Shown: in pieces, positions 1 to 64,000 of the stretch
Numbering within the stretch: position 1 is the stretch's first letter
How the letters are laid out: each line of letters starts with the position of its first letter
IMG/VR virus record: IMGVR_UViG_3300028886_000034
Location: 182,081-246,080 of that record
Source of the DNA: a virus
Taxonomy: Duplodnaviria > Heunggongvirae > Uroviricota > Caudoviricetes
DNA length: 64,000 bases
Direction: 5' to 3' (one strand)
Notes under the pieces: generated by a model
Databases searched by the model: none
Told to the model about the DNA's origin: nothing
Seen by the model: only the letters and a program-made list of their open reading frames with translations
Position numbers and translations under genes: made by a program

Positions 1-240
1 ATCCCCATTCGGATTGAAGTTCTTGTTGTCTCTGGTGATACGAACGCCAATCCCCGGAACTCCTTCCACATCTTTTGCCTCAATAAGGATGTAGTCAGAG
101 TTCTTGAAAGAACTTCTGAGTTTCATGTTAACCAGAGATGCAAGAACATGAACCTCTTCCATTCCCTCAATTTCATAACCGGGTACCCCGTTGATTTCTG
201 AGGGGTTAAAGCTTTCGATGAAAAGGATTCCGTTTTTCAT
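1..240 (-). CDS. hypothetical protein, partial (runs off window start)
   Basis: ATG at 240 with upstream AAGGAGG; open frame MKNGILFIESFNPSEINGVPGYEIEG... to the window edge; absent from ORF track. Confidence 0.75.
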   Translation of the reverse strand, partial: MKNGILFIESFNPSEINGVPGYEIEGMEEVHVLASLVNMKLRSSFKNSDYILIEAKDVEGVPGIGVRITRDNKNFNPNGD

Positions 241-336
241 AGTTAGTATTCCTCCTTAGGAATAAAAACAATGCCCGATTAGTTATACTCCAACCAGGCC
301 TAATGAGTTTTATTTACAGAGCCATTTTTTTTTAAA

Positions 337-531
337 CTACACATCATCCTCCCCAATAAGTCTCAGCTCAAGCTCTCCATGCGCATCAGTGCCGATGAAA
401 AACTTGCCTGACTTTTGGCCCCCAAGGATTTTGAAAATCCATTCCGGAAGTTCTACTGATTCCTTTCTCCCATAGAGAGGAGCATCCGGATACTTTCCTT
501 CGCAGTGTTCCACGTTCAGACGAATCTTCAT
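337..531 (-). CDS. small hypothetical (early-type) protein
   Basis: 64 aa ORF with GGAGG RBS. Confidence 0.75.
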   Translation of the reverse strand: MKIRLNVEHCEGKYPDAPLYGRKESVELPEWIFKILGGQKSGKFFIGTDAHGELELRLIGEDDV

Positions 532-599
532 GTAGTATTACCTCCAGAGATAAAATTGAGCACAGTATTATATGCCCCTGTGCTATGGACAGGTGTTAC

Positions 600-875
600 T
601 TAGAAAAGACGCACAATGTACGTTTTCCCAAGGTACGCCATCGCGTCTTCGGTGATACCTGAATCTTTATTTACAGAGTTCAGGCAGACAGAAGACCACT
701 CCGTTGAAACCACGATGTTACCGGCGATTCTGGTGATATGGAAGGGAATACCTCCTACCATAAAATCTACCAGTTCCTGGAAGTCTTCGACCTCCAGCAT
801 GGATGTGGCCAGGCGACGACCCGCCTGGAACACCGAGATGGATACTCCAAGTTTTTCTTTATAGTCAGTATTCAT
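600..875 (-). CDS. small hypothetical (early-type) protein
   Basis: 91 aa ORF, GGAGG RBS, downstream of motif at 961-976. Confidence 0.75.
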   Translation of the reverse strand: MNTDYKEKLGVSISVFQAGRRLATSMLEVEDFQELVDFMVGGIPFHITRIAGNIVVSTEWSSVCLNSVNKDSGITEDAMAYLGKTYIVRLF

Positions 876-960
876 GTGAATACCTCCGCATTTCTTGTAC
901 AGGTTTCAAAGTACTGTACAAAAGACTTGTATCTTTGTGTTAAAACCGAAGATACACTAA

Positions 961-976
961 TATAATATATATACAA
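961..976 (-). promoter_or_regulatory. putative phage early promoter motif TTGTATATATATTATA
   Basis: Similar motif recurs at 26158, 43852, 45837, 63968, always upstream of minus-strand genes. Confidence 0.6.
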
Positions 977-994
977 AAACTAAGTTGGAAAAAC

Positions 995-1054
995 TTTGAA
1001 CAAATTAAAGGAAACACAGGTTATAAGAAATATTTTTGAACAAATTACAGGAAA
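995..1054 (+). promoter_or_regulatory. tandem putative late promoter motif TTTGAACAAATTAnAGGAAA (two copies)
   Basis: Near-identical 20-mers at 995 and 1035 upstream of first structural block; related motifs at 45893 and 60210. Confidence 0.5.
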
Positions 1055-1104
1055 GTTTTTGATAGGTTCAATTCAAAATTTCCTAGGAGGTGATAGGGCA
1101 TCCA

Positions 1105-1398
1105 ATGTCTAACAAACCTATTGAACCTAGTATAGTTAATTTAGTAAAAAAATATCTGGCTAAGGTAGCATCTACTAATGATTACAATGATTTAGATAAT
1201 GCACCTACTAAATTAAGTGATTTTGAAAATGATATAGATTTAGATAACATTACAGAAGAACAAATCATAGAACTATGGGGAACTATAGGATCTGATATTG
1301 ACCCCGAACCTTCAGTAAACCCAAATGTTCCTATCACTAATGAACAGATTCAAGCTGCTTGGGGTTTAGAATCTGATGATAATTCAAATCAAGGATGA
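1105..1398 (+). CDS. acidic virion/fibre-associated protein
   Basis: AKVASTNDYNDLDNAPTKLSDFENDI resembles phage fibre-associated repeats; AGGAGGTGA RBS overlaps the track GTG at 1090, so ATG 1105 preferred. Confidence 0.6.
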   Translation: MSNKPIEPSIVNLVKKYLAKVASTNDYNDLDNAPTKLSDFENDIDLDNITEEQIIELWGTIGSDIDPEPSVNPNVPITNEQIQAAWGLESDDNSNQG

Positions 1399-1406
1399 CC
1401 TGATAC

Positions 1407-1829
1407 ATGGCATATTTAGATTTAGCAGGATTAGAGAAACAAATTGAGCTAATTAAAACGTATATTAATAGTAGATTATCTCATTATATTTCTCAAGAAC
1501 AATTATCTACTGTGGCTGTATCAGGAAGTTATAATGACTTAACTGATAAGCCTTCAATAATGTCTGAAGAGGAATTAGAAGCTAAAGTAAATGATTTACT
1601 TCAGGTTCATAATGAATCTTCAGATGCACATAAGAATTTATTCCAAATAGTTAATACTGGAGAAAATCCAGTAGGATTAGATTTAGGAAGTATTTATTTT
1701 GAATTAGACTCTATAGAGGAGGAACCTGATGTAGGATTCTCTGGATTAGTCATGAATGGAGATTCAAATAATTTAATTGAAACGACTTCCGATCTAATTA
1801 AAGTAACAGATACATATTTCAATTATTAA
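1407..1829 (+). CDS. virion/fibre-associated protein
   Basis: YLDLAGL start, LSTVAVSGSYNDLTDKP and HNESSDAH motifs typical of fibre-related proteins. Confidence 0.6.
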   Translation: MAYLDLAGLEKQIELIKTYINSRLSHYISQEQLSTVAVSGSYNDLTDKPSIMSEEELEAKVNDLLQVHNESSDAHKNLFQIVNTGENPVGLDLGSIYFELDSIEEEPDVGFSGLVMNGDSNNLIETTSDLIKVTDTYFNY

Positions 1830-1861
1830 TTTTTTATATTTGAGAGGTGTTTTTTTAAACT

Positions 1862-3262
1862 ATGTCAGATAATCTTTATCGTAAGTTTAAAATTAGACAG
1901 CAGACTGCTGCTGGTAACTTAATTCTTCACCCCGAAACGGAAGTTGCTCAGATTGTTGATTTCGAATCTGGTGTTAATAGTTTAATTGCTGGTGCTTCCT
2001 TCCCCAGATTTGGTGTGCTTGTTGTTAATGAGCTTCCCACTGGTGATGATATTAAGACTGATAAGATTTACTTTGTTAATGAGGCTGGTAATGGTGACGC
2101 TGATGAAACTGGTAATGTGTATACTGAGTACATTCGTGTTGGTGATAATTGGGAAATTTTAGGTAAGCAGAGATCTACACTTCCGATTGCTACTACTACA
2201 GCTGTTGGTGTTGTCAAGATTGGTGATAACATTACAGTTAATAGTGGTACGATTAGTGTTGCTACTGCTACAGATTCTGTCAAGGGTGTTGTCCAGGTTG
2301 GCGACAATATTGACGTTGCTTCTGGTGTTATTAGTGTCAAGACCGGTTCAGCCAGTGATAAGGGTGTTCTCCAGGTCGGTACAAATCTTGATGTTGCTAA
2401 CGGTGTGGTTAGTGTTGCTACAGCTACGGATGCCGTCAAGGGTGTTGTTCAGGCTGGTACGAATATTGATATTGCTTCCGGTGTTATCAGTGTTAAGACC
2501 GGTTCAGCCAGTGACAAGGGTGTTCTTCAGGTTGGTACGAATCTTGATGTGGCCGACGGTGTTGTGTCAGTTGCGACTGGTTCTACTTCAGCCAAGGGTG
2601 TTCTTCAGGTTGGCACAAACCTTGATGTAGCTGATGGTGTAGTCTCGGTTGCTACTGGTAGCACCACTGGTAAGGGTGTCCTTCAAGTTGGTGATAACCT
2701 TACTGTTGCTGATGGTGTTGTTAGCGTTGGTAAGGCTTCAACTTCGGACTTTGGCGTTGTTAAGGTTGGCACCAATATTGATGTTGGTACTGGTAATGAT
2801 GCCGGTGTTATTAGTGTTGCTACAGCTACAGATGCCGTTAAGGGTGTCGTCCAGGTCGGTACAAACCTTGATGTTGCCTCTGGTGTTATCAGCGTTAAGA
2901 CTGGTTCGGCCAGTGACAAAGGTGTTCTTCAGGTTGGTACAAATCTTGCTGTTACCGATGGCGTTGTTTCAGTTGCTACAGCTTCTGATTCTGCCCTTGG
3001 TGTTATGCAGGTTGGCGATTATCTTAACGCTACCAATGGCGTTGTTAATGCTGACGTTGCTACCTCAGCAGCTAAGGGTGTTGTTCAGGGTGGCGATAGA
3101 GTTACAATTACCAATGGCGTTCTTTCAGCTGATAAGCAGATTGATGTTATTGATAATAGTGAGGCCGCTACTCCTGCTACACCGACTGGTCTTGCTGATG
3201 GCACGGTCTGGTTTGAGATCACTGGTGAAGGCACTGATGGTGTTACACCAGTTGAGCCCTAA
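1862..3262 (+). CDS. repeat-rich fibre protein (head/tail fibre-like)
   Basis: 466 aa with about a dozen 26-aa repeats of type ATATDAVKGVVQVGTNLDVASGVISV; N-terminal HPETEV motif shared with next gene. Confidence 0.75.
   Translation: MSDNLYRKFKIRQQTAAGNLILHPETEVAQIVDFESGVNSLIAGASFPRFGVLVVNELPTGDDIKTDKIYFVNEAGNGDADETGNVYTEYIRVGDNWEILGKQRSTLPIATTTAVGVVKIGDNITVNSGTISVATATDSVKGVVQVGDNIDVASGVISVKTGSASDKGVLQVGTNLDVANGVVSVATATDAVKGVVQAGTNIDIASGVISVKTGSASDKGVLQVGTNLDVADGVVSVATGSTSAKGVLQVGTNLDVADGVVSVATGSTTGKGVLQVGDNLTVADGVVSVGKASTSDFGVVKVGTNIDVGTGNDAGVISVATATDAVKGVVQVGTNLDVASGVISVKTGSASDKGVLQVGTNLAVTDGVVSVATASDSALGVMQVGDYLNATNGVVNADVATSAAKGVVQGGDRVTITNGVLSADKQIDVIDNSEAATPATPTGLADGTVWFEITGEGTDGVTPVEP
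2180..3135 (+). repeat. 78-bp coding tandem repeat (26-aa unit)
   Basis: Recurrent aagggtgttcttcaggttggtac-like units at about 78-bp spacing. Confidence 0.85.
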
Positions 3263-3304
3263 TTAAAACATTCTATATATAGAAATTAAAATTAATTAAA
3301 TTAT

Positions 3305-3356
3305 ACAGGGTATGCGGGGTATGACTATAGTACCCTAATAGCATACCCTGTTTTTT
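3305..3356 (+). terminator. intrinsic terminator
   Basis: ACAGGGTATGC...GCATACCCTGT stem followed by T-run. Confidence 0.75.
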
Positions 3357-3382
3357 AATAGAAGAAAAGAGAGGTGAGAACA

Positions 3383-4363
3383 ATACCCTCTGAACTTGTA
3401 AAGAAGGGTAAACTGCATTATATAGACAGTGGCTCTTCCAAGGTTTTCCATCCGGAAACTGAAGTTTCACAAGTTATTGGACTTCAAGAAGCTTTAGCAC
3501 AAAAAGAAGATACACTTACCTTTGATGTAACTCCAACGGAGAATTCATTAAATCCAGTAACTTCGGGCGGAGTGTATCTTGCATTTCAAAGCATAGATGC
3601 ATTACCTTCACAGGCAAATAATTCAGGAAAATTTTTAACTACAGATGGTAGTAGTGCTTCATGGGCTACAGTAGATGCACTTCCATCACAAACTAATAAC
3701 TCTGGTAAAGTATTAGTAACAAATGGAACAACTGCGTCTTGGGCTAATTTAAATAATGCACAGCAAATATTTGATGTGACATCAAATACAACTTCAGTTA
3801 CTCTTAATGCAAATAATTTACCTGGAAGTGCTTTTAATTATACAATTTCAGTTTATCATGATGGATTAAGATTAACTCAAGGAACCGATTATACTTATAA
3901 TTCAAGTACAAGAACTATTACTTTTAGTAGATCTTTCTTAAATGGGGATCAGGTAGTAGTTTATATTGGGGTATTAGCTGAAGCAGAAAGTATGGATGAA
4001 AAGACAGATAATATCCATCCTTCAGAAAAGTGTATTGTTAATAATAATGCTTCCGGTAATATCTCTTTAAATATAGACAATGCTGTAATTTACAATTTAA
4101 ATATAACTGGTAATTGTACTCTTAGTTTTGTAAAAGATTCATCACTTAATATTTATAGTACTAATAGATCATTTACAGTTACTTTACTTATAAAAAATGG
4201 GGGTACACATACACTTATTTGGCCTAATAGTATTAATTGGGCTGATAATGTTGCACCTACATTAAGTGCTGACAATAAATATGATATTATCACTTTAATT
4301 ACTTTTGATAGTGGTACTACATGGTTAGGTTTAACCAGTGGTGCTAATTATACTATATCGTAA
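3383..4363 (+). CDS. modular fibre-like virion protein
   Basis: LPSQxxNSGKFLTTxG repeats, VYHDGLRL..DY module, C-terminal W..I.W....P..DII...T.D.G..W.G module; ATA 3383 preferred over GTG 3374, which lies inside the RBS. Confidence 0.75.
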   Translation: MPSELVKKGKLHYIDSGSSKVFHPETEVSQVIGLQEALAQKEDTLTFDVTPTENSLNPVTSGGVYLAFQSIDALPSQANNSGKFLTTDGSSASWATVDALPSQTNNSGKVLVTNGTTASWANLNNAQQIFDVTSNTTSVTLNANNLPGSAFNYTISVYHDGLRLTQGTDYTYNSSTRTITFSRSFLNGDQVVVYIGVLAEAESMDEKTDNIHPSEKCIVNNNASGNISLNIDNAVIYNLNITGNCTLSFVKDSSLNIYSTNRSFTVTLLIKNGGTHTLIWPNSINWADNVAPTLSADNKYDIITLITFDSGTTWLGLTSGANYTIS

Positions 4364-4386
4364 AGGGGAGGGAGAAGTAATTAAAA

Positions 4387-4857
4387 ATGTCTGATTTATA
4401 TACTATTGATAAGTTAAAAAAACATTTTGAAGTCACTGCTGAAGAACTTCTTCCTTCTCAAAGTGGTAATTCTGGTAAGTTTTTAGCAACTGATGGCAGT
4501 GATATTGAATGGGCATCGGTGGACGCATTACCTTCTCAGACTGGTAATTCAGGAAAATTTCTTACCACAAATGGATCTACAGCCTCTTGGGAGGCCTTAG
4601 CTAATATTGATGTGGTAGTTAATCCAACAGCTAGTAGTACGACAATTAGCTTAAGTGAATATAGTAATTATGTTAATAGTGATGGATCTAATATATTGGT
4701 GTTTAGAGATGGTTTTAAACAAATTGTTGATATGGATTATACTTTTAGCAATAACACTTTAACTTTTGAATTAGCATTTGTTAGTAATGAAACAGTATCT
4801 ATTTTAATATCTTCAGCTATTGGCGTAATTATTGACGGTGAGCAGGTGAGCTATTAA
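4387..4857 (+). CDS. modular fibre-like virion protein
   Basis: Two LPSQ..NSGKFL repeats plus VFRDG..DY module. Confidence 0.75.
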   Translation: MSDLYTIDKLKKHFEVTAEELLPSQSGNSGKFLATDGSDIEWASVDALPSQTGNSGKFLTTNGSTASWEALANIDVVVNPTASSTTISLSEYSNYVNSDGSNILVFRDGFKQIVDMDYTFSNNTLTFELAFVSNETVSILISSAIGVIIDGEQVSY

Positions 4858-5858
4858 TGAGTAAAGTTTTAATCAATTCTTCCACTCTTGAAGATATAGC
4901 AGATGCTATTAGAGCTAAAACTGATACTACTGAAAAATTACAACCTTCACAAATGGCTACGGCTATTAGAAGTATAACTGGTGGAAGTACTACTGGAGAT
5001 CTATATGTTAGTTCTAGTACTCCTTTTAGATATAGAATTGTAAATCCTAACCCAGAACTTCAATCATTATCAATTGAATCTTCATCTTCTATAGATACTA
5101 CAAATCAATTAGTATATACAAAATTATCTCATTCTATACGGGGTAGCGTTGGATATGTTGTTGGAATTGCTAGTAAATATTATGACTCTGAAAATAACGA
5201 GTATGTTTTTTCTATTACAGCCCCAAGTTTAGTTGCAGATGTTACTGCGGATGGTTATACAGTTATTTATGCAAATTATACGCATTACTATCTTGATTAT
5301 AACGAATCTAATGGAACAAGTGGAAATTTTAATGGAAAAATATGCGTGTTAAAATCTGTCAATAGTGAATGGATAGATCTATCGTCTAACTCTGGGGCGG
5401 TTACAGAAATTTATTGTCCAGATATAACTGAATTCAATCATAATGGTAGTGATATGTTTTTAGATTGTTTTGAGTCTTCAACTAAGTTTAAAGTTATACT
5501 ACCTAATTTGCTATCGATTGCATCCGATTCATGGGGATTACGCTATTGTGATAACTTAGATAAGTTATATTTACCAAATGTAGTAAGTTTTAATCCTAGC
5601 GTTATAAATTATTCTAGTAATATATCTTTAATAGATTTTGGCAGTGTGACATCGATTGGATACGATTCATCTGGGTTTTCGGCAAATACGATTATTATTA
5701 GAACCCAAAACACAGTATGTAGTTTGGATTCATGGGTCGATTTTAATAAAGTATATGTCCCAGATAATTTAGTTAATTCATATAAAACTGCTACTAATTG
5801 GTCCGCTATGGCTAATAAAATTTACCCTTTAAGTGAATATGTTGAGGGGGCTGAATAA
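4857..5858 (+). CDS. BspA/LRR-like adhesin-type phage protein
   Basis: TLEDIADAIRAKT..PSQMATAIRSI N-terminus; LPNVVS/VTSIG LRR-like segments; C-terminal VYVPDNLVNSYKTATNWS. Confidence 0.65.
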   Translation: MSKVLINSSTLEDIADAIRAKTDTTEKLQPSQMATAIRSITGGSTTGDLYVSSSTPFRYRIVNPNPELQSLSIESSSSIDTTNQLVYTKLSHSIRGSVGYVVGIASKYYDSENNEYVFSITAPSLVADVTADGYTVIYANYTHYYLDYNESNGTSGNFNGKICVLKSVNSEWIDLSSNSGAVTEIYCPDITEFNHNGSDMFLDCFESSTKFKVILPNLLSIASDSWGLRYCDNLDKLYLPNVVSFNPSVINYSSNISLIDFGSVTSIGYDSSGFSANTIIIRTQNTVCSLDSWVDFNKVYVPDNLVNSYKTATNWSAMANKIYPLSEYVEGAE

Positions 5859-5859
5859 A

Positions 5860-6054
5860 ATGTTGATTGAAGAACATATTGTTATTGATGGTAGAGAGCT
5901 CCTAAAGCATTATTCAGATAGCAATAAATACATTATTCAAATAGATACAGGGATAAAATACGCCGATGCGATTGATATACTTAATACTACGCATACATAT
6001 AGAGAATCTGAAGAAAGCATTCCAATTATAGACAAGAATGAAAGGGAGGGATAA
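5860..6054 (+). CDS. small fibre-associated protein
   Basis: ATG 5860 after GAGGGGG; YSDSNKYIIQIDTGIKYADAID. Confidence 0.6.
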   Translation: MLIEEHIVIDGRELLKHYSDSNKYIIQIDTGIKYADAIDILNTTHTYRESEESIPIIDKNEREG

Positions 6055-6062
6055 CTAAGTAA

Positions 6063-8978
6063 ATGTCAGTTCAAAAAATACCTTCAATATTAATTGATTC
6101 ATCTGTAACTGGAGCTGCTGGAAAAGTTCCAATAGGTAATTCATCAGGTAAATTAGATGCATCTTGGGTGTCAGTATCCCTTCCTGATCAAACTGGTAAT
6201 TCAGGTAAGTTCTTAACAACTAATGGTAGTACTACATCGTGGGCTACTGTTGATGCATTACCGTCACAATCAAATAATAGTGGTAAGTTCCTTACTACTA
6301 ATGGCACAACAGCCAGTTGGAGTACTGTGGATGCTTTACCTTCACAGACAGGTAATTCTGGTAAATATCTTACTACTAATGGGAGTACTGCTTCATGGGT
6401 AGCTATTGAATCCTATTCGTTACCTACTGCTGCTGCTGATACTCTTGGTGGAGTTAAAATTGGTAATGGTATTACTATTACTAATGGGGTTATCAATGCT
6501 GATGATCAACTTCCTTCACAGGCTAATAATAGTGGAAAATTCTTAACTACTAATGGTACTTCAGCTTCTTGGGTTACAATAGAATCTTATGTATTACCAA
6601 CAGCCGCTTCAGATACCCTTGGTGGAATTAAGGTTGGTACTAACTTATCCATTGATTCTAATGGAGTTTTAAGCGCTACTGATACTGTTACCACTGCAAC
6701 TACAAGTGGTGATGGTAATGCGGTTACATCAATTACTGCTTCCAATGGAGCTTTAACAGTTACTAAAGGTTCAACCTTTAGCTTAAGTACACACAATCAC
6801 GATAATGTGTATGCACCTTTAGCTTCTCCTGCATTTACTGGTACACCAACAGCTCCTACTGCTACTGCTGGAACAAACTCCACACAGGTTGCTACTACAG
6901 CATATGTTGATAGTGCAGTATCAAGCTTAGTAAATTCAGCACCAACTACTTTAGATACGCTTAATGAGTTAGCAGCAGCGTTAGGTAATGATCCTAACTT
7001 TGCTACTACAGTATCTACATCAATTGGTGAAAAGTTAGATGCCGATAGTGCTAACTATGTTAAATCCTTATCTATAAGTGGTACTACAGTTACAGTTACT
7101 AAGGGTGATGACACTACTAGTACTTTAACTACTCAGGATACTACTTATAGTGCTGGCGATGGAATTACACTTACTGGCACTACATTTAGTGCTGATGATC
7201 AATTACCCTCACAAACAGGTAATGCTGGTAAGTTTCTTACTACTGACGGTACTAATGCTTCTTGGTCTGATATCCTCAATGAGACTAAAATTAGCTCAGT
7301 TCATTATCCTACAGCCAATGCAACTACTATTGTATTAACCCAGGAGCAAGCTATTCCAAGTACCGTTAATAAGTATGCAATGTCTGTGTATAGGGATGGT
7401 ATATATCTTAACCCTAGTATAGACTATGGTTATAATTCTTCTACTAGAACCTTAACCTTTACTAAATCTTTTGAAGCTGATGAAATTGTTACGGTAGTAT
7501 TTAATTATATCGATAATGATTCACAAGTTACTGTAGATTTAGGTGTTGATGAGTATGAAGCTGGAACCGGCGTTACATTTACTAATAATGCTATTACTAA
7601 TAAAGTAGTTATTAATGCTGATGATCAGTTACCATCACAGGCTAATAATTCAGGTAAATTCCTTACTACAGATGGAAGTACTGTAAGTTGGGAAACTGTG
7701 GATGCTCTTCCTGACCAAACCGATAATAGTGGAAAGTTCTTAACTACTAATGGAACAAGTGCTTCTTGGGCTGCTGTGGATACCTTCCCATCACAAAGTG
7801 GTAATTCGGGTAAGTTCTTAACTACAAATGGTAGTGCAGTTTCTTGGGCTACCGTTGATGCGTTACCTTCTCAGACTGGCAACTCTGGTAAGTTTCTTAC
7901 CACTGATGGCACTGATGCTTCTTGGGGTAGCCCGTTTAGTTTAGTAAGAGAGTTTAATACTACTGCTGGTCAAAATACTTTAACATTACCCTCTGATTTC
8001 TTAACATTAAATCAGTATGATGCTATGGTAGTTTTCTTAGACGGTATTAGATTAGTTAAGAATGTTGATTATACATTTGATAGTTCTACTAGAGTATTAA
8101 CATTTGTCGATACATTTATTAGCGGAGATACAGTAACTGTAGGATTATATTCTAATAATTATGAAGCATTATCTTCCGGTGAATTCCCAGCATTAGCTTC
8201 TGGTATACTTACATCTGATGGAAATTCTATGTCTTGGAAGAGCTTTACCAAAATGGTATATACCCATGATACAACCTCTGCTAATGAAACAGTTACAATT
8301 CCACAAGCAAATCTTACTGATGCAGTAGTTACTGATGTATTTAGAAATGGATTATTATTAGTTGAAACTGATGACTATACTATTAATTCTTCTACTAGAG
8401 AAATTACTTTTGTTGTTCCTATAGCAGCTAATGAAAAAATAGTCGTGGTTACTCAGAATGCTGTTTTGAATAGTAGTACACTTATTTCTGGAGCTAATAT
8501 TCAGAATAGTACAGCTACTACTCCTATTGCTGGAGATAATAGTAATAATATCGCTACTACTGCTTTTGTTAATACTGCTATGAGTGGGATTGATTTGAGT
8601 AATTATGCTACTACTTCTGCTGTAACTACGGCTATTAATAATAGATTTGCTAATCCAATAGAAAAAGTAAATGCTATTACTTCTGCTGCTTCAATTACTA
8701 TTGATCCTAGTGCTGGATCATTATTTACGTTATCATTAAGTACTAATGCTTCAATTACTATTGGTAATGTATCTAATGGTCCTTATACTACAAATGGACA
8801 AACTATAACATTATATCTTAGTAATACAAGTAATACAATTACTTGGGATTCGAAGATTACATGGATGTCCGGTGAAGCTCCTGATGTTACTTCTAATCCT
8901 TCTATTATCACTTTTGTTACATTTAATGGTGGTACTAATTGGTATGGAAGTAGTATTGAAGTAACAAGTAGTAGTTAA
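6063..8978 (+). CDS. long modular tail-fibre-like protein
   Basis: Many LPSQTGNSGKFLTTNG repeats, PTAPTA..TQVATTAYV, APTTLDTLNELAAALGNDPNFATT, three VYRDG..DY-type modules, C-terminal TFNGGTNWYG. Confidence 0.85.
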   Translation: MSVQKIPSILIDSSVTGAAGKVPIGNSSGKLDASWVSVSLPDQTGNSGKFLTTNGSTTSWATVDALPSQSNNSGKFLTTNGTTASWSTVDALPSQTGNSGKYLTTNGSTASWVAIESYSLPTAAADTLGGVKIGNGITITNGVINADDQLPSQANNSGKFLTTNGTSASWVTIESYVLPTAASDTLGGIKVGTNLSIDSNGVLSATDTVTTATTSGDGNAVTSITASNGALTVTKGSTFSLSTHNHDNVYAPLASPAFTGTPTAPTATAGTNSTQVATTAYVDSAVSSLVNSAPTTLDTLNELAAALGNDPNFATTVSTSIGEKLDADSANYVKSLSISGTTVTVTKGDDTTSTLTTQDTTYSAGDGITLTGTTFSADDQLPSQTGNAGKFLTTDGTNASWSDILNETKISSVHYPTANATTIVLTQEQAIPSTVNKYAMSVYRDGIYLNPSIDYGYNSSTRTLTFTKSFEADEIVTVVFNYIDNDSQVTVDLGVDEYEAGTGVTFTNNAITNKVVINADDQLPSQANNSGKFLTTDGSTVSWETVDALPDQTDNSGKFLTTNGTSASWAAVDTFPSQSGNSGKFLTTNGSAVSWATVDALPSQTGNSGKFLTTDGTDASWGSPFSLVREFNTTAGQNTLTLPSDFLTLNQYDAMVVFLDGIRLVKNVDYTFDSSTRVLTFVDTFISGDTVTVGLYSNNYEALSSGEFPALASGILTSDGNSMSWKSFTKMVYTHDTTSANETVTIPQANLTDAVVTDVFRNGLLLVETDDYTINSSTREITFVVPIAANEKIVVVTQNAVLNSSTLISGANIQNSTATTPIAGDNSNNIATTAFVNTAMSGIDLSNYATTSAVTTAINNRFANPIEKVNAITSAASITIDPSAGSLFTLSLSTNASITIGNVSNGPYTTNGQTITLYLSNTSNTITWDSKITWMSGEAPDVTSNPSIITFVTFNGGTNWYGSSIEVTSSS

Positions 8979-8989
8979 TTTTATTTTAT

Positions 8990-9031
8990 AGGAGGTCTAT
9001 TTCTTCAGATTTAGACCTCCTTTTATTTTTT
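8990..9031 (+). terminator. intrinsic terminator
   Basis: AGGAGGTCTA/TAGACCTCCT stem plus T-rich tail. Confidence 0.75.
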
Positions 9032-9064
9032 AACCTAATCTTTATAGAATAGGTGGTGATTTAA

Positions 9065-10276
9065 ATAAGTATAAATTTTAATACCTTACAAAATCCTGTT
9101 ATAGAGGGGATTATGCATATACAAAATTCTGAAAATGACACCTGGGATTCTAGGGACTATGGTAATGCGTTTGATAAATCAATTTTAACGTTTGTAAATT
9201 CTTATAGAATGAGTGTTGGGGAATCTATTTTTAGTACATTTGAACAAGCTTATGCATTTTTTGGAGAGGATGATGAACACGATTCACTTATGTCATATTT
9301 TTATACTAGTTATAAAAATTATTGTGAATTACAACATTATGATGATTTTCGTAATGATGCTGGTAGTACATGTGAAGTAGCATTTGTTGCATCTTTTGTT
9401 GGAGGATATTCGTATTTTCCTAATATTATTGTATTATGTAATGTCCCTGGTTATTTAAATATAACAAAATTCATAGATTATACTTTGTCCTTACCTGGAG
9501 CGAGCCCTAATAGTATTAATTCAGATGGAAATGTGTTTAGTAGTTTAGTTGGATCTATCACTAGTAGTTTAGCAGAAGATCCTATTTCATTTGGAGAAAG
9601 TATAGTTTCTAATTACTGTATAGACGTAAAAGGATATTGTACTTCAGCTACATTAGATTCCTATCTTGAAAATCATGGTGAAGAAGTTGCGGAAGAATTA
9701 TTTAATTTATTTGGAATTGATTCTTATTGGGACGCCTTTAATTATTTCCCCCACGGAGACTCCTATGTAAATACTACATATATAGGAACATCTAATTGGG
9801 GTGCTAATAGTTCCAATGAAACAGATTATGTTGGCCCAAGTGATAATGTAAAAAAATTATTTAATGCTACAGAAGCTTATGTAGATATATATGGTGAAGA
9901 TGCATATTCTCCAGAAAGTTCAGAAACTTATTATCAGTCTTTAACTAGGGCAGGTTTTTTTATTGGAAGTTTCCTTTATAATACTATGGATGGATATGCT
10001 CCTAGTGATATATTAGTTTCTACATTAGATTTAACAAAACATTATATACATTTTCCAAATATAAACTTAACTTTAGGTCCAAATAATGTAACTAGATTTA
10101 CTGAAAATAATAGATATGTTAATTTCTTTTTAAGTTGTACAGGCCATAGTCTTGTAGATTGTTATACTTTTAATGATAGTGATGATAAAGATACACTTTT
10201 CAATTATTTTAATACTGAACCAAATGAAAATGGAACAGGAAACGGTTATGCAGATATTCCATTTACGGTTAAATAA
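9065..10276 (+). CDS. hypothetical protein, paralog of C-terminal part of 10297-11739
   Basis: TLDL..F..INL.L...NV...S..G....D.Y.F....DTL..Y...DIP shared with next gene; ATA 9065 or ATG 9113 start. Confidence 0.7.
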   Translation: MSINFNTLQNPVIEGIMHIQNSENDTWDSRDYGNAFDKSILTFVNSYRMSVGESIFSTFEQAYAFFGEDDEHDSLMSYFYTSYKNYCELQHYDDFRNDAGSTCEVAFVASFVGGYSYFPNIIVLCNVPGYLNITKFIDYTLSLPGASPNSINSDGNVFSSLVGSITSSLAEDPISFGESIVSNYCIDVKGYCTSATLDSYLENHGEEVAEELFNLFGIDSYWDAFNYFPHGDSYVNTTYIGTSNWGANSSNETDYVGPSDNVKKLFNATEAYVDIYGEDAYSPESSETYYQSLTRAGFFIGSFLYNTMDGYAPSDILVSTLDLTKHYIHFPNINLTLGPNNVTRFTENNRYVNFFLSCTGHSLVDCYTFNDSDDKDTLFNYFNTEPNENGTGNGYADIPFTVK

Positions 10277-10296
10277 AAAGAAAGAGGTGATGTACA

Positions 10297-11739
10297 ATAC
10301 CAACCTCAAGATTAACTCAAATAAGTAATCATATACTATCTTCTTTAAAAACTATAAAAGAAAGCTATACACCTGCAATTGGTACAGATTATATAGAGTT
10401 ATCTTCAGTTTTAAAGAGTATAGTGTTTAATTTTAAAGTAAAATACATCTCAGTATATGTCAATGGAGTCTTCTATGAAGAAGCTGATGACTATACTTTT
10501 GATAATAGAACTGGCGTATTTGTGTTTGCCAACAAGTTTAATGCTGATGAAAAGGTTACTATAACAGTAGCATATATTGATAATTCTTATGGAAGTATTG
10601 ATAATACTTATGAAGACGTTTATGAGAGAGTTAAGTATTATGATAATTTTTCAAATGTAACGGATCTAAATTTTGATGTAGATAAGTTTAATTCATTTGT
10701 TTTAGATTTTACTAAGGATGATAATAGTCCTATTACTCCTATAAGTATACATCTTCCAGATACAGAATCAAGTATTGGTAAATCAATTATAGTTACTTTA
10801 AGGTTTGGTGCTCAAGTTCCTATAATTATTTGGAGTGATAATATAGTTTGGGAAAACAATAGAACTCCTACATTTAGAAAATATGAAACATATATTATAA
10901 CTATTAATCAAATAATTAGTTTTCTTAAGTATACTGCAAAAGTTTCTATTTCAAGATATACTAAAATATTGCAATCAACGAAAGAACCAACTATTAAAGA
11001 TGGAACTATCTATATGGATAGTGGAGTAGAAGTATGGGATGGAGAAGGAGAACCAATAGAAGAGCATATGAATGAGTTGTATCAAGAAGCTGCTGCATAT
11101 TACAATATTAGTGATATTGAAGATGCAACGGATGATGATTTATTATCATATTATTTATTTAAAAAAGGTATGCCTATTTCACAAGCTCAAACATATGTAC
11201 TTGATCATTATATTGAATCTTGGAAAATGTTAGAATCCGACCCATATTATTATGAACCAGAACCAGAATGCAATTTTAATTGGTATGGAACTGGTATGGT
11301 TAAATATGTCTCAAGCAGTAATAGTAATATCGAGTATGATCGTATTACAACAAAAGGTCTTTCAGATTATTATTTTGATCCTACAGTTCAATATATCTTA
11401 AAGCATTCAGATGGTTCATATAGTACTGATAGTAGATGTTTTACATATATTGAAGTTTTGCAATGTGGCCAGTCATATGATCCAAAACTTCAGCTAATTC
11501 AATGTACTTTAGATTTAAATAAATATGGTCTCCTTTTTACTGATATTAATCTTGAATTAAATGCTTCTAATGTAGAAAAAACAGCTTATAATCAAGATTT
11601 TTCATATGCACTTAGTTCAGTTGGTGATAATTCAATAGATGTATATTCTTTTACAAATACAACAATAAGGGATACATTAGCAACATATTTACTAAATAAT
11701 ATTACAGAAGATATACCTATTAGGGTAATACCAAAATAA
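10297..11739 (+). CDS. modular fibre-like virion protein
   Basis: Frame open from ATA 10297 (6 nt after GAGGTGA); VYVNG..DDY module; N-terminus paralogous to 11755 gene. Confidence 0.75.
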   Translation: MPTSRLTQISNHILSSLKTIKESYTPAIGTDYIELSSVLKSIVFNFKVKYISVYVNGVFYEEADDYTFDNRTGVFVFANKFNADEKVTITVAYIDNSYGSIDNTYEDVYERVKYYDNFSNVTDLNFDVDKFNSFVLDFTKDDNSPITPISIHLPDTESSIGKSIIVTLRFGAQVPIIIWSDNIVWENNRTPTFRKYETYIITINQIISFLKYTAKVSISRYTKILQSTKEPTIKDGTIYMDSGVEVWDGEGEPIEEHMNELYQEAAAYYNISDIEDATDDDLLSYYLFKKGMPISQAQTYVLDHYIESWKMLESDPYYYEPEPECNFNWYGTGMVKYVSSSNSNIEYDRITTKGLSDYYFDPTVQYILKHSDGSYSTDSRCFTYIEVLQCGQSYDPKLQLIQCTLDLNKYGLLFTDINLELNASNVEKTAYNQDFSYALSSVGDNSIDVYSFTNTTIRDTLATYLLNNITEDIPIRVIPK

Positions 11740-11754
11740 AAGAGGTGATGTAAA

Positions 11755-12459
11755 ATACCTACCTCACAGTTAAGTCAATTAAAGAAGAGAGTACTTAGCT
11801 CTTTATTAACTTCCAAAGAAGTCTATACTCCTGTTTCAAGTGCAACTACAGTAGTCTTATCTTCGACTCAACAGAATTTTATAACTAATAATACTATAAC
11901 TAGTATAGCAGTATATATTAATGGATTAAGAATGGATGAAGATGATGATTATACGTATAATAGTTCTACGTATACCTTTACTTTTGATGAAGCTTTTGAA
12001 GGTGGAGAAAAGGTAACAGTAGTTTTATCTTATATAGATGATTCAGCTACAGATGTTGAAGGGTTTAATAGTGATAAATATGAAAAGCCAATTCAAAAGA
12101 GTAAAGTGTATTCAACATTTTCATCATCAACTATAGATTTAGATATAAACAATTATAGTTTATTTGTTTTAGATTTTACAACAACTACACCTAATACCTT
12201 AACAATTACTGTACCAAATGTTTCAGGTGACGCTATTGGTAAAGTATTTGTATTGAGTATGCTAATGGGTAGTTCTTCAGTACCTGTTATTACATGGGGA
12301 AATAATATAGTTTGGAATACACCAGATTATACTGCTCCAGATTTAGAAGTAAATAAGGCATACAATATTTCATTTTTCCAAGCTAATGCCAGTACAAAAT
12401 ATATTGGTAATGTAAATAGTGAGTTTAATACTGACGATTTAGTTATATCTTCATCTTAA
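11755..12459 (+). CDS. modular fibre-like virion protein
   Basis: Frame open from ATA 11755 (PTSQLSQLKKRVLSSL...); VYINGLRM..DDY module; IVW...P module. Confidence 0.75.
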   Translation: MPTSQLSQLKKRVLSSLLTSKEVYTPVSSATTVVLSSTQQNFITNNTITSIAVYINGLRMDEDDDYTYNSSTYTFTFDEAFEGGEKVTVVLSYIDDSATDVEGFNSDKYEKPIQKSKVYSTFSSSTIDLDINNYSLFVLDFTTTTPNTLTITVPNVSGDAIGKVFVLSMLMGSSSVPVITWGNNIVWNTPDYTAPDLEVNKAYNISFFQANASTKYIGNVNSEFNTDDLVISSS

Positions 12460-12484
12460 TTAACTAGGATAGTGAACTTGTATT

Positions 12485-13510
12485 ATGATTAATTATGGTA
12501 GAAATTTTACGTTGTTTACATATAATAGAGAATTAATTCTTGGTATAGAATATGCTAAGAGTACACATACATGGAGGAGAATAGACCATAATTCTGAAGT
12601 AGTTACATTATCTACAGATTATATTAATAATTATCCTTTATATAGAGATATGGAAGATGTTGTTATTGATGGCTGTGATATGGTGAGAGTACCTAAATTT
12701 GAGTTTTTATATGTTTCTGATAATACCAGTAATAAATGGTTTATCTCACCATATCGTTTTAAAATAGATAATGTTGCTTCAAGTGTTCATCCAGCTTTTG
12801 TATATAATGGAACACCTGTATCATGCGTTTATATTGGTAAATATGAATGCTGTATTGATCCTGAAGATAGTACAAAGTTTAGTTCATTATATGACCAAGA
12901 TTTTGCATGTGAATTAACTTTAACACAGGCAAAAGAAAAAATAGAAAATAGAAATGTAAACGGAGTTACAGGGTTTGAAGTAATGAACATATTCCATATA
13001 GCAGCTTTACAAATGCTGTTTTTATTTGATAAAGCTAGTCCTGATTCTCAGAAATTATGTGGAGATGGACAATCTAAAGCAAAAACAAAAACTGGTAAAA
13101 GCAATGCTGTGTGGAGAAACTTCCACGAGCTTTGGGGGAATGGACCTACTGTAATTGATGGTATATTGAATAGACAATGGGCATTATATTTGTGGGAAGA
13201 TTCTGGTAATCATACTTTAGTAGATACAAACCAAACAGTTGTTTCTAGTACAGGCGGTGGGTTCTTTGCGACTATGGATGATTATACTGCAAGTAGAGGT
13301 TTATTTATACCTAAAACAGTTCAATCAGCAGAATCTAATTCAATAATACCAGATAAGTTTTGGAGTAAAAGTGGTGAAATGATAGCTACACATGGTGGAA
13401 GCTGGACTTCCAAAGAAGGTGCTGGTTTATTTAATCTCGGATTAGACAATACAGAATCTTCATTAGCCACCACCAGATATTCCTTTAGAATGGCTAATAG
13501 AGGATTTTAA
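12485..13510 (+). CDS. C-type-lectin/FGE-fold receptor-binding-like protein (Mtd-like)
   Basis: MVRVPKF, HPAF, YIGKYE, ELWGN, HGGSW..AGLF.L, terminal RYSFR motifs. Confidence 0.65.
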   Translation: MINYGRNFTLFTYNRELILGIEYAKSTHTWRRIDHNSEVVTLSTDYINNYPLYRDMEDVVIDGCDMVRVPKFEFLYVSDNTSNKWFISPYRFKIDNVASSVHPAFVYNGTPVSCVYIGKYECCIDPEDSTKFSSLYDQDFACELTLTQAKEKIENRNVNGVTGFEVMNIFHIAALQMLFLFDKASPDSQKLCGDGQSKAKTKTGKSNAVWRNFHELWGNGPTVIDGILNRQWALYLWEDSGNHTLVDTNQTVVSSTGGGFFATMDDYTASRGLFIPKTVQSAESNSIIPDKFWSKSGEMIATHGGSWTSKEGAGLFNLGLDNTESSLATTRYSFRMANRGF

Positions 13511-13627
13511 TAAATATTTAAATTAAAGTGTATCTGTAATAAAAAAGAGTAAGAGCATTAGAGAATAACATATTATAGATAAAATTTTTAATAAATAGTT
13601 TTACCCCTAAGGTGGTGAGACCAAGTT

Positions 13628-14416
13628 GTGATTAATTATTCTAGAGCTTTTTTATTAAGTTACACTCCATAACCTACTCTAGATTTGACACATTATGCAA
13701 GAGATAATATTGAGGATTATGAAACTATAACAAGCCTTTCTGTAGATACAAAGAATCAGCTAAAATAGCTAATATGTATTATGCATTTAGTGATTGCGCA
13801 GAATTAGGGTCTATAGATGCGACTCATTGGGATACTTCTGTCTGTAATAATATGGGGTATGCTTTTTATAATTGTTCGAAGCTCTCAACCCTTAATATAT
13901 ACACCTTAGATGTCTCTAATGTTACATCCTTTTCCAATACGTTTAGAGGATGTTCAACATTAACCTCAATAAATTTAGCTACATGGAATGTTACAGATAA
14001 ATGTACAACCTTAACCAGTATGTTTTATGGTTGTTCAGCTTTAACTACTATAACCTTTGGAACTAATTGGGATACTTCTGAAGTTACAGGTGCTGGAAGT
14101 ATGTTTAGAGGATGTAGTAAGCTTACTACTTTAAATAATGTAAATAGCTTAGACTTTACTAAGTGTACAACTTTTTCATATATGTTTTATAATGATAATT
14201 CATTAGTTAATCTTAATATATCTGATTGGTATAGTGAAGCAACTACAACTACAACATACATGTTTTATAATTGCTCAAGATTAAGAAATATAGATGTAAT
14301 TAGACACCTATAAATCTGCTACCTACTGGTCTGATAGAGCAGAACAATTTGATGCTATTGAAGATTATACCATTACAAGGAATAATGGTAGAGTTACAGT
14401 TACTCCTAATTCATAA
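13628..14416 (+). pseudogene. disrupted BspA/DUF285-type repeat protein
   Basis: GTG 13628 MINYSRAF.. (like 12485 N-terminus) stops at TAA 13670; frameshift into WDTS.V.NM..MF.GCS.L repeats (13774-14313); second shift into TYKSATYWSDRAEQF..; ends 14416. Confidence 0.7.
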
Positions 14417-14448
14417 AACTAGTTAGAAAGAGATAGAGGTGATAACAA

Positions 14449-15852
14449 ATGACAACAAAACTTAAATTAAATCAAGTTTATCCTGTACCAGCTCAAGCTT
14501 CTAATTCAGAGTTAACTGGTACACCAACTGCACCAACCCCAGCTACAGCAAATAGTTCTACTAATATAGCCACAACTGCTTATGTAAAAGCTTGTGTTCC
14601 AAAATCAGTCGGATCAGCGACTAAACCAGTATATACTGATAGCAATGGTGTAGTAACCGTAGGTATATATGAATTAAATAAAACTGTTCCGTCAAATGCT
14701 GTATTTACAGATGTTAATGTTACTGCCACTAAAATAGCATATCCATCAAGTTCTACAAACTATTACCCAGTAGCTTCTAATGCAGATGCAACTGGTACTG
14801 CTGGACTATATAAATTTGGAGCTGATATTAGATACCAGGTTAAAGCTGGTACAACTTCGGCTGAGGGCCAAGCCGAATTAATACTAGGTAATAGTACAGC
14901 CTCTGGAACTGCTAATAATACTACAGGCTGTTTATGCTTATATAATAATTCTGGAAAATATTATAATGTGTATCCACATTCTGGAGATACAACTAATAGA
15001 AATATTTACTTCCCTAAATCTGGGGGTACATTAGTTTGTCATACAACAGATACAGCTATTGGTAATGCTGATACACCGGTATATGTTGACGCCAACGGAG
15101 TTGTAACAACAACTGGTAAAAGCTTTGCTAATTATGTTGCAACTTCGGGTAACCAAACAATTGCCGGTACTAAAACTTTTTCAGGTCAGGTTATATTAAC
15201 TAAAAATACTGAAGTATCCTATACAGCATCAACTGCCGTAGCCTTAATAGTAGGTGGAGCTCAAACCGCAGCGCATTTAGAATTCGATGCAAATGAAATC
15301 ATTGCTAAATCAAATGGAACAACAGTTACTACTCTTTATATTGGCGGAGGAAATGCGAGTGTGTATCATTCCACTACGGCTATGGCACCTAATAATACAA
15401 ATGTTATTACATTAGGCGCTTCAGGAAAAGTTTGGAAACAATTATATGCAGCTACAACTACAATAAGTACTTCAGATGAAAGGCAAAAACAACAAATAGA
15501 AGCTATCCCAGATGAAGTATTAGATGCTTGGGGAGAAGTAGAATTTAAGCAATTTAAATTCAATGCTTCAGTTGAAGAAAAAGGTTCTGAAAATGCAAGA
15601 ATTCATATGGGGTTAATAGCGCAAAGAATAAAAGAAGTATTTGAAAAACATAATTTAGATCCATTTAAATATGGTTTCTTCTGTTATGATGAATGGGATG
15701 TTCGTGAAGACCCTAAAGATGAAAATAGCCCTATAATCAGAAGAGAAAATGGATATGCCATTAGATATGAAGAAGCTTTAATTATAGAAGCTGCATATCA
15801 AAGAAGAAAGCTTAAAAGATTAGAAGAGTTAGTTAATACGCTAATAAAATAA
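14449..15852 (+). CDS. tail fibre/spike with C-terminal intramolecular chaperone (peptidase S74-type)
   Basis: PTAPT..ATTAYV repeat; TSDERQKQQI..DAW..HMGLIAQ..IRYEEAL chaperone motifs. Confidence 0.85.
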   Translation: MTTKLKLNQVYPVPAQASNSELTGTPTAPTPATANSSTNIATTAYVKACVPKSVGSATKPVYTDSNGVVTVGIYELNKTVPSNAVFTDVNVTATKIAYPSSSTNYYPVASNADATGTAGLYKFGADIRYQVKAGTTSAEGQAELILGNSTASGTANNTTGCLCLYNNSGKYYNVYPHSGDTTNRNIYFPKSGGTLVCHTTDTAIGNADTPVYVDANGVVTTTGKSFANYVATSGNQTIAGTKTFSGQVILTKNTEVSYTASTAVALIVGGAQTAAHLEFDANEIIAKSNGTTVTTLYIGGGNASVYHSTTAMAPNNTNVITLGASGKVWKQLYAATTTISTSDERQKQQIEAIPDEVLDAWGEVEFKQFKFNASVEEKGSENARIHMGLIAQRIKEVFEKHNLDPFKYGFFCYDEWDVREDPKDENSPIIRRENGYAIRYEEALIIEAAYQRRKLKRLEELVNTLIK

Positions 15853-15862
15853 CTTTTTATTC

Positions 15863-15908
15863 AGAAACTCTAGTTAGTATGTCTTTTACTTGCTAGAGTT
15901 TCTTTTTT
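15863..15908 (+). terminator. intrinsic terminator
   Basis: AGAAACTCTAG/CTAGAGTTTCT stem plus T-run. Confidence 0.7.
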
Positions 15909-16001
15909 CAATTTGAACTTTAAAGTAACTTTTATTGTTAGGTTACTTTTATTAATATATTTTATTTTTTAGTTTTTAGTTTTTAAAGGGGTGAGGAACT
16001 A

Positions 16002-19000
16002 TTGGCAGATAATCTGAATAGTACATCCAGTCATGGATTGTTAAATTCTCTAGGAGGAATGACTAGAAGTACTCCAAATATTGTACCTCAAAGAGTTAAT
16101 CCATCGGGAGGTGGGTTACTAAATAATAATGTTAACTCTACTTCATTAGCTAATGTTAATTTACAAAGGCAGCAAACTAATACAAATCAAGTTGACACTC
16201 GGTTGATGAGTAGTTTAAATATTAATATTGATAAACTTTCTATTAAGTTTGATGAATCTATTAAAACTCAAACTACAGAATTAAAAAATAGCTTAGGTGA
16301 TATTAGAAAATCGATTACAGAAGGCTTCGAGTCTGTAACTAATCTTATGAGCCAATTATTTCAAGATAGAACGGCATTGCTTCAGGAGCAAATGGCTATT
16401 CAAGAAAAATTATCAGAACATGAGCAATATTTTAATGGATTTATTTCTACGTTTATTAGTAAAAAATTTAAGTCATTAACTGATTCCGTTAATTTGATTA
16501 GTTTAAAAGACGTTAAAGAGACTATTGTTAGATTTACAACTCAAAACGATAAAATTGCTAAATTTCTTGAGCTAACTCCATTAAGCTATTTAAAGCCTAC
16601 TGCTAAATTAGCGCCTTTTACAGAAGAACTTTCGGATGCAATAAAATCTAGCGCAAAAAGTATGGCAGAGGTTAGTGCCTATATACAATCACAATACCAG
16701 CTGAACCAGGAAATTTTAGATCAAGTGACTAAGCCCCAAATGAAAATTATGGTTAATTATCTAAAACAAAATAATATGTTAATTAAGCATGCTAGTGATT
16801 CTACAAAATATTTAGCGTCAATATATCAAATGCTTCATTACAATTTTAAAGAAAAACCTGAAAAGGAATTACGTCAAGAGCAAACTAAACTTAATAATGC
16901 TCAAAGTTCTCTTAAAACTATTAACGATAAAATACGATATGGCCAAACATTATCTCCAAGTGACCGTAAAAATGCACAAAAATACCAAACTCAGATAGAG
17001 GAAAGTACAAAAAAGATAAGTGATATAAGAACAGATAAATCTAAAATATTTGATACTAAAATTAAATTAGATAAGAAACCTAATTATAATGTAAAAGAAT
17101 TTTCTAAACTTTCAGGTACTATAGATAACTTAGTTCAGCAATTAAGACAAAATGTGATATCTGTTGATAATAATACTTCCGAAATTCAAAAAGCAGTTTC
17201 AGCATCGGATATCTTTAAAAAAATAGGGCTATCTTTATTGAATCCTATGACATGGGGTAAGTTAATTTTTGGGAGTCCTATTACTAAGTTAATGAAATAT
17301 ATATTTTACTATAATATTGCTAAAACAGGCATTGATTGGGGCAGAAAGGGATTAAATTATGTTAAAGGAATTGAATTACCAATTAAAAGAGAAAATGGCA
17401 CACCATATACTATAGGGTCTGTTTTTGGATCGGGATATAATGCAGTTAAAAAATATGCTATTGATCCTTTATTGAGCGGTATTAAATCTATATTTAAATG
17501 GATGTTAGGTGAAGAATGGTTTACTAAAGTGAGCTCAACTCTTACTACAATTAAAGATTCAATATCAACTGTGTGGAATGCTATGTTTGGTTCTGAAATA
17601 GAACAAGCTCAGGGTAGAAAAAGAATTGGAGAATTTTTGTCTGAGTATATTCAAAAAGGCGTAGCGGTATTAACTAAAACATTACTACAAGTAGCGTCAC
17701 TATATACTGGTATAAAGGCACTTCAAAATCCTGATAAATTAAAAGATGCATTTAGTAAAGTAGGGCTTACTAAAGTAGTTGAAAAAACTCGTGGTCTAAT
17801 CGGCTTAAATCAAGACCAAAGAATAATTCGGGACGCTCAATTACAAGGAATGGCAAAAATGGCACACGACGAGTATGGAACACTTCATAATGTTCAGATT
17901 AAAGATGGTAAAGTTCTTGTAGAAGTACCTAAAGAAGCATCTAGGTTTAGAAGTGTTAATTTCCTCAGAGAAAAATTTGGATTCAATACAACAATGAAAG
18001 AATATGTCCCTAATAGGGATGGGGAGTATTATAAGAAATATGCTACATATGATAACCAAGGTAATATGGTCGCTACTCCGGAAGCATATTTTGGTAGAGA
18101 GGCATACTATAAGAGTAAAGGTTTTGATATAAATGACCCAAATATTCATAAAAATGATCGAGCAGTTTTAGACGCTAATTTTGATCAACAAAGAAACAGT
18201 ATTAAGCCAAATCTTATGCAACGTGCTTGGACTGGTGCGAAAAATTTACCTTTTATTGGAAAAGGTTTCGGAGTTTTAGGATCAGTATTTAGAGGATTAG
18301 GTGCATTTGCATCAGGATTGCAAGCTGTGTTAGGGCCAATTTTTTTAGTAGTAAGTGCATTTAAAGTGGTAGCTATGGTAATAAACGGAATAACTTCAAT
18401 ATATGATAAATTTGCTGGTAAGTCTAAAGATCCTGGTGGTGCGATTACTTCTGGAATGGCTAAAATGGTTGGGTCTTGGTTAAAAAGCTTTTTTACTACT
18501 ACTGGGTCTGTATTAAAAAAGGTGTTCACAGCTATCCCTTCTATATTTTTAGGCGCATTTCAAGGGGTGTGGAAATTTATTAGGCGGGAAGGCCCCGGAT
18601 TAGTTGTATCTTCACTTAAGGCATCTATTTGGCTATTTAAAACTGTAATTTGGGAACCAATTAAGTGGTTAGGCGCTAAAATTAAAATGGGTTTAGAATG
18701 GCTTGGATCAAAACTGACATTCGGACGTTGGAAACCTGAATGGATGAAAGATCCTACAAAAGTAGCTATAGAAAAACATAAATTTGATAATGGTGGAATT
18801 TTCAATAAAAATCCATATTTATATACCGCAGCAGCAAGTATAGATCTAGAACAACTCAAGAATTTAGATCCAACTAAAATTAAAGATAGTCTAATATATC
18901 ATCAAATTAAAGATATTACTGAAAATAATAGGAGTAAACTTGATTCTGATCTTGTAGAAGGATATGAATTATTACTTGAAAGACTTGATCAGGTTCATTC

Positions 19001-21587
19001 TGGAGCTATAAAACTTCCAGAATTAATTGAAGATCTTAATACTAATATTAAGAATAATCAACTCGGGTTTAATGAAGAATTAGTTAAGTCTGCGATGATT
19101 GCTTCTGGAGTTACAAGAGCAGAAGAACAAAATGCTTTAATTAAATCTATAAATAAGGATGGTAAGGAGTCTTTTAAATCTGGGGTTGTAGATATTCTTA
19201 AAAAAGCGTTTAGCGAATCTGTAAAAGATGCTACTAAAGAATATAAGGATAAGAATAATAAGCCCCCTGAAAATGGCGAAGGATCTGGTAATAATAATAC
19301 TAATAATGACCTATCTGGAGCTTCGTTAGGTTCTTTAGCACAATGGTTCCAATCAGGTAAATTTAAAAAGTTTATAACAGAAAGTATTAATACTTTAGGT
19401 GAAAAGATAAAGGCTGGTTGGGAGTTCTTAAAGAATCAGGATTATAAGAAGATGTTCAGTTCAGCTATGGAAGTTTTCGGTGGAGTTTCTGGAAGTATAA
19501 TTAATACTCTTTTTGGGCAAGAAAAAGCAAATCAATGGATTGATTCGGCTATGGCATATGCTGATTCACATGGATATACATATGCTAAATCATTTTTAAA
19601 AGGTGCTAAAAATAGCTTATTAGATTATGCTAAACAGATTGCTGAGAATACTGGTAAATTAGTAGAACAAACAAGCGACGGGGGTTCATCCGGTTCTGGA
19701 AATGGGGTATCTTTACCTGGTGGCGGAGGAGCTAGTTTAGGTGGTATTATCGGCCAGAGTGAATTGGCTAAAAGTAATATTACCGGATCTCCTTCTAATT
19801 TAATCCCAGAAGAAAATTCGTCAGCAAAAATTGTCATGTCTAATTCTCATCGAGTAAATGCTAATAGGGTTTTTAATATATTGTCTAATGGCAAATCTCT
19901 TTATGACTCAAATGGAAATGTTAATATCAACGAAGATAATGCTATGCTTGGCTTCGCTTCCACCTATACTAGAGAAGGTGGAGTTGCAATTAATAAAAGA
20001 GAAATTTTACCCGGGACTAAACTTCAAAAAGGCGTTAACGATTTCTTTTGGTCTAAAGCCGGAATTTACGCTGCTTATTTACCTAAATATGTAAATGGTA
20101 ATGGAGGTAAATCAGCTGAATCTTTAGGGATTTCCTCAGAAATAGTAGCTAAGGTAAGATCTATTGTTGGAAATAGTGATCAAGTTATTACTAATTTTAA
20201 TGACCCGAAATTACAACGATTAAATCATGAAATTTTAGATAATCCCAAATATAAAAATGATTGGATTAAACTTGCATATAAAGTTTATAAAAATAATTAT
20301 TATACGCATTATAAAGATTGGCCATATCCTACAAATGTTTTATTAGCAGATAGGCAATATCAAGCTGGTGCTAAAACGTTTGATATTGCATATGCTTCTG
20401 AAAAATTAGGATATCAACCATCAAATAAAATTATTAAAAAGTTAAAAAGCTCTAACGGAAGATATTTATATACAGTCTATCCAGAAGTAACTCAATTCGT
20501 TTTAAATAAAGCTAAAGAGGATCCATATGGTGTTGGTGAATTATTATTAACTGGAAGATTATTAACTCCTGATTGGAAAGGAACGACTTATAGAAACCAC
20601 GGTGACGTTATAGCTAAAGTATATGGATATAGTAGAAAAGGTGTAGAATATTTTCATAAAAAATCTAAAAAGCATTACACAGTTGCAAAATCTTCTACAA
20701 ATACTTCTGGAAAACAAGAAGTACTTCCTGCAGCTAGTCAGGTAAATGCAAAACAAGATACAGTTCAATCACCTAGTGCATTAGCAGATAAACCGACTTC
20801 TGAACCGGTAAAGCCACAAACACCTGTAGCGGATAAACCGACTTCCGAACCGGCAAAGCCACAAACACCAACTCCAAATAGTCCATCTACTCAAAGTAGT
20901 CAGAACTCCGATTTATTAGATAATGAATACATAACTTTCTCCGGGAAACTTAATGCAAATAATCAATATGAACTTAGTTCAACTTTTGATAAGCCAGATA
21001 TAAGTTTATTAGATGTTTCAAACGATTCTGATTGGGGTAATATTGTTGATATTTCGACTATTAAAAATTTAGGCGAAACTATGGGATTCAAAGGGAATGC
21101 CTTATTTAAATTTATGAAAGATCAATATCTTTCAACTCGCACTAGTTTAAATAGAAGAGCTAAAGCATCTGCCTTAGATAATATTGAGAATTTATATAAT
21201 TCTGACAAATTAATGACATCGATAATACCTGGCAGTAAATTCATTCAAGGGTCTAAATCTCCATATAAATATGCTAATGTTGTAAAGAAATTACAGGCAA
21301 GAAAACTTACTGCTCAAAAGGCTAAAGAATTCTTAACTTCAAAAGAACTAACTGATGCTCAAAAGGGAGATTTAAAGGAATATATTAATATATTAACTCA
21401 GCTTTTAGGAATCGTTGTTCAAGACCACGGTAAAAGTGATGATAGAGCAATTCAGCTTACTAATGTTATTAATCAGCTTTCAAAACGTCAAGAAACTGTG
21501 GTACAAAATAGACCCTCAGGTTTACACAATCTTGGCAAGAGATTAGCTAAAGAAGCTAAAAAAAATAGTTTAAGTAAGGCGAGTTAA
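16002..21587 (+). CDS. tape-measure-like large virion protein with possible GH108-like muramidase domain
   Basis: 1861 aa, helical with W-spaced and hydrophobic segments; REGG...KAGIY...YKVYKNNYY...WPYPTNVLLADRQYQAG segment. Confidence 0.6.
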   Translation: MADNLNSTSSHGLLNSLGGMTRSTPNIVPQRVNPSGGGLLNNNVNSTSLANVNLQRQQTNTNQVDTRLMSSLNINIDKLSIKFDESIKTQTTELKNSLGDIRKSITEGFESVTNLMSQLFQDRTALLQEQMAIQEKLSEHEQYFNGFISTFISKKFKSLTDSVNLISLKDVKETIVRFTTQNDKIAKFLELTPLSYLKPTAKLAPFTEELSDAIKSSAKSMAEVSAYIQSQYQLNQEILDQVTKPQMKIMVNYLKQNNMLIKHASDSTKYLASIYQMLHYNFKEKPEKELRQEQTKLNNAQSSLKTINDKIRYGQTLSPSDRKNAQKYQTQIEESTKKISDIRTDKSKIFDTKIKLDKKPNYNVKEFSKLSGTIDNLVQQLRQNVISVDNNTSEIQKAVSASDIFKKIGLSLLNPMTWGKLIFGSPITKLMKYIFYYNIAKTGIDWGRKGLNYVKGIELPIKRENGTPYTIGSVFGSGYNAVKKYAIDPLLSGIKSIFKWMLGEEWFTKVSSTLTTIKDSISTVWNAMFGSEIEQAQGRKRIGEFLSEYIQKGVAVLTKTLLQVASLYTGIKALQNPDKLKDAFSKVGLTKVVEKTRGLIGLNQDQRIIRDAQLQGMAKMAHDEYGTLHNVQIKDGKVLVEVPKEASRFRSVNFLREKFGFNTTMKEYVPNRDGEYYKKYATYDNQGNMVATPEAYFGREAYYKSKGFDINDPNIHKNDRAVLDANFDQQRNSIKPNLMQRAWTGAKNLPFIGKGFGVLGSVFRGLGAFASGLQAVLGPIFLVVSAFKVVAMVINGITSIYDKFAGKSKDPGGAITSGMAKMVGSWLKSFFTTTGSVLKKVFTAIPSIFLGAFQGVWKFIRREGPGLVVSSLKASIWLFKTVIWEPIKWLGAKIKMGLEWLGSKLTFGRWKPEWMKDPTKVAIEKHKFDNGGIFNKNPYLYTAAASIDLEQLKNLDPTKIKDSLIYHQIKDITENNRSKLDSDLVEGYELLLERLDQVHSGAIKLPELIEDLNTNIKNNQLGFNEELVKSAMIASGVTRAEEQNALIKSINKDGKESFKSGVVDILKKAFSESVKDATKEYKDKNNKPPENGEGSGNNNTNNDLSGASLGSLAQWFQSGKFKKFITESINTLGEKIKAGWEFLKNQDYKKMFSSAMEVFGGVSGSIINTLFGQEKANQWIDSAMAYADSHGYTYAKSFLKGAKNSLLDYAKQIAENTGKLVEQTSDGGSSGSGNGVSLPGGGGASLGGIIGQSELAKSNITGSPSNLIPEENSSAKIVMSNSHRVNANRVFNILSNGKSLYDSNGNVNINEDNAMLGFASTYTREGGVAINKREILPGTKLQKGVNDFFWSKAGIYAAYLPKYVNGNGGKSAESLGISSEIVAKVRSIVGNSDQVITNFNDPKLQRLNHEILDNPKYKNDWIKLAYKVYKNNYYTHYKDWPYPTNVLLADRQYQAGAKTFDIAYASEKLGYQPSNKIIKKLKSSNGRYLYTVYPEVTQFVLNKAKEDPYGVGELLLTGRLLTPDWKGTTYRNHGDVIAKVYGYSRKGVEYFHKKSKKHYTVAKSSTNTSGKQEVLPAASQVNAKQDTVQSPSALADKPTSEPVKPQTPVADKPTSEPAKPQTPTPNSPSTQSSQNSDLLDNEYITFSGKLNANNQYELSSTFDKPDISLLDVSNDSDWGNIVDISTIKNLGETMGFKGNALFKFMKDQYLSTRTSLNRRAKASALDNIENLYNSDKLMTSIIPGSKFIQGSKSPYKYANVVKKLQARKLTAQKAKEFLTSKELTDAQKGDLKEYINILTQLLGIVVQDHGKSDDRAIQLTNVINQLSKRQETVVQNRPSGLHNLGKRLAKEAKKNSLSKAS

Positions 21588-21601
21588 AAGTTATATATAA
21601 A

Positions 21602-21657
21602 ATAACTCTTCTAAATTACATTATATTCAATGTCTTTTAGAAGAGTTATAATTTTTT
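21602..21657 (+). terminator. inverted repeat / probable terminator
   Basis: ATAACTCTTCTAAA/TTTAGAAGAGTTAT stem then T-run. Confidence 0.6.
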
Positions 21658-21669
21658 ATAAAAAGGAAG

Positions 21670-24600
21670 GTGAAAATCATTACCATGTTTACTGAACTGA
21701 AATATGGCAGAGATTTAGCGAATCAACGCGCACAAGAATCTGCTGAATCTGCGGCTAAACGAGCACAAGAAAGCGAAAGATTGTCAAAAGTGGCTATGCA
21801 AGCTATTCAAGATCCAACTGTAGTGGCTATATTAACGGATCCCCCTAAATCTACGGTAATTAAATCATCTACGCCAGCCACTCCAGTTAGTAAAGCTATG
21901 GACGACAAAACTGCATTTCAAACGGCCTCTAGAACTAGTGGCAATGTTGTGGTAATGGACTATGAGGACGGAATAGTCATGGAGGGAGATCCAGAATCTG
22001 GATATATTACCACATACGAAGGTAGTGGGATTTTTGATGGAGGTCATGAGGCAGCCATTGGCGATATTAAACGTGTTGAAATTGCTCAATTAAATCATGA
22101 ATTATCAGAACTAAAAACAAAAGATAATTCTAATTTACTTGACGCAAAGGTCTACACAGCTACTGGAGCTGTATTAGAACAAATTAAAACTGGGGCTATT
22201 ACTACCGAAGATCAATTTCAGCAAGCTTTAAATCAAGCGTCTAATGGATTTTCAGCAGAAGATAAAGAAGATATTAAAGTTATTTGTCGTTCAGCATTTA
22301 ATGCTAAAATAAAGAATGGAGATAATGATGCATTTAATCAATTATTAGCGTCTAACCAGAGTTCTCTAGAACAAGCCACGAAAGGTCTGAGTTCTGAAGA
22401 TCAAGCAAGAGTAAAAGAAATTGAATCTAGACTTGCTGAATTAGAAGATTCGGAAGGTGGGGTTCATTCAGTTCTTGAAGATGGCCCACCATATATGAAA
22501 ATGATAAAAGATTCAGATCCTGATGAAATTAAAGCACATTGTGCTGAAGTTAGCGATACCTATAAAGATGGTTTTGTGGGCTGCGGAAATGGTGGGTATT
22601 GGAAATATCTTACAGAATCTGGCTTATATACGGACCCAAAAGGTTTAGCATTTGTTAAATCAGATAATGTATCTGACAAATTAAAATCTATAGACCCTAA
22701 AGAGCAACAATTTTTAGTCGAGAATACAGCGAATATTTTAAACGACGAATCATTATCATACCCTATTGACCCCTCTAATCCTAAATATAAAAATACAACT
22801 GATAAAGTTCTTATTATGAAAAAAGATGGTGTCGAAACTAAACAAGGAATAGAGTATCATAAATTGTCTCCAGAACAGAAAAAAGCAGTAGATCAATTAC
22901 AAGAAAAAAAGTTAGTTGTAGATGCTTATCCTTCAGAACAAAATAAACCAGATCAAGCTAATAACGAAGATGTGAAGCCTCCAGAAGAAGCAAAAGAAGA
23001 CCCACAAAATTATTTACCTCCTGATAACTATAATAAAAAACAATTTATGCAGATAGCTAATCATGATAAAGTTCCATATGTTAGAGTTAATGGGTATAAT
23101 AAAATAAGATTTCCAAATGTCTGGTCTGGTAGATACGCAATTGATCTAATGGGACTACCTCCTACTCGCGTTCAAAGAGATAAAGAAGTTCCTGCAATAA
23201 GTAAAAATGCATTTGACTTAGTTGCAGTAGATGCAGAAGAGTTAGTTCCTGGGATGTATATTTATGATGAAGATGAACAACTTAAAAAATCATTTTTAAA
23301 ACTTACCATACATCCAATTGATATTGAAAGTGTCTATGGAATGAATGGAGAAAGATTAACTGAAGATCAAGTTAATAAAAATAAAAAAAAATATATAAAC
23401 AAAAGCGCGGTTTTAACAGAGATAGAATATAATTTTGCTGTACAAGCAAATAGTCAAATAACCTATTCACATCAAAATAATTATGCTGCTTCTGGAATAG
23501 AGGGAATGGTTGGAGGCATGTTTGGTTCAATTGCAGATACGATTAATCAAACTTCCTCTTTATCTCAGGTTGGTGGAGGAGCTGCTGGAAATTTATTTAA
23601 TTCTGCGGCAGCATTAGGTAATAAACTAGCAAGTGCCGGTCAGCAGATGACGAAAGAAACAATCGATACATTAGCAGGGTCTATACCTCAAGATTGGGAC
23701 CAAGCTTCAAAAGATACAGCTTCAATGTTTTTAGGTGCTTTTAAAAATCTTGGGGATGTTGCTCTTAGTAGATTAGCTGGAGGAAGAATAGATCTTCCCG
23801 ATGTTTGGACGGATTCTCAAACAAACGTTCAACATAGCTTTACATTAGAATTTAGAACAATGAACCCGGACCCTTTGAGTGATCAGTACTTCAAAGACAT
23901 TATTTTGCCAGTATATATTTTATTAACATTATCTTTACCTACTGATACTAAAGGTATAGTTTATAAAACTCCTCCGTATATTTCTTGTAATTTAGATCAG
24001 TTATTTGAGATACGAATTGGTGCTATTACAAGTATTTCTATAGACCCCCATCTAGAAGAAGTTAATTTTAAGAGAGCTCCTAGGCACGTTACAGTACAAA
24101 TAACTATTAGAGATCTATATTCTGTTATGAAACAAAAAGCTTATGATGCTGATAATGATGATAAAGGAATTGGAGATGAAAATGAAGATACGGTTACTAA
24201 AGATAAGTTTATAAACAACTTTGTTAAGTATGCTCAAAGTTTAGATAAAAATAAAACTCCTGTTACAAATGAAGCCTATTACTTAACAGAATTTGCTAGA
24301 ATTCCAGCATATATGATGGCTTTAGAAAATTATAAATTAGAACAAGCTGCTAAAAATTTAAGTAAATTAAATCTTGCATCAGTAAATGCTTCAACTTCAA
24401 GTAAAACTCCTAATAATCCTGTTTCCTCAGATACAGCAAAATTAGCACAATCATTAGCTAATAATGTAACTAAATCTGCTCAGATATTAAAGGATGCTAA
24501 AGGTAAGACTAGTTTTATTACATCTATTGGAAATGCTATTACTGGAGTGACAAAGGGAGTTAAAAATATTATGGCTGGAGTTCAATCTGCCATTCAGCCA

Positions 24601-25530
24601 GTAAGAAATTTAATTAATACCGGTAAGATGGTCATGAACTCAGTCAATGGATTAAAAAATTCAGTTAAGTTAATAGGCCAGACAGCTAATTTAGAAGGTA
24701 TTTTAAATGGGCAGTTTGCATCTTCAGTAGGGTTTGCATTTAGTAATGTAGCAAATGCTACTGGGGTAGTTGAAGCTATTTCAGATGCATGTGCTGGTGG
24801 TGGTAGTTTCAAAACTATTATGAAGAATTTAGGTCAAGTTCCTGAAAGAGTTTTAACTAATAATTTAGCTAATGCTGTAACTGATTCTGGCTCTTTAAAT
24901 TTAAGTAATCAAATCAGAAATGCTGCATGTACTTGGTATGGATTAGCAAATATGTTTGGTCAAACTTATCCTAATGTTGTGGGATTAAAAGATTTAACAA
25001 GTAGAGGTTCAGATATTACAAGCATAGCTACTGTATTATTTGATAACTTAGGCGGAATCGCTAATGGGATCAACTCATTTACTACAGGGCAAAGTGTTGG
25101 TTCTACTTCTGGGAATACAACTCAAGTAGATCCTTTATTATCACAGTATGTTTCAGCTACCTTAAAAGGAGCAACTGCTAAAGGAGTTATTACTGCTGGA
25201 GAAGCCTCTTCAAATCAAAAAGTACAATCTGAATTAGCTGAAGCTACTCAAGTAGCTAAAGAGCAATTAACCGCAACACCAGATGTAGTTGTTAAACTTG
25301 AAGGAGCTTATGCAGAGGCTATTAAAGAAGCAAAAAAAGCTTATGGAGAGGGTAACAAAGCCAGAGCTGCAGCATTTATGCGAGCTATTTCAGATCAAAT
25401 ACCTCCTGAAGAACTAAAAACTACTGTTGATCAGTTAGAAAAAAAATTTGAAACTTACTTGGCTACTGCAAAAAATAATGAAAAAGAAGCTAGACAATTA
25501 GCTTTAACTGAAATATTAGAAAAAGGTTAA
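21670..25530 (+). CDS. large virion protein with baseplate/tail-tube-initiator-like central domain
   Basis: GRIDLPDVWTDS..HSFTLEFRT..ILPVYILLTLSLP..PPYISC..GAITSISI..VQITIRDLY recalls jumbo-phage baseplate proteins; start uncertain (21670/21679/21685). Confidence 0.55.
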   Translation: MKIITMFTELKYGRDLANQRAQESAESAAKRAQESERLSKVAMQAIQDPTVVAILTDPPKSTVIKSSTPATPVSKAMDDKTAFQTASRTSGNVVVMDYEDGIVMEGDPESGYITTYEGSGIFDGGHEAAIGDIKRVEIAQLNHELSELKTKDNSNLLDAKVYTATGAVLEQIKTGAITTEDQFQQALNQASNGFSAEDKEDIKVICRSAFNAKIKNGDNDAFNQLLASNQSSLEQATKGLSSEDQARVKEIESRLAELEDSEGGVHSVLEDGPPYMKMIKDSDPDEIKAHCAEVSDTYKDGFVGCGNGGYWKYLTESGLYTDPKGLAFVKSDNVSDKLKSIDPKEQQFLVENTANILNDESLSYPIDPSNPKYKNTTDKVLIMKKDGVETKQGIEYHKLSPEQKKAVDQLQEKKLVVDAYPSEQNKPDQANNEDVKPPEEAKEDPQNYLPPDNYNKKQFMQIANHDKVPYVRVNGYNKIRFPNVWSGRYAIDLMGLPPTRVQRDKEVPAISKNAFDLVAVDAEELVPGMYIYDEDEQLKKSFLKLTIHPIDIESVYGMNGERLTEDQVNKNKKKYINKSAVLTEIEYNFAVQANSQITYSHQNNYAASGIEGMVGGMFGSIADTINQTSSLSQVGGGAAGNLFNSAAALGNKLASAGQQMTKETIDTLAGSIPQDWDQASKDTASMFLGAFKNLGDVALSRLAGGRIDLPDVWTDSQTNVQHSFTLEFRTMNPDPLSDQYFKDIILPVYILLTLSLPTDTKGIVYKTPPYISCNLDQLFEIRIGAITSISIDPHLEEVNFKRAPRHVTVQITIRDLYSVMKQKAYDADNDDKGIGDENEDTVTKDKFINNFVKYAQSLDKNKTPVTNEAYYLTEFARIPAYMMALENYKLEQAAKNLSKLNLASVNASTSSKTPNNPVSSDTAKLAQSLANNVTKSAQILKDAKGKTSFITSIGNAITGVTKGVKNIMAGVQSAIQPVRNLINTGKMVMNSVNGLKNSVKLIGQTANLEGILNGQFASSVGFAFSNVANATGVVEAISDACAGGGSFKTIMKNLGQVPERVLTNNLANAVTDSGSLNLSNQIRNAACTWYGLANMFGQTYPNVVGLKDLTSRGSDITSIATVLFDNLGGIANGINSFTTGQSVGSTSGNTTQVDPLLSQYVSATLKGATAKGVITAGEASSNQKVQSELAEATQVAKEQLTATPDVVVKLEGAYAEAIKEAKKAYGEGNKARAAAFMRAISDQIPPEELKTTVDQLEKKFETYLATAKNNEKEARQLALTEILEKG

Positions 25531-25550
25531 TAAAGGAGCAACAATTATAA

Positions 25551-25856
25551 ATGACAGACCTTAATTTATTTAATATCTTAATGGTAGTAAATTTTGCTAG
25601 ATACATTAACAAAGAACTGGGTACTAATATAGTTGTAACTCCAGACGGTCAAATAATTAAAGAGTTATCTAACTTTATGACTAAAGATGGTACAGAATTA
25701 ACTGAAGCTCAACTTAAGCAAATGGCAATTAATTATGGTAATGGTATGAGTAAATTTTTTGAAACTTGTGCTACAATTACTGTAGATGCTGCTTCAGCCG
25801 GAATAGCTAATGAAATGGCAGGAACTGACCCTAACATTACTATAACTATAAGTTAA
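25551..25856 (+). CDS. hypothetical protein
   Basis: 101 aa, AAGGAG RBS. Confidence 0.7.
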   Translation: MTDLNLFNILMVVNFARYINKELGTNIVVTPDGQIIKELSNFMTKDGTELTEAQLKQMAINYGNGMSKFFETCATITVDAASAGIANEMAGTDPNITITIS

Positions 25857-25863
25857 AAAAAAA

Positions 25864-25916
25864 AATAAAAAGAAGAGAACCGTATGCATACAGCATATAG
25901 TTCTCTTCTTTTTATT
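25864..25916. terminator. bidirectional terminator
   Basis: AATAAAAAGAAGAGAAC...GTTCTCTTCTTTTTATT between convergent genes. Confidence 0.8.
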
Positions 25917-25925
25917 ATTCCTTGG

Positions 25926-26000
25926 CTACAGCAATGCAATAATTGCAGCCTTTCCAAGGAATTTCAACACAAACCAGCCAAGCATAGGAGAGAACCCCAT
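25926..26000 (-). CDS. 24-aa hydrophobic micropeptide MGFSPMLGWFVLKFLGKAAIIALL
   Basis: GGGAGGTG RBS 6 nt before ATG; own promoter motif and terminator. Confidence 0.5.
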   Translation of the reverse strand: MGFSPMLGWFVLKFLGKAAIIALL

Positions 26001-26157
26001 TCAGTTCACCTCCCTTCTTGGTGGTTTTGTTTTGTTACCAGGAGTTAGGTTCAAATAAACCCACTCCTTCCCTTGAAGTTTAACTTCAAGGTATCTACCA
26101 CCTTTCACTAAATTATACCCACTTCTATAATATTATAGAAAACAGAGGATACAGTAT

Positions 26158-26173
26158 TATAATATACATATAA
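26158..26173 (-). promoter_or_regulatory. putative early promoter motif TTATATGTATATTATA
   Basis: Variant of the recurrent motif. Confidence 0.5.
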
Positions 26174-26175
26174 AA

Positions 26176-29090
26176 TTAAGCTAAAGGATCAATCCCCATT
26201 GCAGTACAAACTGCATTAAAATATTCTCCCGAACCAGATAACTCTACCTCTTCACTAATATCTGCAGCGCCATTTCTTATAATATCTGATAAAACTTGAT
26301 TTTTGATATTCTGGTTATCTGCTGATACCGCAAACATTTGTTTTAAAACTTCTTTTCCTTCGCTACCATAAGAGAGTAAAGACCAAGTGTCCATTTCGCC
26401 CATTTTCTGACCACCTTCTCTAGCTTTTCCTCTAGTAGGGTTCATAGTAGTTTTAATGTATCTTCCAATATTCCTGGCATGACTTTTTAAACCAGCAATC
26501 TGTTCAAGTCTCTGGAAATAAAGCATACCTATGGCTACAGGATATTTAGTCTTTACATTAGGCCCTAGTTCAGGTAAATATAATTGTTCTGCTAGGGGTA
26601 TTCCTAATTTCTTTGAAGTAGCTATTACTTGGTCTATAGTATCTCCTTGGAATGGTGCTACAATTAACTTAAATCTATTTTTTAATGTATCTTGAATGTA
26701 TTTTTCAAACTCCTGATTATCCATAGATTTAAGATTCCTTGCAATTCCAGTAGAATAAACTTTATTATCAGTATTATCTAATCCACTGTATAAGTCTATT
26801 ATAAACTTTTCAATTTCATTTCTACTAGCACCATTATCAACTAATTTTTTAAGCATTCTGGTGGCATCATCCATTATCTTACCTGTGGCACATTCATGTA
26901 ATTGCCCAACATTCATTCTTCCAACTACGCAAAGACTATGATAAATAACGTCAATAACTCTTCCGTCCATAGTTCTCGGCATTTTATCATCTGGAAGAAT
27001 CTTAGTGATAACTCCTTTACCACCATGTCTGTTCGTAAGTTTATCTCCTAATCTAGCTGGCATATATGAGATTAAATCTACTAAAACTTTATTTCCTTTA
27101 AACACTTCATTGTGATCTGTAAATTTTCCCGCATTTTCTAATAAAAACTTTTTATTAAATAATCTTTTGCCACCAGCTTGAGATATAACTGAATCTGTTT
27201 TAGCATAATAGTTGTCTGTATAGTTTATTAAAGGCAATATTTGATTAATATTCCCGTTAGGGAAAAATTCTACATTAGTTACTTTACAATCATTAGGTGC
27301 TATTATTTCATAATCATCTGCTAATGCCATATCTCCTACTATAGATTTTCTTACTTTTAAAACTGTATCTCCAGTCTTAAACTCATCACCTATTTTAGGG
27401 AATACGTCAATTTGATCATTATCTAATAATGTAATTTCTATTTTATCGTGATGAATTGAAGTTACTCTATTTGCAAAACTTTCAGAGACTACAAAACCGT
27501 CTTCATAGTTATATCCCATATAGCTCATATATGCAACTAATGCATTGACACCTTGAGTTAAGGTAGGACTAATGTATTGATTTTTAGCTAAGATTTTAAA
27601 CTTATCAACTTTATCTCCAGGTTTAACAAGAGGAGTAAAAGTTAAAGCTGCATTTTTTCCAGAACCTGATATTAATCTACTTGGTCTAATATCTATAATT
27701 TGATTTTTTCCAGATTTACCTTGGACTATAATAACGTTATCATCAACATATTTAACTACGCCATCTTCATTAGCTTTTTTAGCAAAAGTTGAAGAACACA
27801 TTGCTGGAATAATTGTTTCAGCTCCAGTAGATATAATTGGGGATTCTGATTGAAGTACCGGCACAGTTTGACGAGCTTGGTTAGCTGCCATGATACCTCT
27901 AGCCTGGTCATCAGCATCTACATAAGGAGTTGCCGATAAAGCGGGGCCCATAATTTGAGTATTTTTAGGGTTAGCTTCCATCGGCATAAACCCATGTTGA
28001 GCTTGGTCATACATATGACCTAAAGATAAGAAAATTCTAGCTCCCGGATCACCTTCAGAAGTATCTGTAGGGTCTAAGTTTCCAAAGTGCGAATTTCTAA
28101 CTGCTCTATCTCTAGGCATTATAGCATCTGGATTAGGTAATCCTCCTGGGCCAGCAATTCTAACTGCAGCATAATTACTAACCTCTTCAATAGGATTTTG
28201 TTCCTGAAGTTGCTGTAAAGCACCCTTGTCTCTAAAAAACTTAGTTACAAATGACTGATCCACAGAAACTTCTTTATCTGGGTCATACAGATGCTTTCTT
28301 TTAAAATTAGAAACTCCCTGAGCAACTCCTCTTTCAACAGCATCTACTATAATATCTGTAGTTTTCAAATAAACATTCTCAATACTAAGTTTATCGGAAG
28401 TTCTTCCGGACATTGCTAATTCTGCACAATATGGAATAATGTCTTTTAAAGTAGTTGGTAAATTATTTGATTTAAGAACTGATTCAGTTTGAACATCAAT
28501 AATATATTTGATAACTTGAGCCAAAATATATTCAGATTTAGCTTGTCCTGTATAAGCTCTTAAAGCCATAAAAGCATCCTGTACTGAAGATATTGACTTA
28601 AATAAATACTTTTTACAAACTAATCTTAATCCAGTTAAAATAACTCTATGGTCTATTCTGTTTTTATCAAAACTTTCAATAACTAGCCATTTTTCTCCAT
28701 CTAATGGATAGCATAACTTTCCTCTTAATTTAGTCTCACTAATACTATAAGGTATTTCATAATGCCTCAAAACACCTTCAAGGCCTAATATTAAAGAATA
28801 TAACAGTATTAAAGGAAGTTTAAATCCTCCACAATAGCATCTAACATCTTCCTGTTTATTAAAGATACCATAGTTAAATGATATTGAAGAATAATTAGTT
28901 CTAATTTGACTTTGATTCTTTCTTACTATAAAAATAGGCAAAGTTGCCATTATTGTCGGGAAGAACCACTTCAATCCGCCGGAAACAACATATCTATCTT
29001 CTTTAATTTGTGGTACTCTAAATTTAAGAGTAACAGTTTTTCTAGTCGGAGTAATGCATTTAATATTAATAATATCAAAGTCAGAAGGAT
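26176..29090 (-). CDS. rpoB: phage RNA polymerase beta subunit, exon 2
   Basis: GPGG, HFGNLDPTDTSEG, DDQARGIMAANQARQ, GYNYEDG, GDKLTNRHGGKGV, RMNVGQ, GGQKMGEMD; frame open upstream of the track start to the splice site at 29090. Confidence 0.93.
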
Positions 29091-29212
29091 CTGGCGTGTA
29101 GGTTCATTTGGTTTCATTGCTGAAACTAACTTTACCCACAAGTCAACGCATTAATAGCGTTCCTGCGCATCTCGGCCAAAGACCTTGATACGTCTTACAT
29201 AGAACTCATGCG

Positions 29213-30472
29213 TTATTCGGATGGCTGCGCCCCAGCCAACATAGCTGCATTACACGTTGCATCTTTTTTCTTAGATGGCACATACTGCGCTATGCGTTTT
29301 GCAGCATTAATATCTCGATCTTCAATATGACCGCAAATCGGACATACAAACACTCGGTCTTTTAATGTAAGTTTTTGTTCCTTGGGTCTACGATACCCGC
29401 AGCTAGAACAAGTTTGCGTTGCGGCAAATGTTACTGGTACTGTAATGAAATTTGCGTAATGCATCTTGCATTTATTCGCAAGCATGATACGAATTATTCC
29501 CCAGCTTGCGCCATAAATAGCTTTCGCTAACTTACTGTTTTTAACCATATTCTTAGACTTAACGTTTTCCCAATAGACCCATTTGTACGTCTTTACGATT
29601 TGTGTTGTCATCTTATGAAGATTGTCTTTACGGATATCCTTAATCTTTAAACAAACGCGCTGATGCTTGGTTTTCGCTTTAGCGTAATGTTTGCTCGTTT
29701 TCCAATCCTTATTCTTGTTTCGTTTACGTCCCATTACTTTGTCATAATATCGTGCTCGCTTATCGAGTTTCGCTAATTTTTTCTTAGTTTTAATATCGAA
29801 ATTCATCACAGTTCCGTCTGAGAGTGTCATAAGGTTATGAACACCAGGATCAATACCGACTTTACCACTGCCCTCCGTTTCTTTCAACGGAGTACCGAGT
29901 TTAATATCAAACGAAGCCATATAAATTCCTGCTTCTTTAGAAATCGATACTTCCGAAAGAGTATCGCCGTCATCAGGATAATACTCGATATCTTCCATAA
30001 TTTTGATCCATTTTAAATCGTCATCGATTCCACTGTAACGACCAGTAGTGAATCGAAAATACTGATGTGTTCCTCTTTTTACGAAATAACCGAGTTTTTT
30101 ATCCCTGATACGCGAGTAATCCATAATAAACGAATCTTTCGTCTTTTTCTTAGTTTTAAAATTAGCTTTACCATGACGATAAATTGTTTCGGCTAAAGTC
30201 ATTTGCACTTCGCTCCAAATAAACGCTGGCATTTCCTTTTCCCAATCTGCTTGAAGTCCATCTTGACGAACTTTTTTCAAAAGCTCTTTATCGATTTTTA
30301 CTTTTGGATTCGTTTCCTTTTCTCGCAAATAACACGCTAACAATCTATTCCAACAACGCCGTCTATAGCCAAAACATTTATCCAGATATCGTTTCATGGT
30401 CCGATTTGGTTTTATCTTCGTTTTAGTAGCATGATATCCGTATTTAGCGCTATTTTTCGAATTTTGACTCAT
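29213..30472 (-). CDS. tnpB: TnpB RNA-guided endonuclease (IS200/IS605/IS607 OrfB family)
   Basis: FG..R..WN N-terminus, RuvC GIDPG / WEN / DRDINAA, Zn finger CSSC..CPIC; ATG 30472 after AAGGAGGTG (track GTG 30487 lies in the RBS). Confidence 0.92.
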   Translation of the reverse strand: MSQNSKNSAKYGYHATKTKIKPNRTMKRYLDKCFGYRRRCWNRLLACYLREKETNPKVKIDKELLKKVRQDGLQADWEKEMPAFIWSEVQMTLAETIYRHGKANFKTKKKTKDSFIMDYSRIRDKKLGYFVKRGTHQYFRFTTGRYSGIDDDLKWIKIMEDIEYYPDDGDTLSEVSISKEAGIYMASFDIKLGTPLKETEGSGKVGIDPGVHNLMTLSDGTVMNFDIKTKKKLAKLDKRARYYDKVMGRKRNKNKDWKTSKHYAKAKTKHQRVCLKIKDIRKDNLHKMTTQIVKTYKWVYWENVKSKNMVKNSKLAKAIYGASWGIIRIMLANKCKMHYANFITVPVTFAATQTCSSCGYRRPKEQKLTLKDRVFVCPICGHIEDRDINAAKRIAQYVPSKKKDATCNAAMLAGAQPSE

Positions 30473-30535
30473 TTTACGTGGGTACACCTCCTTTCTGAAA
30501 CAAATATTATCTTCGGTTCCTTCGTATTATATACA

Positions 30536-30564
30536 AGTTTACCATATATTTGTTCCAAAAGCAA
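30536..30564 (-). promoter_or_regulatory. putative sigma70-type promoter for tnpB inside the intron
   Basis: TTGCTT-17-TAAACT with TGn extension. Confidence 0.45.
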
Positions 30565-30882
30565 GTGCGTTTCTACCTCGAATTTTGCTTTCGCTATTCG
30601 TTAGTACGCCTAGACTATATCTTCCTCCGAAATTCCCTCACGCTGTTCGTGATTTTCGGAGTTTGTACATCAGACATTGACGCAATTAATCGTCTATCTT
30701 AAAGCGGTTGACACCGCAATAGTCGTTGAACCTTGCAGATTATTATCTACAACGGTTGCTGATTACCTAATCCGTAACGTTATTACCAAACGGTAGTTAC
30801 GGCTCTTATGTAGGCTTTCCAGCAATTCACAATCAAATTACGACACAGATTACTCTGTGAAGATGCAACTCACTAAAGAGTT

Positions 30883-32497
30883 ACATTTCTGTAGGAGCTG
30901 CTTTAGAATCAGAATAATATACTTTCGCAACTTTATATCCTATTTCAGATAATCTACTAGAAGCAGAAGAAGTAATATCATGGACAATTCTTTCTTTATA
31001 TCCATGTCTTCTAGCAATGGCCATACCAATATTATTATGTATTAATTGTCCAACTATTTCATGATTAGATACTGGGTCAAAGTCTTCTTCTTTATTATAT
31101 CCTAATTCTTGTGAAGTAGTTTCTTGTTCCATTAAATTAGGAGTAAGATCTGGTATTTCACCTGGCCTAAGTTCTTTAAGGACAGTTTTAAGTTCTTTTG
31201 AACCAACTAAAGCTTCTTGAGCTATTTTTAATTGTTCTTCTTTATCATCAGTTCTAACAGCATCTACAGCATCTACAGCTTTTGAAGGCTTAGCTCTAGT
31301 ATAAGCATCTAATCTATTTTCAATAGACGCTTGACTAATATTATAATTAGCTAAGAAGGACTTAGTATTTTTAGCAATTTCTTTAACCGCATCTTCAATA
31401 TCATCTTTACCAAGATCACTTAATTTAGTTTCATTTTCTTCAGATTTCTTAATAGGATCTCTTTTAGCTACAGGTATTCTGACTTTCTTAACTATTTCTT
31501 TTTCTTCAATATTATCTCCTCTATCTATAACTGCATTATCATAGATTCTAGGTTCTTGTGGATTAGAATCTGGTATAGGGGTCATTTGAATAGGAGGATT
31601 CTGAATGTTTTTAACTGTATTAGCTAAGTTAGCTAATTGATCTAAATTAGGCTTCTGAGGATTCGAAGGATCTTGAATAGGTTCTTCCGGTTGTTTATCT
31701 TTATTAAAAAAGCCTTTAATCTTGTCTAAAACAGTAGTATCTTTTTGAAGTTCTTTTGTATTAGGATTGGGTTGAAGATTAGCTCTGATATCTTTCATAT
31801 TTAATGCTCTTTTATTTCTAACTGACTGAGCTAGTTCTTCATCATCCATAATAATTTTATTATTTAAACTTTGCTTTAAAGTCATTAAAGCATTAGTATA
31901 AAGATTCTGTTCAGTATTAACACTATCTCTATCAAAGAATAAATGGAAAGAAGAAGTATCTTCATTATAAAGAATAACTTTATCAAAAGTAATCTTATTA
32001 AAGCTATTAGTTCTTAAATTTGATAATAAGTTAAATATAAGAAGATTTTTCATATTGATCTTACTTCTAACTAAAGAACTATCTAAAACATATAATAAAA
32101 CATTCATATAATGTAAATTAGTTTTAAGTTCTTTATTTATATTAAACTCGAAGTTATCAACTATATTAGCATATCTTAATGAAGAATACTTTTGTCTAAT
32201 GTAGCTAATATACATTGTAAGATCAAAAACAAAAGAATTTCCTTTAGCTAATATAGGATTAACTAAAACAGTTTTAATAGCATCTCCATATTTAGCTTTA
32301 ACTTCTTCTGGATTTAATGAAAGTACTTTATTTAAAACTCTCATAGCTTCAGGAGCATAAGCTAATATTGGAGGATTAGTTAAAGGTAATCTTTGGTAAT
32401 AAGTACAACCTAATTCAGCACCTTCGACTAATAGTTCTAAACAGATTCCTTTTTTAGCTATAGGTAAATTAGTTATAATATTATCCATTATTAACAT
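30883..32497 (-). CDS. rpoB: phage RNA polymerase beta subunit, exon 1 (long N-terminal extension)
   Basis: Track ORF ends ..APTEM then TAA at the intron boundary; splicing gives APTEM-YPSDFDIINIK..TLKFRVPQIKEDRYVVSGG. Confidence 0.8.
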
Positions 32498-32506
32498 GCT
32501 CCTTTC

Positions 32507-35452
32507 TTACATCATCATGATGTCATCCAAATCTGAATGAATCTTAATAGAGTCATCATCATTTAAAATTGCAGTAGTGAGAGCTTTAGAAATATTTTCA
32601 AAGCCCATACCTCTTCTCCAGTTCTCATAAACAGCTACTTGTTTCATTCCAACTCTTAAAGGAGGCTTTCTTCTGGATGAACATCTATAAGGGATTGCTT
32701 TTCTATCAGGATCTCTAAATAATTGCGATACTAATACTTCATAAGCCCACATTGGAACTCCAGATAAAGTATTATAGTACATTAATTCTACTAATTTATC
32801 AGGATTAGTAACATTAGTTTGCTGTGCTAATTTTAATATCTGCATGACTGCACCAGTGGTAGAACCAGCAGAATTTTTCATTGATCCGAATATAGCATCT
32901 TTAGGATAATTTATAACATACTTATTACCTTTATCTTGAACTTCATCAGGATCTCCTATAATTAAAGTAAAGTCATATTCAAGTTCTAGATCAAATTTTC
33001 TATTATCAGTATCTATTACAAAATTTTTAAAGATCATTTCTCCATCTGCATATTTTAAAATCTCATCTTTATCTACAATTATAGTAAGAGGTACTAATGA
33101 AGTTATATTTGCTTCTTTGTCCTGGGTACAAATCTTTTCTAAGTCTTTATCATTTGCTAAGAAATTAGCCGCACCTTTGGATGAAGTAGTATGGAAAGTT
33201 CTCATAGTAGACTGAGAACCAACTTCTCCAATAGCTTGAGCCGCTAAAAATCCTACATTATATGAACGTAAATTATCATATAAATCGTAAGGTAAACATC
33301 TTCTACCTAAAGTATGCTCAGTCCAATATACTGGTGAAAGTATACCTACTTTTTGTCCAATATATTTTTCTGGGTCTTTAACTATTGTTCCATCCCATAA
33401 AGTTCTTCCCATCAAACCATCTGCCATAAATTTATCTTTAACATTAACCATAAGAGGTCTATAAGCATGATTTCCTTTTTGTTCAGGATCCATTATTACT
33501 GATGCTACTGCATAAATTATCTGACGAGTCATATACCCAGAATTAGCAGTCATTTGGGATCGATCAATAATACCTGACCTACCAGAAACTGATGAGTTAT
33601 AATAATCTGCTGAAGATAATCCCTGACCTGTAGCAGTTTTAACTGGAGTAGGAATAACTTCTCCATCTGAATTAGCTACAAATCCTTTAGCTACAAAAGA
33701 TGCCTGGATATTACCCATTTTAGATTCAGCACCTGATTCTGCCATATCTGAAATGAGTACACCTCTTTCTTTAAAGTCTTCCATAACTTCTTTAGTTAAT
33801 TTAGATAAGTCTCCAGGTATATCAGTACTATGAGCGAATATTTCGTCTTTTTCTTTAAGAATTTTATCATTAAGTTTATAAATACTTATATCTAATGATT
33901 TTCCAATTATAGGTGTCATTTTACAAGCATGCTTACCTAAGACTCCAGCTCTATGGACAATTTCTTCAGAATCCATTCTATCTCTTAAGGCATATAATAA
34001 CTTATGTACTTTCTTTTTAGTAATTGGCTCATCTACTCTAATAGTAGTAGCTAACTCAAAAATAGCTCTTCCAGCAGTAGTTAATCTTTTATTAAAAATA
34101 ACTGGGAATGTAGGTTCATTATTATCAAAGATAACTTTTTCACAATCTTCTATAGTATTAACTACAGGAGGATTTTTAATAGGAGGACCTTTATAATCCT
34201 GTGTCATATACCAAATAGCTAAAGGCTGATCTTTTTTAAATTCAATACTCATATTTTGATCACCTTTAGATGAGGTTAAGTCCTTTCCTATTAACATTTT
34301 TTCTCTGACCATATCCTGAGCTTTTTGTGTAATTGGAAGGAATATGGCCATTTGATCTCCATCAAAATCCGCATTATAGGGTCCACATATTATAGGATTG
34401 ATATGGAAAGAATCATCATCAACTATCTGAACATACATACCTCTAACTGAATGTCTATGTAAAGCAGGATCTCTTTTAGCTAAAACTACTTTACCCTTAA
34501 TCACATCTTCCAAAGATTGCCTAATAATTGCTTTAACTTCATCAGGTACTTCTTTAGACCTATTTTTGCATTGATCTATTAATCTTCCAACATTTAACTG
34601 AGAGGACTTAATCCCATATTGCTCTAATACCCCTCGTTTATCTCCATATACTAAGTCATGAATAATATGATTTTTAAATAAAACTAAGGCTAAGTTTTCT
34701 GGAACTCCTATAGTATTAGGCTCTATATTAATATCTCCAGTAATAACTGCTCTAGCTGAGAAGTCTAATACTTTAGAAAGTAAAGCACCTCTCTGAGCAC
34801 CTTGTTTACCTCTGATTAACTGAGTTAATTCTCTATAAACCTTATAAGCAGTTACTTGCATTTTATAAGTAACAGTTCTAAAATTATTACCTTGAGCATA
34901 TCTTACAACATTAGCATCATTGATTAAAGAAATATAATAGTTATTAATAGGAGTTATCTCAACTTTATTTCTAACTATATCTACTGGTCTATACTGTGGT
35001 GGCAATACAATCATATTTTCTATAAATGCAACATCTCTATGCTTAAGGATATACTTTATTAACTTCTGGCCAGCATCAGTTAATCTATCACCCATTAAGA
35101 GTTCTTTACAAACTTCATCAAGATGCTCAATAAAAAATGGGATACCATAGTATCCCGTAGAATTTTTTTCCAAAGCACCAGTATCTGGATTAATACTAAC
35201 TTCACCAGTTAAAAACTTAAGTAAAATAGATGCCCTTCTATCTGCAATCTCATATAAAAGAGGATGAAGTATTTTGGTATTTAACGCTATAAACCCAAAC
35301 TTAGTTCTCCATCTACTGGAATTTGGTAACCCAAAGATAATATTACTAAAGAGTCCATTATCATCAAACTTATCTGCTCTCAGTATATTAGCAGTAGTAA
35401 CTTGTTTGATTTCGTTCTCTTCAATAAACTTATTAATATCTCTTAATAACAA
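32507..35452 (-). CDS. rpoC: phage RNA polymerase beta' subunit (single chain)
   Basis: Catalytic NADFDGD; VLPPQYRP; SARAVI; RDPALH; TANSGYMTR; trigger loop AAQAIGEVGSQSTMRTFH. Confidence 0.95.
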   Translation of the reverse strand: MLLRDINKFIEENEIKQVTTANILRADKFDDNGLFSNIIFGLPNSSRWRTKFGFIALNTKILHPLLYEIADRRASILLKFLTGEVSINPDTGALEKNSTGYYGIPFFIEHLDEVCKELLMGDRLTDAGQKLIKYILKHRDVAFIENMIVLPPQYRPVDIVRNKVEITPINNYYISLINDANVVRYAQGNNFRTVTYKMQVTAYKVYRELTQLIRGKQGAQRGALLSKVLDFSARAVITGDINIEPNTIGVPENLALVLFKNHIIHDLVYGDKRGVLEQYGIKSSQLNVGRLIDQCKNRSKEVPDEVKAIIRQSLEDVIKGKVVLAKRDPALHRHSVRGMYVQIVDDDSFHINPIICGPYNADFDGDQMAIFLPITQKAQDMVREKMLIGKDLTSSKGDQNMSIEFKKDQPLAIWYMTQDYKGPPIKNPPVVNTIEDCEKVIFDNNEPTFPVIFNKRLTTAGRAIFELATTIRVDEPITKKKVHKLLYALRDRMDSEEIVHRAGVLGKHACKMTPIIGKSLDISIYKLNDKILKEKDEIFAHSTDIPGDLSKLTKEVMEDFKERGVLISDMAESGAESKMGNIQASFVAKGFVANSDGEVIPTPVKTATGQGLSSADYYNSSVSGRSGIIDRSQMTANSGYMTRQIIYAVASVIMDPEQKGNHAYRPLMVNVKDKFMADGLMGRTLWDGTIVKDPEKYIGQKVGILSPVYWTEHTLGRRCLPYDLYDNLRSYNVGFLAAQAIGEVGSQSTMRTFHTTSSKGAANFLANDKDLEKICTQDKEANITSLVPLTIIVDKDEILKYADGEMIFKNFVIDTDNRKFDLELEYDFTLIIGDPDEVQDKGNKYVINYPKDAIFGSMKNSAGSTTGAVMQILKLAQQTNVTNPDKLVELMYYNTLSGVPMWAYEVLVSQLFRDPDRKAIPYRCSSRRKPPLRVGMKQVAVYENWRRGMGFENISKALTTAILNDDDSIKIHSDLDDIMMM

Positions 35453-35465
35453 AAATTATCAGCTC

Positions 35466-36101
35466 CTATTGTTCTGATGACTCAGAGTTCTTAATTTCCT
35501 GGGAAGAAGGTTCTTTTTCAGAAGTATTTTCTTCAGCAGTAGAATCCTCTGGTCTAAGGGTTGAATCTCTTTTCTTAAGATCCATTATATCTTTATTATT
35601 TTCATTAGTACCTTCAGGATGACCAGCTCTAACAGCTTCAAGATTATTTATAACTTTTTCAAATTCAATAAAAGTATTCTTAAGTCTTTTTTCTAATCTT
35701 TCTTTAACTGCAGCTCTGCATACTTTAATCTTTCTAACTGCAGGACCTGATTTTGAAGTAGCTAAGTTTACTCCAAATGCTTTCCAGACTTCTTCAATAT
35801 CAGCTACAATATACATATTAATCATCATACTACCGTTACTTAAACATTTAGATTTGTCTAAATTAAATGGTGTATTCTTTTCGGTATAGGGATTCTTTTT
35901 TTTAGGATCATCTTCTCCAATAATTGTGATTTCTTTTGGATCACAATTAGTTATATCTACAAATCTAATAAGTAACTCATCTATTCTCTGATAAAACCAA
36001 TCATCTAACTTTACTTCATATGGTCTAAGTAAAGTTTTAAGTCCTTTAGAACCCTCAGTATTACCCAATAAATTAAAACACTTTTTAATAAGTAAAGACA
36101 T
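35466..36101 (-). CDS. hypothetical protein in RNAP operon
   Basis: 211 aa, tightly packed between 36104 gene and beta'. Confidence 0.75.
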   Translation of the reverse strand: MSLLIKKCFNLLGNTEGSKGLKTLLRPYEVKLDDWFYQRIDELLIRFVDITNCDPKEITIIGEDDPKKKNPYTEKNTPFNLDKSKCLSNGSMMINMYIVADIEEVWKAFGVNLATSKSGPAVRKIKVCRAAVKERLEKRLKNTFIEFEKVINNLEAVRAGHPEGTNENNKDIMDLKKRDSTLRPEDSTAEENTSEKEPSSQEIKNSESSEQ

Positions 36102-36103
36102 TA

Positions 36104-37474
36104 TTATGCAGCATCCTTTCTGTTTTGAAGAATTTCTGTTTTAACAATTTTAATAAACTCATCATACTTACCTGAAGAAATACTATAAATAAAGCCAATA
36201 TATTGTTCTATGAATCTACTCCAATCTATAGTAACTTCTACATTATCTTTAGTTATATAAGTATACCCATATAACTTAGTAACTGAATCAATAAGTATCT
36301 TCTTTATATTAGAAGGGCTTAAATGCTTAAAGATTTTATTGAGTTCTTTATAGGTAACTAGATTCATTATTTTTTCTTTATAGTTTTCTGGTAACACTCG
36401 ATTATCATAAGTTCTTGATGATATCGGTATTAACAATAAAAAGTTTATAAGTTCAGTTTTAGATGGATCAAATCTAGTCAAGAAATCATAACAAAAAATA
36501 TTAACTATACTTATATTTTCCAATAAAAGATGATTAGAATTGATTCCAAATATCTTATTGATTAATGGATTACATACATTAGCAACAGTATTAAAAGTAT
36601 TATACTTAGATAAGCTATTAGTTAATTCCGGATATTTATTAGCTATAGGTTCAAAGTATTCTTTAACTATAGTTCTATAATAGATTTCATGTTCCTCAAT
36701 ATGATTGTTAGGTTCAGTTATAGTTACAATATTGATTTCACTATTAACAAACTTAACACCTAACTTAGTTCTCAACAACCAATCTACTTCATTTTTAGCA
36801 ATACTAATCATATAAGCTATTGGGTTTTCATTAGCTTTTAAACTAGGTAAAGCTTTATAGATAACACTACTTAAAAGTTTAATAGCATAACTATCTGCGG
36901 TATATCCAGTTGAAGCTGAAAGTAAATCCCAGATTTTTCTACCAGATTTAGTGGGGAAAGTATTTAAAACAATACTATTAATAATCCTATATAATTTATC
37001 TAAGATACCTAAGTCAATCATTTCTCTACAGATAAGTTTCTGTATTTCTTTTTGTCCAATTTGGTCTACAGAATAATCTGAAAGATAACAGATTAAAAAG
37101 AATCTAGTTCTAATAGATACCTTATATAAACAAGAAGTTTCTTCAAAGTTTATATTTAAATCATATTCATTATTAACTTTTACAGTTAAGTCTTTTCCTA
37201 GATTTAAAGTATCGTAAGTATCTTGAATTAATTTAAATAACTTAGGATAATACTTTAGAAAGCAGTTGTATCTATCATTAGTTATAATATATTCTTTTAA
37301 AAATGTTTCATAAGTATCTTTTAGTTCTTGATTAGAGTCTAACATAGTATTAACTATATTAAATATAGATTTAAACTTATTAGATAATGCAGCTAATTCT
37401 GTAACAAAAGATTGCTTAGTAGAATCAGAAAAAAGAAAATCTATAGTTTTTCTTTGAGTAGATTTTATAAACAT
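36104..37474 (-). CDS. hypothetical helical protein, candidate sigma-like RNAP subunit
   Basis: 456 aa in RNAP operon; KALPSLKANENPIAYMISIAKNEVDW faintly recalls sigma region 2; function inferred. Confidence 0.45.
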   Translation of the reverse strand: MFIKSTQRKTIDFLFSDSTKQSFVTELAALSNKFKSIFNIVNTMLDSNQELKDTYETFLKEYIITNDRYNCFLKYYPKLFKLIQDTYDTLNLGKDLTVKVNNEYDLNINFEETSCLYKVSIRTRFFLICYLSDYSVDQIGQKEIQKLICREMIDLGILDKLYRIINSIVLNTFPTKSGRKIWDLLSASTGYTADSYAIKLLSSVIYKALPSLKANENPIAYMISIAKNEVDWLLRTKLGVKFVNSEINIVTITEPNNHIEEHEIYYRTIVKEYFEPIANKYPELTNSLSKYNTFNTVANVCNPLINKIFGINSNHLLLENISIVNIFCYDFLTRFDPSKTELINFLLLIPISSRTYDNRVLPENYKEKIMNLVTYKELNKIFKHLSPSNIKKILIDSVTKLYGYTYITKDNVEVTIDWSRFIEQYIGFIYSISSGKYDEFIKIVKTEILQNRKDAA

Positions 37475-37483
37475 GAGTATGAA

Positions 37484-37512
37484 AGGGGAGAAGGAGATTA
37501 TCCCTCTCCCCC
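37484..37512 (-). terminator. hairpin / possible terminator
   Basis: GGGGAGA..GGA/TCC.TCTCCCC stem. Confidence 0.5.
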
Positions 37513-37529
37513 ATAATTACACCTACTTT

Positions 37530-38126
37530 CTAATGTAACTGTTGTCTTAGTTCATCTCTAACGATCATTCTAATTTGGTCGCCTACAGCATCTCTAATTG
37601 TTTCTTTCAATTCTGAGACAATCAAATGTACAATGAAGTTAACTGACCTATACAAAAACATTCGTAGAAACTTAACAAACCTATCCAATTCATCTTTGTC
37701 TCTGAAAGTATAAGATTGTTTAAGTTCCTTATCTTTGAACTTATCCCTGATATACAAAATCCTATATGGAATACCATCTTTTTCAGTAATCCCAAACGCA
37801 AAGGATACCACATGCTCAGTTTTAGTTACTACATAAGTATCTGTAAACTGAAGCTTTTCTCCTTCAGGATTACCTTTTTCATAAGTATCAACAATATGCT
37901 TGATACCATTTATAAATTGATATAAATCACGATAGTTGATTTTTCCCTCTCTGTTTACTTTATAATTCATATTCCTGAAAACATAGAAGGAAACTGCCTC
38001 TTCTTTAATTTGGTCTCCCTTATCATTTCTAGGAGTGATACCAATTCGAAGAGTATCATTACCAAAATCATTCAACTTAAACATAATAAACAGCGACTTG
38101 TTACCGGTGTTAAAATACGTAAGCAT
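37530..38126 (-). CDS. hypothetical protein
   Basis: 198 aa ORF with GGAG RBS. Confidence 0.75.
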   Translation of the reverse strand: MLTYFNTGNKSLFIMFKLNDFGNDTLRIGITPRNDKGDQIKEEAVSFYVFRNMNYKVNREGKINYRDLYQFINGIKHIVDTYEKGNPEGEKLQFTDTYVVTKTEHVVSFAFGITEKDGIPYRILYIRDKFKDKELKQSYTFRDKDELDRFVKFLRMFLYRSVNFIVHLIVSELKETIRDAVGDQIRMIVRDELRQQLH

Positions 38127-38138
38127 CGTCTTACTCTC

Positions 38139-38573
38139 CTAACCAAAGTACTCTGCCTGCACTGATTCCATCAGTGAGTACATATGCTCTACAGAGTCAG
38201 GAGTATCACAGCAAAACATCCATCTGTGAACATATGCACTACCCTCTTTGCATATGCTGCACGATGCTCTTACTCTCGCGGGTGGATTAAGTCTTGTCTT
38301 CATTAAATGAATTGCTTTTGTGAGGTCATTAGCACAAGGAATTGTAGTATCATTCCAACGCGCTTCAAAGTACTGTGTATCACAAGGATTAGGGATATAA
38401 GTGCCAAACTGAACTCTATCAACCTCATCCAAGTGTCTCACAGCACTACCTCCTACAAATTTCTTAAAACTTCTCTTCAACTTGTGTGTACCAGACTTGC
38501 CCAGTTTATCATAGGCCCACGCACCCGCTCCAACCAGTGCCAGCAACTCCACCAACATACTGACTACCTCCAC
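38139..38573 (-). CDS. hypothetical protein with N-terminal hydrophobic segment
   Basis: LVELLALVGAGAWAY; true start may be the second Met after GGAGG. Confidence 0.65.
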   Translation of the reverse strand: MEVVSMLVELLALVGAGAWAYDKLGKSGTHKLKRSFKKFVGGSAVRHLDEVDRVQFGTYIPNPCDTQYFEARWNDTTIPCANDLTKAIHLMKTRLNPPARVRASCSICKEGSAYVHRWMFCCDTPDSVEHMYSLMESVQAEYFG

Positions 38574-38611
38574 ATAGAGATTGGATTTCTATATGGAATT
38601 TTGATAGATTT

Positions 38612-39589
38612 TTATATAGAATGTTCACTCTCAAGCATGAAGCGTTTGACCTTATCGATTACTTCATACTTACTTGAAGCCGGTACAGAACTTATAGCTG
38701 ATGCTTTCTGATGTCCGCCTCCGCCTAATTGCTCCGCGATTTTACTTACATCCAAATCATCGTACTTAGTCCTCAACGAAACATTTGCATCACCCGTTTT
38801 CTGCGTTAAGACATATATGACATTCTTGATATCAGGTCTAACCTCATCGAAATACCAAGAGATCTCAAACATAGGAACATTATCTTCTGCATTCAACATA
38901 ACAGTCGCTGTATCTTTAATGTAAGAAATTGAATGATTAATGGTATAATCAACTTTAGGTGTAGTTAACTTATAAAATGAATCTAAACATGATTGACACC
39001 ATACAGGCATTCTATCATTTGTAATAGGGTCATTAATACAATAATTTGTAAACCGTGATAATCTGTCAGCAAATTTTACATACTTTAAAGTAGGATCCTG
39101 AAATGCAATGTAATCATATATCCTCTGTAGGTCCTTGGCTATAGGGGATTGTTCAAAATGCCATGTATCATATGCTGATACTGCAGTAATGAAATCTTCA
39201 TACTGTTTTAATTCAGGATAATCATCTTTAAATAATCTGTAAAATAACTTTGCTGCCGAAACATCTAAATCTATATCTACTTTAATTTTATCCTTAAATG
39301 AAGTAGCATTATTAGATGTTTCATGATGGTCAATAAGTCTTAAATTCATCCCTTTAACATCAGGTTCAATTTCATTCCAAATCAAATCTGATAAGGATAT
39401 GTCTGCTAAGTAAATCCACTCAATATTAGGAATACTTCTAACTGCATTATGTACAACTTGAGATATATAATATTTACCTCTATTGTATGATGCATAGAAT
39501 ACCCACTGAAAATTAAGCAATTTACCTACTACCGCACAACCTATCCCATCCAAATCATTATGTGTAACTAATACATTATTATAAAACAA
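38612..39589 (-). CDS. DHH/DHHA1 phosphoesterase (nanoRNase-like)
   Basis: THNDLDG, ADIS, IDHH, SLR and GGGGHQKAS motifs. Confidence 0.9.
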   Translation of the reverse strand: MFYNNVLVTHNDLDGIGCAVVGKLLNFQWVFYASYNRGKYYISQVVHNAVRSIPNIEWIYLADISLSDLIWNEIEPDVKGMNLRLIDHHETSNNATSFKDKIKVDIDLDVSAAKLFYRLFKDDYPELKQYEDFITAVSAYDTWHFEQSPIAKDLQRIYDYIAFQDPTLKYVKFADRLSRFTNYCINDPITNDRMPVWCQSCLDSFYKLTTPKVDYTINHSISYIKDTATVMLNAEDNVPMFEISWYFDEVRPDIKNVIYVLTQKTGDANVSLRTKYDDLDVSKIAEQLGGGGHQKASAISSVPASSKYEVIDKVKRFMLESEHSI

Positions 39590-39610
39590 TATTGATAACC
39601 TACTTTCTAA

Positions 39611-39673
39611 TAAGGAATCCTATCAACATATAACTATAGCATAGTAACTAAGATATGTCAATAGGATTCCTTA
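39611..39673 (-). terminator. inverted repeat / probable terminator
   Basis: TAAGGAATCCTAT/ATAGGATTCCTTA. Confidence 0.55.
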
Positions 39674-39685
39674 CTTTATTTTAGA

Positions 39686-40834
39686 TTACCAACCAGCCAA
39701 GAGATTATTACTATTATCCTCTTCTACAACTACTGGAGTTTCCTGCTTGGGTTCCTGTTTGGGTTCTTCTTTTGGCGCTTCAGGTTTAATAATTGTAGGA
39801 GTTTCTACAACCTTAGTTTCTGGTTGGCTCTCTGCTACAATTTGTTCAGGAAGTTTTACATGATAGTTAGTATCAACCTCATTTCTTTCCAGAGCCAAAT
39901 AAGTTTTGGACTTTCTGGTGTACTTAAGGTTGATTTCACCAGCATCATTATAATCAAACTTTGCAATCTTTGTGATAGACTTAATGGCAAACTCCGGATT
40001 TTCATTGTAGAAGTCATCAAAGATAAAAAGCTGATTCATAGGACCAATACTAAGTTTCTGAGTCTTATAGAATTTGCCGATAGTTCCAAGATTCAAGTTG
40101 TATTTGCAGAAATGTTTATAGAACTCAAATCTGGAACACCCAGTATCAAAGATTCCTTTCTCTTCAAGATACTTGGCAAATCCAGCACTAATACCTCTAC
40201 ACAGCAGTTTAATTCTTTTTCCAGATACCTGCTGCTTATCCCAATCATTCCACAGTTCAACTGTGTTCTTGATAGTATTGGGAATATACTCTACAAGACC
40301 ACCAAACTCTGAATGAATCTTATCTTTAACCTTATTTCCTTTGTGTGCTACAAACACTGAATTAGCTACTTTGGATTCTTTCTTAAATCCAAATCCAAAG
40401 ATAGTGTTCTCTTCATTAATGAAGACCACATTGATTGATGCGTTTTCTTTACCATTGTAACTATTCTTGCACTCAATCACGGCTTTAATTTTAGTATTGT
40501 TACCAATGTTGTACTCTTGATTATCCAAAATGCTATAATACAGCATGGTAGAACCTTCAGACGGAAGGTCAAGTCTTGCAGAACTTACATCATAATCAAG
40601 TTCTTTAATGAGCCTATCTGCATATTCTTTAACTACTTTATGCTCGATAATCTTATATCTTTCTGAGCATACACCAAGGAGTACATTAGTATCATTTCTA
40701 ACTACGCCTTTTACTTTGTTTTTACCTTCAGCAAGTGCCTCAGAATAAGATACATTACCGTACTTATCCTGAACAGGGAAATACAGCATTCGAGTTTCTA
40801 CAGGAAACTCATGGGCGTTACCAACATCAATCAT
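39686..40834 (-). CDS. DUF932/DUF945-like phage protein
   Basis: VVRNDTNVLLGVCSERYKIIEH and NSYNG motifs. Confidence 0.6.
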   Translation of the reverse strand: MIDVGNAHEFPVETRMLYFPVQDKYGNVSYSEALAEGKNKVKGVVRNDTNVLLGVCSERYKIIEHKVVKEYADRLIKELDYDVSSARLDLPSEGSTMLYYSILDNQEYNIGNNTKIKAVIECKNSYNGKENASINVVFINEENTIFGFGFKKESKVANSVFVAHKGNKVKDKIHSEFGGLVEYIPNTIKNTVELWNDWDKQQVSGKRIKLLCRGISAGFAKYLEEKGIFDTGCSRFEFYKHFCKYNLNLGTIGKFYKTQKLSIGPMNQLFIFDDFYNENPEFAIKSITKIAKFDYNDAGEINLKYTRKSKTYLALERNEVDTNYHVKLPEQIVAESQPETKVVETPTIIKPEAPKEEPKQEPKQETPVVVEEDNSNNLLAGW

Positions 40835-40927
40835 AGTATACCTTTCCTTTCTTATCTTACTTACTCACGTAAACTTACTGACAGACTATATAAAAAGTTA
40901 AATAAATACAATCAATTGAACCACCCC

Positions 40928-41443
40928 CTAAAAGTGATAATCATAAATCTTATAGATAGTTACTGTTAAGCTATCTAATTTTTCATAAATCATCTTATTG
41001 ACTAATGACCTAAAGAATTCACTTTCCCCTTCAAGGTAAAAACTCCAAGTTGAAAGATATTTAGGATGGTCATCATCAATAAGACATTTAAGATTATAAA
41101 AATTTCTTACAAAAGTATCAATAGAATTATTCTCTTCTAGATACTTATACACATCATCTATCTTTCTGTTCCAGTAATTCTTTAGATTATCTAATGTAAA
41201 TGTTATTGAATTATTCACATTATCTACATTTAACTTATCACAAAATTCATTTGATAACCTAGTATGCAAATATTCAAATTGTTTTTCAGATTGATCATCA
41301 TCAAGTTCATCAATATAATCTAATCCATTTCTTTGACGAGTTTCATCTGTATCTACATCTGCTATAAGAAGGTCTAAATCCTCAATGGTATCTTTATCGA
41401 ATTTTACAACATACAACTTACTATGCATCGCTATCTTCTCCAA
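40928..41443 (-). CDS. hypothetical protein
   Basis: 171 aa ending IYDYHF. Confidence 0.7.
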   Translation of the reverse strand: MEKIAMHSKLYVVKFDKDTIEDLDLLIADVDTDETRQRNGLDYIDELDDDQSEKQFEYLHTRLSNEFCDKLNVDNVNNSITFTLDNLKNYWNRKIDDVYKYLEENNSIDTFVRNFYNLKCLIDDDHPKYLSTWSFYLEGESEFFRSLVNKMIYEKLDSLTVTIYKIYDYHF

Positions 41444-41892
41444 TCTTTAATAAGCTCAAGATAATCATCCAGGTCCCACTCTTTCATAATTTCAAGAACT
41501 TCTTTTTTAGCTTTTTCTAATTCAAGAACTTCGTTATATGCTGTAAAATACTTACGTCTAATTTCGTTAAAAGAATTTTTATCCTTAACAATACTATCCC
41601 ACAAATAATATTTACAATTCAATTCATCATTCAAAATTTTAACTTGATAAACCAACTCTGTATCATTAACACAATATTCAATTGCATATACTTTACCCTG
41701 GTTCAAAAATTCATTTGCATATATACATCCAAGGAGTACGGCAGTACCGTTTTTATAAGTATTAAATAGCATATCTAATGATGTATAAGTTTTAACTTTA
41801 ACATCGTTTGGAAGATACTTTTCAATACATTCTAATGACAAAGTATCAAATTGTTTTTTATAGTGATCTAACTCTCTAGTTTCATAACTCAT
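41431..41892 (-). CDS. hypothetical protein
   Basis: 153 aa, GAGGA RBS. Confidence 0.7.
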   Translation of the reverse strand: MSYETRELDHYKKQFDTLSLECIEKYLPNDVKVKTYTSLDMLFNTYKNGTAVLLGCIYANEFLNQGKVYAIEYCVNDTELVYQVKILNDELNCKYYLWDSIVKDKNSFNEIRRKYFTAYNEVLELEKAKKEVLEIMKEWDLDDYLELIKDWRR

Positions 41893-41897
41893 AGTTC

Positions 41898-42113
41898 TTA
41901 TTCCTCCTCTCCAAGATTACAAATATTTTCATCCAGAATCTCAATACCTTCATTCCTAATCATAGCTTCAGTAACACAATTATCGATTAGAAACATCTTC
42001 GCTGAAAGTACTGTTTCGAATTTCATAACTTTATCGTTATCATCCAAAACATACTCCCTACCATTAATACTAATTCCTTCAATAGGCCTTCCAATTACAT
42101 ACATGATATACAC
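41898..42113 (-). CDS. hypothetical protein
   Basis: GRPIEGISINGREYVLDD; similar to 43389 gene N-terminus (EGRDFVLCD). Confidence 0.7.
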   Translation of the reverse strand: MYIMYVIGRPIEGISINGREYVLDDNDKVMKFETVLSAKMFLIDNCVTEAMIRNEGIEILDENICNLGEEE

Positions 42114-42124
42114 CCTCCCTTAAA

Positions 42125-42568
42125 TTAATGAATCCAATAAACCACTTTACCGGTAGTATCATAAACGGGATACTTCTTCCATTCATAATACGGAACGGTC
42201 TTACAAAATCTAACTTCAACAAGTACCACAGGCTTTCCTCTAACTACAATGTTCTCCTCATAAATATAATGAAGAGGCTGTTCTTTAAAAGGAAGCCACA
42301 CACTACGTTTTTGCACCTTATTTTTGGTAGCACTTTCATTAAGTTTGGGAACCTCAGTTTCATTGTAATTGATTGAATCTAGGATTTCCTTAGGGCTCTT
42401 AGTATACACGACATTCTCATTATCCAAATCCAATTCTTCGCAAGTTTTAGTAAATTTTTTTCCATTCTTTCCAATCAGGTTTGTAGTAATAGTACGAACT
42501 TTTTTCTTAGCCCACACACCATAGGGAAGATGGTAATAACGCATCACGCCAATAAGTTTTTTAGTCAT
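42125..42568 (-). CDS. hypothetical protein
   Basis: 147 aa, AAGGAG RBS. Confidence 0.7.
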   Translation of the reverse strand: MTKKLIGVMRYYHLPYGVWAKKKVRTITTNLIGKNGKKFTKTCEELDLDNENVVYTKSPKEILDSINYNETEVPKLNESATKNKVQKRSVWLPFKEQPLHYIYEENIVVRGKPVVLVEVRFCKTVPYYEWKKYPVYDTTGKVVYWIH

Positions 42569-42584
42569 ATGTTTTATCTCCTTT

Positions 42585-43361
42585 TTATTTTATTTCACTA
42601 AGTTGTTTTGGATTAAAATATGGATATGATTCCCATATATCAGCATCCACATTTCGATAAAATTTTGCTTCATATACTACTCGTTTACAATCATATTTAA
42701 AATCAATTAAATCTACTTTTGTAACGAAATATAACGCTTGTCTTGGAAGTACAGTTATATCCAGATAACCGCATCTTTCTATTTCAAACCTAAAATTTTT
42801 AAGTCTGTACAATCTACCTCGGCTATATTTTATACTTAATTCACACACTCTATGGCGAGCGTCAATCTCTGTGTTAAAATACTCGATTAATTCTAGTTTT
42901 TTAAGCTCCTTATCTTTACGTTTAAATACGTGAAAAAACGTTAATTTATACCAATGTGCATAATGTTCAGAACTTCTTATATATGGCTTACGACTAATTC
43001 TAAATATACCCATATCAGTTTTATATTCATTAAACTGATACTGTGGTGGGTCTTCATAATATAAGGGCATTGTCACCAAATGTTCTGTTGATTTACTTAG
43101 ATTATTTGCATTTCTGCACAGTTCATCAACCTCCTCTCTAGTAAAAATTTCTTCTGAGCCTATTTCAACAAAATTATAATCAAACTCATTCATTCCCATT
43201 TTCTTTAAAAAATATTTAGCATCATGTACACTTCTAAATCTATATATCTTTCCATAGCTATTTCTCAAAACTTTTAAATGAAATGCTCTACTAATTGCAA
43301 TCATGTTTCTAACCTCCACAAACATATCCTTTAGATAATAAAAATTGAGGATAATCCACAT
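42585..43361 (-). CDS. hypothetical protein
   Basis: Up to 258 aa; likely start at internal Met after GGAGG. Confidence 0.65.
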   Translation of the reverse strand: MWIILNFYYLKDMFVEVRNMIAISRAFHLKVLRNSYGKIYRFRSVHDAKYFLKKMGMNEFDYNFVEIGSEEIFTREEVDELCRNANNLSKSTEHLVTMPLYYEDPPQYQFNEYKTDMGIFRISRKPYIRSSEHYAHWYKLTFFHVFKRKDKELKKLELIEYFNTEIDARHRVCELSIKYSRGRLYRLKNFRFEIERCGYLDITVLPRQALYFVTKVDLIDFKYDCKRVVYEAKFYRNVDADIWESYPYFNPKQLSEIK

Positions 43362-43388
43362 TGGACTATCCTCATTAACATCTAAAAC

Positions 43389-43784
43389 TTAGTTCTTCAA
43401 AAATACCGCAAACTTCACCTTTGCTTCTTCTTTCGTTTTACAATCGTCTGGTGCTGGAAGACCAAAATCATTCCAGAAGTCTACTGTCTCCCAATCGATA
43501 AGGTTTGTGTAAACAATTTTTCCAGATTTCTGCTTCTTATCTTTATCCGGCTCATCCAAGTCGTAGCACACTGGATAGAGCTCTTCGCTACTTCCAACCA
43601 ATACCTCCCAATCCATATACTGCCACCCATGAGCGGAAGGTACTACACCAAATTCTTTATGATACCACATTACCGCATCGTCAGTATCTCCTTCTACCTT
43701 AACCACTCGTCCATTCTTGTCGCACAGTACAAAATCTCGACCCTCAACATTTTTGGTAAATACATTTGCTTTCATTATGTACAT
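43389..43784 (-). CDS. hypothetical early protein
   Basis: AGGAGG RBS; follows motif at 43852 and a leader hairpin. Confidence 0.75.
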   Translation of the reverse strand: MYIMKANVFTKNVEGRDFVLCDKNGRVVKVEGDTDDAVMWYHKEFGVVPSAHGWQYMDWEVLVGSSEELYPVCYDLDEPDKDKKQKSGKIVYTNLIDWETVDFWNDFGLPAPDDCKTKEEAKVKFAVFLKN

Positions 43785-43851
43785 TTACCTCCTAACAAAA
43801 ATTGTACTTCAGAAACCTTCTTAAAATGACTGAAGATCTGAGGTACAATAA

Positions 43852-43867
43852 TATAATATATATACAA
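43852..43867 (-). promoter_or_regulatory. putative early promoter motif TTGTATATATATTATA
   Basis: 16/16 identical to 961-976. Confidence 0.65.
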
Positions 43868-43875
43868 ATTTTGAC

Positions 43876-44463
43876 TTAGAATCTAGTTAATTCATTATAT
43901 TCCCTCCAGAACTGACTATCTTCTACTTTAATTCTATGACTCCGATTTAAACCTTGAGTAATCTTAAGAAGTTTATCTCTTCTTACTTCTCTATACTTAT
44001 CCTGTATCTGTCTTTTAAATACTTCCCATTTAGGTACTACATCAAACTCCATATAGAAATCTGGAAATGCTTGTGTACCTCTATTACAATCATTATCTAA
44101 TGTAAAAGTAATCTTTTCATTAATAACTCCATCAATAACTTTATCATAGTGTGCTTCCAATACCCAATCCTGAAGATAAATATACTTCAGCATTGTAATA
44201 GTTCCTAAAATGATATACCTCAATACATCATTATCTTTATACTTACCTTCAAAGTAAAGTGTATTATCTTCACACTTATTATTGATGTCATATACCCCAA
44301 AACCTTTTTGCATAGACCAGTATAATTGGAAATCTACTTTAAGTTTAGGCAAACACTTTTGACCTGGCTTAAGTTGGTCAATCCATTTCTCATCATAGTT
44401 CCATTTATTATACTTGTTCTTATCAACTGTTCTAAACTTTTGATATAAAGATACATTAGGCAT
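43876..44463 (-). CDS. hypothetical protein
   Basis: ORF after GAGGTGA, overlapping upstream gene end. Confidence 0.7.
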   Translation of the reverse strand: MPNVSLYQKFRTVDKNKYNKWNYDEKWIDQLKPGQKCLPKLKVDFQLYWSMQKGFGVYDINNKCEDNTLYFEGKYKDNDVLRYIILGTITMLKYIYLQDWVLEAHYDKVIDGVINEKITFTLDNDCNRGTQAFPDFYMEFDVVPKWEVFKRQIQDKYREVRRDKLLKITQGLNRSHRIKVEDSQFWREYNELTRF

Positions 44464-45040
44464 TATTACCAATCACCTCATCAATCAACTTACTAACATC
44501 TGATCTTTTCATCATTGGTGTAAAAAATTTATTGATCTTATGAACTAAATCAAAAGTATAGTCTTTCTTACCAGTTTTAAGAATATCATTTGAAATACTC
44601 TTAAATGCTAATCTAGTTTGAATAATAACATCTTGCTCTCTACTATATCCTGACTCAATACATACCATAATTCTATGATAATAATCGTTAGGAAACTTTT
44701 GTTGCATCCTTACAATATTTCTTCCAAGTTCATACATGCAAATTGGTTGAACTGATTCTGAATTACAAAAATGCATCAAAAAGAAATCACATTTTTCAAT
44801 CCAGTTAAATTCCCATTTAATTTGATCGAAAGAAGCATTAGGATCATGAATAGGAAAATTTTCTCTCCTAGGGTTAAACAATACTACATTATCAAACACT
44901 TCAGGAAGACTATACTGATTCAAAATATCAATCATCTCTTTTTGCCAATCTCTACACTTTGTAATTCCACCAGCCATAAATACCTTAATATCATCAGGCT
45001 TAACTACATAATCTTCAATTGCAGTGATAACTTTCATCAA
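44456..45040 (-). CDS. nucleoside 2-deoxyribosyltransferase-like protein
   Basis: VFMAGGI..DWQ, NPRR, QIKWE, ELG motifs. Confidence 0.8.
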   Translation of the reverse strand: MMKVITAIEDYVVKPDDIKVFMAGGITKCRDWQKEMIDILNQYSLPEVFDNVVLFNPRRENFPIHDPNASFDQIKWEFNWIEKCDFFLMHFCNSESVQPICMYELGRNIVRMQQKFPNDYYHRIMVCIESGYSREQDVIIQTRLAFKSISNDILKTGKKDYTFDLVHKINKFFTPMMKRSDVSKLIDEVIGNNA

Positions 45041-45055
45041 AAAATCCTCCTTGTA

Positions 45056-45211
45056 TTATAAAATTACAGTTTTACAATCTTTATCAATATCTAAATAAAG
45101 TTCTTCATCTTTACCATAATATTCTCCACCAGCATCTCGATACTTTACTTCTACTTTATAGTCCAATACCTTATGCTCTTTAGCCCAATCATACAATTCT
45201 TGAATAGTCAT
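45056..45211 (-). CDS. 51-aa hypothetical protein, paralog of 45227-45409
   Basis: MTIQELYDWAKEHKVLDY...; absent from ORF track. Confidence 0.75.
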   Translation of the reverse strand: MTIQELYDWAKEHKVLDYKVEVKYRDAGGEYYGKDEELYLDIDKDCKTVIL

Positions 45212-45226
45212 TTATAACACCTTCAT

Positions 45227-45409
45227 TTAAATAGTTACAACATGCTCAGTTAGCATATAAATATGTTCAGATGGTCTTGAAGTAATTACAGGGTTATAGG
45301 CAGGTCTAATTATATTATCATATTTATAGTTTAGTTCCCTAATAGCAATGTCATAGTCTAAAACCCCATGCTCTTTTCCAAATTTATATAATTCTTGTAT
45401 AGTCATCAT
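45227..45409 (-). CDS. 60-aa hypothetical protein
   Basis: MTIQELYKFGKEHGVLDY; GGAGG RBS. Confidence 0.75.
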   Translation of the reverse strand: MMTIQELYKFGKEHGVLDYDIAIRELNYKYDNIIRPAYNPVITSRPSEHIYMLTEHVVTI

Positions 45410-45439
45410 TTTACCTCCATAAAAATTTTATTCAATAGA

Positions 45440-45468
45440 AGTATAGCAAAACCAAAAAGAAAAGTCAA
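45440..45468 (-). promoter_or_regulatory. sigma70-type promoter
   Basis: TTGACT-17-TATACT with TGn. Confidence 0.7.
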
Positions 45469-45479
45469 GACCGAACTAA

Positions 45480-45510
45480 AAGAAAACCTTGCACTTTTTA
45501 GTGTAGGTTA
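45480..45510 (-). terminator. intrinsic terminator
   Basis: AACCTACAC/GTGCAAGGTT stem followed by T-rich tail on minus strand. Confidence 0.55.
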
Positions 45511-45549
45511 TTGACACATCACTGCGCCAATTTTACTTCTTTCTTCTTA

Positions 45550-45717
45550 TTATTTTGTTTCAATGACTCTAAGAAGATAGGCAATCGCTTTCCACTGCTG
45601 GCATACCATCGCGATTTTTTCTTTGGCCACCTGATATGTGGCCCCCATAACGACTACGTTCAGGAGCTTTCGCTCCTGATAATCGCGGAGCTCCCATTCC
45701 CATTTTACCTTTGTCAT
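45550..45717 (-). CDS. 55-aa early protein embedded in structured RNA
   Basis: AAGGAGG RBS; MTKVKWEWELRDYQERKLLNVVVMGATYQVAKEKIAMVCQQWKAIAYLLRVIETK; absent from ORF track. Confidence 0.65.
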   Translation of the reverse strand: MTKVKWEWELRDYQERKLLNVVVMGATYQVAKEKIAMVCQQWKAIAYLLRVIETK

Positions 45718-45836
45718 CCTAATCCCTCCTTGGGAAAGCCTCGGAACTGCTATTAAGTATACCGAGGTGATGACACTTTGCTGAGGCGGTTTAAGATATG
45801 AACCTATACTTAGTTCAATATCTCCTCAGTCACTGC

Positions 45837-45852
45837 CTATATATACATACAA
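45837..45852 (-). promoter_or_regulatory. putative early promoter motif variant TTGTATGTATATATAG
   Basis: Variant of the recurrent motif. Confidence 0.5.
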
Positions 45853-45892
45853 ATGAAAAATGATTCTAGAAGTCATAGTTCTTTATAATAAA

Positions 45893-45910
45893 TTTGAACA
45901 AATAAGGAAC
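45893..45910 (+). promoter_or_regulatory. putative late promoter motif TTTGAACAAATAAGGAAC
   Basis: Matches 995/1035; heads second structural block. Confidence 0.5.
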
Positions 45911-45932
45911 ATAAACACTTAGCCAAAAGGAG

Positions 45933-46397
45933 ATGAGATTCTATTCAATGGCTACTTATAAAAAAACAGAAGAATCATTAGCTAAGGCTATTAAGGACTA
46001 TATTATACCTAGTACTACAGGTAATGATGGAAAGGTATTAACTACTGTAGATGGTAAAACTATATCTTGGGAAAATGTAGATTCTTTTCCAGCACAATCA
46101 GAAGCAACTAAAAATAAAGTTTTAGTTAGTACAGGATCCAATGGAGTTGCTTGGAAATCTATTAAGATGGAAAGTTTTCTTTTTTATGGTTCTGAAGATA
46201 TAGATGGAACTACAATAGATACTACTGACCATAATATAGAAGATTTTATTGAGATGACAATATTTAAGGATGGTTTAAGATTGAATGAAGGTATTGATAA
46301 TGATTATACTTATGATAGTCTTACTAAAGTAATTACCTTTACAACACCATTCTTAGAATCTGATATTTTTGTTATAAATTACTTAACCTTTAACTAA
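45933..46397 (+). CDS. modular fibre-like virion protein
   Basis: GKVLTT.DG..W repeats plus IFKDGLRL..DY module, same architecture as 4387 gene; start may be ATG 45948. Confidence 0.75.
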   Translation: MRFYSMATYKKTEESLAKAIKDYIIPSTTGNDGKVLTTVDGKTISWENVDSFPAQSEATKNKVLVSTGSNGVAWKSIKMESFLFYGSEDIDGTTIDTTDHNIEDFIEMTIFKDGLRLNEGIDNDYTYDSLTKVITFTTPFLESDIFVINYLTFN

Positions 46398-46415
46398 TAT
46401 AGGAGGTGGTGTATT

Positions 46416-49400
46416 TTGATTGAGAAGCATAACTTATTAGATACTGCAATTACTAAAGACTTCCATGAAAGAATTTTAACTATAGATGATACTAACGATA
46501 CTGCTGTATTAAACAAATTACCTGTAGCTAATGAATATGGTTACTTAGACAATTCTTGGTTACAGGATTATTCTAGTTATAAGATTATAGACTTAGGTAA
46601 AGTAAGTTCAGACTATATGACTTCTTTAAATGAAACTGAGTATATAATTGTTATGACATTAGATAGCCCTAGTTTAGATGTATTATTATTTGGAGCTTCA
46701 AAGAACACCCCCTATAATAGGGCATTAGTTTATAGGTTCTTAATATTTAATCCTAATGGCTATACACTAAATTGGATTTCAAATGTAGAAGATTCAACTA
46801 TTATTTGGAATACCTATTCTGAAACTGCGCCCACTTTAGATAAAAATGGAACTTATGTAGAATTTATTAGCACTGATGATGGTAAAACTTGGTATGGTAA
46901 TTCTTCTGCAAGAACTGCTTATGATATAGTCAATAACTATTATACTAAGACTGAATCTGATGATAGATTTGTTAATGTTACTGGAGATACTATGACTGGT
47001 ACATTAACTATCGAAGGATCTCACAATAGTGCTACTAGTAGAGGGCTTATTATTAAAGGTGATAATCAGAGTCATGCATTTATGGTTCAGGATACTAGCT
47101 TTAATAAAGGAACAGCTCCAGATAGTTATAAAACTGTTGAAGGTGTTGTTACTTTTGCAAATAATGGTCAATTAGGTTCTTTATATAGTTATGTTACACC
47201 ACAGAACAAAAATAGCACTGTATTGAGAGCACACTCTACATTAAATAATGATAGTAATGATAATAATTACATTGCAGTTAGTATTGAATCCGATGGGTCT
47301 AAATCTACCTATGCCTTTACCCCAGCTACCGATGATAGATCAAATAATATTGCCACTACCGAATTCGTAGGAAATCATTTTGATACCTATGTTGAGCATT
47401 GGTTAGTTCCAGATATGACTAGTACTACTAATGCTAAAATATTATCAAATGATGGATATGATTCAGTATGGGTTGACTATAAAAAATTAAGATATGTTTA
47501 TTATCCAAGTACTTCTACTACTGCAATTACAGTTCCAGCATCTTATAGAACTGATGCAGTTATAACTGAAGTTTATAGAGATGGTGTTTTATTAACTGAA
47601 TCTGATGACTATGTATTAGATCAAAGTACTGGTAGAATTACTTTTAAAGATATTATTTTCAGTAATGAAAAGATTATAGTTACTACTGAAACGGCTGTTA
47701 AGGCACATAGTAATTCTGTTTATGATAATGTTACTATTACTAATTCTTCAGCATCTACTCCAGATGTATCTGATAATAGTAGTAAAATTGCTACTACAGC
47801 TTATGTTAATAATTTAATTTCAGCTTTAAATATTGAATCTGGCTCTGGATCAGGGTCAAGTTCTGGTTCTATTTCGACAGTATCTCCTCATTTTACTGGA
47901 GTTCCTACTGCACCCACCGCAGCTGTTGGATCTAATACTAATCAGATTGCGACTACTGCGTTTGTTAATAAGGCTATTGAAGAATACGCTCTTAACGCAT
48001 TTGATTCGATTACTATTACTGGTGTATCAACTGCTCCTACAGCTAATGTTGGTACTAATACAGAGCAAATTGCTAATACTGCGTTTGTAACTAGAGCAAT
48101 TAATAATGTTATAGATAATGCTCCAAGCTCATTAAATACTTTAAATAAATTAGCAAATGCTATTGGTAATGATCCTTCATTTGCTAGTACAATAAATACC
48201 TCTTTAGCTGGTAAACTTAACACTGGAATTACTACAGAAGGCTCAGGCAATGCTATTACAAGTATTACTGAAGATTCTTCTGGTAATGTTACAGCACATA
48301 AAGGACTTACATTTAGTTTATCAAGTCATACACATGATAATGATTATATGCCAAAGTTAACTGATTCTATTGGATCAAGTAATACGCCAGTTTATGTTAA
48401 TAATAGTGGTTCTTTAGAAGCTTTTGATATTTCTTTAGGTAGCGATATTAAACATGTGTATTTCAATAATGGTAGTGTTACTGAATCTACTGCAATGGTA
48501 GGCAGTGATACTTCACCAATTTATATTAATAATGGAGAATTTACAGTTTCAAATGCTACAGTAGGTAGTAATGATACTCCAATTTATTTTGATAATGGAG
48601 TTATTACGAGTACCAACAAAAGCTTTAGTGATTATTTACCATTAGCCGGTGGAACTCTTAATGGTGAACTTACATTAAATGATGGATTAATTATTAATGA
48701 CAATGATACGGACACACAATTAATATTCAATAGTGATAGTATCCAAGCTGTATCTGGTGGAAATAATTCTGATTTATATCTTAATGAAGATGGTGGAGCG
48801 GTGCATATTGGAAGTCAAGATAATGCAGAAGTTACTATTGAAAATGGAGTTATAACCGCCTCTTCATTTGTAGGTAATATTGATGGCACTTCTGAAAAAG
48901 CTTCTATGGATTCAGAGGGTAATGTTATTTCAACTACTTATGCACCTTTAGTATCACCAGTATTAACTGGAACACCCACAGCACCTACTCCTGGAGCTGG
49001 AGATAACTCGTCTAAAATTGCTACCACTGCTTATGTTGATTCAGCTATAAATGCTTATTTGGATGATATAAATGAATTTAAAATTAGTTCAATTCATTAT
49101 CCTAATACTGGAGATACAACTATTACATTAACTGAATCACAATCTATTCCCAATAATGTTGCTAAATACGCTATAGCAGTTTATAGAGATGGCATCTATT
49201 TAAACTCTGATGTAGATTATGTATTTGACCACGAAACGAATACATTTACTTTTTTAAAAGAATTTGGCCTTGATGAAATAGTTAGTATACTCTTTACATA
49301 TATGAGTAACGATACTCAGCCTACTATAGATATTGATGTAGATGAATATGAAGCTGGCTCTAATATTACTTTTACTAAAAATCCAACTACTAATAAAATA

Positions 49401-49847
49401 ACAATTAGTGCAGCTAATCCAGATTTAAGTAATTATGTAACTAGTGCAGATTTAAGTGGATATGCTTTAGCTAATCATACCCACAGTGAATATGCTACTC
49501 ACGCTGATGTTAATAATAGATTTGGAATTGCAGTTGAAAAAGTAAATACTTTAACTTCTTCATCATCTATTACTATTGATCCTACTCAAGGGTCTATATT
49601 TACTTTAACTTTAGACACTAATACAACTATAAGTCTTAGCTCTATTAGTAATGGGTATTATACTACTAATGGCTCTTGCATTACTCTTATGATGCCAAGC
49701 AATAGTTATACAGTATCTTGGAGTAGTAATATTACTTGGATTGATGGCGCTGCTCCAGACTTAAGTACTGGATACAATATAATTACATTTATTACACCTA
49801 ATGGGGGCATCACATGGTATGGTGATGCCTTACAAATTGAATCTTAA
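46416..49847 (+). CDS. long modular tail-fibre-like protein
   Basis: ATTAY/FV repeats, LNTLNKLANAIGNDPSFA, YLPLAGG, two VYRDG modules; C-terminus paralogous to 6063 gene. Confidence 0.85.
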   Translation: MIEKHNLLDTAITKDFHERILTIDDTNDTAVLNKLPVANEYGYLDNSWLQDYSSYKIIDLGKVSSDYMTSLNETEYIIVMTLDSPSLDVLLFGASKNTPYNRALVYRFLIFNPNGYTLNWISNVEDSTIIWNTYSETAPTLDKNGTYVEFISTDDGKTWYGNSSARTAYDIVNNYYTKTESDDRFVNVTGDTMTGTLTIEGSHNSATSRGLIIKGDNQSHAFMVQDTSFNKGTAPDSYKTVEGVVTFANNGQLGSLYSYVTPQNKNSTVLRAHSTLNNDSNDNNYIAVSIESDGSKSTYAFTPATDDRSNNIATTEFVGNHFDTYVEHWLVPDMTSTTNAKILSNDGYDSVWVDYKKLRYVYYPSTSTTAITVPASYRTDAVITEVYRDGVLLTESDDYVLDQSTGRITFKDIIFSNEKIIVTTETAVKAHSNSVYDNVTITNSSASTPDVSDNSSKIATTAYVNNLISALNIESGSGSGSSSGSISTVSPHFTGVPTAPTAAVGSNTNQIATTAFVNKAIEEYALNAFDSITITGVSTAPTANVGTNTEQIANTAFVTRAINNVIDNAPSSLNTLNKLANAIGNDPSFASTINTSLAGKLNTGITTEGSGNAITSITEDSSGNVTAHKGLTFSLSSHTHDNDYMPKLTDSIGSSNTPVYVNNSGSLEAFDISLGSDIKHVYFNNGSVTESTAMVGSDTSPIYINNGEFTVSNATVGSNDTPIYFDNGVITSTNKSFSDYLPLAGGTLNGELTLNDGLIINDNDTDTQLIFNSDSIQAVSGGNNSDLYLNEDGGAVHIGSQDNAEVTIENGVITASSFVGNIDGTSEKASMDSEGNVISTTYAPLVSPVLTGTPTAPTPGAGDNSSKIATTAYVDSAINAYLDDINEFKISSIHYPNTGDTTITLTESQSIPNNVAKYAIAVYRDGIYLNSDVDYVFDHETNTFTFLKEFGLDEIVSILFTYMSNDTQPTIDIDVDEYEAGSNITFTKNPTTNKITISAANPDLSNYVTSADLSGYALANHTHSEYATHADVNNRFGIAVEKVNTLTSSSSITIDPTQGSIFTLTLDTNTTISLSSISNGYYTTNGSCITLMMPSNSYTVSWSSNITWIDGAAPDLSTGYNIITFITPNGGITWYGDALQIES

Positions 49848-49867
49848 AGAAAGGATAGGTGAAAGCA

Positions 49868-51214
49868 TTGGCTAATCAAAAAACTAGGGTCGCTTTAGAA
49901 ATGATTGACCCTAAACCTATGTCTGAAGAAGATATTGTAAATAATTATGCTCCTTTAAGCTCACCTGCTCTTACTGGAACTCCGACTGCTCCTACTGCTA
50001 ATCAAAATAATAATTCTGATCAAATTGCTACAACTAAGTTTGTAAAAACTGCTGTTTCTGATTTAATTAACTCTGCTCCTTCTACTTTAGATACTTTAAA
50101 TGAATTAGCAACCGCTTTAGGTAATGACCCCGATTTTGCTACTACAGTATCTAATCAGATTGGACAAAAGTTAGATACTAATAGTGCTAATTATGTTAAA
50201 TCCTTAAGTATTAATGGAAGGAATATTACTGTAACTAAAGGTAATAATACTACCCAAACATTAACTACTCAGGATACTCATTATACCGCTAATTTAGTTG
50301 TAGGTACTTCTAATACCTCTACTGCTAATGCCACCACTACTAATAACAATACTTATTTAAATACTGTTGAAAATGGATCTAAAAGTGGATCTGTAAAAAT
50401 TACTGGATCAGGCGCTACTACAGTTTCTGCCGCTGGTGGTACCGTCACTATTAATAGCTCAGATACACATTCTACAACTCATCTATATGCAGGTAGTGGT
50501 TCAAATTCTAATGCTGCAACTACTAATGGTAATACCAAATTAACTGTAACTGATAATTCTACAGTTAGAAATTCTATTACTATTAAAGGTACTGGAGCAA
50601 CTACTGTAACTTCTAATGCAAGTGGTGTAGTTACTATCAATAGTACTAATACTGTATATACCCACCCAGCTTATACAGCGAGAACTGGTAAGCCTACTGC
50701 AAATGCTACTCCAGCTTTTGGTGGTACTTTTACTATATCTCAAATTACTAGCGATGCTACTGGTCATGTTACTAATGCTACTGATAGAACAGTTAAAATT
50801 CCTAGTACTTTATCATCTACTTCAGCAGCAGGACTTTTACCTAAATTAGATGGTAGTACTACCAAGTATTTAAGAGCAGATGGCACTTGGCAAATTCCTC
50901 CAAAACCAACTTCTGTAGATACTGCAACTAAATTAGCTACAGCTAGAACTATAGCAATTCGAAACTGGACTGCATCTTGGAAAAATGGCGCTAGCGTAAA
51001 TACAAGTACTACATCAGCTTCAACTACTTTTGACGGATCTGGAAATGCATATTTAGATATCGGGTGTAAATCAGGTTGTTCCGGAAGTTGTATTTCTTCA
51101 TGTAGCGCAAATTGTAGTTCTGGATGTTCAGGGTCATGTAGTTATGATTGCGGCGGTTCTTGCGGAAGTAGCTGTAGTGGTAACTCTAGTGGGGATTGCT
51201 GCGATGGTAATTAA
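49868..51214 (+). CDS. tail-fibre-like protein with C-terminal CXXX-repeat tail
   Basis: PTAPTA..ATTKFV, TLDTLNELATALGNDPDFATT, YLRADGTW, ATKLATARTI..FDGSGN, then 12-Cys tail; TTG start after GGTGA. Confidence 0.85.
   Translation: MANQKTRVALEMIDPKPMSEEDIVNNYAPLSSPALTGTPTAPTANQNNNSDQIATTKFVKTAVSDLINSAPSTLDTLNELATALGNDPDFATTVSNQIGQKLDTNSANYVKSLSINGRNITVTKGNNTTQTLTTQDTHYTANLVVGTSNTSTANATTTNNNTYLNTVENGSKSGSVKITGSGATTVSAAGGTVTINSSDTHSTTHLYAGSGSNSNAATTNGNTKLTVTDNSTVRNSITIKGTGATTVTSNASGVVTINSTNTVYTHPAYTARTGKPTANATPAFGGTFTISQITSDATGHVTNATDRTVKIPSTLSSTSAAGLLPKLDGSTTKYLRADGTWQIPPKPTSVDTATKLATARTIAIRNWTASWKNGASVNTSTTSASTTFDGSGNAYLDIGCKSGCSGSCISSCSANCSSGCSGSCSYDCGGSCGSSCSGNSSGDCCDGN
51065..51205 (+). 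repeat. (CXXX)10 Cys/Ser/Gly repeat
   Basis: CKSGCSGSCISSCSANCSSGCSGSCSYDCGGSCGSSCSGNSSGDCC. Confidence 0.95.
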
Positions 51215-51267
51215 TTTATTGGGAGGTGACTATATCGTAGCTGTCTAACCGATTGCTATGTTAAATT

Positions 51268-51993
51268 ATGATCGAAAATTTTATTTTTACGCCAATTAGT
51301 AAAACTACTGAAGGGGTTAAACTCGCTCTACAGAATGGTACAGCTTTAATAACTAACCGAGAACTTTTTAGCATTGATTGGAATAATTTCAATGAAATAG
51401 TCCCCGGGATATTTGTCGATAAGGACTTAATAAATGATTTTACTCCAGAGTATTTTAATACTTCTATAGTTGGTAAAAAGGCTGCTGCTCCACATAACGC
51501 ATTATATATTGGCCTTCCATGTAATAATAAGATAAAAGTCTATGAGCCTGATGTAGAATTTTATGGCAAAGACAACACTTTATATAGAGAGTCAAATCTT
51601 GTATATCATAAAATAGATTTTGATACAGAAACAACTATTGGTGAGTTATATAAAAATGCTTGGAAGTATTCATATACTAAAACTTGGTATTCTAAATTAA
51701 GTGAAAAGAAAAGTTTACAGCAGCTTTTGAAGCCACTTTTAGCTAAAAAGATATTTAGACTGTATGGGTATCCTTCCGACAGATTAGCTGATTATGGAAG
51801 AATTATACTTTTCTTATTATCAAAAGTTTCTTTAACCGATGATGAAAGGGATAAATTAAGTGTTTTACTAGATAATGCACCATCTATCGACGATATCTCT
51901 GATGTAATTGATAGAGAGTCTGGATTACAAAGCTTTGTAAATAAAGTTAAAGAAGATCCCTTAACATTTCTTAATAATGGATTTGTTGACTAA
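51268..51993 (+). CDS. hypothetical protein between CXXX fibre and radical SAM gene
   Basis: 241 aa, co-oriented, short intergenic gaps. Confidence 0.75.
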   Translation: MIENFIFTPISKTTEGVKLALQNGTALITNRELFSIDWNNFNEIVPGIFVDKDLINDFTPEYFNTSIVGKKAAAPHNALYIGLPCNNKIKVYEPDVEFYGKDNTLYRESNLVYHKIDFDTETTIGELYKNAWKYSYTKTWYSKLSEKKSLQQLLKPLLAKKIFRLYGYPSDRLADYGRIILFLLSKVSLTDDERDKLSVLLDNAPSIDDISDVIDRESGLQSFVNKVKEDPLTFLNNGFVD

Positions 51994-52010
51994 AAGAAAG
52001 GACGATTTGA

Positions 52011-54071
52011 TTGAAGCAATACGATGCTTTAAATTTTGTAAGTGATAATACCTTAGTAATATATGTAACTGGTAAATGTAACTTTAACTGTTCATTTTGT
52101 CAAAATAACTTCTTTATGCCTGAAGTAGATAACTGGACTCACGAATCTACTGTAAAGCTTAAAGAAGTTCTAACAGATATCCATTTTAGTAAAGTTTGTT
52201 TAAGTGGAGGAGAACCTACACTTAATGTAGATTCGTTTAAAGAAATTATATCAACTATACGAGAAATTAGTCCAGATTCTAAAATTGTCACACATACAAA
52301 TGGAAGTATGCTTGACGACGATTTAGTTAAGTTTTGTGAAGATAATGAGGTATATTTAAATATCTCTGTAAGATTAAAAGGAGAAAAGGATCTTGATAAT
52401 CTTATTAAGCATTCTAAGGTTAAAGATCGTATAGTTAAATTAATTAAAAATATTAAAAATAAGGCAATTGCTTTTGTCTTTAATAAGGGAGAAGAATTTG
52501 CATCTGAGGCGATTTTATTGCATGAAATGTTTGATGCAAATATTAGATTAGTAAGTAACAACCAAGAATGGAATACTTATACAGATAACGAAGTAGCCTG
52601 GATGGAATCAGAATGGAACAAAATTAAAGAGTATGATCCGGAAGCATTTGATACCTGGTGCTTAATTACTCAATTTAGTTATAAAGAACGAAGTGTATCA
52701 TACTTTTATCAATTAAAAGGTAATAAATTGTTCAAAGTTCATGATTATCCATATAGTGAAAATGAACAATACATCCGTAAGATGGAACCTAATATGAAAC
52801 GAAAGTTAGATTGGACTGCTAGCAAATTTATTCCAGACAATTTACATAAGGCAATTCTTACTAATATTGAAAGTAAAAATTATATGATTATGACCGGTTT
52901 AGATTGTAATCTAAGATGTAAATACTGTTACGAGCATAGTAAAGAACCTACATCTAAGGCGGACATTCAAAAAGCTAAAATATTTTTAGATAATGTGTTT
53001 GAAAGGGATTTTGGTTCTCCTAATAGTAATAAGTTTGTTCATATAGTGTTAGATTTTATTGGTGGAGAACCTACCTTACACCCACAATTTATTGAAGAAT
53101 GTATTGATTATGCACTAACTCTTTTTAAAAAGTATCAGGTATTTAAAATGGGTGTGACTTTCTCTACTAATGGTACATTATTTTTTACTGAAGGAATGAA
53201 ACATCTTTTAGATAAATACGGCTATATGTTACACATAGGATTTAGTATAGATGGTATTAAAGAGGTACATGATGCAGCTAGAGTTGATATAAATGGAAAC
53301 GGGACATATGATAGAGCTGTTGAAGGATTAAGATACATTCAAAAGAATTATCCATATATTCCAGTTTCAGTTAAGGCCACATTTACACATCAAACCATGC
53401 GTCAATATGGAGATTCTATTATAAATCTTATACAGCTTGGCTTTAAACATATTGCTGCGAATGTTGTATTTGAAGAAACCTTTACTGATGAGGACACAGA
53501 AATATTACTGCCAGAATTTGCGAAAATTGTTGATTATATGGTAGATAACGACTTATATGAGACAGTAGAATTTTTTCAATTAGACAACTTTAGAGTGCCT
53601 CCTTTAAGTTATACTCCAGTAAACGAATATACTAAAGAAAGTAACTGGTGTGGAGCTGGAACATATATTAATTGCCTTGGAACTGACGGTAAAGTATACC
53701 CGTGTATGCGATTCTGTACTATGACTAATCCATTAAATATGGGGTATATTGATGTAGAAAACAAAACCATAGTTAGGGAAAATCAAGAGTTATTTGATGA
53801 TATAAAATCTCAGTATAAAAGATGGCCCGAAGAATGTTTAAAATGCCCCATATTAAACCATTGTTCTTCCTGTGCTGCATTGCCATATGAAACATTCCCA
53901 AATGATAAGAATGCCGTTGAAAAGTACTTTAATTTAAAAAGACGATGCGGATGGGCTAATGCTATAGTAAGTGCTAGAGTATACTTTGCTGAAAGAGTTA
54001 GGGCTTTAAATGGTCTCCCACCTTTAATGATTTATCCAGATGAACAAGATACTAGTGCTATTACTGATTAA
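52011..54071 (+). CDS. tandem radical SAM protein with C-terminal SPASM domain (CXXX-repeat peptide maturase-like)
   Basis: CNFNCSFC+GGEP; CNLRCKYC+GGEP; SIDG..HD..R..G.GTY; WCGAG..DGKVYPCMRF..CLKC..CSSC..C. Confidence 0.92.
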   Translation: MKQYDALNFVSDNTLVIYVTGKCNFNCSFCQNNFFMPEVDNWTHESTVKLKEVLTDIHFSKVCLSGGEPTLNVDSFKEIISTIREISPDSKIVTHTNGSMLDDDLVKFCEDNEVYLNISVRLKGEKDLDNLIKHSKVKDRIVKLIKNIKNKAIAFVFNKGEEFASEAILLHEMFDANIRLVSNNQEWNTYTDNEVAWMESEWNKIKEYDPEAFDTWCLITQFSYKERSVSYFYQLKGNKLFKVHDYPYSENEQYIRKMEPNMKRKLDWTASKFIPDNLHKAILTNIESKNYMIMTGLDCNLRCKYCYEHSKEPTSKADIQKAKIFLDNVFERDFGSPNSNKFVHIVLDFIGGEPTLHPQFIEECIDYALTLFKKYQVFKMGVTFSTNGTLFFTEGMKHLLDKYGYMLHIGFSIDGIKEVHDAARVDINGNGTYDRAVEGLRYIQKNYPYIPVSVKATFTHQTMRQYGDSIINLIQLGFKHIAANVVFEETFTDEDTEILLPEFAKIVDYMVDNDLYETVEFFQLDNFRVPPLSYTPVNEYTKESNWCGAGTYINCLGTDGKVYPCMRFCTMTNPLNMGYIDVENKTIVRENQELFDDIKSQYKRWPEECLKCPILNHCSSCAALPYETFPNDKNAVEKYFNLKRRCGWANAIVSARVYFAERVRALNGLPPLMIYPDEQDTSAITD

Positions 54072-54111
54072 AAGTAGTAGCACTTCACATTTTATAAAGG
54101 AGGTGTAACAT

Positions 54112-56583
54112 TTGCCTGAACAGAAATCAAATCATATCTATTCAAATAATCCTAGTATAATAGAACCTATATATCCTAAAGAAGAACTTATATCTGATGA
54201 ATATGTGCAGAATATCTTGACCTCTGATATGGTAGCTGACCTACCAACTCCATATAAGATTCCTGTATCAAATGCACAAGGTAAAATTGATCCTAACTGG
54301 TTATCAGATAATATTGCAACAACTACTTTACCGGTAGCTTCAGATGATATTGCAGGAGATAAAGATAATAATACAACCGTTATGACTCCTCATAGTACTT
54401 ATATAAGTATTACGAAGAATGTTAAGGATGCATCTACTACTCAAAAGGGAATAGTTCAATTAACTTCTAGATTAGATTCAGCAACTTTATTAAAAGATGA
54501 TCTGGCAATTACACCTAAAGCATTAAAAGAGTATTTAAATGACGGGTTTGCAATAGCTGATTATTCAGTTCCAGGTATTACTAAATTTGCTGAAATATCT
54601 ACTCTTAATGCCGCTTTAAGTGCATCTAAAACATCTACTAATTCTGCATTAAGATCTAATGAGAATTATAGTAAATTAGCTGTAAACCCATATACATTAT
54701 ACAGGTATATTTCAGACAATAACCTTACCTTAAATAGTGATGCAAATATTATCTTTAGAAAAAGAACTGAAAATGGTTCTTCTGCTACTTCGGAAGATAT
54801 TGCTAAAATTACTGTAAATAGACCGGCTTCTTCTACAAGTACTTCTGCATTAAAAGCTACAGTTAAAAATAAAACCGCTACTCTTTTAAGCGTAAGTAGT
54901 GATGGAAATACTGTTAGTTCAAGTTTTCCCGGAACAGTTACAGTAGATAATATTAAAATTGGTTCTACGGATATTGGTTCAAACAGTATCCCAGTCTATA
55001 TTAAAAAAGGTGTAATATCGCCATGTACTGATATTGTATCATCAATACAAAGTGCTATTGATAATGCCCCGTACTTACCATTGGCTGGTGGAACTGTAAC
55101 AGGACAAATAACTATAAATGGTACTCATAATGGCTTAAATAAAAGAGCTATTTTAATCACTGGTAATAATCAAAGTCATGCATTTGCTGTTCAAGATACT
55201 GGTTTAACTAAAGGTACTGCACCCTCTTCAACAAGAACTATTGAAGGTGTCGCTATGTATGGAAATGAAATGGATAGCAGTAATAAGCTTATTTCTGATT
55301 TCTATACTACAGTTGATGCTAGTAATACTACTAAAACTATTCTTAAAGCATTTAACGTATCTACTGCAACTAATCAAACTGGGTCTTCTTTAACATTAGT
55401 TGCTCAATCAGATGGAGCCAATTATGCTTCATTAAGTCAAACACCAGCTACTACAGATAACTCTACTAAAATTGCTACTACTGCGTATGTTAAAAATAAT
55501 TTAAGTAATTATTTGCCTTTAGCTGGAGGTACAATAACTGGAGCCATTTATAACAAAGATACTGGAGCTACAAAAGGAACAAAACCAACTTCAAATAGAT
55601 GGCAGTTGAATTATATGTATACCGATAAGAATAACGTTCTTTTTGGCGGGATGGAAAGAGGATATCTCTCAGACGGAACTAATAGAATAAATATGATCGT
55701 ATACCCGGGCACAACTAATAATACGGACACCAATGCACAAATTGGAGTCGGGTTTGATGGAAGTGGAAATTGGTTTACATATGCCCCAACTCCAGCAACT
55801 TCAGATGCTTCTACTAAAATAGCAACTACTGCATTTGTTAAAGCACAAGGGTATATACCGAGATATACAAATGTAAGCGAAATGGGTAGATATATAGATA
55901 TGCACTATGATAATTCTACTGCAAAATACGATTATGATGTTAGACTCTATGTTAATTCACAAGGTACTGCTGCTGGTAACGGCGAACTTAAGATCGCTGC
56001 ATCTAAGGTTACTGCTGGGACTTTTTCTGGTAACTTAACTGGTAATGTTAGTGGTACTTCATCTAATGTCACAGGAGTTGTTGCCATCAGACATGGTGGT
56101 ACTGGAGCTACATCTAGAACCGCTGCAGTAAGGGCCTTATTTGATGAAGGCGTAGAAGGAAGCGCAACACATCTTTTAGGAATTACTTCTGATTGGAGTA
56201 AATGCGGATATGTTTATAGAGATTCACTTAAATCTATTTTAGGCTTAGGGAATTATGCCACTACAGATTTTGTAAGATCTATGTTAAACACCCTATCAAA
56301 TACTAGCAGTATTAACATTAATATTAATGGAGTGCTATTACAGGGCGGTTTTAAGAAAGGCTCTGGATGGACTAATATACCTACGCCTATATCATCTTAT
56401 ATAACTGTAATAGCTACAAGTAGATCTAATGTAGGTAGATGGGATAAGGGTGGGTGTACTATTACTGAAATACTTCAAAATTCCGAGGGGAAATATTATC
56501 AATTTTACATATGCTGCGATCGTTATCAATCAGGTAGCCCATTTGATTGGGGTGCTTTCTGGTTAATTTTAGGCAGAGTTTAA
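54112..56583 (+). CDS. tail fibre protein
   Basis: ASTTQKGIVQL, YLPLAGG, ATTAY/FV repeats, VSEMGRYIDMH, HGGTGAT. Confidence 0.85.
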   Translation: MPEQKSNHIYSNNPSIIEPIYPKEELISDEYVQNILTSDMVADLPTPYKIPVSNAQGKIDPNWLSDNIATTTLPVASDDIAGDKDNNTTVMTPHSTYISITKNVKDASTTQKGIVQLTSRLDSATLLKDDLAITPKALKEYLNDGFAIADYSVPGITKFAEISTLNAALSASKTSTNSALRSNENYSKLAVNPYTLYRYISDNNLTLNSDANIIFRKRTENGSSATSEDIAKITVNRPASSTSTSALKATVKNKTATLLSVSSDGNTVSSSFPGTVTVDNIKIGSTDIGSNSIPVYIKKGVISPCTDIVSSIQSAIDNAPYLPLAGGTVTGQITINGTHNGLNKRAILITGNNQSHAFAVQDTGLTKGTAPSSTRTIEGVAMYGNEMDSSNKLISDFYTTVDASNTTKTILKAFNVSTATNQTGSSLTLVAQSDGANYASLSQTPATTDNSTKIATTAYVKNNLSNYLPLAGGTITGAIYNKDTGATKGTKPTSNRWQLNYMYTDKNNVLFGGMERGYLSDGTNRINMIVYPGTTNNTDTNAQIGVGFDGSGNWFTYAPTPATSDASTKIATTAFVKAQGYIPRYTNVSEMGRYIDMHYDNSTAKYDYDVRLYVNSQGTAAGNGELKIAASKVTAGTFSGNLTGNVSGTSSNVTGVVAIRHGGTGATSRTAAVRALFDEGVEGSATHLLGITSDWSKCGYVYRDSLKSILGLGNYATTDFVRSMLNTLSNTSSINININGVLLQGGFKKGSGWTNIPTPISSYITVIATSRSNVGRWDKGGCTITEILQNSEGKYYQFYICCDRYQSGSPFDWGAFWLILGRV

Positions 56584-56598
56584 AGGAGGTGACATCAA

Positions 56599-59427
56599 AT
56601 AGCTTTAATACCAAAATATAAAAAAGACAAGTCTTCTTGGAAACATCTTTTATCAGAAGCATATTTAGAAAAAGTTTTAACAGATGAAGATGTTATAAAA
56701 GAAGCAGAAGATCCAGGTACTGGTAGAAGTAATTATACTTATACTAATGGAGACTTGGATAATAAAGTAGTGATAACCAATGATTCAGGATTAGTAGATT
56801 ATTCTTTAATAGATATGACAGTTCAGGGTGGAGAAGGTTATGATAATTTATTAGTATCTACTAATGAGAATGGTTTAATAGACTATTCATTAATAGATAT
56901 GACAACAGGAAAAGCGGCTAATAAATTAGTTAAGACATTAAGCTCAGGATTAATTAACATTAATCTTTTACCTGCTTCAACTACAGGAGCAGTTAATACT
57001 ATACCTAAAACAACTTCATCTAGTTCAGTATTAAGTAATACTTGGTTAGACAAAACAGACGGTACTGATAATAATTTAGATAAAAATAAAGTAGTTGTAA
57101 CTGATTCTAATAAACAGATTAATAATAACTTATTGAATGCTACAGATGGTTCGTCTACTACTTTAGCCAATAATAAAGATAAAGTTGTTAAAACTAATTC
57201 GGAAGGCAAAATTAGTTATAACTTAATTAAAAATACTTCTGCTGGTGGCAGTAGTAATGCTAATACTTTAGTTAAATTAGATGCTAATGGGCTATTAGAT
57301 TCAAGTTTATTTAGATCAAATCAGTTTTTACCATTAACTGGTGGTATTACTACTGGTAATATCATCATTAATGGTGCTTCACCAGCATCTTCTACTGTAT
57401 CTTCAATAAATAGTACTACAGCGACTTTTACTGGCATAGATAACTTAAAAGCATCAATGCCATATTTTACTGGTATTAGTGGTAATAGTTATTCAGATGG
57501 ATTCCTTTTAGGAATGAATGGAAGCAGTAATACCAATAATTATTTGATGTTAGCTACTTATGATGAAGGTACTGAGCCTATCTATGTCAGGCAGTATATT
57601 GGTAATCCAGGTTATACCGGTTTAACTCAAAAAAATTCTATTACTTTAATGGATAAAGATGGATATACTTCGGTAAATAGATTAACCGTTACAAGCGACA
57701 TTGTTAGCTCTAATGGAGGTTTGCGTGTTGCAAATGATATAACTTCAACTGCAGGCAACTTATCTATTAATGGCTCATCACACTTAAATGGGCCTGTTAG
57801 AATTGAAGATGATTTAGTTGTAGCTAAAAATTTAGATCTAGTAGACGGTAATATTATAATTAATTCTAATACATCATATCCATCAGATCCAGTCAATCAA
57901 ACAAAACTTGCAGAAGAATTACCTAACTTTTCAGGGTTTAGTAGCTGCGCGTATACTGATGGATGCTTAATTGGGATGAATTTAGATGAAAACGCTGTTG
58001 AAGATACCGATACATATCTTTTAATTGCTACTTACGATAATGGTAATGAGCCGATTATATTCAGACAATATCAATCGTGGAATAAAACTGGCGATTCTAA
58101 ACAACATTTTAATAGCGGCAATATCCAACATGAACTAACATTAATGGATAAAGCTGGAAATACAACATTAAATGGTTTAACTGTTTCAGGTATCACTACG
58201 TTAAATGATAGGCTAATTGCTAATAAGGGTATAAACATCCCAGTTACTGGAGATAAGATAGGAAATTCTTCTAATGATGCAAATGCTCCATTAATTATTG
58301 GAAGTCAATCCGGCCTCCACTTATCATTTGATGAAAATGAAATTAGTGCCAGATCTAATGGTACTGGTGGTTCTAGCTCCCTAAATCTTAATCCAGATGG
58401 TGGATCCGTTGTTATAGGGAGCAATCAAGCAGCAACTAATAATGCGCCATTTACAGTATTTGGTGAAATTACTGCTAATAATGGTTTAGTTGTTAATAAT
58501 TCTCCAATAACAATTACTACAGGACAAACTGCTGAGTTAACTAGTGGTAAAGTTATCACACAGATTGAAGGATATTCCGGAGGCAATGATTGCTGGAGAA
58601 TTGGATCTGGAACTGTTCCTTATACCACATCTGGTTCAGATACGGGATATGGGTTCGTTGAACTTGCCGTTTCTGACGATGGCGCAGAAGACATCTATGT
58701 AAGGCAATATGGCGGTGGGCAAGTTAAAAATTGGGATTCCGCTACTATCAAAAATACTTTAACACTTCTTGACCGCTCCGGTAATACGGGGATACCACAC
58801 AACTTAACGGTTGGGGGAACGTTAACTGTAAGTAGTACTGGCAATTCTTCTTTTGCTGGAAAAGTTACTACTGGTTCTTTTAAGACTGGTGCTATTGAAA
58901 GTTCAAGTATTACTAATACTGGTGCATTAGTTAACAATGGTTCAGTTTCTGTGGGTGGAGCATTAACTGTTAACAATAACATTACCGCTAATAATAAAAC
59001 TGTAACAGCTGGAAATTTTAATGGTAAATGGTCTGGGTTTACACAGCAAATAAGCACGAAACCGCCAATAGCTAACGATACTTGGATTCTACTTAATAAT
59101 AATTCTAATATTCAGCACACCACTGTAGGAGATATCGCTAACGTTATAAAAGATACCGTTGGAGTTTCCGATTCCGGCACATATTATACAAAACTCAGTA
59201 ACGGTTTAAAAATACAATGGGGATCCGGGATTGAGAAAGGATCTGACCAAATAATTTCCTTCCCTATCGCATTTCTCAATACGAACTATCAAGTAGTAAT
59301 TTCTGCTACTGCATCATATGGTGGCGCAGACCCGACATATGTTAAATCGAAAACAACTACTGGGTTTTACGCAAGTAACGATTATTGGGACAATATGCGC
59401 ATCTATTGGATTGCAGTTGGGTATTAG
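56599..59427 (+). CDS. tail fibre protein
   Basis: Frame open from ATA 56599 after GGAGGTGA; three ATYDxGxEPIYVRQY-type modules; C-terminal TKLSNGLKIQWG..FPIAF..WIAVGY. Confidence 0.85.
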   Translation: MALIPKYKKDKSSWKHLLSEAYLEKVLTDEDVIKEAEDPGTGRSNYTYTNGDLDNKVVITNDSGLVDYSLIDMTVQGGEGYDNLLVSTNENGLIDYSLIDMTTGKAANKLVKTLSSGLININLLPASTTGAVNTIPKTTSSSSVLSNTWLDKTDGTDNNLDKNKVVVTDSNKQINNNLLNATDGSSTTLANNKDKVVKTNSEGKISYNLIKNTSAGGSSNANTLVKLDANGLLDSSLFRSNQFLPLTGGITTGNIIINGASPASSTVSSINSTTATFTGIDNLKASMPYFTGISGNSYSDGFLLGMNGSSNTNNYLMLATYDEGTEPIYVRQYIGNPGYTGLTQKNSITLMDKDGYTSVNRLTVTSDIVSSNGGLRVANDITSTAGNLSINGSSHLNGPVRIEDDLVVAKNLDLVDGNIIINSNTSYPSDPVNQTKLAEELPNFSGFSSCAYTDGCLIGMNLDENAVEDTDTYLLIATYDNGNEPIIFRQYQSWNKTGDSKQHFNSGNIQHELTLMDKAGNTTLNGLTVSGITTLNDRLIANKGINIPVTGDKIGNSSNDANAPLIIGSQSGLHLSFDENEISARSNGTGGSSSLNLNPDGGSVVIGSNQAATNNAPFTVFGEITANNGLVVNNSPITITTGQTAELTSGKVITQIEGYSGGNDCWRIGSGTVPYTTSGSDTGYGFVELAVSDDGAEDIYVRQYGGGQVKNWDSATIKNTLTLLDRSGNTGIPHNLTVGGTLTVSSTGNSSFAGKVTTGSFKTGAIESSSITNTGALVNNGSVSVGGALTVNNNITANNKTVTAGNFNGKWSGFTQQISTKPPIANDTWILLNNNSNIQHTTVGDIANVIKDTVGVSDSGTYYTKLSNGLKIQWGSGIEKGSDQIISFPIAFLNTNYQVVISATASYGGADPTYVKSKTTTGFYASNDYWDNMRIYWIAVGY

Positions 59428-59442
59428 GTTTGGTGATAACAA

Positions 59443-60201
59443 ATGGCATTAACTATAAATCAAACACATCCTCCAGTAGAACTTTGTTTGGATGAAACAT
59501 ATATTCGAAAGATACTTACTATTGAAAATACAGAAGGAACAATTGGAGAAACGCCTTATCAATTAGTTCATACTGATTCACATAGTAAAGTACCTTTAGA
59601 GTATTTTAATACTACAAGTTCTAAAAAAGTTATTAGTTCGAGTGCTACACCATATTTAGTAACATTAACATCACAGAATAATACAGTACAGCCAGATCCA
59701 TTATTAAAAGGAACATTAGATAGATCTATTTTAGGCACTTATAATAACTATAAGGGCAGTTTATTAGCAATGACTTTAGAAAATGGTTCAGAGGTATTAC
59801 CAGCTATGTTACGGTCATCACAAACTGCTATGCAGAATAGACTAGTTACTACTAAAGAAAATTCTACTAAAATAGATAATAATTGGTTAAATGGTACTGT
59901 AGGTACTGGAGCATCATATTCATCTGATGATAATAAAGTAGTCTTTACTAGAACTAATAATACAATAGACCCAGCATTATTAAATATTCAAAGATTTTCT
60001 ACAAGAATAACATCAAACATATCTGTCTATACATTAAGTACAAGTGATTTTACAATGCCATCTAGTTTACAGAATTTATTTGTATATGAAAATGGATTGT
60101 TATTGTCACCAGATTTTGACTATTCAGTATCTAATAATACAATTAATTTTACAGAAACAGTTGTATCTGGAACAATACTACAGTTTATAGCAATTGTTTA
60201 A
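59443..60201 (+). CDS. fibre-associated virion protein
   Basis: N-terminus like 56599 gene; VYENGLLL..DY module. Confidence 0.75.
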   Translation: MALTINQTHPPVELCLDETYIRKILTIENTEGTIGETPYQLVHTDSHSKVPLEYFNTTSSKKVISSSATPYLVTLTSQNNTVQPDPLLKGTLDRSILGTYNNYKGSLLAMTLENGSEVLPAMLRSSQTAMQNRLVTTKENSTKIDNNWLNGTVGTGASYSSDDNKVVFTRTNNTIDPALLNIQRFSTRITSNISVYTLSTSDFTMPSSLQNLFVYENGLLLSPDFDYSVSNNTINFTETVVSGTILQFIAIV

Positions 60202-60209
60202 TAAAATAT

Positions 60210-60227
60210 TTCGAACAAATAATGAAA
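60210..60227 (+). promoter_or_regulatory. putative late promoter motif TTCGAACAAATAATGAAA
   Basis: Variant of GAACAAAT motif. Confidence 0.4.
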
Positions 60228-60261
60228 ACTAGAATAGGTGTAGATAAGGAGGTGATTGAGA

Positions 60262-62196
60262 ATATCATATAGATATGGTGGAGTTAAAAAAGTAACAGAG
60301 CATATAGTTGATGCTGAAAATGAAACTTATTATGATAAGTTTGCAAAAACAACATCAGATCAAGTTATAGTTAATAAGGTTCAAGATACTAGGTTAGATG
60401 TAGTTTTAAAAGATTTAGAAACCAGAATTTCTGGAGATTCAAGTGTACCATCACAGGTAGGGAATTCTGGAAAATTCTTATCAACTAATGGTTCGACATT
60501 AGAATGGAGAGTCATAGATGCTTTACCAAGTCAAACTAATAATGCAGATAAAGTACTTTCTACAAATGGTTCATCTGCATATTGGGCAGTACCATTAAAA
60601 CTTACATCTACAATATATCCAGCAGTATCAGATAATAAGCTTGGTTCCTATGGAGTGAGTTCGGAGGCAGCCAGAGCCGATCATAAGCATCCATTACCAG
60701 TTTATTTTATTGAATCTTATATGACTGCTATAGGTGGAGAAACAGAAATAACTTTAACTGAAGAGCAATACCCTTCAAATAACAGACCTACTGGTTTTCA
60801 TCTTTATAGAAATGGACTTCTACTTTCTCCTACTACAGACTATACATTTGATTCTGTAAATAAGAGAATAACCTTTTCTAAAGCTTGCGCAGCTAAAGAA
60901 AACATCATTATAGTATTAGGATATTTATTAGGTGACAGTAATATTTCAGTAGGTGGAAATAGTATAAATATTTCAGATGTTTTAAATGCTATCTTAGATA
61001 CAGAAGTAGTTCCTTTAATGGATGGAGAAGCTGCTATAGGTACTTCAGAAAAAGTAGCTAGAGAAGATCATAAGCATCCATCAGATACTTCTAAAGCTAA
61101 TATTAATTCACCTTTATTTACTGGAACACCTAGGATTTTAATTAATCCAACAGTTAATACTAATGACAATTCTATAGCTACAACTAAGTTTGTTAATGAT
61201 CAAATTAATACTAAGTTATTAAACATTATTCCAGCTCAGTCAGAATCTACTGCTGGTAAAGTTTTAGCGTCTGATGGAAGCAGAGTATTCTGGAAAACTG
61301 ATCAAGACAGCCAAGAACTTCCTCAAATAGAATATGCAGATATTGGAAAATTCCTTATAGCCAATACAGAAGGATTACCTGAATGGGTAGAATTAAGTCA
61401 GGAAATACCAGATTCAACTGAATCTGAAATAGGATCTGTATTAACATTAGATAGTAATAAGAATCCTGTTTGGAGTGTAGTTCCAAATGAAATACCTGAG
61501 ATTAATGATGATACTTCTAATAAGATATTAAGCAATAATGGAGCTAATTTAACTTGGGTTAATAATGAGCATATAATATTGTCTAATCTTAATCCAAGAA
61601 TGAATTCCAATAGAGCATATCCTGGAGTTTTAAATGAGGCTGCCAGAATAGATCATGAGCATGAACATGACAATACTAAGGCTGATATAGATTCTCCAAT
61701 ATTTACAGGAGATCCTCAATCACCTACCCCATTGACTAGTAATAATTCAACTTCAATAGCTACTACAGCTTTTGTAAATAATTTAGTTTCTAGAGAGATT
61801 TCTAGAGTTGAAACAGCTAATAATAATTATATATTACAGAACAGCTCAACTCTATTTACTCTTCAGAATATCAACGAGAAATTACAAGACCTGGGAAATC
61901 TTGATTCAAATATAGATAATCTTACAATAGATTTTAGTTTAGGTAATCATGCCTTAGTAATGCTTAATAATGACATTTCATTCAGTTTCACTATTAATAG
62001 CATAGCAAATAGTAACTTTAGAAAAGTTAGTTTAACTCTTTATAATGCAAATCAATATATGATTGAATGGCCTGAAAATGTCCATTGGGATGGCATATAT
62101 GCTCCTATGATTGAAACTGTAATGACTACTATTGAGTTTATTACTTTTAATAATGGCGGAGATTGGTATGGAAAAGTTTGGGGTAACTTTAATTAA
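60262..62196 (+). CDS. modular tail-fibre-like protein
   Basis: PSQ.GNSGKFL repeats, three AR.DH.H motifs, LYRNG module, C-terminal TFNNGGDWYG; ATA 60262 or TTG 60256 start. Confidence 0.8.
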   Translation: MSYRYGGVKKVTEHIVDAENETYYDKFAKTTSDQVIVNKVQDTRLDVVLKDLETRISGDSSVPSQVGNSGKFLSTNGSTLEWRVIDALPSQTNNADKVLSTNGSSAYWAVPLKLTSTIYPAVSDNKLGSYGVSSEAARADHKHPLPVYFIESYMTAIGGETEITLTEEQYPSNNRPTGFHLYRNGLLLSPTTDYTFDSVNKRITFSKACAAKENIIIVLGYLLGDSNISVGGNSINISDVLNAILDTEVVPLMDGEAAIGTSEKVAREDHKHPSDTSKANINSPLFTGTPRILINPTVNTNDNSIATTKFVNDQINTKLLNIIPAQSESTAGKVLASDGSRVFWKTDQDSQELPQIEYADIGKFLIANTEGLPEWVELSQEIPDSTESEIGSVLTLDSNKNPVWSVVPNEIPEINDDTSNKILSNNGANLTWVNNEHIILSNLNPRMNSNRAYPGVLNEAARIDHEHEHDNTKADIDSPIFTGDPQSPTPLTSNNSTSIATTAFVNNLVSREISRVETANNNYILQNSSTLFTLQNINEKLQDLGNLDSNIDNLTIDFSLGNHALVMLNNDISFSFTINSIANSNFRKVSLTLYNANQYMIEWPENVHWDGIYAPMIETVMTTIEFITFNNGGDWYGKVWGNFN

Positions 62197-62205
62197 TTTA
62201 CCCTA

Positions 62206-62234
62206 TTGACAAGTATTGTTAACTACATTATAAT
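62206..62234 (+). promoter_or_regulatory. consensus sigma70 promoter
   Basis: TTGACA-17-TATAAT. Confidence 0.8.
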
Positions 62235-62273
62235 CTGTGTTAGTATACCTAAAAAGAAAGGATCTGATTTAAA

Positions 62274-63143
62274 ATGATCAGAGTTAAAGTTCTTGTTCCA
62301 AATATGGATGAACCATATTTTGATGGAAAAGTCAATGAGAAAGACTATGATGATTTTAATGAATTCTTAGAAGAACTCAAAGACTCTTTTGGAGAGATTG
62401 ACTGTGAAGCTTCTGTAGTTAAGCCAGAAACTACTGAAGATAATGAATCTGATGAAGAATCAGATCCTATTGCAGAACATATCAAAGACCATCCTGTTAT
62501 TGATAAAAATAATAAAATGGACGAAAATCTCCAGAATTTCTTCCATAATCTTGATAGTATCAATACTGAAACTGATTCTAAGGACTTCTTAGATAAATTG
62601 GATAATATCGATTCTGAAGAAATTCCTCCTGCAGATAATGAAGAGGATGAAACTGAAGACACCCCAGAAGAAATGTATTGCTCAGTTAAAGTTAAGATTA
62701 GAAAGCGGATTATTTCAGATATCTATTATAGGGAGAATCCAGAAATTAAAAAGAATGCAGTCGATGGTTCATATCCAATAATTGATGATGTTGATGAAAC
62801 TATTGAAGTTCCTATTCCTGTTACTGTTATAGAAAAATGTACTCTATACAACATTGCTCAGTTCATTAAGCAGAATACTATCTTTATTCTTATGGATCCA
62901 GAATATTGTGATGTAGATGATGAGAATTTAGATAAAGTATTCTGTACTGATGATTTTGATGACTCATATTGTTATGATACTGGAGTTATTGGGATATTCT
63001 TTACAGATATACAGTTCCCCTGTAATGATTGTATGTCCAATTCTACTACTGAAACTATTTATAGAACACTCTGTAATGGAGAAATTGATTACAGAGAAAT
63101 GGAAAGAATTTATACTAAACTTAGATTATTTAATAACGACTAA
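62274..63143 (+). CDS. highly acidic hypothetical protein
   Basis: 289 aa D/E-rich, AAAGGA RBS. Confidence 0.75.
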   Translation: MIRVKVLVPNMDEPYFDGKVNEKDYDDFNEFLEELKDSFGEIDCEASVVKPETTEDNESDEESDPIAEHIKDHPVIDKNNKMDENLQNFFHNLDSINTETDSKDFLDKLDNIDSEEIPPADNEEDETEDTPEEMYCSVKVKIRKRIISDIYYRENPEIKKNAVDGSYPIIDDVDETIEVPIPVTVIEKCTLYNIAQFIKQNTIFILMDPEYCDVDDENLDKVFCTDDFDDSYCYDTGVIGIFFTDIQFPCNDCMSNSTTETIYRTLCNGEIDYREMERIYTKLRLFNND

Positions 63144-63151
63144 CCCAAAAG

Positions 63152-63187
63152 AAAACCCCGCACACCTGCTGTAGTGTACGGGGTTTC
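63152..63187. terminator. bidirectional terminator
   Basis: AAACCCCG.ACAC/GTGT.CGGGGTTT between convergent genes. Confidence 0.7.
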
Positions 63188-63189
63188 CC

Positions 63190-63927
63190 TTACAAGGATT
63201 TCACCTCCTTTTTAAAGTCTTTCATAAGCTTCTGAAAGACTGCATTAGCCGCGTTGTAGTACGCAGCCTGAGCAGCCTCAGAAGCTGAAAGACTCCTGTA
63301 CCTCCGGGTGGCTTCCCGGAGAGTCCGTTTCCCGCCTCTTCTGGGGTACCGGTATTTGTGGAATACCAGTACCCCACCCAACACCGATTTGTTGATATCG
63401 GATGCCAGGTCCAACTTGGAAATGCCTGCGGGATTCAGGACATCTCCGTGGTAGCGCACGATTACCTGTAGAAGCCCACGTGCGCTACTGTTCGTGGACT
63501 TCCCAGGGCGGGCTCCCAGTCTGAAGCTGCTTTCGGTCTGCATCATTCCGCAGAGCCAAAAGGCCTCTTCCTGGGACTTGGAATATTCCACCAAGGCCTC
63601 AGCAATGGCATCGATGTAGTCTTTCCTTGTCATGCCCAGAGCTCCTTCAAAGGAGCTGAGCATGAACCCGTTGATGTGGCTCGCAATCACCCGAACTGCG
63701 GCCACATCACGCGCAGATTCGGGAGTCCCCTCAATCTTTTTCTTCTCTTTGGGGGCAGTGAGGGGACGCTGCTCCCGACGTTCCTCAAGAAGACGGTTAA
63801 TTTCAACCATCTCCTTAGGGAGTTCTTGGGGCTTTATTCTCCCCCACAGAACCCCCATGAGGATCAAAGTGGCCGCACATGCGACCACGCCGAGGGTGTT
63901 CAGCACCCTAAATAGTTTCTTCTCCAT
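63190..63927 (-). CDS. membrane-anchored SLT-type lytic transglycosylase
   Basis: N-terminal TM; MMQTESSF..A..SSARGLLQV..G...F..Y..Y motifs; ATG 63927 after AAAGGA. Confidence 0.8.
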   Translation of the reverse strand: MEKKLFRVLNTLGVVACAATLILMGVLWGRIKPQELPKEMVEINRLLEERREQRPLTAPKEKKKIEGTPESARDVAAVRVIASHINGFMLSSFEGALGMTRKDYIDAIAEALVEYSKSQEEAFWLCGMMQTESSFRLGARPGKSTNSSARGLLQVIVRYHGDVLNPAGISKLDLASDINKSVLGGVLVFHKYRYPRRGGKRTLREATRRYRSLSASEAAQAAYYNAANAVFQKLMKDFKKEVKSL

Positions 63928-63967
63928 ACTATCACATCCTTTCTGGAGAAGACAATAAGTTATTACA

Positions 63968-63982
63968 GTAATATACATACAA
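63968..63982 (-). promoter_or_regulatory. putative early promoter motif TTGTATGTATATTAC
   Basis: Recurrent motif containing TATATTAC. Confidence 0.6.
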
Positions 63983-64000
63983 CTAAATTTTAATAAAATG

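Follow-up and report, generated by a model that had tools for sequence, protein, structure and literature searches.

The window, i.e., the whole 64-kb stretch of DNA that was analysed, belongs to a complete phage record of 284 kb (genome G000) and carries a phage RNA polymerase beta-like gene that is split by a group I intron with tnpB inside it; all features of the element and its host gene described below lie on the minus strand. The whole element (29091..30882, 1,792 nt), which also contains a predicted omegaRNA, is a transposase-less IStron in a giant phage of the cattle gut. Its ends are given by empty alleles, in which the intron site is unoccupied, in two related phages (L006 and L097), and by RNA contigs that skip 1,792 nt. 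Exon 1 (30883..32497), placed by the restored joint frame, ends in ...GAAATGT, which forms the 5' strand of P1 and the predicted TAM; exon 2 (26176..29090) matches Pfam RNA_pol_Rpb2_6 (E 8e-40) and the RNA polymerase beta subunit of PHROGs. With the intron removed in silico, the two exons join into a single frame of 1,509 aa, which aligns at 61% (residues 10-1506) with the uninterrupted ORF of L006. The first-pass annotation had placed the feature at 29091..30610; the end at 29091 stands, but this range covers only the insert in P9, past P9.0, and the intron starts at 30882.

The ribozyme begins with a P1 helix (30862..30886) that has a U.G pair at the 5' splice site and in which the internal guide sequence GCAT pairs with ATGT of the exon; all nine pairs are formed in each of the five elements compared (see below), and the helix is present in the MFE fold. 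The core from P2 to P9 (30576..30860) is defined by covariation over the five elements and includes the R motif (30731-30720), the S motif (30623-30613) and the 5' strand of P9.0 (30610-30606), which pairs with the intron 3' end at five of five positions in every element. Across twelve helices 94% of the cells are paired in the five elements and 19 pairs have changed on both sides, a result equalled by none of 500 shuffles (the helices of this test were named from the studied sequence, and the low score of P1 in it is due to an aligner shift of one column). The fold of the 5' core is much more stable than shuffled sequences (z -4.7), while the 3' region alone shows no unusual stability (z -1.3). 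A search of the intron against Rfam gave no group I match at the gathering score or at E values up to 10. Extra helices between P7 and P3, a class IA trait, are present and bear on an assignment to subclass IA2.

Regarding expression, four RNA runs (X3-X6, out of 24 runs listed; two bovine gut samples from two studies) were compared at contig level, and each yielded a contig from which precisely the 1,792 nt between the element ends are missing. In X3 and X4 the exon contigs are identical to the window; in X3 the joined exons have a depth of 17.6 and a separate intron contig has a depth of 20.4. Among the pieces listed, none crosses the 5' splice site. The contigs of X3 and X4 fit efficient splicing; the joined form could instead be an empty DNA allele, as the contigs come from RNA libraries, which can hold DNA. 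The joined exons of X5 and X6 show 41 differences from the window over 1,561 bases (a strain 2.6% different), and intron contigs identical to the window occur beside these divergent joined exons (window 28348-31700); either the intron has recently passed into another allele, or two strains are present in one sample. A check for co-conversion of the exons in these two runs found five differences within 200 nt of the site, as against about ten expected, in a stretch that is also conserved in L097.

The only gene wholly within the intron is tnpB, as had been proposed from the sequence: no other ORF of at least 60 aa is present, and neither tnpA nor an HNH, GIY-YIG or LAGLIDADG ORF was found there. 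The frame extends from 29213 to 30487, with an upstream candidate start GTG at 30487; because this codon overlaps the ribosome-binding site (AGGAGG, 30492-30487), the ATG at 30472 is the likely start, giving a protein of 419 aa (29213..30472). The protein matches OrfB_IS605 and Cas12f1-like_TNB of Pfam, both above the cut-off, as well as guided_TnpB of NCBIfam (178 bits, cut-off 100), and scores 161 bits against IS200_TnpB (cut-off 425). Alignment bore out the intact RuvC acidic residues (D/E/D) and zinc finger claimed for it: D213, E307 and all four cysteines of the zinc finger do not vary among the 18 aligned proteins, and D392 is kept in at least 90%.

In a quick tree, in which the end-motif labels are too crude for a call between IS605 and IS607, this TnpB belongs to a separate clade (22 of 61 rows, support 100) whose roughly 12 clusters at 50% identity stand clear of the remaining TnpBs; the clade members score higher with the IS200/IS605 model than with the IS607 model, both scores being under the cut-off. 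The DNA context is visible for five elements, the other members, including the closest proteins (P0002-P0005), being protein sequences alone; wherever it is visible, the clade is apparently restricted to phages. The P0002 cluster, which lies on the branch of the studied TnpB, comprises nine members, all of 423-424 aa. Among named phage records the best TnpB is 31% identical, and the only intron match was a chance one of 49 nt. Pattern scans, in which an absence weighs little, gave 40 matches in GTDB genomes with no TnpB relative among them, 19 intron matches in GTDB genomes that all lacked the other core motifs and tnpB, and no close relative of the studied TnpB in IMG/VR; the intron pattern matched six times in IMG/VR, i.e., three known sister elements and three chance hits. 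L010, L011 and L098 were dropped as relatives, their matches being chance motif matches.

The stretch between P9 and tnpB contains no tnpA remnant and consists of the ribosome-binding site and a promoter-like site, both conserved across the family. The predicted promoter (TTGCTT-17-TG-TAAACT, 30564-30536, within a feature at 30485..30564) is of the sigma-A type and aligns with TTGACG-17-TACTAT in the sister L003; a consensus promoter scan of the window did not call it. Given this evidence from the sister elements, guide and nuclease could come from a second transcript, and splicing and guide production need not share one RNA. The earlier expectation that the two compete for a single RNA thus holds in part: such a conflict is published for IStrons, whereas the promoter-like site would allow the second transcript.

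Past the tnpB stop, which lies 122 nt from the terminal G at 29091, is the hairpin-rich stretch of about 120 nt that had been noted, including the GTTTCA-GCAA-TGAAAC hairpin. The predicted omegaRNA scaffold occupies 29091..29240. In its first hairpin (29237-29223) the loop is GGGCG, whose GGCG forms pairs with CGCC (29096-29093), which precedes the terminal G by two bases; the four sisters have GGCA in the loop and TGTC at the 3' end, so that both partners have changed together. The same terminal bases also pair with the strand of P9.0, and the two strands of P9.0 co-vary between the element and its sisters. The scaffold pairing is present in five of five elements, but as a 4-bp pseudoknot of two sequence types it is not above chance (109 of 500 shuffles were as good), and three other tetramers downstream could also pair with the loop. 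A subterminal hairpin lies at 29145-29092; its apical part has three forms among the five elements. Since the loop pairs with the last bases of the intron, and since the internal TCAA is unconserved, a scaffold that ends at the splice site is favoured. On balance the scaffold most likely ends where the intron does, and the guide would be taken from the beginning of exon 2 (12-20 nt; 29071..29090), in analogy to published IStrons. The proposed guide has thus gained from the loop pairing and from the empty allele of L097, which retains the GAAATGT flank and matches the guide at 19 of 20 positions; the more distant relative L006 has the same flank and six mismatches in the 20-nt guide. The alternative of an IS end at the internal TCAA (29188-29185) was rejected, the motif being absent from all four sisters.

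Weak hints of RNA ends come from the same runs. RNA pieces from X4, X5 and X6 have an end at 29210-29230, i.e., at the first predicted omegaRNA hairpin; two pieces reach just 7 (X3) and 11 (X4) aligned bases into exon 2, the one of X4 being a 154-nt contig over 29227-29080. Coverage of the omegaRNA region is nil in X5 and almost nil in X6 and carries no evidential weight.

Four sister elements occupy four unrelated sites; with the studied one, a single phage lineage thus holds five elements, each at a site of its own. L001 (G000:C1 about 156037-157675; 1,639 nt, TnpB 41% identical) is in G000 as well, within a tail-fibre-like gene, L003/L004/L096 (one site) in a gene for a 342-aa protein on related phage contigs, and L005 in the terminase large subunit gene of a related phage contig. 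L097 carries its element in the same polymerase gene at another site (minus strand, window-equivalent position 31522/31523), the studied site being empty. Identity is 81-94% among the sisters and 59% between them and the studied element; the latter is itself known at one site, and the spread over unrelated sites is that of the sisters. Every sister site has an empty counterpart in G000 or G001. All five insertions are in the sense strand of genes and begin and end exactly with the intron. The 5' tetramer of the target matches the internal guide sequence in five of five elements (TGAT/GTCA twice, TGGT/GCCA twice and ATGT/GCAT once), and the 3' end is TCAG in the four sisters and CCAG in the studied element. 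Purifying selection acts on the tnpB genes of the sisters (dN/dS 0.09-0.12 in six of six pairs, a value for the sister branch only). The sisters at unrelated sites show that the element family moves to new sites; to our knowledge, classical homing introns as a rule do not. The idea of an intron fixed at its homing site thus had to be given up in view of four closely similar copies at four sites. The first-pass annotation had taken many copies at unrelated sites together with tnpA as the mark of an ordinary IStron: sister copies at unrelated sites do exist, but tnpA is absent. By the form of their apical 3' hairpin G000 goes with L097 and L003 with L005, whereas the TnpB tree places L003 with L097, a discord that may reflect recombination between elements.

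Searches of the complete genome G000 found neither a Y1 transposase nor a resolvase, an IS607 transposase or a reverse transcriptase, in agreement with the proposed absence of a transposase, and G001 was likewise without a Y1 transposase, an IS607 transposase or a reverse transcriptase. There is no constant target duplication, the repeats at the five junctions measuring 1, 3, 2, 0 and 1 nt. An IS607-type core dinucleotide was rejected on these repeats, and the ends are unfit for a serine recombinase. The fit to IS605 is partial: the lack of duplication, TTGAT and TCAG at the ends of L097 and the subterminal hairpin agree with it, but the top of the hairpin varies. The left and right ends of the elements are not alike (p 0.27-0.70).

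As in IStrons generally, the splice sites are the element ends, tnpB is present and copies of the family occur at unrelated sites without target duplication; the tnpA gene or fragment that is usual, although not required, is lacking, as is the HNH, GIY-YIG or LAGLIDADG ORF of a classical homing intron. Two groups, A and B, are defined in PMC4227781, which also describes members with ORF B only and members on C. botulinum phages and argues for spread without ORF A. With the group A IStrons (CdISt1/CdiIStron of Clostridioides difficile; PMC4227781 and 10.1101/2023.11.20.567912) the element shares its construction as one group I intron with tnpB and, by prediction, an omegaRNA at the 3' end, the U-ending 5' exon, the U.G pair flanked by base pairs within a continuous P1 and the lack of target duplication. 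Group A also has copies in unrelated genes and members that contain ORF B alone, and L097 has the TTGAT/TCAG ends. It differs from them in its AATGT/CCAG ends, as against a 5' flank of TTGAT, ATTAT or TTTAT (found in one of four sisters) and a 3' end of TCAG (found in all four), in having no tnpA fragment, in its phage instead of chromosomal setting, in the IS200_TnpB score of its protein and in a 5' tetramer that varies within the clade. Group A has conserved subterminal palindromes for TnpA; in a comparison among the five elements a subterminal hairpin is present but variable among the sisters, and the two ends are not alike. The group B IStrons (CboIStron, BcISt1, CbISt3 and CbISt4 on phages c-st and D-1873, and CsISt1) are similar in a pseudoknot partner that overlaps the 3' splice region, in their occurrence on phages and, for CsISt1, in an ORF B only make-up and a CAG end. 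Unlike them, the element has an exon 1 that ends in T and not in G, and it lacks a CGG end, a shared core dinucleotide, a serine recombinase and, among the longest 25 of 45 inverted pairs, a long AU-rich inverted repeat around the ORF. It is an IStron by the general definition but has the end sequences of neither group, and it is therefore filed as an IStron variant outside both.

We consider it fairly probable that this transposase-less IStron, absent from the joined polymerase sequence of the RNA contigs, spreads among related phages by RNA-guided homing. The ribozyme would splice itself out of the polymerase mRNA, while a second transcript from the internal promoter would supply TnpB together with an omegaRNA; the scaffold of the latter would end at the terminal G, and its guide would come from the first bases of exon 2. 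During co-infection TnpB would cut the empty allele, the end of exon 1 acting as TAM, and recombination would copy the element in; the carrier would be spared, as its TAM and target lie apart, on either side of the intron. The final intron bases may pair either in P9.0, for splicing, or with the omegaRNA loop, for guide formation, as in CboIStron. New sites would be reached rarely, the new exon 2 then supplying a new guide; this is the least certain step. For it we rank first, at about an even chance, a host IS200/IS605 transposase acting in trans, against which stand the unlike ends, the variable apical 3' hairpin and the lack of a relative in the pattern scans of GTDB genomes. Reverse splicing comes second, as possible but clearly less likely, and repair of off-target TnpB breaks appears improbable.

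The homing logic is plausible and is the published behaviour of the class. For CboIStron 10.1101/2023.11.20.567912 reports a TAM, an exon-derived guide, cutting of the empty joint, retention and a conflict with splicing, also with a construct without tnpA, and a pseudoknot that overlaps the 3' splice region; PMC13565253 reviews IStron behaviour as a form of homing, for which co-infecting phages are possible targets. Against the homing account stand the empty alleles at sister sites (G000 103242, 168583 and 213602; L106 in G001), none of which has the TGRT that precedes the sister elements. Their flanks are AGAT (twice), TGGC and one diverged sequence, and two of them match the guide at 18-19 of 20 positions; the lack of TGRT is either an escape from cutting or drift. 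The AATGT flank of the studied site fits neither TGRT nor the group A pentamers, so that the studied TnpB would need a changed TAM.

A self-retargeting homing intron that needs no transposase, the internal guide sequence choosing sites by reverse splicing into phage mRNA, recombination fixing the insertion and TnpB then homing, is the strongest rival, although we think it unlikely. It would explain why the 5' tetramer tracks the internal guide sequence in five of five elements with three variants and why all insertions are sense-strand, within genes and exact; it also agrees with the lack of a Y1 transposase, resolvase or IS607 transposase in G000 and of a tnpA remnant, with pattern scans that found no bacterial copy, and with the argument for ORF A-free spread in PMC4227781. 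However, selection for splicing after insertion by any route would give the same pattern, a reverse transcriptase is encoded in neither of the two phage genomes, the TTGAT/TCAG ends of L097 are an IS605 signature and the sites number only five. Its most general form, in which group I introns confined to phages have replaced both homing endonuclease and transposase and each exon 2 reprograms TnpB, so as to make a universal self-retargeting homing intron, is in our opinion equally doubtful.

The departure of the studied flank from the consensus of the sisters may also mean that an old IStron is stranded here, still splicing with a TnpB that no longer cuts the site because its TAM is TGRT-like and not ATGT. 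Two relatives keep the empty site with ATGT unchanged, as such a passenger would allow, and purifying selection was measured on the sister branch only; but the catalytic residues are intact, the branch has many full-length relatives (the P0002 cluster) and the scaffold pairings are kept with compensatory changes; we regard this reading as quite improbable. Less probable still is a nuclease kept mainly as a weapon that destroys the essential polymerase gene of co-infecting competitors, like the PhiPA3 intron nuclease: the essential target, a near-perfect target in a relative with an 84%-identical exon 2 region and the precedent in PMC11620839 speak for it, but the sisters occupy any gene that offers the tetramer, as fits selfish spread, the reach is narrow (6 of 20 mismatches in L006) and killing would be a by-product of the homing cut.

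That precedent is an HNH nuclease encoded in an intron of a jumbo-phage polymerase beta gene (gp210 of PhiPA3), which harms a competitor. It resembles the studied element as a nuclease-bearing group I intron in the same kind of gene, aimed (by prediction in the studied element) at the intron-less allele; it differs in being a protein-guided nicking enzyme at one site, whereas the nuclease studied here is predicted to be RNA-guided and belongs to a family at unrelated sites.

The surmise that the locus represents a new kind of system was not borne out: tnpB-only IStrons, phage IStrons, homing driven by TnpB, exon-derived guides and the conflict between splicing and guide production are all in print. 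New are the TnpB clade, its apparent confinement to phages, the 5' target that tracks the ribozyme guide sequence and the natural set of filled and empty sites. No phage TnpB intron is described in the passages covered of 10.64898/2026.03.11.711047 and PMC12880540, and no account of TnpB-only introns in lytic jumbo phages was found in the mostly open-access literature covered. PMC4227781 left open how transposase-less IStrons spread, and CdiIStrons are called non-autonomous or immobile in 10.1101/2023.11.20.567912. The clade offers a small natural test set for this question: five elements, each at its own site and with a matching empty allele, three combinations of target and guide sequence, and RNA contigs at the junction. 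If homing is true, IStrons would be linked to classical phage intron homing and to interference between phages, and the TnpBs of the clade may bring new TAMs (predicted TGRT and ATGT).

Other elements were found in the same phages. At G000:C1 about 75990-78300 (L105) a 496-aa TnpB/Cas12f-like ORF has RuvC motifs, and behind it lies a CRISPR-like array with a 35-nt repeat, 31-nt spacers and at least eight repeats, a candidate compact type V system on a phage; the spacers matched none of the phage loci compared beyond the array itself. G000 has a third TnpB-bearing intron at G000:C1:141496-143361 (L102, L151), whose TnpB is unrelated and whose ends are those of a textbook group A element (TTTAT/TCAG); its removal restores the frame of the host gene, which resembles a major capsid gene and holds two more intron cores. 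Further downstream in the polymerase gene of L097 lies a group I intron that has no ORF and ends in ATTAT and TCAG. Another ORF-less group I intron (L002, G000:C1 about 31600-31960), in what is presumably an anaerobic ribonucleotide reductase gene, matches the studied element at 83% over 48 nt of P2-P4, a likeness that suggests that the ribozyme may derive from the phage's own intron pool.
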